Origin: Candidatus Eiseniibacteriota bacterium
Lineage (GTDB): Bacteria; Eisenbacteria; RBG-16-71-46; JABDJR01
Direction: 5' to 3'
DNA length: 64,000 nucleotides
Assembly: GCA_963783375.1 (NCBI GenBank)
Contig: CAWANH010000022.1
Coordinates: forward strand, 1 to 64,000
A program made the position numbers and the translations under genes. A model generated the notes under the pieces. The model had not been told where the DNA came from, did no database searches, and saw only the letters and a program-made list of their open reading frames with translations. Positions 1 through 64,000 of this stretch are shown here, one piece after another. Numbering within the stretch: position 1 is the stretch's first letter; every line of letters starts with the position of its first letter.

Positions 1-58
1 ATGGCGGGTCGGGGTGTACCGGGGGTCCGGGGGTGAACTCAGCCGGTGGGCGACGCGG

Positions 59-78
59 CGGTGTACCCGGGTGTTCGG
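59..78 (+). repeat. Motif copy (CGGTGTACCCGGGTGTTCGG) upstream of the HNH gene
   Basis: 59-77 is an exact 19-bp match to 1231-1249; 60-78 matches the reverse complement of 1931-1949 at 18/19; a degenerate copy lies at 13-30. Confidence 0.8.
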
Positions 79-186
79 GGACGCTCCCGGCTGAAGCGGG
101 GCGTCCGGCGAGTCATCACGTGTGATCGTCCGGGGAACTCCGTGCCGATGGTTCGCATCAAAAGTGCGGGTTCTACGTTTTTTTGG

Positions 187-215
187 TTGACATATCGATG
201 ACGACCAATCATACT
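187..215 (+). promoter_or_regulatory. Sigma70-type promoter of the HNH gene
   Basis: TTGACA(187-192), 17 bp, CATACT(210-215); T-tract upstream; GGAAGGA RBS before ATG at 265. Confidence 0.65.
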
Positions 216-264
216 TCTGGTATCGACCTTCCCCGTCCAACCTCCTCTCCGGGAAGGACGCATC

Positions 265-1188
265 ATGCCGGTTTACGAGCCCAACCTGCCCGCGCGGCAG
301 GTTCACGGCCGCTTCTCGCGCACGCTCCACGAAGCCGAGGCCGTCCGGAGGAATCTGGTTCTCTGGTTCGCCGACCTCTACCGGCGGAAGCTCTACCTGG
401 AACTCGGCTACACCTCCGTCTTCGCCTACACCGCCGAGCGCCACGGCTTCTCCAAGAGCCGGTGCGTGCAGTTCATCCGCCTGGCCGAGTCCTTGAAGCG
501 GCTCCCCGCGCTCCACGAGTCCCTGGCCGCGGGGGAGATGCCCTGGACCAAGGCGCGGGAGGTGGTGAAGGTGGCGACTCCCGAGACCGAACGCGCGTGG
601 GTCGACGAGGCGAAGCGTTCGAGCCGGCGCGCGCTGGAGCGGAAGATCGCCGTGGCCCGGGGGCGGGTGAAGGAGAGCCGAGGTCCCACGCGCGGCCAGG
701 AGAGCCTGGCGCTGGCGGCGGCGGAGGCGGTGGGGCGGGACCGGGGTTCGGCGGACGAGAACGGCGCTGCGCGTGCGTTACCAGGCGGCGCCGGCACCCC
801 CGCGGTGGAGGGTGCGGGGGAGACGGAGGACGGAAAGCGCCCGAATACCGGTGGCCGGGGGGAAACCGGGGAGGGTCGACGGGCCGCGCTGGTCCACGAG
901 ATCCCCGAGGAGGTCCGTCTTCGCTTCCCCGCGCTCCGGTACGCGGAGTACGGGGCGCTGGTGGAGAAGCTACGCAAGCAGGGATGGAAGGGCCCGGTGG
1001 AGGACCTGATCGTGGCCGGGTTGGCTGCGCTGGCCGGGGAGGGTCGTACCCCGGGGGCGGGAGTGAAGACTTCCGCCGTCTCGGAGTCGAACGTGAAGGC
1101 GTCTTCGGTCGGTGCGGGTGCGGAGGGGAGCGCCGTCCCACGGCCCGGCTCGAACGCGCCATGGGTAGGGGCGCGACCCCGCAGATGA
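265..1188 (+). CDS. DUF222-like N-terminal part of an HNH endonuclease gene (ends at an in-frame TGA)
   Basis: RRKLYLELGYTSVFAY...LAESLKRLPALHESLAAGEMPWTKAREV resembles the helical N-terminus of DUF222/HNH proteins; same frame as the downstream HNH ORF. Confidence 0.7.
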   Translation: MPVYEPNLPARQVHGRFSRTLHEAEAVRRNLVLWFADLYRRKLYLELGYTSVFAYTAERHGFSKSRCVQFIRLAESLKRLPALHESLAAGEMPWTKAREVVKVATPETERAWVDEAKRSSRRALERKIAVARGRVKESRGPTRGQESLALAAAEAVGRDRGSADENGAARALPGGAGTPAVEGAGETEDGKRPNTGGRGETGEGRRAALVHEIPEEVRLRFPALRYAEYGALVEKLRKQGWKGPVEDLIVAGLAALAGEGRTPGAGVKTSAVSESNVKASSVGAGAEGSAVPRPGSNAPWVGARPRR

Positions 1189-1230
1189 GAACCGGCCTGC
1201 TGCGGTCGCTGGCGTGGAGGATCCTCCGCC

Positions 1231-1249
1231 CGGTGTACCCGGGTGTTCG
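1231..1249 (+). repeat. Motif copy inside the HNH reading frame (encodes RCTRVF)
   Basis: CGGTGTACCCGGGTGTTCG, identical to 59-77. Confidence 0.8.
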
Positions 1250-1686
1250 CGAGCACTCCGTACCAGGTGGTGATCCGGCGCTGCGAGGACTGCGGGAGAG
1301 GGGAGGTTCTGACCGGGCGCGGACCGAAGCCGCTCCATCCGGCCGAGCTGGCGACGCTCCTCTGCGATGCCCGGGTCCACCGCCGGGGAGCGAAGAACCG
1401 GGCGGTGATCCCGCCGGCCCTGCGCCGCAGGGTTCTGGAACGGGACGGCCATCGCTGCCGGGTCGCCGGGTGCGGAAGCGGCCGGTTCCTCTCCGTGCAC
1501 CATCGCAAGCCCCGCTCGGCCGGGGGGACGAACACGCCCGGGAACCTGGTGACCCTCTGCGCGAGCTGCCATCGGGCGATCCACGAGATGGGGGAACGCA
1601 CCGGCCGGGAACTTCCGGGTCGGATGTTGAGGGCGCCCGCTCCGGTGATTCCCGAGGGTACTCAGACCCCCTCGGGCCCCGAATGA
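1243..1686 (+). CDS. HNH endonuclease C-terminal domain (probably the 3' part of the gene starting at 265)
   Basis: IPPALRRRVLERDGHRCRVAGC...VHHRKPRSAGGTNTPGNLVTLCASCHRAIH: HNH with Cys pairs; extra CEDC upstream. Confidence 0.85.
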   Translation: MFASTPYQVVIRRCEDCGRGEVLTGRGPKPLHPAELATLLCDARVHRRGAKNRAVIPPALRRRVLERDGHRCRVAGCGSGRFLSVHHRKPRSAGGTNTPGNLVTLCASCHRAIHEMGERTGRELPGRMLRAPAPVIPEGTQTPSGPE

Positions 1687-1849
1687 CCCTGGGCGGGAGG
1701 AGTCCATCCGCGGGTCCACCGCCCGGCCGGGCGCGGCGGGGGAGGATCAACGGCCCTCGGTCCGGCCCGGCGTCGTGGCCGCCGGGCGGCTGTCCGCGAC
1801 ATCGCCGGGTGCCGGCCCGCCACCGCCGTTCTTGCCGCCCCGTCGCACC

Positions 1850-1922
1850 GGCGCACGCATCCCGCCGGCGCACGGCGCACGCATCCGGCGCACCCGTCTC
1901 CCCCGGCACCCGTTCTCCCCGG
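1850..1922. repeat. Short tandem repeats
   Basis: GGCGCAC x4 (1850, 1867, 1874, 1887), then CACCCGTCTCCCCCGG / CACCCGTTCTCCCCGG (1891-1922). Confidence 0.6.
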
Positions 1923-1930
1923 AGACTCGG

Positions 1931-1949
1931 CCGAACCCCCGGGTACACC
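1931..1949 (-). repeat. Inverted motif copy downstream of the HNH gene
   Basis: Reverse complement GGTGTACCCGGGGGTTCGG matches 60-78 at 18/19. Confidence 0.75.
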
Positions 1950-1958
1950 TCCCCCCTC

Positions 1959-3107
1959 CTACCCCCGCGTGCGCTTGAACCGGTAGGTGGCCACCCAGAG
2001 GATGCCGGCCGCCATCACCGCCAGGGCCAGGATCTCCGGCCAGAGCACCGAGGCCCCCGCGCCCTTGAGGAAGATCCCCCGGACGATCACCAGGTAGTGG
2101 CGCATGGGGTTGATCAGGGTAAGCCACTGGAAGAGCCGGGGCATGCTGCTCACCGGGAACATGAATCCGGAGAGGAGAATCGTGGGCATGAAGAAGAGGA
2201 AGCTGGTCATGAACGCTTCGCGCTGGGTGCCGGCCAGGGTCGAGATGAAGAGGCCGATCCCGAGCCCGCACAGCAGATACAGGATGCTCGTCCCCAGGTA
2301 GAGCAGCACGCTGCCCTCGAACGGGACCTTGAACCAGAGGAGCGCCACCGCGCTCACCAGGGTGAGATCCAGGAGCCCGATCAAGGCGAAGGGAATGGTC
2401 TTTCCCGCGATCAGCTCCCCCGAAGTGAGAGGGCTCACCTGGAGCTGTTCGAGGGTGCCGATCTCCCGCTCCCGCACCACGGCCAGGGAGGTCAAGAGCA
2501 GGCAGATGAGGAGCACCACCAGCCCCACCACCGCGGGGACGTTGTAGTCGCGGCTCTTGAGGTCCGGGTTGAACCATGCCCGCTCGCGCAGGTCGAGAGG
2601 AAGGACCAGGCTCGCGGTCCGGGTTTTCGCTCCGTAGCTCTGAACGATGCGCTGGGCGTAACCCTGGGCCACGGTGGCGATGTTGGAGTTGGTGCCGTCG
2701 AGGAGGAGCTGTACCACCGCGTCTCCCCGAGCCAGGGACTCGGAGAAGTCGGGGGGAATCTGGATGGCCAGGACCGCCTTCCCATGGTCCAGGGCCCGGG
2801 AGATGTTCGCGGGACGGTCGGAACGGCCCGCCACGGTGAAGTAGCCCGAGGCGGTGAAGGCGTCCACCAACCCCCGGGAAGCCCGGGTGTGGTCCTGGTC
2901 CACCACGTAGGTGGCGGTGCCGCGGATGTCGGTGGAGACCGCGTAGCCGAACACCACGAGCTGGATGATCGGCGCGATGAGGATGAGCCGGGCCAGCCGC
3001 GGATCGCGCCGGATCTGGAGGAACTCCTTCCGTATCATCTCCCGGATGCGCCCCGCCTTCTCACGGGGCCGGGACCGGCGCGCGGACGCCGGGCGTCGAT
3101 CCGCCAT
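1959..3107 (-). CDS. ABC-2 type permease (YbhR-like)
   Basis: KEFLQIRRDPR, VREREIGTLEQLQVSP, LLSGFMFPVSSMP; start MADRR coupled to the upstream stop. Confidence 0.9.
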   Translation of the reverse strand: MADRRPASARRSRPREKAGRIREMIRKEFLQIRRDPRLARLILIAPIIQLVVFGYAVSTDIRGTATYVVDQDHTRASRGLVDAFTASGYFTVAGRSDRPANISRALDHGKAVLAIQIPPDFSESLARGDAVVQLLLDGTNSNIATVAQGYAQRIVQSYGAKTRTASLVLPLDLRERAWFNPDLKSRDYNVPAVVGLVVLLICLLLTSLAVVREREIGTLEQLQVSPLTSGELIAGKTIPFALIGLLDLTLVSAVALLWFKVPFEGSVLLYLGTSILYLLCGLGIGLFISTLAGTQREAFMTSFLFFMPTILLSGFMFPVSSMPRLFQWLTLINPMRHYLVIVRGIFLKGAGASVLWPEILALAVMAAGILWVATYRFKRTRG

Positions 3108-4222
3108 CACACGATCTCCTTCTTGAACACCCGCACCGCCAGGGCCAGTCCCACGACCGCGTAGACGATCATCAGGAGCCCCTGGACGTGGAGCACGGGT
3201 ATCCCCACCCCCTTGAGGAAGATCCCCCGGGTGACCACCAGGAAGTAGCGGGCGGGGACGAGCAGGGTGACGGCCTGCAGGGGCTTCGGCATCACCGAGA
3301 TGGCGAACATGAAGCCCGAGAGCAGGAACGCGGGAAGAAAGGTGCCCACCATGGCCAGCTGGGTGGCCAGGAGCTGGTTCCGGGCCAGGGCGGAGATGAA
3401 GAGGCCGAGTCCCAGGGAGCCGGTGAGGAAGGCCAGCGAGAGAACGGCCAGGAGGAGCGGGTTTCCCCGGAAGGGAACGCCGAAGAGCGCCACCCCGAGA
3501 ACGGAGGAGAGGGCCACGTCGATCATGCCGATGGCCAGGTAGGGGAGGAGCTTGCCCACCACCACCTCCAGCCGGGTGACCGGGGTGGCTACCAGCTGCT
3601 CCATGGTGCCGCGTTCCCACTCACCGGCGATGGTGAGCGAGGTGAGCATGGCCGCGATGATCATCATGATCACCGCCACCAGGCCGGGCACGATCATGTT
3701 CCGGCTCGACAGCTCCTCGTTGTACCAGACCCGGGTGGCCGCGGTGAGGGGAAGCTTCACGTCGCGTTTCTCCAGCAGGATCTTCGCCGAGTAGCGCTGG
3801 GCGATGGCCTCGGTGTATCCGATGGCGATGGAGGCGGTGTTGGCGTCGCTCCCGTCCATGAGGGCCTGGACGGGGGCCGACCGCCCCGAGGCCACGTCGT
3901 CGGCGAATCCCTCGGGGATGACCAGCACCAGGAGCGCGTCCCCCGAGACCAGAAGACGGTCCACGTCGCGGTCCCGCTCGATCCGTTCCTTGAGGGTGAA
4001 ATAGTGCGAGGCCAAGAACGCGTCCACCAGCTCGCGCGAAGCCTCGCTCCGGTCGTGGTCGAGCACGGCCATGGGGATGTTGTTCACGTCCCAGGTGATG
4101 GCGTACCCGAAGATGAGAAGGAGCAATACCGGGAGGAGGAAGGCCAGGATCAGGCTTCGCCAGTCGCGGCGGAGCTGAATGGTTTCCTTGCGGGCCATGG
4201 CGAAGAGACGGGTGCGGTTCAT
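3107..4222 (-). CDS. ABC-2 type permease (YbhS-like)
   Basis: [30 protein letters not shown]; multiple TM segments. Confidence 0.92.
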
Positions 4223-4228
4223 GACCGG

Positions 4229-5207
4229 TCAGTCCTCCCGGGCTCCGCCCTGCTCCATGACCAGGGCGATGAAGACGTCTTCGAGGGACGGCGATACGGG
4301 TTCGAGCCCGTCCACCGCGATCTCCTTCCCGGCCAGCAGCGGAGGAATGCTCGACCGGGCCTCCTCCAGGTTCTCGACGATGGCGTGGACGTGGCGCCCG
4401 AACATCCCCGCCTGGAGGACGCCGGGGGCTCCGACCAGGGCTTCCACCGCGCGAACGCTGTCCCCGGTGCGGATCTCGATCACCGGCCGCTGCATGGTCT
4501 CCCGGAGCCGGCGCGGGGTGTCGAGCGCGATGAGCTTTCCCCGGTTCATGAGGGCCAGGCGGTGGCAGTACTCCGCCTCCTCCATGTAGTGGGTGCTCAC
4601 GAACACCGTGGTCCCCTCGGCGGCCAGGGCGTAGATGAGGTCCCAGAAGGCCTGGCGGGAGAGGGGGTCCACCCCCGAGGTCGGCTCGTCCAGGAAGAGG
4701 ACCGGGGGTTCGTGGATGACCGCGCACCCCAGGGCCAGGCGCTGCTTCCACCCAAGCGGGAGTTCCCCGGTCAGCCGGCGGCGCCGGTCGGCGAGTCCCG
4801 CCATCTGAAGCACCCAGTCCCGCCGCTCCTTGCGCCTGGATTCCGGCACCCCGTAGAGCCCGGTGAAGAACGCGATGTTCTCCTCCACGGTGAGATCGGC
4901 GTAGAGCGAGAAGAGCTGGGACATGTAGCCGATGTTCCGCTTGATGTCCTCGCGTCCGGGTGGCCACGTCGAAGCCGGCCACCGTGCCCCGGCCCTCGGT
5001 GGGGGCGATGAGCCCGGCCAGCATCTTGATGGTGGTGGTCTTTCCCGCGCCGTTGGGTCCCAGGAATCCGAACACCTCCCCCTCGGCCACGTCGAAGGTC
5101 ACCGCGTCCACCGCGGTGAAGGCGCCGAAACGCTTGGTGAGCCGGTCCACGCTGACCGCCACCGCCGGTTCCGTGGCGGCGCGTCCGTGGTCGCGTTGCC
5201 GGTTCAC
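4229..5207 (-). pseudogene. ABC ATP-binding protein (YbhF C-half-like), frameshifted near 4951
   Basis: Walker [10 protein letters not shown] in one frame; [22 protein letters not shown] and FLDEPT in another; one extra base in acg-c-gag. May be a sequencing error. Confidence 0.8.
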
Positions 5208-6211
5208 GGCGTCCCTCCCGGGGCTCCCGCGGTCTCCGCCTCGCCGATCCGCTCGATGAAGACGTCCTCCATCCCCGCCGCGATGGGATGCGCGTCGTGA
5301 ACCCGGAATCCCCGGGCCCCGAGGGCCGCCGCGATCTCCCCGGCCGCCTTTCCCGCCGAGCCGGTCACCAGGTGCAGCCGGTCGCCGAAGGCGGCGGCCC
5401 GCGTGACCCCGGGAAGGCCGATGGCGGCTTCCCGGGCCTCGCGCACCCGGTCCACCCGGACCTCGAGCACCCGGTCGGCGAGACCCTCGCGCAGGGTTTC
5501 CGGCGTCTCCACCACCAGGAGCCTCCCCTGGTGGAGGAGGGCCACCCGGTCGAAGCGCTCCGCCTCGTCCATGTAGGCGGTGCTCACGATGACCGTCACC
5601 CCCCGCGCCACCATCTCGTGGACGATCAGCCAGAGGTCGCGGCGGGAGACCGGATCCACCCCGAAGGTGGGCTCGTCCAGGAGCAGGATGGACGGCTCGT
5701 GGATGAGGGCGCAGGAGAGCCCGAGCTTCTGCTTCATGCCGCCGGAGAGCCGCCCGGCCAGCCGGTCCTTGAAGGGGCCCAGGTTCGAGAACCGGAAGAG
5801 CCGCTCCATCCGCGCCGGCCGCTCGCCCTTCGGTACCTGGTAGAGGTCGGCGTAGAACGTGATGTTCTCGATCACGGTGAGGTCCGCATAGAGGCCGAAA
5901 CGCTGGGACATGTAGGCCAGATCGTGCTTCACGCCCTCGGGGTCGGCGGCCACGCTCACCCCGTTCAGGTGCGCGTCCCCGCTCGACGGGGCAAGGACCC
6001 CGGCCAGCATGCGAAGGGTGGTGGTCTTTCCCGCGCCGTCGGGGCCGACCAGGCCGAAGAGTTCGCCCCGGGCCACCTCGAATTTCAGGCCGTCCACCGC
6101 GGTGAGGTCGGCGAAGCGTCGGGTGAGATCCTCCACCCTGACCGCGATCTCCGCGCCGCGGGGTCCGCCCGCCGAGGCCTTGGAGGAGGCGGGCGCCGGG
6201 CCGCGGGTCAC
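5204..6211 (-). CDS. ABC ATP-binding protein (YbhF N-half-like)
   Basis: [24 protein letters not shown]. Confidence 0.93.
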
Positions 6212-7206
6212 GATCCGCTCTCCCCGAGCGCCACGTCCGCGGGCATTCCCGGCTTGAGATCCCTCCCCGGGTCGCCGGTGATCTGCACCTTCACCATGTA
6301 CACGAGCTTTACCCGCTCCTCGGCGGTCTGGACGTTCTTGGGGGTGAATTCCGCCTCGCTGGCGATGAACTTCACCCGGCCGGGATAGGTCTTCCCGGGA
6401 AAGCTGTCCACGCTGAGGGTCGCGGGCTGGCCGAGGCGCACCCGGCCCACCCGGTTCTCGGGGACGTAGATCCGCACCCAGCGATCCTGCATGTTGGCCA
6501 CGGTGAGGACCGGGGCGCCGGGGGAGACGCTCTCCCCGGGCTCGCGGTGGCGGACGGTGACCACCGCGTCGAAGGGGGCGCGGGCGGTCATGAGAGCCAG
6601 GGCCGCCTCCTGGGTGCGGACGCCGGCCTCCGCGCGCGCCACCTCCGCCCGCTGGGCTTCGATCCGCTCGACCCGAGGCCCCTTCTCCACCAGCATGAGT
6701 TGCTGGGCGGCCGCCTCGGCCTGGCTCTGGGCGACCTCGAGGGCGGTCCGGGCCTGGTCGTGGGTCTCCGGGCTCACCGCCCCGCCCCGGAACAGCGTCT
6801 CGGTCCGCTCCATGTCCTGTTTCGCCTGGTCCAGCCGGTCGGCCGCCGCCTTGGCCGCGGCGCGGGCCCCGGCGATCTCCTCCTTCCGGGAGCCGGCCAG
6901 GAGCTCGGTCAGCATGGCACGGGCCGCGCCGGCCTGGGCGTGGAGCTGGGCGAGCCGGGCGTGGGCCTGGGTGGTGTCGAGGACGGCCAGGGCCCGGCCC
7001 GCGATCACCGAGTCCCCCTCCTGGACCGCGATCGCGCCGACCCGGCCGGGCACTTCGAACCCCAGGCGGGCCTCGGTGGCCTCCACCGTGCCCGAGAAGC
7101 TAAGGGCGCCTTCGGTGTTCCCGCCACAGTTCACGAGCACCAGGATCACGACCACCGCCGCGATCACGATCACCGCCGCCGGTATCATTCGTTGGTTGGG
7201 CTTCAT
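6208..7206 (-). CDS. HlyD/YbhG-type membrane fusion protein
   Basis: N-terminal TM, lipoyl halves, coiled coil, [19 protein letters not shown]. Confidence 0.92.
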
Positions 7207-8678
7207 CGTTCCGTCTCCAGGTTGTCGGTCAGCCAGTCAGGGGTGAGGGCGCCGGTGAGCCGGGCCAGCTCCACCCGGGTGGTGATCTCGGCCCGGTGGG
7301 CCTCGGCCAGGTCGGCTCGGGCGTTCAACAGATCCGCCTCCGCGCTCAGGAAATCGGTCTGGGTGCCGGTTCCGGCGCGGAGCGCCAGAGCCTCGATCCG
7401 GGCCACCTCGTCGTAGCGGGTCACCGCGGCCTCGAGGCTCGCGGTCCGGGCCGTCGCCTCGCGCACCCGGTCCGCGGCCTGAAGCACCGCGCGCCGGGTG
7501 GTGATCCGCGCCAGGCGAAGCCCCTCCTCGGCCTGGGTCCGGCCCGCCGCAGCCTTCCGGATCGTTCCGGAGAGCTCCCCCCCGGTGAAGAGCGGCTGGG
7601 TCACCTGGACCGCGGCGTTCCACTCGTTGCTGGAGTTCCCGTCGGGATCGCTCCAGACCTGGTAGCCGCCGGCGAGCTCCAGCCGGGGAAGCCTCGTCGC
7701 CTTGGCCGCCCCCGACGCGGCCCGGGCGGCGGCGGCGTTTCGCTCCGCCTCGCGGACGTCGGGGCTCGCGCGGAAGGCGCGGGCCACCAGGCTGTCCCCC
7801 GGAGCCAGGAGGGTGTCGGCGAGGGCGAGCCCGGCGAGGTTCGCGGCCCGGGTCTCCTCCTGGGGGATCCCGGTGAGGCCGGTGAGGTCGCGCTCGGAGC
7901 GGCCGAGATCGCCGGCGAGCTGGACCCGCTTCGCCTCGGCGGCGGAGAGGGCGGCCTCCACCCGGAGGCTCTCGACCTTGGCCGCGCGCCCGACCTGCCG
8001 GAACTGAAGCACCCGGCCCCGTTCCGCGCGGAGCGCCTCCAGGCGCCGGTCGTGGGCGTCGAGGGCTTCGCGATGGGAGAGAACCTCCAGGTACTTGGCG
8101 GTGACCTGGGCGATGATCTCGCTCTCGGACCCGTCGAGGGCGGCGCGCGAGGCCTCGGCGGCCCGGTGCGCCCGGCGCACCCGGTTCACCCGCCCCCCGC
8201 CGTCGAAGAGGGTGTAGTTGAGATAGGCCCCGCCCTGGAGCACGGTGCGGTTGAAGGGGGGGAAGGAGCCGGGGGTGAAGGAGTGGATGGGGTAGACGAA
8301 CGTCGGTTTCTGATATCGCGAGACCGAGCCGCGGAGGCTCAGGTCGGGGATCCAGGCTCCGCGCTCCCGGGTCACATCGGCTTCCGCGCCTTCCACCCCG
8401 GCCCGCGCGCTTCGCACGGTGGGAAAGAAGCCCAGCGCGCGCGCCACCGCTTCGTTCAAGGTCAGACCCCCACCGGGCGGCGCCTCGGTCCGCATCGCCG
8501 GCGGGACCGGCGGGGTCGGGACCGGTGCGGTGTCCGGGACGGGGGAGGCCGGCGCGGATAGAACGGAGTCATCGGGCGCGGGCGCGGCGGCGGTGCCCGC
8601 CGAGGCCGGCGGCGCCCCCGCGAGCAAGGCAGTCAGGAAAGCGAGGGGGATCGCCCCCCGCGAGAGTCGCGCGGTCAT
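7203..8678 (-). CDS. TolC family outer membrane efflux protein
   Basis: Signal peptide, YTLFDGG and QPLFTGG repeats; RBS GGAGG, ATG overlapping the TetR stop. Confidence 0.88.
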   Translation of the reverse strand: MTARLSRGAIPLAFLTALLAGAPPASAGTAAAPAPDDSVLSAPASPVPDTAPVPTPPVPPAMRTEAPPGGGLTLNEAVARALGFFPTVRSARAGVEGAEADVTRERGAWIPDLSLRGSVSRYQKPTFVYPIHSFTPGSFPPFNRTVLQGGAYLNYTLFDGGGRVNRVRRAHRAAEASRAALDGSESEIIAQVTAKYLEVLSHREALDAHDRRLEALRAERGRVLQFRQVGRAAKVESLRVEAALSAAEAKRVQLAGDLGRSERDLTGLTGIPQEETRAANLAGLALADTLLAPGDSLVARAFRASPDVREAERNAAAARAASGAAKATRLPRLELAGGYQVWSDPDGNSSNEWNAAVQVTQPLFTGGELSGTIRKAAAGRTQAEEGLRLARITTRRAVLQAADRVREATARTASLEAAVTRYDEVARIEALALRAGTGTQTDFLSAEADLLNARADLAEAHRAEITTRVELARLTGALTPDWLTDNLETER

Positions 8679-9310
8679 GAGTTCCTCCCGGGAGCGGCCG
8701 GTCCGGAATTGCTCCGGGCCAGGCTCCGGCGAATGAAAGCGCACACGTGGTCGGCGGTTTCCGCCGGGGTGGGGCGGAGCCCCTCGAGGCCGGGAGTGCG
8801 TTCCCGGGGCAGGCGGGTCACCGCGAAGAAGAACGGCTGGGCGATGAGGCTTGCGGCCATGAGGGCGGGGCGGCCGGGGACGATGGATCCATCGGCCTGC
8901 CCCTCGGCCGCCAGGCTGGCCAGGGTCCCGGTGGCGTGGCTCACCCAGTCACGGACCGGCTCGGGGAGCGGCCCCCCCCGCGAGACCTCGTGCATGATGA
9001 GCGAAGGGATGTCGGGGTTCTCGTCGAAGTGGGCGACCAGCGCCCGCACCGCGCCCTCGATCCGGTCCAGCACCGGCCCCGGCCCGGCCGCCCCCTGGTC
9101 GAAGCGGGCCCGCATGGGGATGAGGAACGAGCGCAGCACCGCCTCGTAGAGGGCCTGCTTGGATCCGAAGTGGTAGGTCACCGCCCCCAGGTTCACCCCG
9201 GCCCGGCCGGTCACGTCCCGGATGGACGTGCCCTCGAACCCGTTCCGGGCGAAGAGCGTCCGGGCGACGTCGAGGATCCGCTGCTGGGTGGTGGTCTGCG
9301 CCTCATTCAT
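8675..9310 (-). CDS. TetR/AcrR family regulator (CecR-like)
   Basis: RILDVARTLFARNGFEGTSIRDVTGRAGVNLGAVTYHFGSKQALY helix-turn-helix. Confidence 0.92.
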   Translation of the reverse strand: MNEAQTTTQQRILDVARTLFARNGFEGTSIRDVTGRAGVNLGAVTYHFGSKQALYEAVLRSFLIPMRARFDQGAAGPGPVLDRIEGAVRALVAHFDENPDIPSLIMHEVSRGGPLPEPVRDWVSHATGTLASLAAEGQADGSIVPGRPALMAASLIAQPFFFAVTRLPRERTPGLEGLRPTPAETADHVCAFIRRSLARSNSGPAAPGRNS

Positions 9311-9346
9311 ACGTTTGTATGATACGCGGATCGACCCGGATGTCAT
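9307..9346 (-). promoter_or_regulatory. TetR promoter (probably leaderless) with operator palindrome over the start codon
   Basis: Minus strand ATGACA, 16 bp, TATCAT, 8 nt, ATG; inverted repeat TCATAC-N4-GTATGA at 9307-9322; A-tract upstream. Confidence 0.6.
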
Positions 9347-9488
9347 TCCGTTTTTTTTGAGGTTCTCCCAAGCGCCGACGCGACAAGAGCTTGCGTTGAC
9401 GGCGCCGGTGCGGCAATCTAGCCGGGCCGGGTTGGGGCCGGGCTCCGCGTCCGCCCCCCGAGGCTCCGGCGAGGACTCAGGAGACCCC

Positions 9489-10205
9489 ATGGGCGACGGC
9501 AGCATACAGGCCAGGATCAGCTTCGGCCGGGCGGTGAAGCGCACCTTTATCCGCTGGAAGCTCCACCGGCTGGTCGGCCCCTTCGAGCACGGGATGCTCA
9601 TGCTCGCCCACCTCTCCCGGCTCTCCCGCTGGGCCGCGCGCTACCCGGCCCCGCACGCCGAGCGCACCGTCCTCTACGAGGCGATGATCAGACGGGAGGG
9701 CCTCGACGGCCCGATCGACTACCTGGAGTTCGGGGTCGGCCAGGGCCGCTCGTTCCTCTGGTGGAGCGGGCGGAACCGGGACCCCGGGTCCCGCTTCGTG
9801 GGGTTCGACACCTTCACCGGGCTTCCCGAGAGCTGGGGACCGTTCGGGGCGGGCGCGTTCTCGACCGAGGGCCGCACCCCGGAGGGGGTGGACGACCGCG
9901 CCCGCTTCGTGAAGGGCCTCTTCCAGGACACCCTTCCCGGGTTCCTTCGCGACTACCGCGTGGAGCGCCGGAAGGTCGTCCACCTCGACGCCGACCTCTA
10001 CAGCTCCACCCTCTTCGTCCTCACCCGCCTGGCGCCGTTCCTCCGCACCGGGGACGTGCTCCTCTTCGACGAGTTCGGAGTGCCTCTCCACGAGTTCCGC
10101 GCGCTCCGCGATTTCCTGGAGGCGTATCCGATCACCGTGGAGGTGCTGGAGGTGGCGACGAACCGGCTCCACGTGGGGATGCGGGTGACCCGGGGAGCGG
10201 AGTAG
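9489..10205 (+). CDS. TylF/MycF/NovP-like SAM-dependent O-methyltransferase
   Basis: YLEFGV, GFDTFTGLPE, KGLFQDTLP, HLDADLYSST, FDEF; AGGAG RBS. Confidence 0.82.
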   Translation: MGDGSIQARISFGRAVKRTFIRWKLHRLVGPFEHGMLMLAHLSRLSRWAARYPAPHAERTVLYEAMIRREGLDGPIDYLEFGVGQGRSFLWWSGRNRDPGSRFVGFDTFTGLPESWGPFGAGAFSTEGRTPEGVDDRARFVKGLFQDTLPGFLRDYRVERRKVVHLDADLYSSTLFVLTRLAPFLRTGDVLLFDEFGVPLHEFRALRDFLEAYPITVEVLEVATNRLHVGMRVTRGAE

Positions 10206-10271
10206 GCCGCTCCGGCGGAGGCGGCGGCGAGCCGGGCCGGGCCGCGCGGTACCTGGAAGCGCGGCGCCTCG

Positions 10272-12398
10272 CTACTTCCCCGAGGTGATCCTCCGAAGCG
10301 CGCTCTCGACCCGCCCCTTCAGTTCGGGGTCCAGGTCGGAGCGGGCGAGCAGCCCGCGGTAGTCCCGGGCCGCGGTGTCCGCCTCCCCCGAGGCCTCGGC
10401 GAGGCGGGCGGTGAGGAACCGGACCAGCGGGGCATTCCCGGAAGCAGCGCGGGCGCGCGCCACCGCATCCCGGGCGCCGGTCACGTCCCCTGACGCGAGG
10501 CGGGACTCCACCAGCAGAACCCATGGGGTGACGCGCTCCGGCCGGCTCCGGGTCTCGGCTTCCAGGGCCCGGATGCCCTCGGCGCGGGACCCGGGGCGGA
10601 TGAGCAAGAGCTGGATGTAATTGTCCACGAAACGCCCGTTGTCCGGCTCCTCTTCGGCGGCCTTCTTCAGGTAGGGGAGCGCCTCGTCGCGCCGCCCGGC
10701 CTGGATGAGCGCCACCCCGAGATCGTTCAGCCAGGAGGGCTTGGGATGGCGGGCGAGACGGACCGCCTTGGAGTAGGCGTCGAGGGCCGGAGCGGCCTGG
10801 CCGAGGTCGGCGTAGTCGCGCCCGGCCAGGTGCCAGGGCTCGGGGGAGTTGGGCTGGATGCGGATGGCCTCCAGCGCCTGGTTCAGGCTCTCGCGGATCC
10901 GGCCCTTCTCCCGGAGGTCCATCCCGTGAAAGAGGAGCACCCGCGGGGAGTCGGGGTTCCCGGCCACGGTGGCGGCGAGGAGGGTGTCGACGTTCTTCCA
11001 CTCCGCCGCGCGCATGACGGTGAGGGGGGCCATCCCGAGGACGAAGAGCGCCACCGCGAGGCCGGTCACCGCGCGGGCGCGGCCGAACACCCGGGGGGCG
11101 AGCCGGAGCGCGGCGGCGATGAGGAGCGCCATCCCCACCGCGGGGAGATAGAGGTAGCGCTCGGAGAAGAGGAAGTTGAGCGGCAAGAGGTTCAAGGTGG
11201 GAAGCGGGGTGATCACCAGCCAGGCCAGGGCCAGGGCCAGCACCGGCCGGCGGCGGCCGGCGCGGAAGGCCGCGGTGAGAAACGCCAGGGCGAGGACGAG
11301 CACGACCCACGGGACAGGGTTTCCCGCGTCGCGAACCGGTTCGATGAACCGCTCCAGGGTGGGATGGAACGGGGTCACCAGGAGGAGCTTCCAGTAGATC
11401 CAGAGGATCCGGAGCGCGGTCATGAGCCGCTCGCCGGCGGTGAGGCCCACCGCCTGGGGATTGAAGGCCTCGAAGTGGACCGCGTCCCCCTCGACCGCGG
11501 TGGAGATCCCCGCCCAGCGGTAGATCACGTAGCCGGCCAGGGCCAGCGCGGCGGGAACGTAGAACGTGAGATCCCGGCGGATCCAGTCGCCGAGGCTCCT
11601 CCGCCGGACCCAGAGGTCCTGGAGGAGAACCAGCGGGAAGAACACCACCGCGGGGGCCTTGGCGAAGACGGCCAGGGCGACGTACGCGCCGACCTCGAGG
11701 GAGCGGAGGAACGTGCGGCCGGCGCCGGGGTCGTCCGCCCCGCCGGCCCGGGCTTCCTGTCCCAGCGAGCGCCAGAGGGCGAGGACGGTGAAGAGGGCGG
11801 CCAGGAGTTCCTTCCGGTGGGTCACCCCGGCCACCGCCTCGGTCTGCATGGGGTGGACCACGAAGAGGACGCTTCCGCCCAGGGCGGCCCAGTCGCCCCA
11901 GGTGAGGCCGAGGGGGGCGGGGGCGGGACCGGCGGGGCGGCGGCGTTTGCGTTCGGCGCGCGTTACGGTCTCGGCCGCCCCGCTCCCCCCGGTGCGCCCC
12001 ATGAGCGCCCGGAGCCAGGCGAAGAGCGCCAGGCCGGTGGCGGCGTGGAGAAGCAGGTTGGTGAGGTGGAAGCCCGGGGGATGAGCTCCCCAGATCGCGC
12101 TGTCGAGGAGCAGCGACCAGTAGCGCACCACCAGCTCGCCGGCTCGGACGTGGAAGAAGTTGGCCAGGGAGCCCATCCGCGGGTCGTGGAGAATGAGCAC
12201 CTTGTCGTCCAGGACAAAGCCGTTCCGGAGGGTGACGGCGTAGAGGAGCGCGGCGAGGATCGGGGGAACGGCCCAGATCCAGCCCGGGGTCGTGCGCGCG
12301 GCGGCGGGCGGGCCGTCCGCGCCGGAGCCGGGTTCGGAAGCCGGGGCGTCGGCCGGCTTCGCCTTCGGCGCTTTGCGTTGGCTCTTGGACGGGGTCAT
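10272..12398 (-). CDS. TMTC-like GT-C membrane protein with C-terminal TPR repeats
   Basis: FVLDD after TM1, FHLTNLLLH, HPMQTEAV, ERYLYLP, followed by TPR helices. Confidence 0.8.
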   Translation of the reverse strand: MTPSKSQRKAPKAKPADAPASEPGSGADGPPAAARTTPGWIWAVPPILAALLYAVTLRNGFVLDDKVLILHDPRMGSLANFFHVRAGELVVRYWSLLLDSAIWGAHPPGFHLTNLLLHAATGLALFAWLRALMGRTGGSGAAETVTRAERKRRRPAGPAPAPLGLTWGDWAALGGSVLFVVHPMQTEAVAGVTHRKELLAALFTVLALWRSLGQEARAGGADDPGAGRTFLRSLEVGAYVALAVFAKAPAVVFFPLVLLQDLWVRRRSLGDWIRRDLTFYVPAALALAGYVIYRWAGISTAVEGDAVHFEAFNPQAVGLTAGERLMTALRILWIYWKLLLVTPFHPTLERFIEPVRDAGNPVPWVVLVLALAFLTAAFRAGRRRPVLALALAWLVITPLPTLNLLPLNFLFSERYLYLPAVGMALLIAAALRLAPRVFGRARAVTGLAVALFVLGMAPLTVMRAAEWKNVDTLLAATVAGNPDSPRVLLFHGMDLREKGRIRESLNQALEAIRIQPNSPEPWHLAGRDYADLGQAAPALDAYSKAVRLARHPKPSWLNDLGVALIQAGRRDEALPYLKKAAEEEPDNGRFVDNYIQLLLIRPGSRAEGIRALEAETRSRPERVTPWVLLVESRLASGDVTGARDAVARARAASGNAPLVRFLTARLAEASGEADTAARDYRGLLARSDLDPELKGRVESALRRITSGK

Positions 12399-12689
12399 CC
12401 GAGTCCCGGTGGGAGGAGGTTGAAGGGAACCGCGCATCGGTCGATCCGGCGGAGTGTACACAAGGCGACTCCGGGGGGCGAGCGGGCGCGCGGCTCCCGC
12501 CGGAGAGGCTCGCGGGATGCCCCGGGGGACGCCCTGGGCGGTCCGGACGTCGCCCGGCCGCCGGGGGACGCCCGCGCACGCTTCCGCTATCATGCCCGGA
12601 GCTGGACCGCCCGCGCCCCGAACCGGGCCGGAGCGGACGCATCGAACGGACCGGCTGGGTCCAGAACCCGAAGGGGAGGAGCGAAAGCG

Positions 12690-12857
12690 ATGGGAGACGA
12701 CCGGACCTTCAAGGGGAAGATGGAAGTGGCGGGGGTGATCGGGCCGCTCTGGTTCGCGGCCTGGCTCTTCGTGATCGGCTACCTGCAGCTCGGCATGCCG
12801 AAGCTCCTCTACGCGATCGTGCTCTGGCCCTACTACCTGGGGGCGCACTTCGGGTAA
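12690..12857 (+). CDS. Small hypothetical membrane protein (55 aa)
   Basis: GGAGGA RBS; hydrophobic, aromatic-rich LWFAAWLFVIGY...WPYYLG; host-like codon use. Confidence 0.7.
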   Translation: MGDDRTFKGKMEVAGVIGPLWFAAWLFVIGYLQLGMPKLLYAIVLWPYYLGAHFG

Positions 12858-12875
12858 GGGCGGCGGCCGCCGCCC

Positions 12876-14066
12876 TCACGCCCGGTCCGGGGCCGACGCC
12901 ACCTCGGAGTAGATCGCGGCGAGCTTCCGCGCGTGCTCCGTCATCGACAGGGACTCCGCGGTCCGGCGGGCGCCCGCGCCCAGCCGCCCGGCCAGCTCCG
13001 GGTCGGAAAGGAGACGTGTCAGCGCCTCGGCGAGGGCGGACGCATCGCCGGGGGGAACCGCGAGGCCGTTCTCGCCGTCCCGGAGCCACTCCCGGATCCC
13101 CCCGCGATCCGCGGCCACCACCGGGGTGCCGTGGGTCATGGCTTCGGGGCCGACCAGGCCGAAGTTCTCCTTCCATAGCGACGGCACCACCACCACGCGC
13201 GCCCGGCGGTAGAGCGCGGCCATGTTTGCCGGGGGGACGCGGCCGAGGAACCGCACCCGCTCCGGCGATCCCGCGGCGCGAAGGACCCCTTCGAGGGGGC
13301 CGTCTCCCGCCACCTCCACCCGGGCCTCGGGAACCGCTTCCAGCACCCGGGGAAGCGCGGCGGCCAGCACCGCCACCCCCTTCTCCGGGCGGAGCCTTCC
13401 CGCGTAGAGAACGACCAGTGCGCGGGGGTGCTCCGCCGGCTCCCGCTCGCCGAGCTCGATCCCCAGGGGGAGGTGGCGGACCGGCGCCAGGCCGGCGCGG
13501 GCGGCGAGACCGGCCAGCTCACGGTTGGAGGCGAGATAGAGCGCGGCCCGGCGACGGTGCCGGGCGGTGAGGAGGCGGGCGGGAAGGTCGTGGAGGAGGA
13601 TCTTCTGCGGCGACCGGCAGCCTTCGCGAAGGCAGACCATGCCCGGGAGCGCCTCGCACGGCCGGCCCGAGATCGTGACGTGGGTCTTGAGCGGGCAGAC
13701 CGGTTCGAAGGTGTGGAAGTTCACGATCACCGGCGGCGCGCCGGAAGGGAGATCGCGAAGGCCGGCCACCGCCTCGCGGAACGCCCAGTGCGCGTGGAGG
13801 AGATCCGGTCGTTCCCGCGCGATGAAGTCGGCGAGCGCGGCGGTGAGCCGCCGGTTGGGAAGGTTCATCTGACGCCACTCGCCGGGGCCGCGCCGGTGCC
13901 GCCGGTAGGGAACGTCCGGGGTGCCCGCCCCTTCACCCTGGGTCCAGAAGAACGCGGTCTCGACCCCGAGCTGATTCAGCCGCGGCGCCAGCGCGGCGAG
14001 GTATCCGGCGACGCCGTTGATCTCCGCCGCGCCGGGACCGACGGTGTCGAGCATCCCGACCCTCAT
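12876..14066 (-). CDS. Glycosyltransferase family 4
   Basis: AGRLRPEKG, PSLWKENFGLVGPEAM, GGIREW. Confidence 0.88.
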   Translation of the reverse strand: MRVGMLDTVGPGAAEINGVAGYLAALAPRLNQLGVETAFFWTQGEGAGTPDVPYRRHRRGPGEWRQMNLPNRRLTAALADFIARERPDLLHAHWAFREAVAGLRDLPSGAPPVIVNFHTFEPVCPLKTHVTISGRPCEALPGMVCLREGCRSPQKILLHDLPARLLTARHRRRAALYLASNRELAGLAARAGLAPVRHLPLGIELGEREPAEHPRALVVLYAGRLRPEKGVAVLAAALPRVLEAVPEARVEVAGDGPLEGVLRAAGSPERVRFLGRVPPANMAALYRRARVVVVPSLWKENFGLVGPEAMTHGTPVVAADRGGIREWLRDGENGLAVPPGDASALAEALTRLLSDPELAGRLGAGARRTAESLSMTEHARKLAAIYSEVASAPDRA

Positions 14067-15169
14067 CGCGTGGACTCCCGTGTCCCCGAGGGGCGTCTCC
14101 CCGCCGGGCCCGCCCCGCGAGCCGCCGCCCGGGCGATCGCCGCCGCGTAGGCTTGATCCAGGGCGTCGAGGGCGGCCTCCGGGCTGCGGTTCGCGAGGAG
14201 TTTCCGTCCCGACGCCTCGGCCCGCCGGCGCCAGAGCGCGCGGTCCCTCGATACCGCCACCAACGCCCCCGCCAGCTCCGCCGCGCTCCCCGGCGCAATC
14301 ATCTGCGCGCCCTCGAGGCCCTCGCAGAGTTCGGCCAGCCCTCCCACCCGCGACACCGCCACCGGCACCCCGCGCACCAGCGCTTCCTGGGCGGCCAGCC
14401 CGAAAGCCTCAACGTAGGCCGGGAGCACGAAGAGATCCGCCCAGCGCCAGGCCGCCTCCATCCCCGCCGCATCGAGTTCCCCCGGGAACGCGGCCGGCGT
14501 CCCGCGGAGCCACCAGCGCGCCGCCGCCCGGAGATGAATCCAGTCGCCGCCGGCCACCAGGGTGCGGGTGGGGATCCCCAGGGCGGCGACCAGCCGGAGC
14601 GCGCGACCGAGAACGGGGAGTCCCTTCCGGAGCGCGTCGCGGCCGGCGAAGAGCACCCGGAGCGGGGCCTCGGAGGCGCGATCATCCGGGCCGAACCAGG
14701 CGGCGGCGGTCCGGATCCCATCCAGGCCGCCCCCCGCCGCCGGCGATTCCGCGGGGATCGGCGACACCGTCACGCGATCGTGGGGCACCGCGTCGCGCAT
14801 GGACTCGGCGTGCACCACCACCGCGTCGGCCCGGGAGAGGAGGCGAAGGTAGCGCGGGCGGTTCCGTCCCCGCCGCCAGTCGCGGGCCGCGCGGTCGAAG
14901 GCCGGGTAGCCGGGGGGCCCGTCCCAGTAGGCGTCGTGAAGCTCCACCACCAGCGGCGCCCATCCCCAATCGCGGTGGAATCGCGCGTTCAGGACCCCCT
15001 TCGCGTCCATCACGTGAACCACCTCGGCGTCGCCGGGGCCGCCGGCCAGCGCGTCCGGATCGATGCGGGTCACCGCATGGCGTTCGGCGAGAAGGGCGGC
15101 GGTCCGCTCGGCGTAGGTGCGCGCCCCGGTCCGAGGCCCCGGCGCCGGCGCCACCAGAAGCACCCGCAT
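14063..15169 (-). CDS. Glycosyltransferase family 4
   Basis: MRVLLVAP start, RKG, EAFGLAAQEAL. Confidence 0.82.
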   Translation of the reverse strand: MRVLLVAPAPGPRTGARTYAERTAALLAERHAVTRIDPDALAGGPGDAEVVHVMDAKGVLNARFHRDWGWAPLVVELHDAYWDGPPGYPAFDRAARDWRRGRNRPRYLRLLSRADAVVVHAESMRDAVPHDRVTVSPIPAESPAAGGGLDGIRTAAAWFGPDDRASEAPLRVLFAGRDALRKGLPVLGRALRLVAALGIPTRTLVAGGDWIHLRAAARWWLRGTPAAFPGELDAAGMEAAWRWADLFVLPAYVEAFGLAAQEALVRGVPVAVSRVGGLAELCEGLEGAQMIAPGSAAELAGALVAVSRDRALWRRRAEASGRKLLANRSPEAALDALDQAYAAAIARAAARGAGPAGRRPSGTRESTR

Positions 15170-15171
15170 CG

Positions 15172-16185
15172 CTAACGCCCCTTCCGCGACGCGGCGTGGA
15201 AGGGCTCGCCGGCGGGGGCGAACCAGGCCGGGTCCACCGGGCGGTCGGGGTCTGCGGGGCGGGAGGGGTGGGCGAGGTGGAGCCGCTCGGCGTCGAGCCG
15301 GGCCCGGCGGGCGTCGCCCAGGCGGCCCCGGGTGGCGGCGCGGGCCCAGGACACCGCCTCCTCCATCCGGCCGGACCAGCCGCCGGCGCGCGCCCCCGGC
15401 CAGTTCCGGAGCAGGAAGAGCCGCCGCGCGCGGTGTAGGTAGTAGAGCTTCTCCGCGCCGGCTCCCGAGACGTGGTCGTGGGTCACCAGGGCGTCGTCCA
15501 CCCAGGCCGGGGTCCATCCCGCCCGGCGCAAGCGCCAGGCGATCTCGAGGTCCTCGTAGTAGAGAAAGTAGACGGTGGGAAAGCCGCCGATCGCTTCCAG
15601 GGCGCTTCGCCGATAGGCGGCGGCGGCTCCGCTCGGGCCGAGGAGGGGCACGCGGTCGAGGGTTTCGCGCGGGGTATCGAGGGAAGCACCGTGGCCGCGA
15701 AGGATCCCCATGCCGCCCCGGGTCACCGCGAGCCCGGCGGAGTCGAGCCGGTCTATCGCGCCGACGGCCCCGGTCCCGCCGGTCTCTCGCCCATCGCCCC
15801 CGCCGGCGGACCCGGGCCCGGCGGTGGCGCCGGCGCGGACCCGGACCGCCGCCGCGCCGGCGCTCGCATCGTCCGCGAGCGCCTCGACCACCCGGCGCGC
15901 CCAGGCCGGTTCCGCCACCGCGTCGGGGTTCAAGAGCAATACGATCGGCGCATCGTCCCGGGCCAGGGCGTAGGCGACTCCGCCCCCGAATCCGAGGTTG
16001 GTTTCCGGGCGGAGGAGGTCGACCCGGTGGAACCGCGCGGCGAGCTTCCCCCCCTCGCCGGCGGGGGAGTGGTCCACCAGGATCACGCGCAGGTCGCCCA
16101 GATCCTGGGCCTCCAACGACTCCAGCGCCCGGCGCGCCCGCTCGGGGCCGGAGTGGTACACGAGAATCGCGGTGGCGCAGGTCAC
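15172..16185 (-). CDS. Glycosyltransferase family 2 (WbbL/rhamnosyltransferase-like)
   Basis: NLGFGGG, LLNPDA, GGFPTVYFLYYEDLE; GTG start overlapping the upstream stop. Confidence 0.82.
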   Translation of the reverse strand: MTCATAILVYHSGPERARRALESLEAQDLGDLRVILVDHSPAGEGGKLAARFHRVDLLRPETNLGFGGGVAYALARDDAPIVLLLNPDAVAEPAWARRVVEALADDASAGAAAVRVRAGATAGPGSAGGGDGRETGGTGAVGAIDRLDSAGLAVTRGGMGILRGHGASLDTPRETLDRVPLLGPSGAAAAYRRSALEAIGGFPTVYFLYYEDLEIAWRLRRAGWTPAWVDDALVTHDHVSGAGAEKLYYLHRARRLFLLRNWPGARAGGWSGRMEEAVSWARAATRGRLGDARRARLDAERLHLAHPSRPADPDRPVDPAWFAPAGEPFHAASRKGR

Positions 16186-17345
16186 GCCACGTCCCGCGCC
16201 GGGGTCCGGAGCGCCTCCTCGAGCCGCGCCCCGCACACCTCGGGAGCGAAGCACGCCCGCGCCCGCTCGCGGCCCGCCGCCCCCATCCGCCGCTCCAGCT
16301 TGCGGTCCTCCCACACCCGGGCGACGGCTTCTCCGAAGGCGGCGGGCTCAACCGGGGTCACCAGCCCGCTCTCTCCCGCGGTCACCGTCTCCGGCAATCC
16401 CCCCTCGTCCACCACCACCACCGGCCGCCCCGCGGCCTGGGCCTCGACCGCCACCAGCCCGAAGGGCTCCCGCACCGCCCCCACCGCCACCACCCGCGCC
16501 CGCTGCACCAGCGCGCGCAGGACGCCGTCGGTGGGATCCGAGATCATCTTCATCGGGACGCCCAGCCGCCCGGCCAGGGCTTCCATCCGCCGCCGGTAGC
16601 TTTCCTGGCCGCGGAAACCGGCCACCACCAGCGGGGGAGGGCCAGGGAGCGTGGCCAGGGCGCGAACCACCCGGCCGTGCCCTTTCTGGGGGATGAACGC
16701 GCCGGGGCTCAGCACGAAGTCGCCGGCGCCGTCCCCCGGGGGCTCCTCCAGGTAGCGTCCGTCCACCGACGGGTGGACCACATCGGCCCGCCGCCCGTAG
16801 ACCTCGGCGGAACGCGACGCGGTGTAGCGCGAGTTGGCCAGGAGGCGGCCCGCGGTCCGGGCGTGGCGGCGGTCGGCGGCGTTGAGGTTCCGCCACACCG
16901 GGAGGGTGATCGCCCGCCCCGCGTACCAGAGGGACGGCGCCACCCCGTCCGGCGGCCGCGGCTCGCGGTAGAGCCGGAGGGGCTCGGTGACGTAGAAGTG
17001 GGCGCCGTGGTCCAGGAAGGCCAGAAGCGCCGGCGCCCCGCGATTCCGGCAGGCGTGAACGAGCCGCCGGTCGTAGCTCATGAGGTCGGCGGCCAGGTCG
17101 GCCTCGATCCGGGCCAGGCGGCGGTTCGCCGCGGGAAGGGTGAAGCGGTTCAGGTAGTAGAGCGCGCCGGGGAGCGGCCGGGACCGGGGCCTCGGCCCGG
17201 CGAAGCGGACGTCCGGGGTGATCGGCCAGGCGCCGGCGGGGGCGAAGACGTCCACCTCGTGCCCGCGACGGAGGTGCTCCACGTAGCGGCGCAACGCGAA
17301 CGCGGCCCCGCCCTCGTCGAGATCGTAGTAGACCGCGATCCTCAT
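16182..17345 (-). CDS. Glycosyltransferase family 4
   Basis: ANSRYT, QKG, EPFGLVAVEAQAAG, GGLPETV. Confidence 0.85.
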   Translation of the reverse strand: MRIAVYYDLDEGGAAFALRRYVEHLRRGHEVDVFAPAGAWPITPDVRFAGPRPRSRPLPGALYYLNRFTLPAANRRLARIEADLAADLMSYDRRLVHACRNRGAPALLAFLDHGAHFYVTEPLRLYREPRPPDGVAPSLWYAGRAITLPVWRNLNAADRRHARTAGRLLANSRYTASRSAEVYGRRADVVHPSVDGRYLEEPPGDGAGDFVLSPGAFIPQKGHGRVVRALATLPGPPPLVVAGFRGQESYRRRMEALAGRLGVPMKMISDPTDGVLRALVQRARVVAVGAVREPFGLVAVEAQAAGRPVVVVDEGGLPETVTAGESGLVTPVEPAAFGEAVARVWEDRKLERRMGAAGRERARACFAPEVCGARLEEALRTPARDVA

Positions 17346-18358
17346 CGGCGCTTCGTTCCGCCGTCCGAGGCTGCATCCCCCGCGTTCCCCGCCGCGGCCG
17401 GAGTTCCGGAGACCTCCCCCGCCGCGGCCAGGGGTCCCGACACCTCTCCCACGTCCCGCGCCCGCCCCCGCCGCGCGTCGGTCATCCCCTGGACGAACCG
17501 GTAGTTGGCCTCGTGGATCCAGCACCAGTCGCGGAGCGCCCGCGGCCCCACGCGCTCGGCCAGCGGCCGGGCCAGCCGGCTGGCCGCGTACCGCGCGGTC
17601 CGCCAGGCGCCCGGGCGGGGCACGATCACGAAGTCGGCGAACCCCGGGTCGCGCTCCATCAGCTCCACCGCGATCCCGCCCTTCAGGTAGCGGCGGCGGG
17701 CGAAGCGCTCCAGCCGCCAGCGGTCCAGGTGCCAGGCCCGGGCGTCGGGGTCGTAGTAGACGCGCAGACCGCGCTTCGAGCCCTCGTAGGCGAATACGGT
17801 GTCGATCCACCAGTCGAGCGATTCGTCGAACCCGCCCAGCTCCCGGAGCCATTCCGTCCGTAGCGATACGTTACAGGTGAAAAAGAACCGTGTGGGGACG
17901 TAAGCGTGCTCTTCCATATGATTGAAGGCGAAGAGGATCCCCTTCCGGGCCTCCCAGTCCAGGAAGGGATCCGGCAACAGCTCGGGGTGCCAGCTCACCC
18001 GTCCCTGGACCGCGGTCCGCCGGTCGCCCAGCTCGCGATGGCGGCGGCAGTGGGCGGCCACGAAGCCGGGGTCGGCCAGGATGTCGTCGCCGATCACGAT
18101 GGAGACGTCGCCCCGGGCGGCGCGGAGGGCGTCGTTCAGCGCGGCGGAGTGGCCCCGGTGGGGGCCGCGGATCACCGAGAGGGCGAAGGGTGCTTCGGCC
18201 TTCCGGCGCTCCAGGGCGGCCTCCGCGTAGTCGTCCTCACCGTCCACCGACACCACGACCTCGAACTCCGGGGCGCCCTCCTGGGCGGCCAGATGATCCA
18301 GGCACCGGGCGAGGATGCCCGGCCGCTTGTAGGTGGGAACGAGAACGCTGGCTTCCAC
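17342..18358 (-). CDS. Glycosyltransferase family 2
   Basis: SVLVPTYKR, IGDDI, NVSLR, GGFDE; start uncertain. Confidence 0.82.
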   Translation of the reverse strand: MEASVLVPTYKRPGILARCLDHLAAQEGAPEFEVVVSVDGEDDYAEAALERRKAEAPFALSVIRGPHRGHSAALNDALRAARGDVSIVIGDDILADPGFVAAHCRRHRELGDRRTAVQGRVSWHPELLPDPFLDWEARKGILFAFNHMEEHAYVPTRFFFTCNVSLRTEWLRELGGFDESLDWWIDTVFAYEGSKRGLRVYYDPDARAWHLDRWRLERFARRRYLKGGIAVELMERDPGFADFVIVPRPGAWRTARYAASRLARPLAERVGPRALRDWCWIHEANYRFVQGMTDARRGRARDVGEVSGPLAAAGEVSGTPAAAGNAGDAASDGGTKRR

Positions 18359-18375
18359 GATCGGGGCCTCCGGGT

Positions 18376-19875
18376 TCAGCTCGCGGTTCGCGTCCGCCGG
18401 TGGAGCCCGTGCTTCAGGAGGGCCAGGATCTCGCGGAGTTGGGGACGGGCCAGCCACGCGGAGAACGCGACGAACAGAGCCACCCCTCCGGGGACGAAGA
18501 TCGCCAGCCGGAGAAAGGGGGTGCCCGCATCCCCGGCGAGCCACACCACGGGGGCGAGCACGAGAACCATCATAAGGGACGGCAGGAGCCCCGACCACAC
18601 CGCGTGCCCGTACGCCGAGGCCTCGGAGGCCCGGGCGCGAAGCGCCACCGCGATCATGGCCGCGCTCTGGAGCACCAGCATCCCCCCCATCCCCAGCGCC
18701 ACCCAGGTGATCCCGTGGGGGACGGTGAGCCAGAGGGCGATCCCGATCAGGGGGAGGGAGGCGAAGCGGATTCGGGCCGGCCAGGCTTCGTGTCCATTGG
18801 CCATCATCCAGGCGATCACCGGCCGGGCCATGAGGACGGCGAAGCCGGCGGGGGCGAGGATGCGGATCAAGGGGATCGTGTCCAGCCACTTCGGCCCGTA
18901 GAGGGCGCGCACCCAGTCCGAGGCCACCACCACCAGTCCCAGGACCAGGGGGCCGGCCATGAAGGCCATCCACCGGGTGGTGGTGACGAAGAACCGGGGA
19001 TCGAGGGGACGGGGATCGGGGGAACCGCTCCGGTCGCGGGCCTGGTTGGCGAAGGCGGGAAAGGCGAGCTCGCCGGCGAAGTCCCCGGCCACCCGCGGGG
19101 GCATCATGGCCGCCTGGTAGGCGAAATCGTAGATGCCGAGGGTGCTCGCTCCGAGCGCCCGGCCCACCGCCGCGTTGTCGATCTGATGGGTGAGGTAGCG
19201 CGCCAGCTTCGATCCCAGGACGTGGCGGCCGTAGTTCAGAACCGCCCGCCCGCCGGGGGTGCGGCCGCGCCAGCGGGGGCGCCACCGATGGAGGCGGAGG
19301 TTCATCCAGGCGTCGCCGGCGGAGCGGAAGGGGACGGGGAGGACGAGCGCCCACACCCCGAGCCCGGCCACGGCGAAGGCCACGGTCAGGATCACCGATC
19401 CCAGGTTCACCACCATGCGTCGGCGGGCGACCGCCCCCAGCCGCATCTCGCGCTCCAGGAGCGCACCCTGCACCGCGCCGAGGGCGCCCAGCGGGATGGC
19501 CAGGGCGAGGACCGGGATGAGGAGCACGAGCTTGGGCTCGTGGAAGAACGCGGCCGCCACCGGGGAGAGCGCGCCCAGGGCCAGGGCCAGAGCCACCGCC
19601 ATCGTGAAGTTGATGCGATGGGCCACGTCGAGGTGGGTGTCGGCATCCCGGGCCGCCACCACGTACTGGGCGGTTCCCACCCCGTCGAAGAGGGAGACCA
19701 GTTCGTAGGCGAGGGCGGCGAAGGCGAAGACCCCGAAATCGTGGGGGCGGAGGAGGCGGGCCAGGGCGATCCCGGCCCCCAGTCCGAGGAGTTTCTGTCC
19801 CCCCGAGCCCAGAAGGAGCCAGAAGGCGCCTTCGTACAGGGCGGTTCGGAGTCCTGGGGAGGGTGTCGTGCTCAT
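18376..19875 (-). CDS. Wzx-type polysaccharide flippase (PST/WzxC-like)
   Basis: LARLLRPHDFG, LYGPKW, about 12-14 TM segments. Confidence 0.88.
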   Translation of the reverse strand: MSTTPSPGLRTALYEGAFWLLLGSGGQKLLGLGAGIALARLLRPHDFGVFAFAALAYELVSLFDGVGTAQYVVAARDADTHLDVAHRINFTMAVALALALGALSPVAAAFFHEPKLVLLIPVLALAIPLGALGAVQGALLEREMRLGAVARRRMVVNLGSVILTVAFAVAGLGVWALVLPVPFRSAGDAWMNLRLHRWRPRWRGRTPGGRAVLNYGRHVLGSKLARYLTHQIDNAAVGRALGASTLGIYDFAYQAAMMPPRVAGDFAGELAFPAFANQARDRSGSPDPRPLDPRFFVTTTRWMAFMAGPLVLGLVVVASDWVRALYGPKWLDTIPLIRILAPAGFAVLMARPVIAWMMANGHEAWPARIRFASLPLIGIALWLTVPHGITWVALGMGGMLVLQSAAMIAVALRARASEASAYGHAVWSGLLPSLMMVLVLAPVVWLAGDAGTPFLRLAIFVPGGVALFVAFSAWLARPQLREILALLKHGLHRRTRTAS

Positions 19876-20005
19876 GAACCTCTCGCCGGCCCGGAAAGAA
19901 GTGGGGGTGGTGCCCGGCCGGATGGGAACACTATCATGCAGGCTGGTTGGTCGGCTCCGGCCCCGCACCTCCACGGGCCGGACGCCGGTCGTCCCCGGAG
20001 GCCCC

Positions 20006-21022
20006 ATGGACACCCTTCCGCACACCCCGACCGAACCCGGCGCGCGGCCCGCGCTCTCGGTGGTGGTCCCCGTCCACGACGAGGCGGGCTCGCTGGAGGA
20101 GCTGGTGCGCCGGGTGCGCGCGGTGGGGGACGCGCTGGGGATCGGCTGGGAGCTGGTGGTGGTGGACGACGGATCCACCGACGGAACGCCGGCGCTCCTC
20201 CGCGCCCTGGCGTCCGCCGACCCGAGGCTCCGCGTCCTGGCCACCCGCCGCCGCCGCGGCCAGACCACGGCCTTGAAGGCGGGGCTGGCCCGGGCCCGGG
20301 GCGATATCCTGGTCACCATGGACGGGGATCTCCAGAACGCCCCCGAGGACATCCCGCTGCTTCTTCGCGCCCTCGACGAGGGGGCGGACGTGGTGATCGG
20401 CTGGCGGCACGACCGGCGCGATCCGTTCTTCTCGCGCCGGTTTCCCTCCCTCGTGGCCAACCGGTGGATCCGCCGCTTCACCGGCATCGCGGTCCACGAC
20501 CACGGCTGCGCGCTCAAGGCCTACCGCCGGGAGCTGGTCCGGGAGATGCACCTCTACGGTGACCACCACCGGCTGGTCACCGCGGTGGCCGCGCTCCACG
20601 GGGCGCGGGTGCGGGAGGTGGTGGTCTCCCACGCCCCCCGGCGGGAAGGGCGCTCCAAGTACGGTGGGGGACGGGTGCTCCGGGTGCTGGCCGACGTCTT
20701 CGCCATCCATCTGCTTCTCCGTCACCGCCGCCGTCCCTCGGTGTGGTTCCTGAAGCTCGCAACGCCCCTGGTTCTGGGAGCCGCGGCCGCCGCCGCCGCC
20801 GCGGTGTGGACGGCGGTGAACCGGCCGGCGGCCTCCCAGGTGGTCTGGGTCGGCGCCGCCTTCATCCTCGGCTTCGGGGCGGTCTCCCTGGTGGCCACCG
20901 GGTTCTTCGCCGAGCTGCTGCTTCGCCTGGAACCCCTCCGGCTCCGCGCCGGAGGGGCGCCGCTTCGACGGGTGGGGACGGCGTCGCCCGGCGGCCCGTC
21001 GCGTCACGGAGGGCCCGCGTGA
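20006..21022 (+). CDS. GT2 polyprenol-phosphate glycosyltransferase (ArnC/GtrB-like)
   Basis: SVVVPVHDE, VDDGSTDGT, TMDGDLQN, DHGCALKAYR, C-terminal TM pair. Confidence 0.88.
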   Translation: MDTLPHTPTEPGARPALSVVVPVHDEAGSLEELVRRVRAVGDALGIGWELVVVDDGSTDGTPALLRALASADPRLRVLATRRRRGQTTALKAGLARARGDILVTMDGDLQNAPEDIPLLLRALDEGADVVIGWRHDRRDPFFSRRFPSLVANRWIRRFTGIAVHDHGCALKAYRRELVREMHLYGDHHRLVTAVAALHGARVREVVVSHAPRREGRSKYGGGRVLRVLADVFAIHLLLRHRRRPSVWFLKLATPLVLGAAAAAAAAVWTAVNRPAASQVVWVGAAFILGFGAVSLVATGFFAELLLRLEPLRLRAGGAPLRRVGTASPGGPSRHGGPA

Positions 21023-22023
21023 TGGGCGATGCCCCGCGGATCACCGTGCTGATCCCGATCTCCGATCGCGCCGATCCCCAGGCCGCCTTCCTCGCCGATC
21101 TGGACCGTGGCCTGGCCGGCCTCCCCGAGTCGCGCGAGGTGCTCCTTGTGTTCGACGGCCACCGCGGCCGCGAGGCGGCGGCGCTCCGGGAGCGGGTGGC
21201 CGGCCGCGCCGAGGTGAGGATCGTGGAGCTCCACCAGCGGATGGGCGAGGCGGCGGTCCTGGCCGCCGGTCTTCGCGAGGCGGCGGGAACGATCCTGGTC
21301 CGGGTCCCCCCCTACGCCCAGGCCGATCTCGGAGTCCTCGGCGCCCTGGTCCGCGCGGTGGAATCGGGGGTGGACTGCGCCCTGGTCGAGCGGGTGGACG
21401 GTGAAGGCCGCCCCACCGGGGGCTGGGAGCGCCGGGCCCTGAACGGGATCCTTTCCCGCGCCGCCCGGGCGGAGATCCGGGACGTGGGGTCCCTGGTTTG
21501 CGCCTTCACCGCCGAGACCGCGGCCGCCCTGCCGCTCCAGGGGGACCTCCACCGGTTCCTCCCGGTCCTGGCCGCGCTGGAAGGGTTCTCCACCGTTCAC
21601 GTTCGCGGCCGCGTGGTCGAGGGGAAGGCCGCGGGGCACCGGCGTTCCCCCCGTTCCTACGTCGCGCGCTTCATGGACCTCCTGGCCATCCTGTTCCTGG
21701 CCCGAAGCACCGGAAGCCCGCTCCGCTTCTTCGGCCTCATGGGCCTGGCCCCGCTGGTGCTGGGCGGGCTCCTGACCCTGTGGCTGGTTTTCGAGCGCCT
21801 CTTCCGGGGAGAGCCCCTGGCGTCGAGGCCGCTCCTTCTATTGGGCCTGCTCCTGGTCACCGCGGGCATCCAGGCGATGGCCATCGGGTTCCTGGGGGAG
21901 CTCATGGTGTACCTCCACTATCGCGACCGCCACCCGGACCACGTGCGCGCGCTCCCCGAGGCCTCGGAGGGGGCGGACTCCGGGGCCGCGGAAACGGCGG
22001 AGCGCTCGGGACGCCTCTCCTGA
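21022..22023 (+). CDS. ArnC/GtrB-like GT2 paralog with degenerate active-site motifs
   Basis: GDLHRFLPVLA, PLRFFG, RPLLLLGLLL, GFLGEL are kept; the DxD motif is replaced by VPPY. Confidence 0.78.
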   Translation: MGDAPRITVLIPISDRADPQAAFLADLDRGLAGLPESREVLLVFDGHRGREAAALRERVAGRAEVRIVELHQRMGEAAVLAAGLREAAGTILVRVPPYAQADLGVLGALVRAVESGVDCALVERVDGEGRPTGGWERRALNGILSRAARAEIRDVGSLVCAFTAETAAALPLQGDLHRFLPVLAALEGFSTVHVRGRVVEGKAAGHRRSPRSYVARFMDLLAILFLARSTGSPLRFFGLMGLAPLVLGGLLTLWLVFERLFRGEPLASRPLLLLGLLLVTAGIQAMAIGFLGELMVYLHYRDRHPDHVRALPEASEGADSGAAETAERSGRLS

Positions 22024-22036
22024 GCCTGGACCCGCC

Positions 22037-23284
22037 ATGAACGACCCGCGTCCCGGCTCACCGCCCCCGAGAGCGGACCGGGTTCCCGGCGTGGATTCCG
22101 CCGGCGCCGCGGCCCTCCCCGCCCGGGGTCTCCGGGTGGTCATGGTGGCCCCGACCCCGTTCTTCAGCGATCGCGGTTGCCACGTCCGGATCCTGGAGGA
22201 GGCGCGCGCGCTGGGGCGCGCCGGGGCCCAGGTCACGGTCTGCACCTATTTCCTGGGGGACACCCCGGAGGGGCTGGAGGTGCGGCGGGCCGCCCCCCTG
22301 TCCGGCTATCGGAAGCGCTCGGCCGGGCCCTCGTGGGGGAAGTTCGTCCTGGACGGGCTTCTCTGGCGGCTCGTCCGGCGGACGGTGGCGGAGGAGCGGC
22401 CCCAGGTCATCCACGCCCACCTTCACGAGGGGATCCTGGTGGCGCGCTTCGCCGGCGGGGACGCGGTCCGGGTGCTGGACGTCCAGGGCGGGCTCGCCGA
22501 CGAGACCCTGGACCACGGTTTTCTTCCCGACGTGCCTCCAGTTCGCCTCGCCATGGAAGGGGTGGAGGGCCGGCTCGACCGGAGCGCGGACTTCGTGGTG
22601 ACCAGCCATCCCGAGGCGGCGAGGGTCCTCACCGGGCGCTTCCGGGTTCCCGGAGCGCGGGTGCGGGTGGTGGGGGACGCGGGAACCCTCGGCCCGCCCG
22701 ACCCGTTTCGCGTCGCGCACTATCGCGAGCGGTTCGGGATCGGGGCGGAGGAGCCGCTGGTCCTCTACGCGGGTCTTCTCGGGGAGCATCAGGGAACGGG
22801 GCACCTGCTGGGGCTGGGAGAGGCGCTGGCCGGGTCCGCGGTCCGGGTGCTGGTCCTGGGGTATCCGGAAGCGCGCTGGCGGGCGGAAGCGGAGCGCCGG
22901 AGCCTCGGCGGGCGTTTGATCTTCGCCGGGCGGTTCCCCTATGCCGACTTCGCGAGCCTCTTGTCCCTGGGCACCGTGGCCGTGAGCCCCAAGACCAGCG
23001 CCAGCGAGGGGAACCAGAAGCTCTACGCTTACCTGGAGGCGGGGCTTCCGGTGGTGGCCTTCCACACCCCGGTGAACCGCGGGATCCTGGGGGAGACCGG
23101 GGTGCTGGTCCCTCGGGGGGACGACGGGGCGATGGCGGAAGCGGTGCAGGCGCTTCTCGCGGACCGGGAGCGGCGGCGCGCGCTCTCCGAGGCGGCCCGG
23201 GCGCGCGCGCGGACGCTCGGAACCTGGGACGACGTGGCGGCGCGGATCCTCGACGCCTATCGCGCGGCGGGGGCGGTTTGGTAA
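22037..23284 (+). CDS. Glycosyltransferase family 4
   Basis: APTPFFSDRGCHVRILEE, IHAHLHEG, SEGNQKLYAYL. Confidence 0.85.
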   Translation: MNDPRPGSPPPRADRVPGVDSAGAAALPARGLRVVMVAPTPFFSDRGCHVRILEEARALGRAGAQVTVCTYFLGDTPEGLEVRRAAPLSGYRKRSAGPSWGKFVLDGLLWRLVRRTVAEERPQVIHAHLHEGILVARFAGGDAVRVLDVQGGLADETLDHGFLPDVPPVRLAMEGVEGRLDRSADFVVTSHPEAARVLTGRFRVPGARVRVVGDAGTLGPPDPFRVAHYRERFGIGAEEPLVLYAGLLGEHQGTGHLLGLGEALAGSAVRVLVLGYPEARWRAEAERRSLGGRLIFAGRFPYADFASLLSLGTVAVSPKTSASEGNQKLYAYLEAGLPVVAFHTPVNRGILGETGVLVPRGDDGAMAEAVQALLADRERRRALSEAARARARTLGTWDDVAARILDAYRAAGAVW

Positions 23285-23442
23285 GCGCCGACCGCCGGCT
23301 TTCGCTTCTCCCGGAGGCGGTCCGGGATTAGGATCGACGGAGCGGCGGAGCCGGCCCGGCCCTGGCGCCGCCATGAACCCCTCATGTCCGCCCAAGCACT
23401 CGTTCCTCTGAAAACCCACTTCACACGAGGAGGTCGAACCCC

Positions 23443-23654
23443 ATGCCGACCAAGCCGATTCCCGACGGATACCACGCGCTCACCCCGTACTTCATGGTGA
23501 AGAACGCCGCCCGGGCGATGGAGTTCTACAAGCAGCGGTGATCGATCCCTTCGGGCACATGTGGTCGATCGCGACCCACGTGGAGGACGTGCCGCCGGCG
23601 GAGATGGAGAAGCGGATGGCCGAGATGATGAAGCAACAGAAGGGCGGCGCGTGA
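23443..23654 (+). pseudogene. VOC/PhnB-like glyoxalase remnant with internal deletion
   Basis: MPTKPIPDGYHALTPYFMVKNAARAMEFYKQ is joined out of frame to VIDPFGHMWSIATHVEDV; GGAGG RBS. Confidence 0.8.
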
Positions 23655-23714
23655 ACGTCCTCGTCACCCCGCTGCCGGTGGGGCGGCCGGGGGCGAACCC
23701 GGCCGGAGGGATCC

Positions 23715-24509
23715 ATGGCTGAGCCGCGATCCCGCATGCCGGTGCTCTTCGTCGGCCACGGAAGCCCGATGAACGCGGTCGAGGACAACGCGTTCACCCG
23801 GGCGTGGGAGGAGACCGGGCGGGCGCTCCCCCGGCCGGAGGCGATCCTCTGCGTATCCGCCCACTGGGAAACCGCGGGGCCGGCGGTGACCGCGATGGAA
23901 CGGCCGAAGACGATCCACGATTTCTACGGGTTCCCCGAGGCGCTTCATGAGGTGGCCTATCCCGCGGCGGGATCGCCGGAGCTGGCCCGGCGGGTGGTGG
24001 GGCTTCTCGGGGAGGACGCGGTCCGGATGGACACGGCCTGGGGCCTGGACCACGGGGCGTGGTCGGTCCTCCGCCGGCTCTTCCCCCACGCCGACGTTCC
24101 GGTGGTCCAGTTGAGCCTCGACCGCGGGAAGCCGCCGGCCGAGCACTACGAGACCGGCCGAAAGCTCCGCCCGCTTCGGGGTGAAGGCGTCCTCATGCTG
24201 GGAAGCGGGAACGTGGTGCACAACCTGGGAGTGGTGGTGTGGAAGGACGCCGCCTTCGACTGGGCGACGGAGTTCGACGCCCGGGTGAAGGAGGCGATCC
24301 TCGCCGGGGACCACGCGGCGCTCAAGGACTACGGTTCGCTGGGGCCGGCGGCCCGGCTGGCCGTTCCGACCGACGAGCACTACCTCCCCATGCTCTACGT
24401 CCTGGGCGCCGCGGACCCGGGGGAGGCGGTCTCGTTCTTCACCGAGAGCGTCACCATGGGATCCATCTCCATGCGCTCGTTCCGGACCGTGGACGCGGGC
24501 GGGGCCTGA
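23715..24509 (+). CDS. ygiD: 4,5-DOPA extradiol dioxygenase-like (LigB family)
   Basis: FVGHGSPMN, SAHW, IHDFYGFP, WGLDHG, GSGNVVHNL, PTDEHYLP. Confidence 0.9.
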   Translation: MAEPRSRMPVLFVGHGSPMNAVEDNAFTRAWEETGRALPRPEAILCVSAHWETAGPAVTAMERPKTIHDFYGFPEALHEVAYPAAGSPELARRVVGLLGEDAVRMDTAWGLDHGAWSVLRRLFPHADVPVVQLSLDRGKPPAEHYETGRKLRPLRGEGVLMLGSGNVVHNLGVVVWKDAAFDWATEFDARVKEAILAGDHAALKDYGSLGPAARLAVPTDEHYLPMLYVLGAADPGEAVSFFTESVTMGSISMRSFRTVDAGGA

Positions 24510-24677
24510 GGGTGGGGTGGTCGGGGGGGCGCCGCAGCCTCGGACGGGCGGACACCGGAGCCCGGCCGGAGCGCGGATCCACTCGAAATCGCCGTCGCTC
24601 CCTGCTACCCTAGCTCCCCTTCGGGATCGGTGGAGCAGGCGGCGACCGGTCGGGCGCGCCCCGGGAGGAGTTACACG

Positions 24678-26090
24678 GTGAGCATTCGGATCTACGACAC
24701 CCTGCGCGCGGCCAAGGTGCCCTTCGAGCCCGTCCACCAGGGCGAGGCCCGGATGTACGTCTGCGGCATGACCGTCCAGGACGTCCCCCACGTGGGGCAC
24801 CTTCGCTCCTCCATCGTCGGCGACGTGATCCGCCGCTTCCTGGAGTGGAAGGGCTACAAGGTCACCTACGTCTACAACTTCACCGACGTGGACGACAAGA
24901 TCATCGCCAAGGCCGAGGAGGAGGGGACGGACTACAAGGCGGTGGCCAAGCGGAACGAGGAACTCTTCCTCAAGTACTCGGGGATGCTGAACATCAAGCG
25001 CGCCACCCACTATCCCCGGGCCACCGAGCACATCGACGACATCGTGGCCCTGATCCGGAAGCTCATCGACGCGGGGAAGGCCTACCCGGCGCGTAACGGC
25101 GACGTGTACTACCGGGTCCGCTCCTTTCCGGGCTACGGGAAGCTCTCCAAGAAGCGGATCGACGACCTGCGCTCCGGCGCCCGCATCGAGGTGGGAGAGG
25201 ACAAGGAAGACCCGCTCGACTTCGCCCTCTGGAAGGCGGCCAAACCGGGTGAGCCGGCCTGGGAGAGTCCCTGGGGCGGCGGACGGCCGGGCTGGCACAT
25301 CGAGTGCTCGGCGATGAGCATGAAGTACTGCGGGGCCACCCTGGATTTCCACGGGGGCGGGGAGGACCTCATCTTCCCCCACCACGAGAACGAGATCGCC
25401 CAGAGCGAGGGAGCGACGGGGACGGAGTTCACCCGATACTGGGTTCACAACGGCTGGGTGACCCTGGGCGGGGACAAGATGTCCAAGTCCACCAAGAAAT
25501 TCCGTCCCATCGACCAGGTGGCCGACGTCTACGACCCCGAGGCGGTGCGGCTGTACCTGATGGGCACCCACTATCGCTCCCCCATAGAGTACGAGGAGGA
25601 GCGGCTCAAGGAATCGGTGACCGCGTTTCGCCGCTTGCGGGCGCCCCTGGTCGAGGTGGGGCGCCGGGAGGCGGTCGTGGAGCTCCACCCCCGCGAGGAG
25701 GACCTTCGTTCCGGCGCCGAGGCCGCGGCGGCCGCCTTCGACGAGGCGATGTCCGACGATTTCAACACCGCGCGGGGCCTGGCCGCGCTCTTCGATCTGT
25801 CCCGGCTCATGAACGGGGCCCTGGACGAGACCCCGGGCAAGGCCAGCCCGGCGCTGCGGGCCGCGGCGGAGAGGCTCCGGGAGCTGGGCGGCGTGCTCGG
25901 CCTCTTCTGGACGCCGTTCGAGGACGCGGAAGCGGAGGTTCCCGAGAGCGTCCTGGCCCTGGTGGGTGAGCGCGACCGGGCCCGGAAGTCCCGCGACTTC
26001 GCCCGGGCCGACGCCATCCGGGACGAGCTGACCGCGGCGGGATGGGCGATCGAGGATCGGCCGGACGGGGCGCGGGTGAAGAAGCTCTGA
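24678..26090 (+). CDS. cysS: Cysteine--tRNA ligase
   Basis: HVGH, GRPGWHIECSAM, DLIFPHHENE, KMSKS. Confidence 0.97.
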   Translation: MSIRIYDTLRAAKVPFEPVHQGEARMYVCGMTVQDVPHVGHLRSSIVGDVIRRFLEWKGYKVTYVYNFTDVDDKIIAKAEEEGTDYKAVAKRNEELFLKYSGMLNIKRATHYPRATEHIDDIVALIRKLIDAGKAYPARNGDVYYRVRSFPGYGKLSKKRIDDLRSGARIEVGEDKEDPLDFALWKAAKPGEPAWESPWGGGRPGWHIECSAMSMKYCGATLDFHGGGEDLIFPHHENEIAQSEGATGTEFTRYWVHNGWVTLGGDKMSKSTKKFRPIDQVADVYDPEAVRLYLMGTHYRSPIEYEEERLKESVTAFRRLRAPLVEVGRREAVVELHPREEDLRSGAEAAAAAFDEAMSDDFNTARGLAALFDLSRLMNGALDETPGKASPALRAAAERLRELGGVLGLFWTPFEDAEAEVPESVLALVGERDRARKSRDFARADAIRDELTAAGWAIEDRPDGARVKKL

Positions 26091-26229
26091 CCTCCGGTCC
26101 GCCCGCCGTTTCCTCCGGTTGATTTCGCGTCGGCGCGGTGCTAGCGTCGCCGAACCCCCCCCGCCGATGACGAAGCGCAGCCGTCGTGAAACGGATTCCC
26201 TTTCCCAACCATAAGAAGAAGCACCGATC

Positions 26230-28272
26230 ATGAAACACCCTCTCCGCCTGCTCCTCGTGGCGGTCTGTTTCGTCGCGGCCTCCTGCGGAGGCCGGGCCAA
26301 AGAGACCCCCAACCCCACCCACTTCCTGGCCGCCGACCGGGACACCACCGTGAGCCCGGGCACCGACTTCTTCCACTACGCCAACGGGACGTGGCTCAAG
26401 GATCACCCGATTCCCTCGAGCGAGCGGGGATGGGGGGTCTGGAACCTGGTCCAGGACCAGGTCTACGACGACCTGAAGACGGTCTGCGAAGCCGCCGCCG
26501 CCACCAAGTCCCCCGAGGGAAGCAAGGAGCAGAAGATCGGGGACTTCTGGCAAACCGGGATGGACACCGTGGCCATCGACCGGAACGGAATCGAGCCCCT
26601 GCGGGCGGACCTGGACCGGATCGACGCCATTTCCGACCGGAAGGGGCTTCTGGCCGAGATCGCCCTCCAGGAGACCTACGAGGCCTTCCCGCTCTTTCAG
26701 CCCTGGGTCGATCAGGACGCGAAGCAGAGCGACGTGTATGCCGTGTATCTCTACCAGGGCGGGATCGGGCTTCCCAACCGCGACTACTACACGAAGACCG
26801 ACGAGCGCACCGAAAACATCCGGAAGGAGTACGTGAAGCACGTGGCGGCCATGTTCGTGCTCCTGGGGGATGACCAGGCCACCGCCGACGCCAACAGCCG
26901 GGCGGTCATGAGCCTCGAGACCCGGCTGGCCAAGGCCTCGCGGAAGCTCGAGGACCTGCGCGATCCCTACGCCAACTATCACAAGATGTCGGTGGCGGGC
27001 CTGAACGACCTGGCTCCGTCCCTGGACTGGCCTCTGCTTCTCCCGGCCATGAAGATCGGCGGCGTGGACTCGGTGATCGTCGGCCAGCCGGAGTTCTACC
27101 GGGAAGTGGAGAAGACCCTGGGCGACGTACCGCTCGACCAGTGGAAGACGTACCTCCGCTGGACCCTGGCCAACCACTTCGCGTCCTCGTTGAGCGCCCC
27201 CTTCGAGAAGGAGGACTTCCACTTCTACCAGACGGTGATGTCGGGGGTGAAGCAACCGAGGCCCCGCTGGAAGCGCGTGCTCCGGGCCGAGGAGGGCGCC
27301 ATGGGGGATCTCCTGGGCCAGCTCTTCGTCGAGCGGTACGTGCCGCCCACGATGAAGGCGCGGTACACGAAGCTGGTGGACGACGTGTTCGCGGCCTACG
27401 CCCAGCGGATCAAGAACCTGGACTGGATGTCCGAGGCGACGAAGGAGCAGGCGCTGACCAAGCTCGGGTCCATCACCAAGAAGGTGTGCTACCCGGACAA
27501 GTGGAAGGACTACTCGGCGCTGACCGTCGACCGGAGTTCCTACTGCGCGAACCGGAAGCGGGCGGACGTATGGGACTACATGTACCACGCCGGCAAGCTC
27601 GGAAAGCCGGTGGACCGGACCGAGTGGCAGATGACGCCGCAGACCTACAACGCCTACTACAATCCGTCGAACAACGAGATCGTCCTTCCCGCCGCCATCT
27701 TCATCATCCCCGGGGTGGCGGACTCGCTGGTGGACGACGCCATCATCTACGGCTACGCCGGGGCCTCGACCATCGGGCACGAGGTCACCCACGGTTTCGA
27801 CGACGAGGGGCGCCAGTTCGACGCCCAGGGAAACCTCCGCGACTGGTGGACCAAGGGTGACGAGGCCCGGTTCAATACCCGGGCCAAGCGGATGGTGGAG
27901 CAGTTCGACGCCTACACCGTTCTCGACAGCCTGCACGTGAACGGCAAGGCCTGCCTGGGGGAGAACATCGCCGACCTGGGCGGGGTGCTGAACGGTTACG
28001 ACGCGTTCAAGCGCACCGCCGAGGGCCAGGCGGACACCCTGATCGACGGGCTCACCCCCGACCAGCGGTTCTTCCTGGCCTACGCCTACTCCTGGATGGG
28101 TCAGATCCGTGACGAGACCCTGGCCCGCCAGGTGATGACCGACGTTCACTCGCCGAACTTCCTTCGGGTGAACGGCCCGCTCTCCGACGTGCCGGCGTTC
28201 TACGCGGCGTTCGGGGTGAAGCCGGGAGACCCCATGTACCGGCCGGACAGCGTGCGGGTGAAGATCTGGTAG
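26230..28272 (+). CDS. M13 family metallopeptidase (neprilysin/PepO-like), probable lipoprotein
   Basis: NAYY, HEVTH zinc motif, GENIADLGG, DVHSP; lipobox-like AASC. Confidence 0.93.
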   Translation: MKHPLRLLLVAVCFVAASCGGRAKETPNPTHFLAADRDTTVSPGTDFFHYANGTWLKDHPIPSSERGWGVWNLVQDQVYDDLKTVCEAAAATKSPEGSKEQKIGDFWQTGMDTVAIDRNGIEPLRADLDRIDAISDRKGLLAEIALQETYEAFPLFQPWVDQDAKQSDVYAVYLYQGGIGLPNRDYYTKTDERTENIRKEYVKHVAAMFVLLGDDQATADANSRAVMSLETRLAKASRKLEDLRDPYANYHKMSVAGLNDLAPSLDWPLLLPAMKIGGVDSVIVGQPEFYREVEKTLGDVPLDQWKTYLRWTLANHFASSLSAPFEKEDFHFYQTVMSGVKQPRPRWKRVLRAEEGAMGDLLGQLFVERYVPPTMKARYTKLVDDVFAAYAQRIKNLDWMSEATKEQALTKLGSITKKVCYPDKWKDYSALTVDRSSYCANRKRADVWDYMYHAGKLGKPVDRTEWQMTPQTYNAYYNPSNNEIVLPAAIFIIPGVADSLVDDAIIYGYAGASTIGHEVTHGFDDEGRQFDAQGNLRDWWTKGDEARFNTRAKRMVEQFDAYTVLDSLHVNGKACLGENIADLGGVLNGYDAFKRTAEGQADTLIDGLTPDQRFFLAYAYSWMGQIRDETLARQVMTDVHSPNFLRVNGPLSDVPAFYAAFGVKPGDPMYRPDSVRVKIW

Positions 28273-28381
28273 GTCGGGTCGACGGTTTCGTTCCCGGTCG
28301 TGCCGGTGCTAGGGTACCGGCACGATCGGGCACGCGGACCGTCGGCGCCTCCCCCCGCGTCGGCTCACCCGGAGGGCGGCG

Positions 28382-28771
28382 ATGTACTGCAGCCAGTGCG
28401 GACGAGAGGTCGGGGAGGGCGCGGCCTTCTGTCCGGCCTGCGGGCGGCCGGTGGGATCGCTGGTCGGCGGGAGCCCGCCGCCCGCGAGCCCGCCGCCCGG
28501 CCCTCCGCCGCACACCCGGAGCCGGGCCCCCCATGTCCCCAGCCGCCTGACCGAGGCCATCCTGGTCACCATCTTCTGCTGCATGCCCTTCGGGGTCGTG
28601 GCCATCGTCTACGCCGCCCAGGTGAACGCCCGCCTCGACGCGGGAGACATCGCCGGGGCGCAGTCGGCCTCCCGGACCGCGAACAACTGGTGCTGGGCCT
28701 CGTTCCTGAGCTCTCTGGCGGTGGGACTCATCTGGGGCTTCTTCGCCCTCATCGGGATCGCGAACTCGTGA
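28382..28771 (+). CDS. Zinc-ribbon plus CD225/dispanin family protein
   Basis: CSQCG...FCPACG, proline linker, TIFCCMPFGVVAIVYAAQV. Confidence 0.85.
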   Translation: MYCSQCGREVGEGAAFCPACGRPVGSLVGGSPPPASPPPGPPPHTRSRAPHVPSRLTEAILVTIFCCMPFGVVAIVYAAQVNARLDAGDIAGAQSASRTANNWCWASFLSSLAVGLIWGFFALIGIANS

Positions 28772-29190
28772 TGGAAGCCGGCGTCACCGCCATCCCGGGA
28801 AGCCCGGCCCGTGCCTCCCGCTCCGGCCGCCGGATCCTGGCCGCGGCGTTTGCCCTGGGCGCGGCGGCGGGTCTCGCCCTGGTGGCCCTCCGCGACCCCG
28901 CCCTGGGCGGCTACCCGACCTGCCCCTTCCACGACCTCACCGGCTGGCGGTGCGCGGGGTGCGGGACGCTCCGGGCTCTCCACGAGCTGGCCCACGGACA
29001 CCCGGCCGCGGCCTTTCGTCTCAACGCCCTGGCCGTCCTTTTTCTCCCGGCGGCGGCGGCGATGTGGGTGAACGAGGCGCGCGTGGCCCTGGGCCGGCGG
29101 GCGTGGCCGCTCGATCCGAGGCTCGGACGATGGGCCCGGCTCGTTCCCGCGCTCATCCTCGCCTTCTTCCTGGGGAGAAACCTGATCTGA
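28771..29190 (+). CDS. DUF2752 family membrane protein
   Basis: CPFHDLTGWRCAGCGTLRALHEL, AAFRLN; coupled to the CD225 gene. Confidence 0.85.
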   Translation: MEAGVTAIPGSPARASRSGRRILAAAFALGAAAGLALVALRDPALGGYPTCPFHDLTGWRCAGCGTLRALHELAHGHPAAAFRLNALAVLFLPAAAAMWVNEARVALGRRAWPLDPRLGRWARLVPALILAFFLGRNLI

Positions 29191-29225
29191 CCGTTTCGTT
29201 CGAAACCTTCCAACCGGAGGTGATC

Positions 29226-30263
29226 ATGAAGAGAACTCCGATCGGCCTGGCGCTCGTCGCGCTCCTCACCCTGTCCACGGTACCCGCGCGGGGAGCGACC
29301 CTGACCCTGCGGGACGGTTCGCAGGTGAACGGAGAGATCCGGGGCGTGGTGGTCCAGCGACTCTCCGTTCAACACCTGCTTACGGAGAAGGGGCTCCGCA
29401 TCGAGCAACATCTCTACGCTTTGACCCGGGGCCCGGATCTCGTTCGGGCGGACGAAGAGGGACTCGTCCGGAGCCGCGCGGTCGCCGGCCAGTTGATGAC
29501 CACCACCCGCCGGGCGCTCGAGGTGGAGGGCGACGGGGAGTCGCGCCGATGGTCCACGGAGTGGACCGAGCCCGACGACGCGGCCATCCTCACCGCGGCC
29601 ATGACCGGGAGGAACAGCGCCGCGGTGGAGGAGATGGCGATGGCCGGGGAAAGCGCGCTCTTGCCCCCGCCGCCGGCCCCCGCGGCAACGGCCCGGAGCG
29701 CCCTGGAGATCGTGGGCTAGCTACAGCTCACCGACGCCGGGTGGCGCTTCGACCCCGCGATCACCGTGCAGGGTCCGGACGGGGAGCGCCGCGTTCCGGT
29801 CGAGCAACTCGCCGCGGGACCGGGCGGGATGTCCTCGGGGCGGGCCCGGCCGGAGCCGCACGCGGGAATCATGAAGGTCCGGGCCGAGGGCTCCGCCGCC
29901 GGCGAATACCGACTGGTCGCGGTGGAGGCGGAGAACACCGGCCGCCCGACGGTTCTCTCGAGCCTGGCCTGCGGCGGCAGTCGCCCCGACGGGTACGGCG
30001 GGGGAGCCGGGTCGGTCTGGCACTTCCGGTGCGAGATGGAGACGTCCACCGGGATCGGGTTCAACCTGGGCCTGGTGGCCGCCTCGATCTTCATCATGGA
30101 CGGCCAGGGGCGGGAGCTCCAGCCTTTCGAGCGTCTCTCCGCGGGCTTCGACGGCCCCCCCGGGGCACCCGGCCACGTGGACTTCCTCGCCCTGGGGCCC
30201 GCCGACAGCAGAGCGGTCACCGTGTATTACGGGGACGGTTCGATCAGGGTGCCGATGGAGTAG
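29226..30263 (+). pseudogene. Secreted hypothetical protein interrupted by an in-frame TAG at 29718-29720
   Basis: GGAGG RBS, signal peptide MKRTPIGLALVALL; the same frame stays open from 29721 to 30263. Confidence 0.55.
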
Positions 30264-30804
30264 CCGGCGACGCCGCGTCGCTCGCCTTCAGGGCGCTTCG
30301 CACCTCGCTCACCGTCCCCACCCGGTGGGGGCCGATGAAGAGCACCAGCGCGTCCAGCCCGTCCTTCGGGGCTTCGATCGTGAACTCCAGCTCCGCCTTC
30401 TCGGGGAGGGCCACCATCCCCCGGTGGTCGGGGGCGAGGCCGTTGTCCAGGAACCAGTCGAAGGGGTGGTAGGTCACCGGCTCCTTCCCGGATCCGTCCC
30501 GGAGCTTCAGGTCGTCCCGGCCGAGAAGCACGGAATCCGAAGCGGCGATCTGGAGGTCGAAGTGGGCGAAGGTGTCCCCGGCCCTGGGGGTCTTCACCAC
30601 GTAGACCGTGTTGTAGGAGCTGTCGGCGAGGACCGCCTTCCGGCCGGTGTTGATCCGGAGCTCGGAAAGGGTGTCGAACCCGGCGGGGATCACGGTCAGC
30701 CCGTCCCCCTTCTCGGGAGCGGTGACCGCCGGCGAGATCGCGAAGAGGATCGGCGCCGCGGCCAGGATCAGCGGGATGATGAGATTGCGGGTGATTGTCT
30801 TCAT
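30244..30804 (-). CDS. Secreted hypothetical protein
   Basis: AGGAGG RBS, signal peptide MKTITRNLIIPLILAAAP, host-like codon use. Confidence 0.65.
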   Translation of the reverse strand: MKTITRNLIIPLILAAAPILFAISPAVTAPEKGDGLTVIPAGFDTLSELRINTGRKAVLADSSYNTVYVVKTPRAGDTFAHFDLQIAASDSVLLGRDDLKLRDGSGKEPVTYHPFDWFLDNGLAPDHRGMVALPEKAELEFTIEAPKDGLDALVLFIGPHRVGTVSEVRSALKASDAASPATPSAP

Positions 30805-30955
30805 GAGGGTCCTCCTGGAACTCGATGTGCGGGCCCGGTCACCGGGCCGAGGCTTCTCTAGCGTGCAAGCGGGTTGCCAACCGGGCCAAGTCTGGTGTAT
30901 CTGCTTGGGCTGAAAGGCGCTGACCGTGAGGCGAATCCCGCCCCGCGGGCCGTGA

Positions 30956-31000
30956 GTGTCCATCTGGACACAATCGATTGTGTCCAAGGGAACACAATTA
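30956..31000. promoter_or_regulatory. Operator-like array including a perfect 22-bp palindrome
   Basis: TGGACACAATCGATTGTGTCCA (30965-30986); extra GTGTCCA at 30956 and GAACACAAT at 30990. Confidence 0.6.
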
Positions 31001-31019
31001 TCTCCCCCGGAGGACCACC

Positions 31020-31817
31020 ATGGAACGCTCCGACTACACCCGAGCCAACCGGAAGGCCTGGAACCAGGCCGCGCCGATCCACGAGCGTCTCCGTTTCGAG
31101 GATCTCCTGGCCGGTTTCCGGACCCCCGGCTACACCTGCCTGGACCCGGTCGAGACCGCCGTCCTCCGGAAGATCGGCCTTGAAGGCAAGGCGGTGGCCC
31201 ATCTCCTCTGCAACAACGGCCGCGAGCTTCTCTCCATCCGGAACCTGGGGGCGGGCCGGTGCGTGGGGTTCGACATCGCCGACGCCTTCCTGGAGCAGGC
31301 GCACCGTCTGGCCGAGGTCGGAAACATCGACTGCGCGTTCGTGGCCGGCGACGTCTACGAGATTCCCGACGAGTTCGACGGCGCGTTCGACCTGGTCTAC
31401 GTGACCATCGGCGCGCTCTGCTGGCTCCCCGATCTCCCGGCCTTCTTCACCCGGGCGAAGCGGCTGCTCCGCCCCCGGGGACACATCTTCCTCTACGAGA
31501 TGCACCCGTTCCTGGACATGCTGGACCCCGAGGATCCCCGGGACCCGCTCCGGATCCGCTACTCCTACTTCATGACCGAGGCGGTCGAGGACCTGTCCGG
31601 GCTGGACTATTACGGCGGCACCGCGTACGCGTCCGAGCCCAAGTACTGGTTCCACCACCGGCTCTCGGACGTCCTGGGCGGCCTCCTTCGCGAAGGCTTC
31701 GCCCTCGTCGACTTCGCCGAATACCCCCACGACATCTCGAACATGTTCGGGCGCCTGGAGGGGGTCGAGGCCCAGCCGCCCCTCTGCTACACCCTGGTGG
31801 CCCGGCTGGGGGGGTAG
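31020..31817 (+). CDS. Class I SAM-dependent methyltransferase
   Basis: NRKAWN, HLLCNNGRE, GFDI, FDLVY, WLPDL, YEMHPF. Confidence 0.88.
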   Translation: MERSDYTRANRKAWNQAAPIHERLRFEDLLAGFRTPGYTCLDPVETAVLRKIGLEGKAVAHLLCNNGRELLSIRNLGAGRCVGFDIADAFLEQAHRLAEVGNIDCAFVAGDVYEIPDEFDGAFDLVYVTIGALCWLPDLPAFFTRAKRLLRPRGHIFLYEMHPFLDMLDPEDPRDPLRIRYSYFMTEAVEDLSGLDYYGGTAYASEPKYWFHHRLSDVLGGLLREGFALVDFAEYPHDISNMFGRLEGVEAQPPLCYTLVARLGG

Positions 31818-31933
31818 GGGTCCGCCGGAGCCCCGTGGCGCCTCGCCCTCCTCCCGCCGAGGCCTCGGTCCGGGTTCGCGGGCGTCGCGGGAGTCGCCCG
31901 GACGCTTTCCCCCCGTCCCCCCGTCCTTTGCCG

Positions 31934-31963
31934 TTGACACGCCCGGGGGAGGTTGCGTACCTT
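31934..31963 (+). promoter_or_regulatory. Promoter of the tRNA cluster
   Basis: TTGACA, 18 bp, TACCTT. Confidence 0.55.
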
Positions 31964-32143
31964 CGTCGGGCTCGTAAGGCCGGATCGCGAGGTCGGACCT
32001 TGCCGGCGAACCTCCCATTGGCCTCCCGCGCCCTCCTCTCCGCCGACCGGCTGCGCCGTCGCCGCGGGAACGGGACTGGATGCGTAACTGCCTGTAGGGT
32101 GGGAAGTTGGGAGTGAGGCGTGAGATGAGCGAGCGCTTGCCAA

Positions 32144-32219
32144 GCTGGCGTAGCTCAACTGGTAGAGCTCCTCACTTGTAATGAGGGGGTTATGGGTTCG
32201 AGTCCCGTCGCCAGCTCCA
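32144..32219 (+). tRNA. tRNA-Thr(TGT)
   Basis: Cloverleaf, anticodon loop CTTGTAA, GGTTCGA, encoded CCA. Confidence 0.95.
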
Positions 32220-32241
32220 ATTGCTTGGCGCATCAGAATTT

Positions 32242-32327
32242 GGAGGGGTTCCCGAGCGGCCAAAGGGAACAGACTGTAAATCTGTCGGCGTACGCCTTCG
32301 GAGGTTCGAATCCTCCCCCCTCCACCA
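32242..32327 (+). tRNA. tRNA-Tyr(GTA)
   Basis: Loop CTGTAAA, long variable arm, CCA. Confidence 0.95.
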
Positions 32328-32364
32328 CCATCCGGCGGTCCGGGCCGCCAAATCGTTTGAGCGA

Positions 32365-32441
32365 GCGGGAATAGCTCAGTTGGCTAGAGCATCAGCCTTC
32401 CAAGCTGAGGGTCGCGGGTTCGAATCCCGTTTCCCGCTCCA
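32365..32441 (+). tRNA. tRNA-Gly(TCC)
   Basis: Loop CTTCCAA, CCA. Confidence 0.95.
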
Positions 32442-32540
32442 GACATGTCGCCGCGGGGTCTCGGGGGAGACCCCGGCCGGGGGGGGCTCCGGGCCGGGCC
32501 GGGTTCCGGCGGAGTCCGTCAGGAAGAGGTGAGTGCGCGC

Positions 32541-32569
32541 TTGACAGCCCCCGCGGGGGACCCTAAACT
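32541..32569 (+). promoter_or_regulatory. Internal promoter for tRNA-Thr(GGT)-tuf
   Basis: TTGACA, 17 bp, TAAACT. Confidence 0.7.
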
Positions 32570-32691
32570 CCCTCGCCTGTCTAAGCCCTAGCGCTCCCGC
32601 GTTTTCACTCCCCCAGTCTTGGACACCCCGGCCCTTTTCCGGCCTCAGGGGGAGGACTGTCGCGGCCGGGGGGTGGGCATTCGGGATTGAG

Positions 32692-32767
32692 GCCCACGTA
32701 GCTCAGTCGGTAGAGCATTTGCATGGTAAGCAAAAGGTCAGCGGTTCGAATCCGCTCGTGGGCTCCA
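32692..32767 (+). tRNA. tRNA-Thr(GGT)
   Basis: Stem TTTGC/GCAAA, loop ATGGTAA, CCA. Confidence 0.94.
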
Positions 32768-32833
32768 TGCAAGGTCGTTCAGCGTCGCCCGTGAACGGGC
32801 CGAGAAGACCCTTCTTCGGAGGAAAGTGGCAGG

Positions 32834-34024
<1,191 letters not shown>

Positions 34025-34176
34025 GGATTTCGGCGGCCGGCCCGAGGGGGGCCGGCTGTCCGGTTGCGACCTCCTCCCCCGCCCGGGGAACGAACGCCGG
34101 CGATTCGGCGAACCCCGGGGGAGCGATGGGCCGCCACGCACCCGTAACCCCTTGTCCGGTAGGAGCTTGAATAGAA

Positions 34177-34335
34177 ATGGCGGCGGTACGCGACAAGATC
34201 ATCCTGGCCTGCGGCACCTGCAAGCGCCGCAACTACACCGGAACCAAGAACAAGAGGAAGCATCCGGACCGGGTGGAGTACAAGAAGTACTGCCCCTTCT
34301 GCCGGGTGCACACGCCTCACAAGGAGACCCGCTGA
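34177..34335 (+). CDS. rpmG: 50S ribosomal protein L33 (zinc-binding type)
   Basis: [13 protein letters not shown]...[17 protein letters not shown]; not in the ORF track. Confidence 0.93.
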
Positions 34336-34480
34336 CCTTGGATCCGCGGCGGGTCGCGGTTTTCCGGCGGAAGCGGCGCCAGGCGGGCGTCTCGTTCGCC
34401 ATCCCCTCGGACCGAACCCGGGAGCCGGCCCGGCATTGACCTCGGGACGATGAAGCCGGGGGGAGTGGAGAAGAGCCTGA

Positions 34481-34556
34481 AGGTCAGTAGCTCAACTGGT
34501 AGAGCACCGGTCTCCAAAACCGGGGGTTGCGGGTTCAAGTCCTGCCTGACCTGCCA
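34481..34556 (+). tRNA. tRNA-Trp(CCA)
   Basis: Loop CTCCAAA, CCA end, canonical position before secE. Confidence 0.95.
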
Positions 34557-34623
34557 GATGGGAGTGCCGGCGGCCCCCGCATGCGGGGCTGCCGGCCCCC
34601 GCCTTTGAAGGAAGATCACCAAC

Positions 34624-34815
34624 ATGTCGATCGTTGAGCGCTTTACCGGTTTCGTTCAGTCCGCGTGGATCGAGTCGAAGAAGGTCACCTGGCCGTCGAG
34701 GGCGGAGCTCAAGGAGTCCACGTCGGTGGTCATCGTCTCGACCTTCATCGTGATGATCTATCTGTTCATCGTGGACCAGATCCTGAACTTCGGCCTCCAG
34801 TTCTTCATCCGCTAG
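34624..34815 (+). CDS. secE: Preprotein translocase SecE
   Basis: ESKKVTWPSR plus a single TM segment. Confidence 0.93.
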   Translation: MSIVERFTGFVQSAWIESKKVTWPSRAELKESTSVVIVSTFIVMIYLFIVDQILNFGLQFFIR

Positions 34816-34826
34816 GACGCCCAATC

Positions 34827-35357
34827 ATGACCAAGAAGTGGTACGTCATTCATACCTACTCCGGGCACGAGAACAAGGTGAAGAACAACCTCGAGCGGGC
34901 GGCCAAGAACGCCGGGGTGGAAGAGAGGTTCGGGCGGATTCTCGTCGCCATGGAAGAACACGCGGAGATGAAGGACGGCCAGCGCGTGGTGACCAAGCGC
35001 AAGACGTTTCCGTCCTACGTCCTGGTGGAGATGGAGCTGGACGCCGAGACCCAGGTCATCGTCGCCAATGTTCCGGGGGTCACCCGGTTCGTGGGCTCCG
35101 GCCAGGAACCGGTCCCGCTGGGCGAGGACGAGGTGGATCGGATCCTGGGCCGCCTCGACACCTCCAAGCCCCGGGAGCCCCTGGAGGTTCCCTACAAGGT
35201 GGGCGAGCACGTGAAGGTGACCGACGGCCCCTTCACCGACTTCACCGGAGTGGTGGACGAGGTGAACGGCGAACGCGGAAAACTCAAGGTTATGGTTTCC
35301 ATTTTCGGCCGGGCGACCCCGGTCGAACTCGATTTCCTGCAGGTCAAGCCGGTCTGA
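34827..35357 (+). CDS. nusG: Transcription factor NusG
   Basis: WYVIHTYSGHENKV, KOW motif, IFGRATPVEL. Confidence 0.97.
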   Translation: MTKKWYVIHTYSGHENKVKNNLERAAKNAGVEERFGRILVAMEEHAEMKDGQRVVTKRKTFPSYVLVEMELDAETQVIVANVPGVTRFVGSGQEPVPLGEDEVDRILGRLDTSKPREPLEVPYKVGEHVKVTDGPFTDFTGVVDEVNGERGKLKVMVSIFGRATPVELDFLQVKPV

Positions 35358-35467
35358 CCGGAGGGCCTGATTTCGAGGGACGCGATTCCGCCGCGGCGGC
35401 GCGTCCCGATCTCGCAAGCACCTCGACCCGCCGTGCCGCGCCGGCCGGCGGAGATTAGGAGGGAGAG

Positions 35468-35893
35468 ATGGCGCAAGTCGTAGAGAAAACGATCAAGCTG
35501 CAGATCCCGGCGGGAGGCGCCACGCCGGCGCCGCCGGTCGGGCCCGCCCTCGGTCAGGCGGGCATCAACATCATGGCGTTCTGCAAGGACTTCAACTCCA
35601 AGACGCAGGCTCAGGCCGGGCTCATCATTCCGGTGGTGATCAGCGTCCACAAGGACAAGTCCTTCACCTTCATCACCAAGACCCCCCCGGCGGCGGTCCT
35701 GCTCAAGCGCTCGGCCAACCTGGCCAAGGGCTCGGGCGAACCCAACCGCAACAAGGTCGGCGCGGTGAGTTCGGCCCAGGTCAAGGAGATCGCCGAGCTC
35801 AAGATGGTGGACCTGAATGCCGCCTCGGTCGAGGCGGCCATGCGCATGGTGGCGGGCACGGCCCGCAGCATGGGCATCGAGATCAAGGGCTAG
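35468..35893 (+). CDS. rplK: 50S ribosomal protein L11
   Basis: [11 protein letters not shown]. Confidence 0.98.
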
Positions 35894-35902
35894 GGGGGCG
35901 CC

Positions 35903-36601
35903 ATGAAACACGGAAAACGCTATCAGAAAGTCCAGGAGACGGTGCCCCGCGGTCCCTACTCCGACCTCGGTGAGCTGATCAGGAACCTGAAATCCTCCGT
36001 GGGCGCCAAGTTCGACGAGACGGTCGAGATCTCGACCAAGCTCAACGTGGATCCCCGGCATGCCGACCAGGTGGTCCGGGGCACGGTGGTCCTTCCCCAC
36101 GGGACGGGCAAGTCGATCCGGGTCCTTGTCTTCGCCAAGGGCGAGAAGGAAACCGAGGCCAAGGAGGCCGGCGCGGATCTGGTGGGGCCCGACTATGTGG
36201 CCAAGGTCCGCGAGGGCTGGCTCGATTTCGACGCGGTGGTGGCCACCCCGGACATGATGGGTGAAGTGGGGAAGCTGGGGCGGATTCTCGGTCCCCGCGG
36301 GCTCATGCCGAACCCCAAGACGGGGACCGTCACCTTCGACGTGGCCAAGGCGGTCAGGGACCTGAAGGCGGGCAAGATCGAGTTCCGCGTGGACAAGGGC
36401 GGAAACGTGGCCGGTCCGGTGGGCAAGGCATCGTTCAGCCCGGAGCAGCTCGAAGAGAACACCCGCGCCCTGATCAACGAAATCCTGAAGGCCAAGCCTT
36501 CGGGCGCCAAGGGCCAGTACGTGAAGTCGATGACCCTGTCCACCACCATGGGGCCCGGGCTCAAGCTGGATCCCCTCGTCGTGATGGCGATGGGCAAGTA
36601 G
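35903..36601 (+). CDS. rplA: 50S ribosomal protein L1
   Basis: [23 protein letters not shown]. Confidence 0.98.
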
Positions 36602-36611
36602 GAGAGACGTC

Positions 36612-37127
36612 ATGGCAAAGTCGCACAAGATCGATATCGTCGACCGTCTGAGGGCCAAGCTCTCCGCCGCCAAGGGGGTCTACCTGGCCGATTTCCAGGG
36701 ACTGGACGTGGCGCAGGCCACCCGCCTCCGCACGCGCTGCCGCGAGGCGGGGGTGGATTTCCAGGTGGTGAAGAACACCCTGGCCCGCCGGGCCCTGGAT
36801 GAGTCTTCCCGCGAGGCCCTGGATCCGTTCCTGATCGGTCCCACCGCCATCGCCATGAGCGACCTGGACGAGGTGACGCCGGCCAAGATCATCGCCGACT
36901 TCATGAAGGAGTTCGAGCGGCCGGTGCTCAAGGCGGGAATCGTGGACGGCCGGGTGATGGACGGAGAAGAGGTCCGGGTCCTGTCCCAGCTCCCCACCCG
37001 CGACGTCCTGTTGGGTCAGCTCGTGAGCGGGCTCAAGTCGCCGGTGCAGAAGCTGCATTCCGCGCTTTCGAGTCCTCTCCGGGGTCTGGCCACGGCCTTG
37101 AAGCAGGTGGCCGAGCAGAAGGCATAG
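36612..37127 (+). CDS. rplJ: 50S ribosomal protein L10
   Basis: VVKNTL, GPTAIA, LPTRD. Confidence 0.96.
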   Translation: MAKSHKIDIVDRLRAKLSAAKGVYLADFQGLDVAQATRLRTRCREAGVDFQVVKNTLARRALDESSREALDPFLIGPTAIAMSDLDEVTPAKIIADFMKEFERPVLKAGIVDGRVMDGEEVRVLSQLPTRDVLLGQLVSGLKSPVQKLHSALSSPLRGLATALKQVAEQKA

Positions 37128-37167
37128 TTTTTTTCGCCAGCGGTGCCGCGACCATCCGGTGCGGCCC

Positions 37168-37225
37168 CGTTCCTTTAAACCACCACCCCGCCGAGGGCTC
37201 GGCCCGTAGACCGCGGGGAGGGACG
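37168..37225 (+). ncRNA. Putative circularly permuted L10-leader cis-regulatory RNA upstream of rplL
   Basis: Nested stems CGTTCCT/AGGGACG, CCCCGC/GCGGGG and GGGC/GCCC, with CGAG and GTAGAC kink-turn-like strands and a TTAAA loop. Confidence 0.55.
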
Positions 37226-37244
37226 CACAAAAGGAGTGACTACC

Positions 37245-37652
37245 GTGTCCGAGACGACGACTGAAACCAAGGAAATGTCCCCCGAGATCAAGGGCATCAT
37301 CGAGAAGATCAAGGGGATGACCATTCTCCAGGTCAACGACCTGGTCAAGGCCATCGAGGACGAGTTCGACGTTACCGCGGCCATGCCGATGATGGCCGGC
37401 CCCATGGCCGGCGCGGGCGCCGCCGCCGCCGTCGAGGAGAAGACCGAGTTCGACGTCATTCTCACCGGCTCCGGCGACAAGAAGATCCAGGTCATCAAGG
37501 TGGTGCGCGAGCTCACCGGACTCGGCCTGAAGGAAGCCAAGGACCTCGTGGAAGGCGCCCCCAAGCCGGTCAAGGAAGGGGTCTCCAAGGACGAGGCCGC
37601 CTCGGTCAAGGCCAAGATCGAGGCAGCGGGCGGAACCGCGGACGTCAAGTAG
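37245..37652 (+). CDS. rplL: 50S ribosomal protein L7/L12
   Basis: [22 protein letters not shown]; AAGGAG RBS. Confidence 0.97.
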
Positions 37653-37796
37653 CGTTTTCGCGTTGCCCGCGACGGCGGACACGGTTGGGATGTCTCCCTT
37701 CCGGGCCGCCGCCGCCGGATCCGAACGACGGTGATATCCAGGACGCGGGCCGGCCGGCCCGGCCCGCGTCCACCAACTGGAACGAGGACAACACCC

Positions 37797-41657
<3,861 letters not shown>

Positions 41658-41684
41658 GGCTTCCCAAAGGAGAGGTGACACCCA

Positions 41685-45848
<4,164 letters not shown>

Positions 45849-45949
45849 CGGCGGGGCCTCCTCCCCGGAAGGGGCGGAGGGCCCGGCGGGACACATCGAA
45901 GATCCGGCCCCGGCCCGGAGCGGGAACGGGGACCCAGCGGAGAATGGAG

Positions 45950-45978
45950 TTGACAGGCTCAGGACCCCGGAGTAGCAT
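45950..45978 (+). promoter_or_regulatory. Promoter of the str operon
   Basis: TTGACA, 17 bp, TAGCAT. Confidence 0.7.
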
Positions 45979-46144
45979 AGGGGCCTTGTGCCTTGATACC
46001 CCACTCTGTTGGTTATCATCTAAATCGATGCGGCGCAATGCGTTATACGGACGAAGCGCGGCCGGATCGATGGGGTTGCACAGGGGCTGGGCGGAGACAG
46101 AACCGGCTCCGTGGGGCGCCAGGCACCAGTAAGGAGTGACTTCA

Positions 46145-46519
46145 TTGCCGACTTTGAACCAGCTCGTGCGGAAGGGCCGCCGACGGGTACTCGCGAAGGG
46201 AACCGCCCCGGCGCTCAAGGGGAGCCCCCAGAAGCGGGGGGTGTGCACTCGCGTGTACACCACGACGCCCAAGAAGCCCAACTCGGCTCTCCGCAAAGTG
46301 GCTCGCGTCCGGTTGACCAACAACATCGAGGTCACCGCCTACATTCCCGGTGAAGGACACAACCTTCAGGAGCACTCGATCGTGCTCATCCGGGGCGGGC
46401 GCGTGAAGGATCTGCCCGGCGTGCGGTACCACATCATTCGTGGTGCGCTGGACGCCAGCGGGGTCGACGGCCGGCACAACAGTCGCTCCAAGTACGGAAC
46501 CAAGAGACCGAAGAAGTAA
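46145..46519 (+). CDS. rpsL: 30S ribosomal protein S12
   Basis: [20 protein letters not shown]; TTG start. Confidence 0.98.
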
Positions 46520-46774
46520 TCACGCCCCGCACTCGGGGGGGATTATCGGGCGCGTTCGGAGCTCAACGCTCCGGGCTATGTCCACCGCCGGCTGTCTCCG
46601 CGGTTCGGCGTATAAAGGGAATTCATCGCGTCGCCTCTGGCGGCGTCCAGTTTCCATGGGGACCGGTGCGGGGTTCGTGCGCCCTGGACCGGGACCGGTC
46701 CCGGTTCGGGGGGGTAGGCGCCGTTGTCGCGCGCCCGCACCCCCGGCAAAACCAGAAGAGAGGACACGCCAGGT

Positions 46775-47245
46775 ATGCCGCGCAAAGGCTATACACCCAG
46801 GAAAGAGCTCCTTCCGGACCCCAAGTACAACAGCATTCTGGTGAGCCGGTTCATCAACGCGCTCATGGGGGCCGGGAAGAAGAGCACGGCCGAGCACATC
46901 ATGTACGACGCGATCTCGCTCATCGAGAAGCGCACCGGCCAGGATGGGCTCGCCATCGTCAAGCAGGCCATGAACAACATCAAGCCGGTCCTGGAGGTGA
47001 AGAGCCGCCGCGTCGGGGGCGCCACCTACCAGGTGCCGATCGAGGTCCGGCCGGAGCGCCGGACGGCCCTGGCCCTGCGCTGGGCCCTGACCTACTCCCA
47101 CTCCCGGCCGGAGAAGACGATGGCCGAACGGCTGGCCGCCGAACTCGCCTCCGCGGCCAAGAACGAGGGCGGGGCGGTCAAGAAGAAGGAAGATACCCAC
47201 AAGATGGCGGAGGCCAACCGGGCCTTCTCCCACTATCGCTGGTAG
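46775..47245 (+). CDS. rpsG: 30S ribosomal protein S7
   Basis: [24 protein letters not shown]. Confidence 0.98.
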
Positions 47246-47300
47246 CGAGAACGAGGAGCGTCGGGGCGCCGGACACCGGCCGCCGACGGAAACGGACAGG

Positions 47301-49376
47301 ATGAATCGTTTGTCACTGGAAATGGTCAGAAACATCGGCATCATGGCGCACATCGATGCCGGTAAGACCACGCTGACCGAACGCATCCTGTTCTTCACCG
47401 GCCGTATCCACCGGATGGGCGAGGTCCACGAAGGCGCCGCCACCATGGACTGGATGGAGCAGGAGCGCGAGCGGGGGATCACGATCACCTCGGCCGCCAC
47501 CACCTGCCGGTGGGCGGACCACCAGGTCAACATCATCGATACCCCCGGACACGTGGACTTCACCGTCGAGGTGGAGCGCTCGCTCCGGGTTCTGGACGGG
47601 GCCATTGCGGTGTTCTGCGGGGTGGGCGGGGTCGAGCCCCAGTCCGAGACGGTGTGGCGCCAGGCGGACAAGTACCGGGTCCCCCGGATCGCATTCGTCA
47701 ACAAGATGGACCGGGTGGGCTCGGACTTCCAGAACGTGGTTCAGATGATGCGGGACCGGCTGGGAGCCCGGCCGGTGCCGGTCCAGATCCCGGTGAAGCT
47801 CGACGACAATTTCCAGGGCATACTGGATCTGGTGAAGCAGGTCTTTCTCACCTACAACGAGGAAAGCCTCGGGGCGGACGTGGAGGAGAACGCCATTCCC
47901 CGGGACCTCGAGGAACTGGCCGCGGCCGGGCGCCAGCACCTGATCGAGGAGGCGGCCGAGTTCGACGACGAGCTCGCCCATCGCTACCTCGAAGGCAAGG
48001 ACGTCACCGAGGACGACATCCGGCGGGCCATCCGGAAGGGTACCCTGGCCAACGCCATCGTCCCGGTCTTCGCCGGCGCCGCCTTCAAGAACAAGGGGGT
48101 CCAGCGGCTTCTGGACGGGGTGGTCGACTACCTCCCCTCGCCTCTGGACGTTCCCCCGGTCACCGCCCAGCGACCCGGCACCCACGAGGAGTTGGTTCTC
48201 CCCCCCTCGGACGACGCCCCTTTCGCCGCGCTGGCTTTCAAGATCATGACCGACCCCTACGTCGGCAAGCTCACTTTCTTTCGGGTCTATTCGGGGACGG
48301 TCAAGGCGGGGACCCACATCTACAACGCCAGCCGGGACACCCAGGAGCGCCTCGGCCAGATCGTGGCCATGCACGCGGTCAAGCGCCAGGACCTGAGCGA
48401 GGTCCGGACCGGCGACATCGCTGCCGCAGTGGGGCTCAAGAAGGTCACTACCGGGGACACCCTGTGCATGAAGAAAGAGCCCCTGTTGCTCGAGCCCATG
48501 CACTTCCCCGTGCCGGTGATCTCGGTGGCCATCGAGCCCAAGACCAAGGCCGACGAGGAAAAGCTGGCCAACGCCCTGGACAAGCTGGCCGAGGAGGATC
48601 CCACCTTCCTGGTGCGGACCGACGAGGAAACCGCCCAGACCATCATCCAGGGGATGGGGGAACTCCATCTGGAGATCCTGGTGGACCGCATGAAGCGGGA
48701 GTTCGGGGTCGCGGCCAACATCGGCCGTCCCCAGGTGGCCTACAAGGAGACCATCTCCGAGACGGTCGAGCACCGGGCGCGGTTCATTCGTCAGAGCGGG
48801 GGCCACGGGCAGTACGGGGACGTCCTGGTGCGTCTGGAGCCCGCCCAGGCCGAGTTCGAATTCGTGAGCAAGGTGATCGGGGGCACGGTGCCGCGGGAGT
48901 ACATCCCGGCGGTGGAGCGCGGAATCCGCGAGGCCATGGAGAACGGCGTTCTGGCCGGCTATCCCATGGTGGGCGTGAAGGCGACGCTCCTCGACGGGTC
49001 CTATCACGACGTGGACTCCTCCGATATGGCGTTCAAGATCGCCGGATCGATGGCCCTGCGTGAGGGGGCGCGTCGCGCCAAGCCCAGGCTCCTGGAGCCC
49101 ATCATGGACGTCGAGGTCGTGGTGCCCGAGGAGTACATGGGTGACGTGATGGGCGACCTGAGCTCGAAGCGAGGTCGGATCGGCGGCATGTTCCAGCGCG
49201 GCGACGCCCGCGTCATTGCCGCTTCGGTCCCCCTGTCCGAGATGTTCGGCTACGTCAACCGTCTCCGCTCCATCACCCAGGGACGGGGCGTGTTCAGCAT
49301 GCAGTTCTCGCGTTACGAGCCGCTACCCGACTCGCTCGAGTCGGAGCTCGTGGCGAAAGTCAGAGGCGTGAGTTAG
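47301..49376 (+). CDS. fusA: Elongation factor G
   Basis: [26 protein letters not shown]. Confidence 0.99.
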
Positions 49377-49427
49377 GGCGAAAGCCAGCCGGGATCGCCA
49401 GAGGCATGGACCGGTTCGGAGGAGAGG

Positions 49428-50618
<1,191 letters not shown>

Positions 50619-50634
50619 GGTCAAGGAGGAAGTC

Positions 50635-50943
50635 GTGGCCAGCCAACGCATCAGGATCCGGCTCCGGTCGTATGACCATGCCGTATTGGATCAGTCGGCG
50701 GGTGAGATCGTTCGCACCGCCCGGCGCACCGGGGCAATGACCTCGGGTCCGGTGCCTCTGCCTACCCGGCGGCAGGTGTACACGGTGTTGAGATCCCCCC
50801 ACGTGGACAAGAAGTCCCGTGAGCAGTTCGAGATCCGGGTCCACAAGCGGTTGATCGACATCACCCAGTCGAACCCCCAGACGATCGACGCGCTCATGAA
50901 GCTCGATCTGCCCGCGGGCGTCGACATCGATATCAAGCTGTAG
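50635..50943 (+). CDS. rpsJ: 30S ribosomal protein S10
   Basis: [24 protein letters not shown]. Confidence 0.98.
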
Positions 50944-51044
50944 CGGCGGAGCCTCGTGCGGTGGACACGCCGCGCGGGGGAGGGCCGCCGAACAAGGCTT
51001 CCGTGAACGCCGTGGGCGGTCCGCCGGAAGCGGGGAGCGCGAAG

Positions 51045-51668
51045 ATGAAGGCCATAATCGGCAAGAAGATCGGGATGACCCAGATCTTCGACAAGGACGG
51101 CAGGGTGATCCCGGTCACGGTGATCTCGGCCGGGCCGTGCTGGATCGTGCGGAAGAAGACCGCGGCCAAGGACGGCTACGACGCCGTCCAGGTCGGGTTC
51201 GATCCCGCCCGGGAGAAGCGCGTGAACAAGCCCACCATGGGCCACTTCGCCAAGGTGGGGCTCAAGCCCACCCGCTTCCTCCAGGAGCTGCGAGGCAAGT
51301 CCGACCTCGAGGTCGGAGCGGAGATCAAGGCGGACGTCTTCGAGGCGGGGACGATCGTGGATGTGGTCGGGACCTCGAAGGGGAAGGGATTCCAGGGGGT
51401 GGTCAAGCGGCACGGGTTCTCCGGCGGCCCCGCCACCCACGGCTCCAAGACGGGTCGGATTCCGGGCTCGGTGGGCCAGAGCGCCTGGCCGTCCCGGGTG
51501 ATCCCGGGGAAGAAGCTCCCCGGGCAGATGGGCAACAAGCGGGTCACCGTCCGCAACCTGACGGTGGTGGGGTTCGACGCGGAGCAGAACCTGATCTGGG
51601 TCCGCGGGGGGATCCCCGGAGCCCGCAACAGCTACGTCGTGCTTCGTGCGACGAGCGACAAGAAGTAG
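51045..51668 (+). CDS. rplC: 50S ribosomal protein L3
   Basis: [16 protein letters not shown]. Confidence 0.98.
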
Positions 51669-51679
51669 AGGGAACGGTC

Positions 51680-52309
51680 ATGCCGAAGGCAAAGCACTAC
51701 AACGTCGATGGCCAGGAGGTCGGGGAGCTGGACCTGCCCGAGACCATTTTCGGCGCCGAGCCCAACGAGCACGTGGTGTGGGAGGCGGTGAAGACCTACC
51801 TGTCCAACCAGCGGCAGGGGACGGTGGCCACCAAGACCCGGTCCCTGGTCCGGGGCGGCGGGAAGAAGCCCTGGCGCCAGAAGGGCACCGGCCGCGCGCG
51901 ACAGGGAAGCATCCGCTCCGCCCAGTGGGTCGGCGGGGCCACGGTCTTCGGGCCTCAGCCGCGGACGTTCTCCACCAAGCTTCCCAAGAAGATTCGTCAG
52001 CTGGCCATGGTCTCGACCCTGAGCCGGCGGGCCCAGGACGGGAACGTGGCGGTGGTGGACCGGCTCGAGTTCACGGCCCCCAAGACGGGGACGGTGGTTC
52101 GGCTCCTCGAGAACGCGGGGATCGGTGGACGCAAGGTCTGCTTCATCACCCAGGGCTCGGACATGAACATGGTCAAGAGCTGCCGGAACATCCCCGGGGT
52201 CAAGGTGCTTCCCCATTCGGCCATGAACGTCTACGACCTGGTCGAAGCGGATGTGGTTTGTTTCACCCCCGACGCCCTGGAGGGGATCAAGGAGGTGTAC
52301 GGATCATGA
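51680..52309 (+). CDS. rplD: 50S ribosomal protein L4
   Basis: KPWRQKGTGRARQGS. Confidence 0.98.
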   Translation: MPKAKHYNVDGQEVGELDLPETIFGAEPNEHVVWEAVKTYLSNQRQGTVATKTRSLVRGGGKKPWRQKGTGRARQGSIRSAQWVGGATVFGPQPRTFSTKLPKKIRQLAMVSTLSRRAQDGNVAVVDRLEFTAPKTGTVVRLLENAGIGGRKVCFITQGSDMNMVKSCRNIPGVKVLPHSAMNVYDLVEADVVCFTPDALEGIKEVYGS

Positions 52310-52596
52310 AGAATCCGCACGACGTGATCATCCGGGCCATGATCACCGAGAAGGGCACCCGGATCCGGGAGGGGGGCAACAAGTACCTCTTCCAGGTCCA
52401 CCCCGACGCCAACAAGATCGAGATCAAGCACGCGGTGGAATCGATTTTCACCGTCACCGTGCAACGGGTCCGCACCCAGAATCGTCTGGGCAAGATCAAG
52501 CGGATGGGAGCGAGCTCGGGACGGCGGTCTTCGTGGAAGAAGGCCATCGTGACCCTCAAGCAGGGCGACAACATCGAGCTCTTCGAAGAGGTTTAG
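52306..52596 (+). CDS. rplW: 50S ribosomal protein L23
   Basis: ITEK, ANKIEIK, WKKAIVTL. Confidence 0.97.
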   Translation: MKNPHDVIIRAMITEKGTRIREGGNKYLFQVHPDANKIEIKHAVESIFTVTVQRVRTQNRLGKIKRMGASSGRRSSWKKAIVTLKQGDNIELFEEV

Positions 52597-52653
52597 CGCC
52601 ATGGGCCGAGGGCGGCCCGAGGCGAAGCTGGGTCTAGAACCGGGAGACAGAGC

Positions 52654-53481
52654 ATGGGTCTCAAGAGTTTCCGGCCGACGACACCGGGCCAGCGGTACAA
52701 GACGGTCTCCGACTTCAAGGAGATCACGACCGACAAGCCCGAGAAGTCCCTTCTGCGCTCGCTCAAGAAGTCGGGCGGTCGGGACAATCGAGGGCACGTC
52801 TCCTCCTGGCATCGGGGGGGCGGACACAAGCGTCGTTACCGGCTGATTGATTTCCGCCGGGACAAGCGGGGCATTCCGGCCAAGGTCGCCACTATCGAGT
52901 ACGACCCCAACCGGAGCGCCCGGATCGCGCTCCTGATCTACGCCGACGGCGAGAAGCGCTACATCATCTCCCCCAAAGGGCTGGAGGTGGGCATGGCGAT
53001 TCTGGCCGGACCCGACGCGGAGGTGCAGGTGGGGAACGCGATGCCGCTGAAAAGCGTGCCCCTGGGGACCGAGGTCCACAATCTGGAGCTCATCCCCGGC
53101 AAGGGCGGGCAGGTGGCCCGTGGCGCCGGCGCGTCCGCGGTGGTGGTGGCCAAGGAAGGTGAGAAGGCCCAGGTCAAGATGCCTTCGGGCGAGGTCCGGG
53201 TCTTCCGCGCCGACTGCTACTGCACCATCGGCCAGGTGGGGAACCTGGATCACGAGAACATCGTCATCGGCAAGGCGGGACGGAAGCGCTGGCTGGGCCG
53301 GCGCCCGATCACCCGCGGTGTGGCCATGAACCCGGTCGACCATCCGATGGGCGGCGGCGAAGGCCGCACCTCGGGCGGACGGCACCCGTCCACCCCGTGG
53401 GGCAAGAAGACCAAGGGGTTGAAGACCCGCAAGAAGAAGCCGTCGGATCGGCTGATCATCCGCCGGAGGAAAGGGAAGTAG
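52654..53481 (+). CDS. rplB: 50S ribosomal protein L2
   Basis: [25 protein letters not shown]. Confidence 0.98.
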
Positions 53482-53525
53482 TTCGTTGGCGCCGCCGGGC
53501 GGCGCCGGGAGAACTCTGGAAAGCT

Positions 53526-53810
53526 ATGGCACGTTCGATCAAAAAAGGCCCGTTCGTCGAACAGAAGCTGTTGGACAAGATCGAGGTCATGAACAAGAAG
53601 AACGAGAAGCGGGTGATCCGCACCTGGGCTCGCCGCTGCACCATCGTTCCCGAGTTCGTGGGACATACCCTCGCGGTCCACAACGGCAACAAGTTCATTC
53701 CGATCTACGTGACGGAGAACATGGTCGGGCACAAGCTGGGCGAGTTCGCGCCCACCCGGCTCTTCCGCGGCCATTCCGGCAGCGACAAGACGACGACGAC
53801 CAAGAAGTGA
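53526..53810 (+). CDS. rpsS: 30S ribosomal protein S19
   Basis: [21 protein letters not shown]. Confidence 0.98.
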
Positions 53811-53880
53811 CGGCGCTCCGGGGCGGTTCCGCCGAGCGGCGGAAGGCACCCGGGGGAGCCGATGAGGAGCTCTGCAAGCC

Positions 53881-54276
53881 ATGGAAGCTAGAGCCACTGC
53901 GAGATACGTGCGGGTAACGCCCCGGAAGGTGAACCAGGTCCTGGACCTGGTCCGCGGGAGGGCGGTGGAGGAGGCGTTGACCACGCTGACCTTCTCCAAG
54001 AAGCACGTCTCCAAGAAGATCGAGAAGACGATGCGCTCGGCGGTGGCCAACGCCGTCCAGGCGGACTCGGGGATCGATGTGGAGGACCTCTACGTGAAGG
54101 AGGCCCTGGTCGGTCCCGGCCCGATCATGAAGCGCTGGCTCCCGCGAGCCCAGGGGCGGGCCACCCCGTTCCTGAAGCGGACGAGCCACATCACGATCAT
54201 CCTCGCCGACAAGGAACGGAAGGCGAAGAGCAAGGGCCGTGGCTTGGGTAGGAAGAAAACAACCCGACCGGCCTAG
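53881..54276 (+). CDS. rplV: 50S ribosomal protein L22
   Basis: SAVANA, PRAQGRA, KRTSHITI. Confidence 0.97.
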   Translation: MEARATARYVRVTPRKVNQVLDLVRGRAVEEALTTLTFSKKHVSKKIEKTMRSAVANAVQADSGIDVEDLYVKEALVGPGPIMKRWLPRAQGRATPFLKRTSHITIILADKERKAKSKGRGLGRKKTTRPA

Positions 54277-54322
54277 GCGGCGCCGCCGCCCGGGGCCTCG
54301 GTGAAAGGGTACGGAGGAGACC

Positions 54323-55045
54323 GTGGGTCAGAAGACGCATCCAGTCGGATTCAGGCTGGGCATCATCAAGACATGGGACTCGCGCTGGTTCGCCGGGAAG
54401 AACTACGCGGAACTCCTGGACGAGGACATCAAGATCAGGCGGTTCCTCGAGCGCCGCCTATCCAATGCCGCCCTCTCCAAGGTGGTCATCCAGCGCGCGG
54501 CCAACAAGGTGACGATCAACATCGCCACCGCGAAACCCGGTCTGGTGATCGGCCGCCGAGGCACCCAGGTGGATCAGCTTCGGGACGAGCTCCAGAAGCT
54601 GACCGGCAAGGAGATCTACATCAACATCGATGAGATCAAGAAGCCGGACACCGACGCGTCACTGGTGGCCCAGCACATCGCCCGGCAGCTGGAGGGTCGT
54701 GTCTCCTTCCGTCGCGCCATGAAGAAGGGCATTCAGGCGGTCATGAAGAACGGTGCGGAAGGGGTTCGCATCGAGGCCTCGGGACGGTTGGGTGGGTCGG
54801 AAATGGCCCGCCACGAGTCGTACCGCGACGGCCGGGTTCCCCTCCACACCCTTCGCGCGGACATCGATTTCGCCCGCGCCACCGCCTTCACGACCTACGG
54901 CACCTGCGGAGTCAAGGTCTGGATCTTCCATGGCGAGGTGTTGAGCCCGGATTCTCCCCAGGCGGTGGCGGCAGTGGCGCCGGCCCCGGCCCGGGGCGGC
55001 CGTGGGGATCGCGACCGGTCCGGCAACGGACGGGCGAGGAAGTAG
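54323..55045 (+). CDS. rpsC: 30S ribosomal protein S3
   Basis: [23 protein letters not shown]. Confidence 0.98.
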
Positions 55046-55054
55046 GAGAGTCCA

Positions 55055-55477
55055 ATGCTTTTACCGAAGAGAGTCAAGCACCGCAAGCAGATGCGGGGCC
55101 GGATGTCCGGGAAGGCCTATCGGGGCGGCAAGGTCTCCTTCGGGGAATTCGGTCTCCAGGCCCTCGAGCCGGCCTGGATCACCAACCGGCAGATCGAGGC
55201 CGCCCGTGTGGCAATAACCCGCCACATCAAGCGCGGCGGAAAGATGTGGATCCGGATCTTCCCGGACAAGCCGGTGACCAAGAAGCCGGCGGAGACCCGC
55301 ATGGGCAAGGGGAAGGGGAATCCGGAGTACTGGGTCGCGGTGGTGAAACCGGGGCGCGTTCTCTTCGAACTCGAGGGGATCAACAAGGACCTGGCCCGTG
55401 AGGCGATGCGCCTTGGCGCGGCCAAGCTCCCCATCAAGACGCGGTTCGTCGATCGCGACGAGCAGCTGGGAGACTGA
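55055..55477 (+). CDS. rplP: 50S ribosomal protein L16
   Basis: RIFPDKP, RMGKGKG. Confidence 0.98.
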
Positions 55478-55481
55478 TGCC

Positions 55482-55721
55482 ATGCCGAGGCCCAAGATTC
55501 TGGTCAACGACCTGACGGTGGAGGAAGTGCAGCAGAAGTTGGAGGAGCTCAAGAAGGAGCTCTTCAACCTCCGCTTTCGGAACACCATGCGGCAGCTCGA
55601 CGATCCGTTGAAGATCCGTTTCATGCGGCGGGATATCGCCCGCCTGTCCACGGCACTCTCCGAGAGCCGTCACGGCATCCACATCCTGGCCGGGGAAGCC
55701 CCGGAGTCGAAAGAGTCCTAG
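55482..55721 (+). CDS. rpmC: 50S ribosomal protein L29
   Basis: [14 protein letters not shown]. Confidence 0.95.
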
Positions 55722-55772
55722 TCCCGGTCGGGCCGGAGGCCGGCCCTGGGACGCCCAAGGAGATTGAATCCG

Positions 55773-56030
55773 ATGGACGAACGTAATCGGCGGAAGACCC
55801 GCGTGGGCAAGGTCATCAGCGACAAGATGGATAAGACCGCGGTGGTCCTCATCGAGCGGCTGGTGAAACACCCGGAATACAAGCGCTACATCCGCCGGCG
55901 CAAGAAGTATGCGGTTCACGACGAGGAGAACCAGTGTCATGAGGGGGATACCATCCGCTTCATGGAGACGAGGCCTCTGAGCAAGTCCAAGCGCTGGCGG
56001 CTGGTCGAGATCGTGGAACGGGCGAAGTAG
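55773..56030 (+). CDS. rpsQ: 30S ribosomal protein S17
   Basis: [18 protein letters not shown]. Confidence 0.97.
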
Positions 56031-56046
56031 CCCAGGAGTCGCTGTC

Positions 56047-56415
56047 ATGATCCAGATGCAGACCATGTTGACGGTTGCGGACAACTCCGGGGCCCGAACC
56101 GCTCGATGCATTCACGTTCTCGGAGGCACACGACGCCGGTATGCCCGGCTCGGCGATGTGGTGGTGGTGGCGGTCCAGGACGCGATACCGGGCGGCGGCG
56201 CCAAGAAGGGTGAAGTTGCCCGGGCGGTGATCGTGCGGACCCGCAAGGAGTTCCGGCGCAAGGACGGATCCTATATCCGGTTCGACGACAACGCCGCCGT
56301 CCTCATCGACACCAACAACGAACCTCGGGGCACGCGCATCTTCGGTCCCGTCGCCCGGGAACTCCGGGAACGGAACTTCATGAAGATCGTATCCCTGGCC
56401 CCCGAGGTCATCTGA
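56047..56415 (+). CDS. rplN: 50S ribosomal protein L14
   Basis: VADNSGA, FDDNAAV, SLAPEV. Confidence 0.98.
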
Positions 56416-56432
56416 CACGGAGCGGATCGGCC

Positions 56433-56648
56433 ATGCACGTCAAGAAGAACGACCAGGTCGTCATCATCTCCGGTGCGAACCGGGGGAAGATGGGACGGGT
56501 GCTCAAGGTGTTCCCCAAGACCAACCGCGTGGTGGTGGAAGGGGTGAACATGGTGAAACGACATACCAAGCCCACCCAGTCCCGCCAGGGCGGGATCGTG
56601 GAGAAGGAGGCCCCCATTCACGCTTCCAACGTGAAGCAGGCCGAGTAG
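56433..56648 (+). CDS. rplX: 50S ribosomal protein L24 (short, 71 aa)
   Basis: KOW motif, [14 protein letters not shown]. Confidence 0.95.
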
Positions 56649-56735
56649 GGGGTCCGCCGGTAGTCGAGGAATCAGCCAGGCGGTCGCTTCCCGGATAGAC
56701 CCGGGGGGAAGGCGGCCGCAAGGAGCGAGATAGAC

Positions 56736-57287
56736 ATGAAGCCGCGGGTGCAAGAGGACTACGAATCAAGGGTGCTTCCGGAGATGATGAAGCACTTCAA
56801 CTACACCAACCGCATGCAGACGCCCAGGTTGGTGAAGATCGTGCTGAACATGCGGGTGGGGGAAGCCACCCAGAACGTGAAGCTTCTGGACGGCGCGGTG
56901 CAGGACCTGTCCCGCATCAGCGGTCAGAAGCCGGCCATCCGCCGGGCCAAGAAGTCGATTTCGAACTTCAAGCTCCGGGAGGGGATGCCGGTCGGGGCGG
57001 CGGTGACGCTGCGCGGGGCCCGCATGTGGGAGTTCTTCGACCGGTTCGTATCCGTGGCCACGCCCCGGATCCGGGACTTCCGCGGCTTTTCGGCCCGGTC
57101 CTTCGACGGAAGAGGGAACTACAGCCTGGGCATCCAGGAACAGATCATCTTCCCGGAGATCGACTACGACAAGATCGACAAGGTCCGAGGCATGGACATC
57201 GCTTTTGTGACGACGGCGAAAACGGACGAGGAAGGGATCGAACTCCTTCGGAGGATGAACTTCCCCTTCCGCGAGCAGAAGAGCTAA
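56736..57287 (+). CDS. rplE: 50S ribosomal protein L5
   Basis: [20 protein letters not shown]. Confidence 0.98.
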
Positions 57288-57296
57288 GGAGACGCT

Positions 57297-57482
57297 GTGG
57301 CTAAGAAGGCCCTCATCGAGAAGTGGAAACGCACCCCCAAGTTCCAGGTGCGCGCCTACAACCGCTGTTCGCGTTGCGGGCGCTCACGGGCGTATCTGCG
57401 CAAGTTCGGACTTTGCCGGATCTGCTTCCGGGAACTCGCCCTCGAGGGCAAGGTGCCCGGAGTGGTCAAGGCGAGCTGGTAG
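57297..57482 (+). CDS. rpsN: 30S ribosomal protein S14 (zinc type Z)
   Basis: RCSRCGR...[12 protein letters not shown]. Confidence 0.96.
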
Positions 57483-57592
57483 ACGAGCTCCCGGGAAGGC
57501 GTCCGGAAGGCCAATATGAACGGTGGGCCCCCCGCGGGTCCCGCCCCGGACGAACCGCCCGACGGGCGAAGGGAACGAAGGAGCACAGGAAC

Positions 57593-57991
57593 ATGCCGGT
57601 TACCGATCCGATCGCGGACATGCTGACCAGCATCCGGAACGCGCTGCAGGCGAACCATCGCCGTGTGGACGTTCCGGCCTCCCGGATGAAGGCGTCCATC
57701 ATGGACGTGCTGCTCCGGGAAAAGTACATCACCAATTTCAAGCCGATCGCGAACGAGCATCAGGGCGCGCTTCGGGTATACCTGAAGTACACCCCGGAGC
57801 AGCGATCGGTGATCAGCGGCCTCAAACGCGTTTCCCGGCCGGGGCGCCGGGTGTACGTGAAGCAACATGACGTGCCCCGGGTGCTCGGCGGGCTCGGAAC
57901 CGCGATCATCTCCACGTCCCAGGGCATCATGACCGACAAGGAAGCCCGCAAGGCGGGACTGGGCGGCGAGCTGATCGCCCTGGTCTGGTAG
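57593..57991 (+). CDS. rpsH: 30S ribosomal protein S8
   Basis: TDPIADMLT, SRPGRRVY, GGE. Confidence 0.98.
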   Translation: MPVTDPIADMLTSIRNALQANHRRVDVPASRMKASIMDVLLREKYITNFKPIANEHQGALRVYLKYTPEQRSVISGLKRVSRPGRRVYVKQHDVPRVLGGLGTAIISTSQGIMTDKEARKAGLGGELIALVW

Positions 57992-58017
57992 GCCGCGGCA
58001 GGAAGACGAGGTAGACC

Positions 58018-58554
58018 ATGTCTCGAGTGGGCAAGAAACTGATTCCCATCCCCAAGGGGGTGGAGCTGAAGATGGAAGGCCGCACGGTGACTGCCAAGGG
58101 TCCCAAGGGCGAGCTGAGCTACGACATGCTTCCGGGCATCGGCCTCAAGGTCGAGGCGGAGCACGCGGTGGTGGAGCAGTCCTCGAACGAGAGGAACGCG
58201 GGCGCCATCCACGGATTGAGCCGGGCCCTGGTCAACAACCTGGTGGAAGGCGTGTCGGTCGGGTTCACCAAGACCCTGGAGATCCAGGGGACGGGCTATC
58301 GCGCCCAGGTCCAGGGAGAGATCCTGGTGCTGACCCTCGGCTACAGCCACCCCATCGAGTACTCGCTTCCGGCGGGGATCGATGCCAAGGTCGAGCAGAA
58401 CAAGGTGACCATCAGCGGCATCAACAAGGAACTCGTCGGCCAGGTGGCGGCGGAGGTGCGCCGGTTCCGGCCCCCGGAGCCCTACAAGGGCAAGGGCATC
58501 CGATATGAGGGCGAATACGTCCGACGGAAGGCCGGGAAGAGCGCGGGCGCCTAG
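58018..58554 (+). CDS. rplF: 50S ribosomal protein L6
   Basis: MSRVGK, PEPYKGKGIRY. Confidence 0.98.
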   Translation: MSRVGKKLIPIPKGVELKMEGRTVTAKGPKGELSYDMLPGIGLKVEAEHAVVEQSSNERNAGAIHGLSRALVNNLVEGVSVGFTKTLEIQGTGYRAQVQGEILVLTLGYSHPIEYSLPAGIDAKVEQNKVTISGINKELVGQVAAEVRRFRPPEPYKGKGIRYEGEYVRRKAGKSAGA

Positions 58555-58650
58555 GGATCGTTCGGGGCGCCGCCGGAGCGCGGCTCCCGGGTTCGATGAC
58601 CGAAGAGCGGCGGGGCCGAGAGCCCGCCGTGAGGTTGAAGGGACAACGAG

Positions 58651-59025
58651 ATGAGCAAAATCGCCGTGAAGAGACGGGAATCGCGTCTGCGCCGGCACCG
58701 TCGGGTGCGGAGAAAGGTCTCCGGCATTCCCGACCGGCCGAGGCTCTGCGTGTACCGCAGTCTGAAGCATATCTATGCCCAGGTTTTCGATGATTCCCAG
58801 AGCCGCTGCCTCCTCACCGTTTCCAGCCAGTCCCCCGAAGTGCGGGAAGAGCTGGCTTCGGCCAAGGGAAAGGTGGGGGCGAGCGCGTTGGTGGGTAAGA
58901 TCGTGGCCCGGAAAGCCATCGAACAGGGGATCCAGACCGTGGCATTCGACCGCGGCGGGTATCTCTATCACGGCCGGGTGAAAGCCTTGGCCGACGGCGC
59001 CCGTGAGGGCGGCCTGAAGTTCTAG
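58651..59025 (+). CDS. rplR: 50S ribosomal protein L18
   Basis: [21 protein letters not shown]. Confidence 0.98.
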
Positions 59026-59035
59026 GAGGAAGGCC

Positions 59036-59656
59036 TTGCGTCGCAATCCCAATCAGGACAGCGAATTCGTGGAAAATATGGTGGCCATCAACCGATGCGC
59101 CAAGGTGGTCAAGGGTGGCCGGCGGTTCAGCTTCAACGCCATCGTCACCGTCGGCGACAAGCAGGGCCGGGTGGGCATCGGTCTCGGCAAGGCCAACGAG
59201 GTGGCCGAGGCCATCCGCAAGGCCACCGAGGACGCCAAGCGGGGCATGGTGAAGATCTCCCTCATCAAGGGGACCATCCCGCACGAGGTGATGGGCCGTT
59301 TCGGCGCGGGGCGGGTGCTCCTGAAGCCGGCCAGCGCGGGGACCGGGGTGATCGCCGGCGGCCCGGTGCGCGCGGTCCTCGAGGCGGCCGGGGTCCAGGA
59401 CGTGCTCTCGAAGTGCCTGGGTTCCACCAACCCGCACAACGCGGTCAAGGCCACCTTTGTCGCCCTCACCAGCCTGCGTTCGGCGTCGGAAGTGGCGCAC
59501 GAGCGCGGAATGAGCGTGGACGAGCTCCTGCAGATCAAGCGCCAGCCGAAGCCGGAGATCCCCGTGGAGAGCCCGGCGCCGGCCGCGGCCTCGGAGACGA
59601 CGGCCACCGCGGTGGCGGAGGAGCCGGAAGCGCCTGCGGAGGAAGGCAATGCCTAA
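59036..59656 (+). CDS. rpsE: 30S ribosomal protein S5
   Basis: [19 protein letters not shown]. Confidence 0.97.
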
Positions 59657-59834
59657 GCTGATCAAGATCACCCAGAAACACAGCGCCATCGACCGGCCCG
59701 AGCCGCAGAAGCGAACCATCCGGGCCCTGGGAATCCGGGGACTGAACCGTCCCGTGGTCAAGAGCGACACCCCCCAGATCCGGGGCATGATCTACAAGGT
59801 GCGCCATCTGGTGGAAGTTCAGGAACTGGACTGA
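59649..59834 (+). CDS. rpmD: 50S ribosomal protein L30
   Basis: [18 protein letters not shown]. Confidence 0.95.
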
Positions 59835-59845
59835 GGGAAGGAACC

Positions 59846-60340
59846 ATGAAGCTCGGAAATCTGAAGCCCGCCAAGGGTGCGACCAAGAGTCGGAAGCGCG
59901 TGGGCCGCGGTCCCGGTAGCGGGCACGGCGGCACGTCCACCGCGGGGCACAAGGGCCAGAAGGCGCGGACCGGAAAGAGCCTTCGGGCCTGGTTCGAGGG
60001 CGGCCAGATGCCGCTCCAGCGCCGACTCCCCAAGCGCGGGTTCACCAACATCCACGCCAAGGCGTCGGAATTCGTCAACGTGTCGGACCTGGCCGAGGTG
60101 GAGGGCGACCCCATCACCGCCGAGATCCTTCAGGCCCGGGGTCTCATCAACGACGCCTCGGTCCGGCTCAAGGTGCTGGGTAACGGAGAGGTGACCCGGG
60201 CGGTCACCGTCCGCGCCCACGCCTTCAGCGCTTCCGCCAAGGAGAAGATCGAGGCGGCGGGGGGCAAGGTCGAGGTCATCGTGGTGCCCAAGCGACCGAA
60301 GCGGTACAAGAAGAAGAACGCGGCGGCGGCCAGGAAGTAG
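59846..60340 (+). CDS. rplO: 50S ribosomal protein L15
   Basis: FEGGQMPLQRRLPKRGF. Confidence 0.98.
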   Translation: MKLGNLKPAKGATKSRKRVGRGPGSGHGGTSTAGHKGQKARTGKSLRAWFEGGQMPLQRRLPKRGFTNIHAKASEFVNVSDLAEVEGDPITAEILQARGLINDASVRLKVLGNGEVTRAVTVRAHAFSASAKEKIEAAGGKVEVIVVPKRPKRYKKKNAAAARK

Positions 60341-60401
60341 CGGACGCCGACCGAGCGGACGGCCCTGGGGCGGGTCCGTGAGAGGCCGGTAGAGGGAACC
60401 G

Positions 60402-61715
60402 ATGTTCACGAAACTACAAAACATCTTCAACATCCCGGAGTTGAAGAAGCGCATCATCTTCACTGCTGCGCTTCTGGCCGTATATCGGCTGGGAGGGCAC
60501 ATCCCGACCCCGGGGGTGGACGCCGGCGCGCTCAAATCCTATTTCGCCCAGAATGCCGGCACCCTGTTCGGCCTTTACGACCTGTTCGTGGGAGGCTCGT
60601 TGTCCCGGGCCACGGTGTTCGCCCTGGGCATCATGCCCTACATCTCGGCCGCGATCATCCTGCAGCTCTTCGGGGCGGTGATCCCGTACTTCGAGAAGCT
60701 GCAGAAGGAAGGCGAGGAAGGCCGGAAGAAGATCACCCAGTACACGCGGTACGGCACGGTGTTCCTCTCCGCCATCCAGGCCTTCGGCATCGGGATCTTC
60801 CTGCAGAACCTGAACGCCTCCGGGACGGCGGTGGTGCCGAACCCCGGTCCGGGATTCATGTTCCTGACCATGGTCACCCTGACCTCGGGCACGATCTTCG
60901 TGATGTGGCTGGGGGAGCAGATCACCGAACGGGGGATCGGAAACGGGATCTCCCTCATCATCACCATCGGGATCATCGCCCGCTACCCGAACGAGATCCT
61001 GACCACGCTCCGGGCCTTCACCGCCGGCCAGTTCAACATCTTCGAGCTCATCATCCTGGGCCTGGTGATGCTGGCGGTGATCGTGCTGGTGGTGCTCATG
61101 ACCCTCGGCGTTCGCAAGATTCCGGTCCAGTACGCCAAACGCGTCGTGGGGCGGAAGATGTACGGCGGTCAGACCACCCATATCCCCCTCCGGGTGAACA
61201 CCGCCGGCGTGATGCCCATCATTTTCGCCCAGTCGATCATCGCGTTCCCGGGAACCGTGGCCGCGCTCTTCCCGAACAGCGAGATCATGCAGACGATTCA
61301 CACCGCGTTCTCTCCGGGGAACGTGATGTACATTCTCATTTACGCCCTGATGATCGTGTTCTTCACCTACTTCTACACCGCCATCGTGCTGAATCCGGTG
61401 GATCTGGCGGACAACATGCGGAAGTACGGCGGGTTCATTCCCGGTATCCGGCCGGGCAAGAAGACCTCGGAGTACATCGATCGCATCCTTTCCCGGATCA
61501 CCCTGCCCGGCGCGATCTTCCTGGCGTTCATCGCCGTCCTGCCGGACATCATGATCCGTAAGTTCAACGTACCCTTCTACTTCGGGGGGACGGGCCTCCT
61601 GATCGTGGTGGGCGTCATGCTCGACACCCTGAACCAGATCGAGTCCCACCTGGTCATGCGGCACTACGAGGGCTTCATGAAGAAGGGCAGGATCGGGACG
61701 AGGGTGTCCCGGTGA
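60402..61715 (+). CDS. secY: Preprotein translocase SecY
   Basis: ALGIMPYISA, GIGNGISL, IPGIRPG. Confidence 0.99.
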   Translation: MFTKLQNIFNIPELKKRIIFTAALLAVYRLGGHIPTPGVDAGALKSYFAQNAGTLFGLYDLFVGGSLSRATVFALGIMPYISAAIILQLFGAVIPYFEKLQKEGEEGRKKITQYTRYGTVFLSAIQAFGIGIFLQNLNASGTAVVPNPGPGFMFLTMVTLTSGTIFVMWLGEQITERGIGNGISLIITIGIIARYPNEILTTLRAFTAGQFNIFELIILGLVMLAVIVLVVLMTLGVRKIPVQYAKRVVGRKMYGGQTTHIPLRVNTAGVMPIIFAQSIIAFPGTVAALFPNSEIMQTIHTAFSPGNVMYILIYALMIVFFTYFYTAIVLNPVDLADNMRKYGGFIPGIRPGKKTSEYIDRILSRITLPGAIFLAFIAVLPDIMIRKFNVPFYFGGTGLLIVVGVMLDTLNQIESHLVMRHYEGFMKKGRIGTRVSR

Positions 61716-62254
61716 GGTTGGTCTTTCTGGGGGCGCCGGGGGCCGGGAAGGGCACCCAGGCCGACCTCCTCTGCAAGAAGAAGGAATTGCGCCACATCTC
61801 CACCGGCGAGTTGCTGAGGGACGCGGCGAAGCGGGGGACTGCGCTGGGGCTCCGGGCCAAGGAGGCCATGGACCGCGGAGATCTGGTGGCTGACGATGTG
61901 ATCCTGGGTCTGATCGAGGAGACCCTGGACGAGATCAAGGGGTCCGGGTTCGTGCTGGACGGGTTCCCGAGGACCCTTCCCCAGGCGCGGGGCCTGGACG
62001 AGATGCTGGAGCGTCACGGAATGGGCCTGGACCGGGTCGTGCTGCTGACCGCCTCGAAAGAGGAGGTTCAGAGCCGGCTGGCCGGCCGGGGGCGCACCGA
62101 CGACACCCCGGAGACGATCCTGAACCGGCTGAAGGTCTACGAGGAAAAGACCGCTCCTCTCGTGGGCTACTACGATGAGAGAGGGATCCTCCTCCGGGTG
62201 AACGGGATGGGGGACATCCCGGAGATCCAGGAGAGGATCCTGGCGGTTCTCTGA
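61712..62254 (+). CDS. adk: Adenylate kinase (short LID type)
   Basis: [22 protein letters not shown]. Confidence 0.96.
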
Positions 62255-62274
62255 AGTAACGAGCGGGAGAGTTC

Positions 62275-63048
62275 ATGGTCAAGCTTCGGTCCGACTTGGA
62301 AATCGAGAAGATCCGGGAGTCCTCCCGAATCGTGGCGGAGACCATCCAGCTCCTCCGGGGGCTGACCCGCGACGGAGTCTCCACCGCGGATCTGGATCGG
62401 AAAGCCGAGGAATACATCCGGGACAACGGCGGGGAACCCTCGTTCATGGGTTACCACGGCTACCCGGCCTCGACCTGCATCTCGATCAACGAGGAGGTCG
62501 TGCACGGGATTCCGGGGGGCCGGGTGATCCGGGCCGGGGACATCGTGGGGGTGGACGTCGGGGTGGTCAAGAACGGCTACCACGGCGATGCCGCGGCCAC
62601 GTTCCCGGTTGGACCGGTTGCGGACAGCGTGGAGCAATTGCTCCGGGTGACCGAGGAATGTCTGATGAAGGGGATCGAGGCGTTTCGGGCCGGGAATCGC
62701 CTCGGCGACGTGGGGCACGCGGTTCAGGCCCACGCCGAACGACACGGATACGGAGTGGTGCGGTCCCTGGTGGGCCACGGCATCGGAGAACGGATGCACG
62801 AGGATCCCCAGGTCCCGAACTACGGCAATCCGGGCACGGGCCTGAAGCTCAAGCCCGGCCTGGTCTGCGCCATCGAGCCCATGATCACCATGGGCGGGTG
62901 GGAAGTGGAGACCCTGGACGATCAGTGGACCATCGTCACGCGGGACGGCTCCCTGGCCGCCCACTTCGAGCACACGGTGGCGCTGACCGAGGACGGCCCG
63001 GAGGTCCTGAGCGTGGTCGATGGGCAGAGGAAGGCCGCGACGAACTGA
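62275..63048 (+). CDS. map: Methionine aminopeptidase type I
   Basis: [27 protein letters not shown]. Confidence 0.97.
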
Positions 63049-63077
63049 GTCGCGGGCCTCTCCCGGAGGAGAGAACG

Positions 63078-63191
63078 ATGAAAGTGAAAGCAAGCGTCAA
63101 GCGCATGTGCGAGAACTGCAAGCTCGTGAAGCGCAAGGGCGTGGTGCGGGTGATCTGCAAGAACCCCCGCCACAAGCAGCGGCAGGGCTGA
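63078..63191 (+). CDS. rpmJ: 50S ribosomal protein L36
   Basis: [14 protein letters not shown]...[12 protein letters not shown]. Confidence 0.96.
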
Positions 63192-63250
63192 TCCTGAGAG
63201 AAAGTTTCCGTCCGCGGACCCGCGGGGTCCCGGCGGAAGGAGGAATGTAA

Positions 63251-63634
63251 GTGGCACGAATCGCCGGCGTGGATCTTCCCAACGACAAGCGGGTGGAGAT
63301 CGCCTTGACCTACATCTTCGGTATCGGCCGCAGCCGGAGCAAGTTGATCCTGGATGCGACCAGAGTGAACCCGGACACCCGGGTCAAGGATCTCACCGAA
63401 GAGGACACGGCGAAGCTCCGTCAGGAGATCGAGACCAAGTACCGGGTCGAGGGCGCTCTCCATACCGAAGTTCAGATGAACGTGAAGCGCCTGATGGACA
63501 TCGGATGTTACCGGGGTCTCCGGCATCGCCGGGGTCTGCCCGTTCATGGGCAGCGCACCAAGACCAATTCCCGTACCCGCAAGGGACCGAAGCGGACCGC
63601 GGGTTCCGGGCGTCGCAGGCTCACCAAGACTTGA
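63251..63634 (+). CDS. rpsM: 30S ribosomal protein S13
   Basis: [19 protein letters not shown]. Confidence 0.98.
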
Positions 63635-63659
63635 TGCCCGTTTGAATTGAGGAGGATTC

Positions 63660-64000
63660 GTGGCCAAGGGAAAAGTCACCAAGAAGAAGAAGGACCGCAA
63701 GGTCTCGGTCAACGGGGTCGCGCACATCCAGGCGACCTTCAACAACACGATCATCTCCATCGCCGATGCGGACGGACAGATCGTGGGTTGGGCGAGCGCG
63801 GGAAAGGCCGGCTTCAAGGGAAGCCGCAAGAGCACGCCGTTCGCGGCGCAGCTCGCCGCCGAAGACGCGGCGAAACAGGTTTTGTCCCAGGGCATGAGGA
63901 AGGTGGAGGTCCATGTGAAGGGTCCGGGCGCGGGGCGGGAGGCGGCCATCCGCTCCCTGGCCGCGGCGGGACTCGAGATCCAGGCCATCCGCGACGTCAC
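63660..64000 (+). CDS. rpsK: 30S ribosomal protein S11 (truncated by the window end)
   Basis: [30 protein letters not shown]. Confidence 0.96.

Follow-up and report, generated by a model that had tools for sequence, protein, structure and literature searches.

Genes of the DUF222/13E12 type are multicopy, damage-induced and rearrangement-prone, as described in the available parts of several papers (PMC3381160, PMC13157036, PMC10589994, PMC3592412, PMC2817692, PMC13371061), and 13E12 genes were found to mark inversion breakpoints (PMC13157036, available in part). Neither a palindrome serving as the protein's own site nor a ParB-type reading of the protein appears in the accessible portions of these descriptions. 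REPtrons consist of a gene with co-evolving cognate repeats, which flank the gene, occur in arrays and reach high numbers only in genomes that have it, traits that recur in the family described here (PMC2817692, accessible portion). ParB and Noc, which bind parS and NBS, differ at one base of the site, two bases from its centre, where Noc reads a C:G pair by an arginine; helix 8 of their fold also contacts DNA, and NBS has a terminus-avoiding distribution (PMC7383237, for the part available).

The gene at the start of the 64,000-nucleotide stretch of DNA analysed here (the window) resembles the DUF222/REP13E12 genes in the weak DUF222 matches of its family, its multiple copies and its C-terminal HNH domain. 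It also resembles the parS and NBS systems, in its DNA-binding fold and in a loopless, CG-centred palindrome with the same choice between A and C two bases from the centre (PMC7383237, available part). In contrast to ParB and Noc, the family is devoid of a CTPase domain, is fused to an HNH nuclease, is multicopy and mobile, and carries at least 18 site types; and while ParB is encoded by a single copy beside parA with sites near the origin, five copies lie scattered here. We consider it likely that the gene is a self-targeting selfish element of a new kind. The locus comprises the following features, in window coordinates:

13..25, plus strand: degenerate site with the left arm alone, belonging to an upstream array that extends onto the end of contig C17
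59..77, plus strand: upstream site copy; 14-bp core at 62-75, centred between 68 and 69, 196 bp 5' of the start codon
187..215, plus strand: sigma-70-type promoter, TTGACA-17-CATACT, kept in paralogues (one found, 0.0 in shuffles)
265..1686, plus strand: gene of 473 codons for a ParB/Noc-type DNA-binding domain, a predicted dimer domain and a zinc-ribbon/HNH module, related to DUF222/13E12
343..675, plus strand: ParB/Noc-type DNA-binding domain, residues 27-137 (Z 11.6, rmsd 2.3, 103 residues aligned to Noc 7ol9)
625..627, plus strand: codon of Arg121, the residue that tracks site base -2
901..1035, plus strand: strand-helix-helix segment, residues 213-257, predicted homodimer
1176..1226, plus strand: compensated +1/-1 indel pair creating a TGA at 1186-1188, absent from the C1 copy
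1231..1249, plus strand: internal site copy; core at 1234-1247, centred between 1240 and 1241, 20 nt before the YQV strand
1261..1584, plus strand: zinc ribbon and HNH nuclease domain, Cys/His/Asn motif intact
1712..1726, minus strand: inverted half-site ending the stretch shared with the C1 sister copy
1840..1886, no strand: 24-bp tandem duplication in the right flank
1932..1949, minus strand: inverted site copy adjoining the ABC operon, absent from the C1 copy and kept in the close relative G002

The remainder of the window (1959-64000; the ABC permease reading frame ends at 1959) is ordinary, with an ABC efflux operon and its TetR regulator, a glycosyltransferase cluster, cysS, five tRNAs, an apparent ribosomal protein and rpoBC region and two copies of tuf (32834-34024 and 49428-50618).

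Five full copies of the gene are scattered through the genome. Comparison with the intact copy on contig C1 (97.4% identical) traces the in-frame TGA of the window copy to an additional base at 1176 and a missing base near 1225. The additional base is absent from the contigs of all four runs and the missing one is present in two of the four, contigs that may themselves derive from the sister copy; the TGA is either an assembly error or a private allele. The predicted model of an intact copy shows three ordered parts and neither a CTPase domain nor a membrane helix. For the first part (residues 27-137) the top 12 structural matches are all Noc, ParB or Spo0J, the Z-score given above lying below the mark of about 13 under which the tool advises caution for helical folds. 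Foldseek returned no match at E<=0.001, and a sequence search of solved structures returned HNH domains only. HTH_ParB is matched weakly in 7 of 37 members and DUF222, likewise weakly, in 11 of them (both at E<=0.05), with no DUF222 match in the window's own protein; among the nearest Atlas clusters, DUF222 is found on 21-42% of members. No CTPase family of Pfam is matched in the 37 members, and the ParB/Noc-type domain begins at residue 27 after a single helix. The second part (residues 213-257) may be ribbon-helix-helix-like. Its dimer model scores 0.58 against 0.02 for the best control, with a contact agreement of 92% and a pLDDT of 71; among solved structures that mark is attained by 20 of 30 homodimers and by 1 of 23 monomers, and a similar solved complex may raise the score. 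In the third part, 96 of 98 genes keep the HNH motif complete or almost complete, and the domain is similar to the McrA and Cap5 folds.

At E<=1e-30 the family is matched by 1,413 clusters (50% identity), the closest named relatives coming from assemblies titled Ca. Eisenbacteria, Krumholzibacteriota and uncultured bacteria. It is present in 16 of 206 genomes of the phylum and in 5 of 7 others of the taxonomic family; viral contigs gave two weak matches only. A leader hairpin over the ribosome site is not significant (z -0.5).

The 19-mer that a preliminary description of this DNA reported at 59-77 and 1231-1249 is found exactly at both places on the plus strand, and a third match with two mismatches lies on the minus strand at 1932-1950, giving three matches within 64 kb, where 100 shuffles average 0.02. 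The internal copy is located in the reading frame as had been stated, codes for RCTRVF and is in frame with the HNH module; its distance from the YQV strand is the commonest site position in homologues. An inverted copy said to agree at 18 of 19 positions over 1931-1949 is indeed present, with 17 of 18 over 1932-1949. The degenerate copy placed at 13-30 is credible as a match to the left arm only (7 of 19 positions mismatched), and the one suspected at about 1042-1057, with at least eight mismatches, is indistinguishable from chance. The motif as such is a 14-bp parS/NBS-like site. In the window the internal site is an imperfect palindrome, with 4 of 7 positions pairing; the site has a CCCGGG core, and the protein encodes Arg121. 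Five exact 19-mers occur in the genome, exclusively at the window copy, at the C1 copy and at the end of contig C17, where further copies of the motif are found and which is placed just upstream of the window by synteny.

The site is conserved as DNA among homologues. From 167 loci, the five own copies included, we obtained 111 genes with both landmarks and 98 non-redundant ones. In 46 of the 98, a perfect 14-bp palindrome lies in the last 60 nt of the linker, compared to 0, 2 and 12 in control windows of equal size; those 12 belong to a clade of 14 genes in which the site is found 20 nt past the anchor, over the first zinc ligand and in a different frame. When the peptide is kept and the codons are redrawn, 3.6 perfect palindromes are expected. 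Candidate sites were detected in 87 genes (46 of them perfect, 18 types) and code for TRV, PRG, SRD and other peptides. With regard to whether homologues keep the DNA or merely the peptide, a check proposed at the outset, it is thus the DNA that is kept, the peptide varying while the symmetry stays. An internal site is present in 81 of the 98 genes, and a site of the gene's own type lies within 1 kb of it in 14 of 76 (0.1 expected); no site could be called in 17 of the 98, nor in 18 of 40 further genes. A palindrome encoding VSAET, earlier attributed to related proteins, has a counterpart in a distant subfamily, which carries TGTTTCCGCGGAAACA near the 3' end, there in another frame. Members of the distant subfamily (L172, L174, L274, L275) have a CCGCGG-centred palindrome near the 3' end and in the flanks, with 10 exact copies in genome G021. 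The internal site of one homologue (L267), GTTTCCACGTGGAAAC, is close to canonical parS.

Within the protein, one residue stands out as co-varying with the site. A scan of 254 alignment columns against each base yielded residue 121 and base -2 as the lone outlier (z 6.7, the next pair reaching 2.6). Arg121 goes with C at -2 in 51 of 51 genes and Ser, Ala, Asn or Cys with A in 28 of 29, so that the rule is obeyed in 79 of 80; among the 40 further genes, many of them kin of the first set, all 22 with a callable site obey it as well. Paralogues within a single genome show the link too, each site matching residue 121 of its own gene. With these columns left out of tree building, the residue changes 7 times and the base 8 times; on quick trees the independent pairs number 7 over all branches and only 4 on well-supported ones, all in the same direction (p 0.125). 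For residues 68, 69 and 99 the tests on independent pairs had too few pairs to reach significance, and at bases -4 to -7 the recognition helix did not stand out in the column scan; Asp or Glu at 69 accompanies C at -5 in 34 of 34 genes. Bases -2 and +2 fall on third codon positions when the site is read in its usual frame, and by the genetic code the base switch linked to the residue is silent there. As opposed to the situation in Noc, the co-varying residue is situated in a later helix, and Thr95, the equivalent of G201/R186 by motif alignment, is invariant. The structural matches, in combination with the co-variation, make it very likely that the protein binds the motif through its predicted ParB/Noc-type domain, as the preliminary description had supposed of the nuclease while leaving the reading domain unnamed.

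Sites are dispersed through the genome, and their dispersal is type-specific. The family constitutes the commonest 16-mers of the genome, CTTCCCCGGGGAAG occurring 33 times against 0.45 expected. With arms chosen from the enriched words we count 141 sites, 129 of which lie outside crudely called genes, compared to 19% for all CCCGGG. Across five genomes, three of the types tested number 33, 25 and 23 in the genome with the matching gene and 0-1 elsewhere; for a fourth the counts are 7 in its own genome, 10 in a second, where two copies flank a more distant gene copy, and 1 in a third. A loose CCCGGG pattern has 102-204 matches in four genomes with close homologues and 53 in a fifth, compared to 24-35 in two genomes with distant homologues and 21-42 in seven with none. 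The earlier proposal to look for the motif near HNH paralogues is borne out insofar as the motif is tied to the paralogues; it is also spread through the genome. A genome holds several site types, with fast turnover among congeners. Many orphan sites correspond to the upstream ends of two other gene copies, as pieces 30-180 bp long, tandem arrays are found in 15 of 32 long spacers with sites versus 24 of 386 without, and 27-bp site-bearing duplications occur within genes.

An array in genome G000 (C28:377448-378512) contains 17 family sites of three types with a higher-order period of 240 bp, and similar arrays lie at C28:1544781-1545795 and C29:1605770-1606099. In the same genome 42 of 46 occurrences of the palindrome are followed by an AT-rich tail, TGTTCGC(A/G)ATAA, which is also found ahead of two of the gene copies; near C28:1664900 two orphan tails are arranged as an inverted pair. 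Another abundant palindrome, CCGAGGCCTCGG, has 218 copies on the large contigs of G000 and is not excluded from the terminus.

The family sites avoid the terminus in four of five genomes (G000, G001, G003 and G031), the first three of which belong to one genus and are therefore not independent. In G000, a 1-Mb window picked after the data were seen, centred on the GC-skew switch at C29:496 kb, contains none of 55 site clusters (P about 1e-6 by length), compared to 34 of the 218 copies of the control palindrome. G031 shows a 1.17-Mb gap across the terminus (P 0.00025), G001 and G003 show gaps at the syntenic terminus, and G013 shows none. GC skew taken from 20-kb samples is noisy, and a search with a dif pattern found no dif-like site. 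This distribution resembles that of Noc and its sites in all of these genomes except G013, and would suit a nucleoid factor of the host whose dispersed, non-terminus sites serve the cell in chromosome organisation, division timing or repair, and are selected and hence outlast decay of the gene. Noc is also the best structural match, CCCGGG is the consensus core of the Noc site, and one locus is occupied in three species. We nevertheless regard a role of this kind as unlikely, given the occurrence of the family in 16 of 206 phylum genomes and in 5 of 7 others from the taxonomic family, the several site types per genome with their fast turnover, the HNH domain kept intact in a protein modelled with neither CTPase domain nor membrane helix, and the gapless terminus of G013 next to three avoiding genomes from one genus.

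The gene is mobile at the level of species, in agreement with the empty sites that the earlier account had proposed to look for in relatives: at orthologous loci it is present in some and absent in others. A spacer of 260-290 bp connects the ABC operon of G001 and G004 to the gene that ends contig C17, which identifies C17 as the upstream flank and the locus as empty in these two genomes. G003 has a different neighbour at the operon, and G002 (92%) keeps the site at 1932 and breaks at 1720. The locus on C3 is empty in three relatives. Of 18 loci in congeners, 13 have both flanks syntenic in G000, where 11 are devoid of both the gene and any listed site; the other two are one locus (G000:C28:197-200 kb, L189 and L200), occupied in three species. 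At that locus the three genes have different site types and different nearest paralogues, which suggests replacement in place. At the strain level, the bubble contigs of the own assembly contain no family site, and none of the best-supported joints listed runs across the gene.

A fixed 1.9-kb unit bounded by terminal inverted repeats at 59 and 1949, as initially envisaged, does not emerge from these comparisons: the window and C1 copies diverge near 1727, at the inverted half-site, and a flanking copy accompanies the gene in only 14 of 76 cases. What the six G001 copies often have in common runs from the upstream site, near -190, as far as one at the stop codon, and the copies of G003 end elsewhere; no fixed ends or target duplication were seen in these between-species comparisons, which blur ends. 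A whole-element search of G031, with full, split and divergent copies set aside, left 14 short fragment loci among the 30 matches listed, 12 of them covering the site (1.2 expected), a count for which 40 of 461 candidates were scored and in which a perfect site aids detection. Two of these fragments have internal deletions, which fits decay as well as copying.

The internal site, far more constant (81 of 98 genes) than the flanking one (14 of 76), might alternatively be an operator only, through which binding within the own gene, perhaps looped to the upstream copy, restrains a toxic nuclease that spreads by another route. The gene has a strong promoter of its own, and in this genome true parS likewise lies inside parB. 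It is nonetheless doubtful that this is the whole explanation: the 141 mostly intergenic sites, the site-centred fragments and the arrays would stay unexplained, neither a RAYT nor an adjacent transposase was found, and about 118 bp separate the upstream copy from the -35 box downstream of it. An operator role and a Noc-like role in the host are not mutually exclusive.

We favour self-directed spread. In this view the protein, as a predicted dimer, would bind the 14-bp palindrome kept in its own reading frame, its HNH domain would make a nick or cut close by, and repair by the host would place copies of the surrounding DNA elsewhere. Full genes, often with sites at their ends, would result from long copy tracts, and site-centred fragments, orphan sites and tandem arrays from short tracts or from deletions that spare the bound DNA. 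The scarcity of sites near the terminus would be accounted for if breaks in this last-replicated region often found no sister template. Binding inside the gene may in addition dampen its own expression. Cutting near the site is probable, and copying by cut and repair is, on balance, the route of spread that we would put slightly ahead of even odds.

Rather than spreading itself, the nuclease could act in addiction or defence, bound sites marking self DNA or titrating the enzyme, with cutting set free once the gene is lost or foreign DNA enters; its HNH domain resembles the McrA and Cap5 folds and its distribution is patchy, but stand-alone copies in ordinary spacers with no partner gene, and many near-identical copies per genome, render this improbable. 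That the motif belongs to another factor or reflects peptide conservation is highly improbable, even though a GTAC-N4-GTAC palindrome, likely a LexA-type box, precedes a second lexA (G000:C29:1653650-1653690) and related 13E12 genes are LexA-bound in M. tuberculosis (PMC3381160, available part), because the site tracks residue 121 of its carrier gene also among the paralogues of one genome. Each candidate was rejected on its own grounds as well: 17 of 27 GTAC-N4-GTAC sites have a CCGG spacer and the two commonest family types misfit a LexA box, chromosomal ParB has separate canonical parS (three sites at parB, C28:768-770 kb), no Y1_Tnp match (PF01797) as expected of a RAYT occurs in the 97% complete genome, and symmetry persists in spite of peptide change.

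Self-directed spread of this kind would set the family apart from the mobile elements to which it is otherwise comparable. REPtrons encode a HUH/Y1 tyrosine transposase in place of the HNH nuclease found here, and their gene is always flanked by two inverted REPs, as against a flanking site in 14 of 76 genes here. The preliminary description had noted that no HUH transposase is present, and no RAYT was found in the genome; a REP-like hairpin logic does not carry over, the site being a loopless double-strand palindrome inside a reading frame. Insertion sequences of the DDE type have a DDE transposase, fixed terminal inverted repeats and a target duplication, whereas here no DDE family was found, as had been noted before, and the shared ends vary. 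Free-standing homing endonucleases combine an HNH or GIY-YIG nuclease with a separate DNA-binding domain. The family shares with them this pairing and, as proposed here, spread by host repair; homing genes, however, lack an intact target and move to one allelic site, whereas here the site is kept and many unrelated loci are reached, no family site being found in 11 empty gaps of G000. To IscB/HEARO the similarity is confined to the HNH part (53.6 bits versus a cut-off of 175), and these systems are RNA-guided, whereas the specificity here tracks a protein residue; the guiding once considered for this nuclease finds no counterpart in an Rfam match within 1-2000.

In the openly accessible literature searched, no paper on an own-site palindrome in DUF222/HNH genes was found. 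We see an even chance that the family represents a new class of selfish element, in which a ParB/Noc-derived reader joined to an HNH nuclease would keep its own site in its reading frame, reprogramme that site at silent codon positions through switches of single residues, spread by self-directed breaks rather than a transposase and leave REP-like, terminus-avoiding repeats, DUF222/13E12 being its widespread form. A large family to which no function is attached thereby gains a candidate binding site and a direct test, and the dispersed palindromes of bacteria would have a second origin besides RAYT/REP. As each gene states its own target, the family is a ready-made catalogue of ParB-type proteins with their DNA sites, in which at least 18 specificities are represented and one residue-base rule can already be seen; pairs of this sort could be put to use as orthogonal DNA labels or site-specific nickases. 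The terminus gap, finally, which resembles that of Noc, would link selfish spread to chromosome replication or to use by the host.
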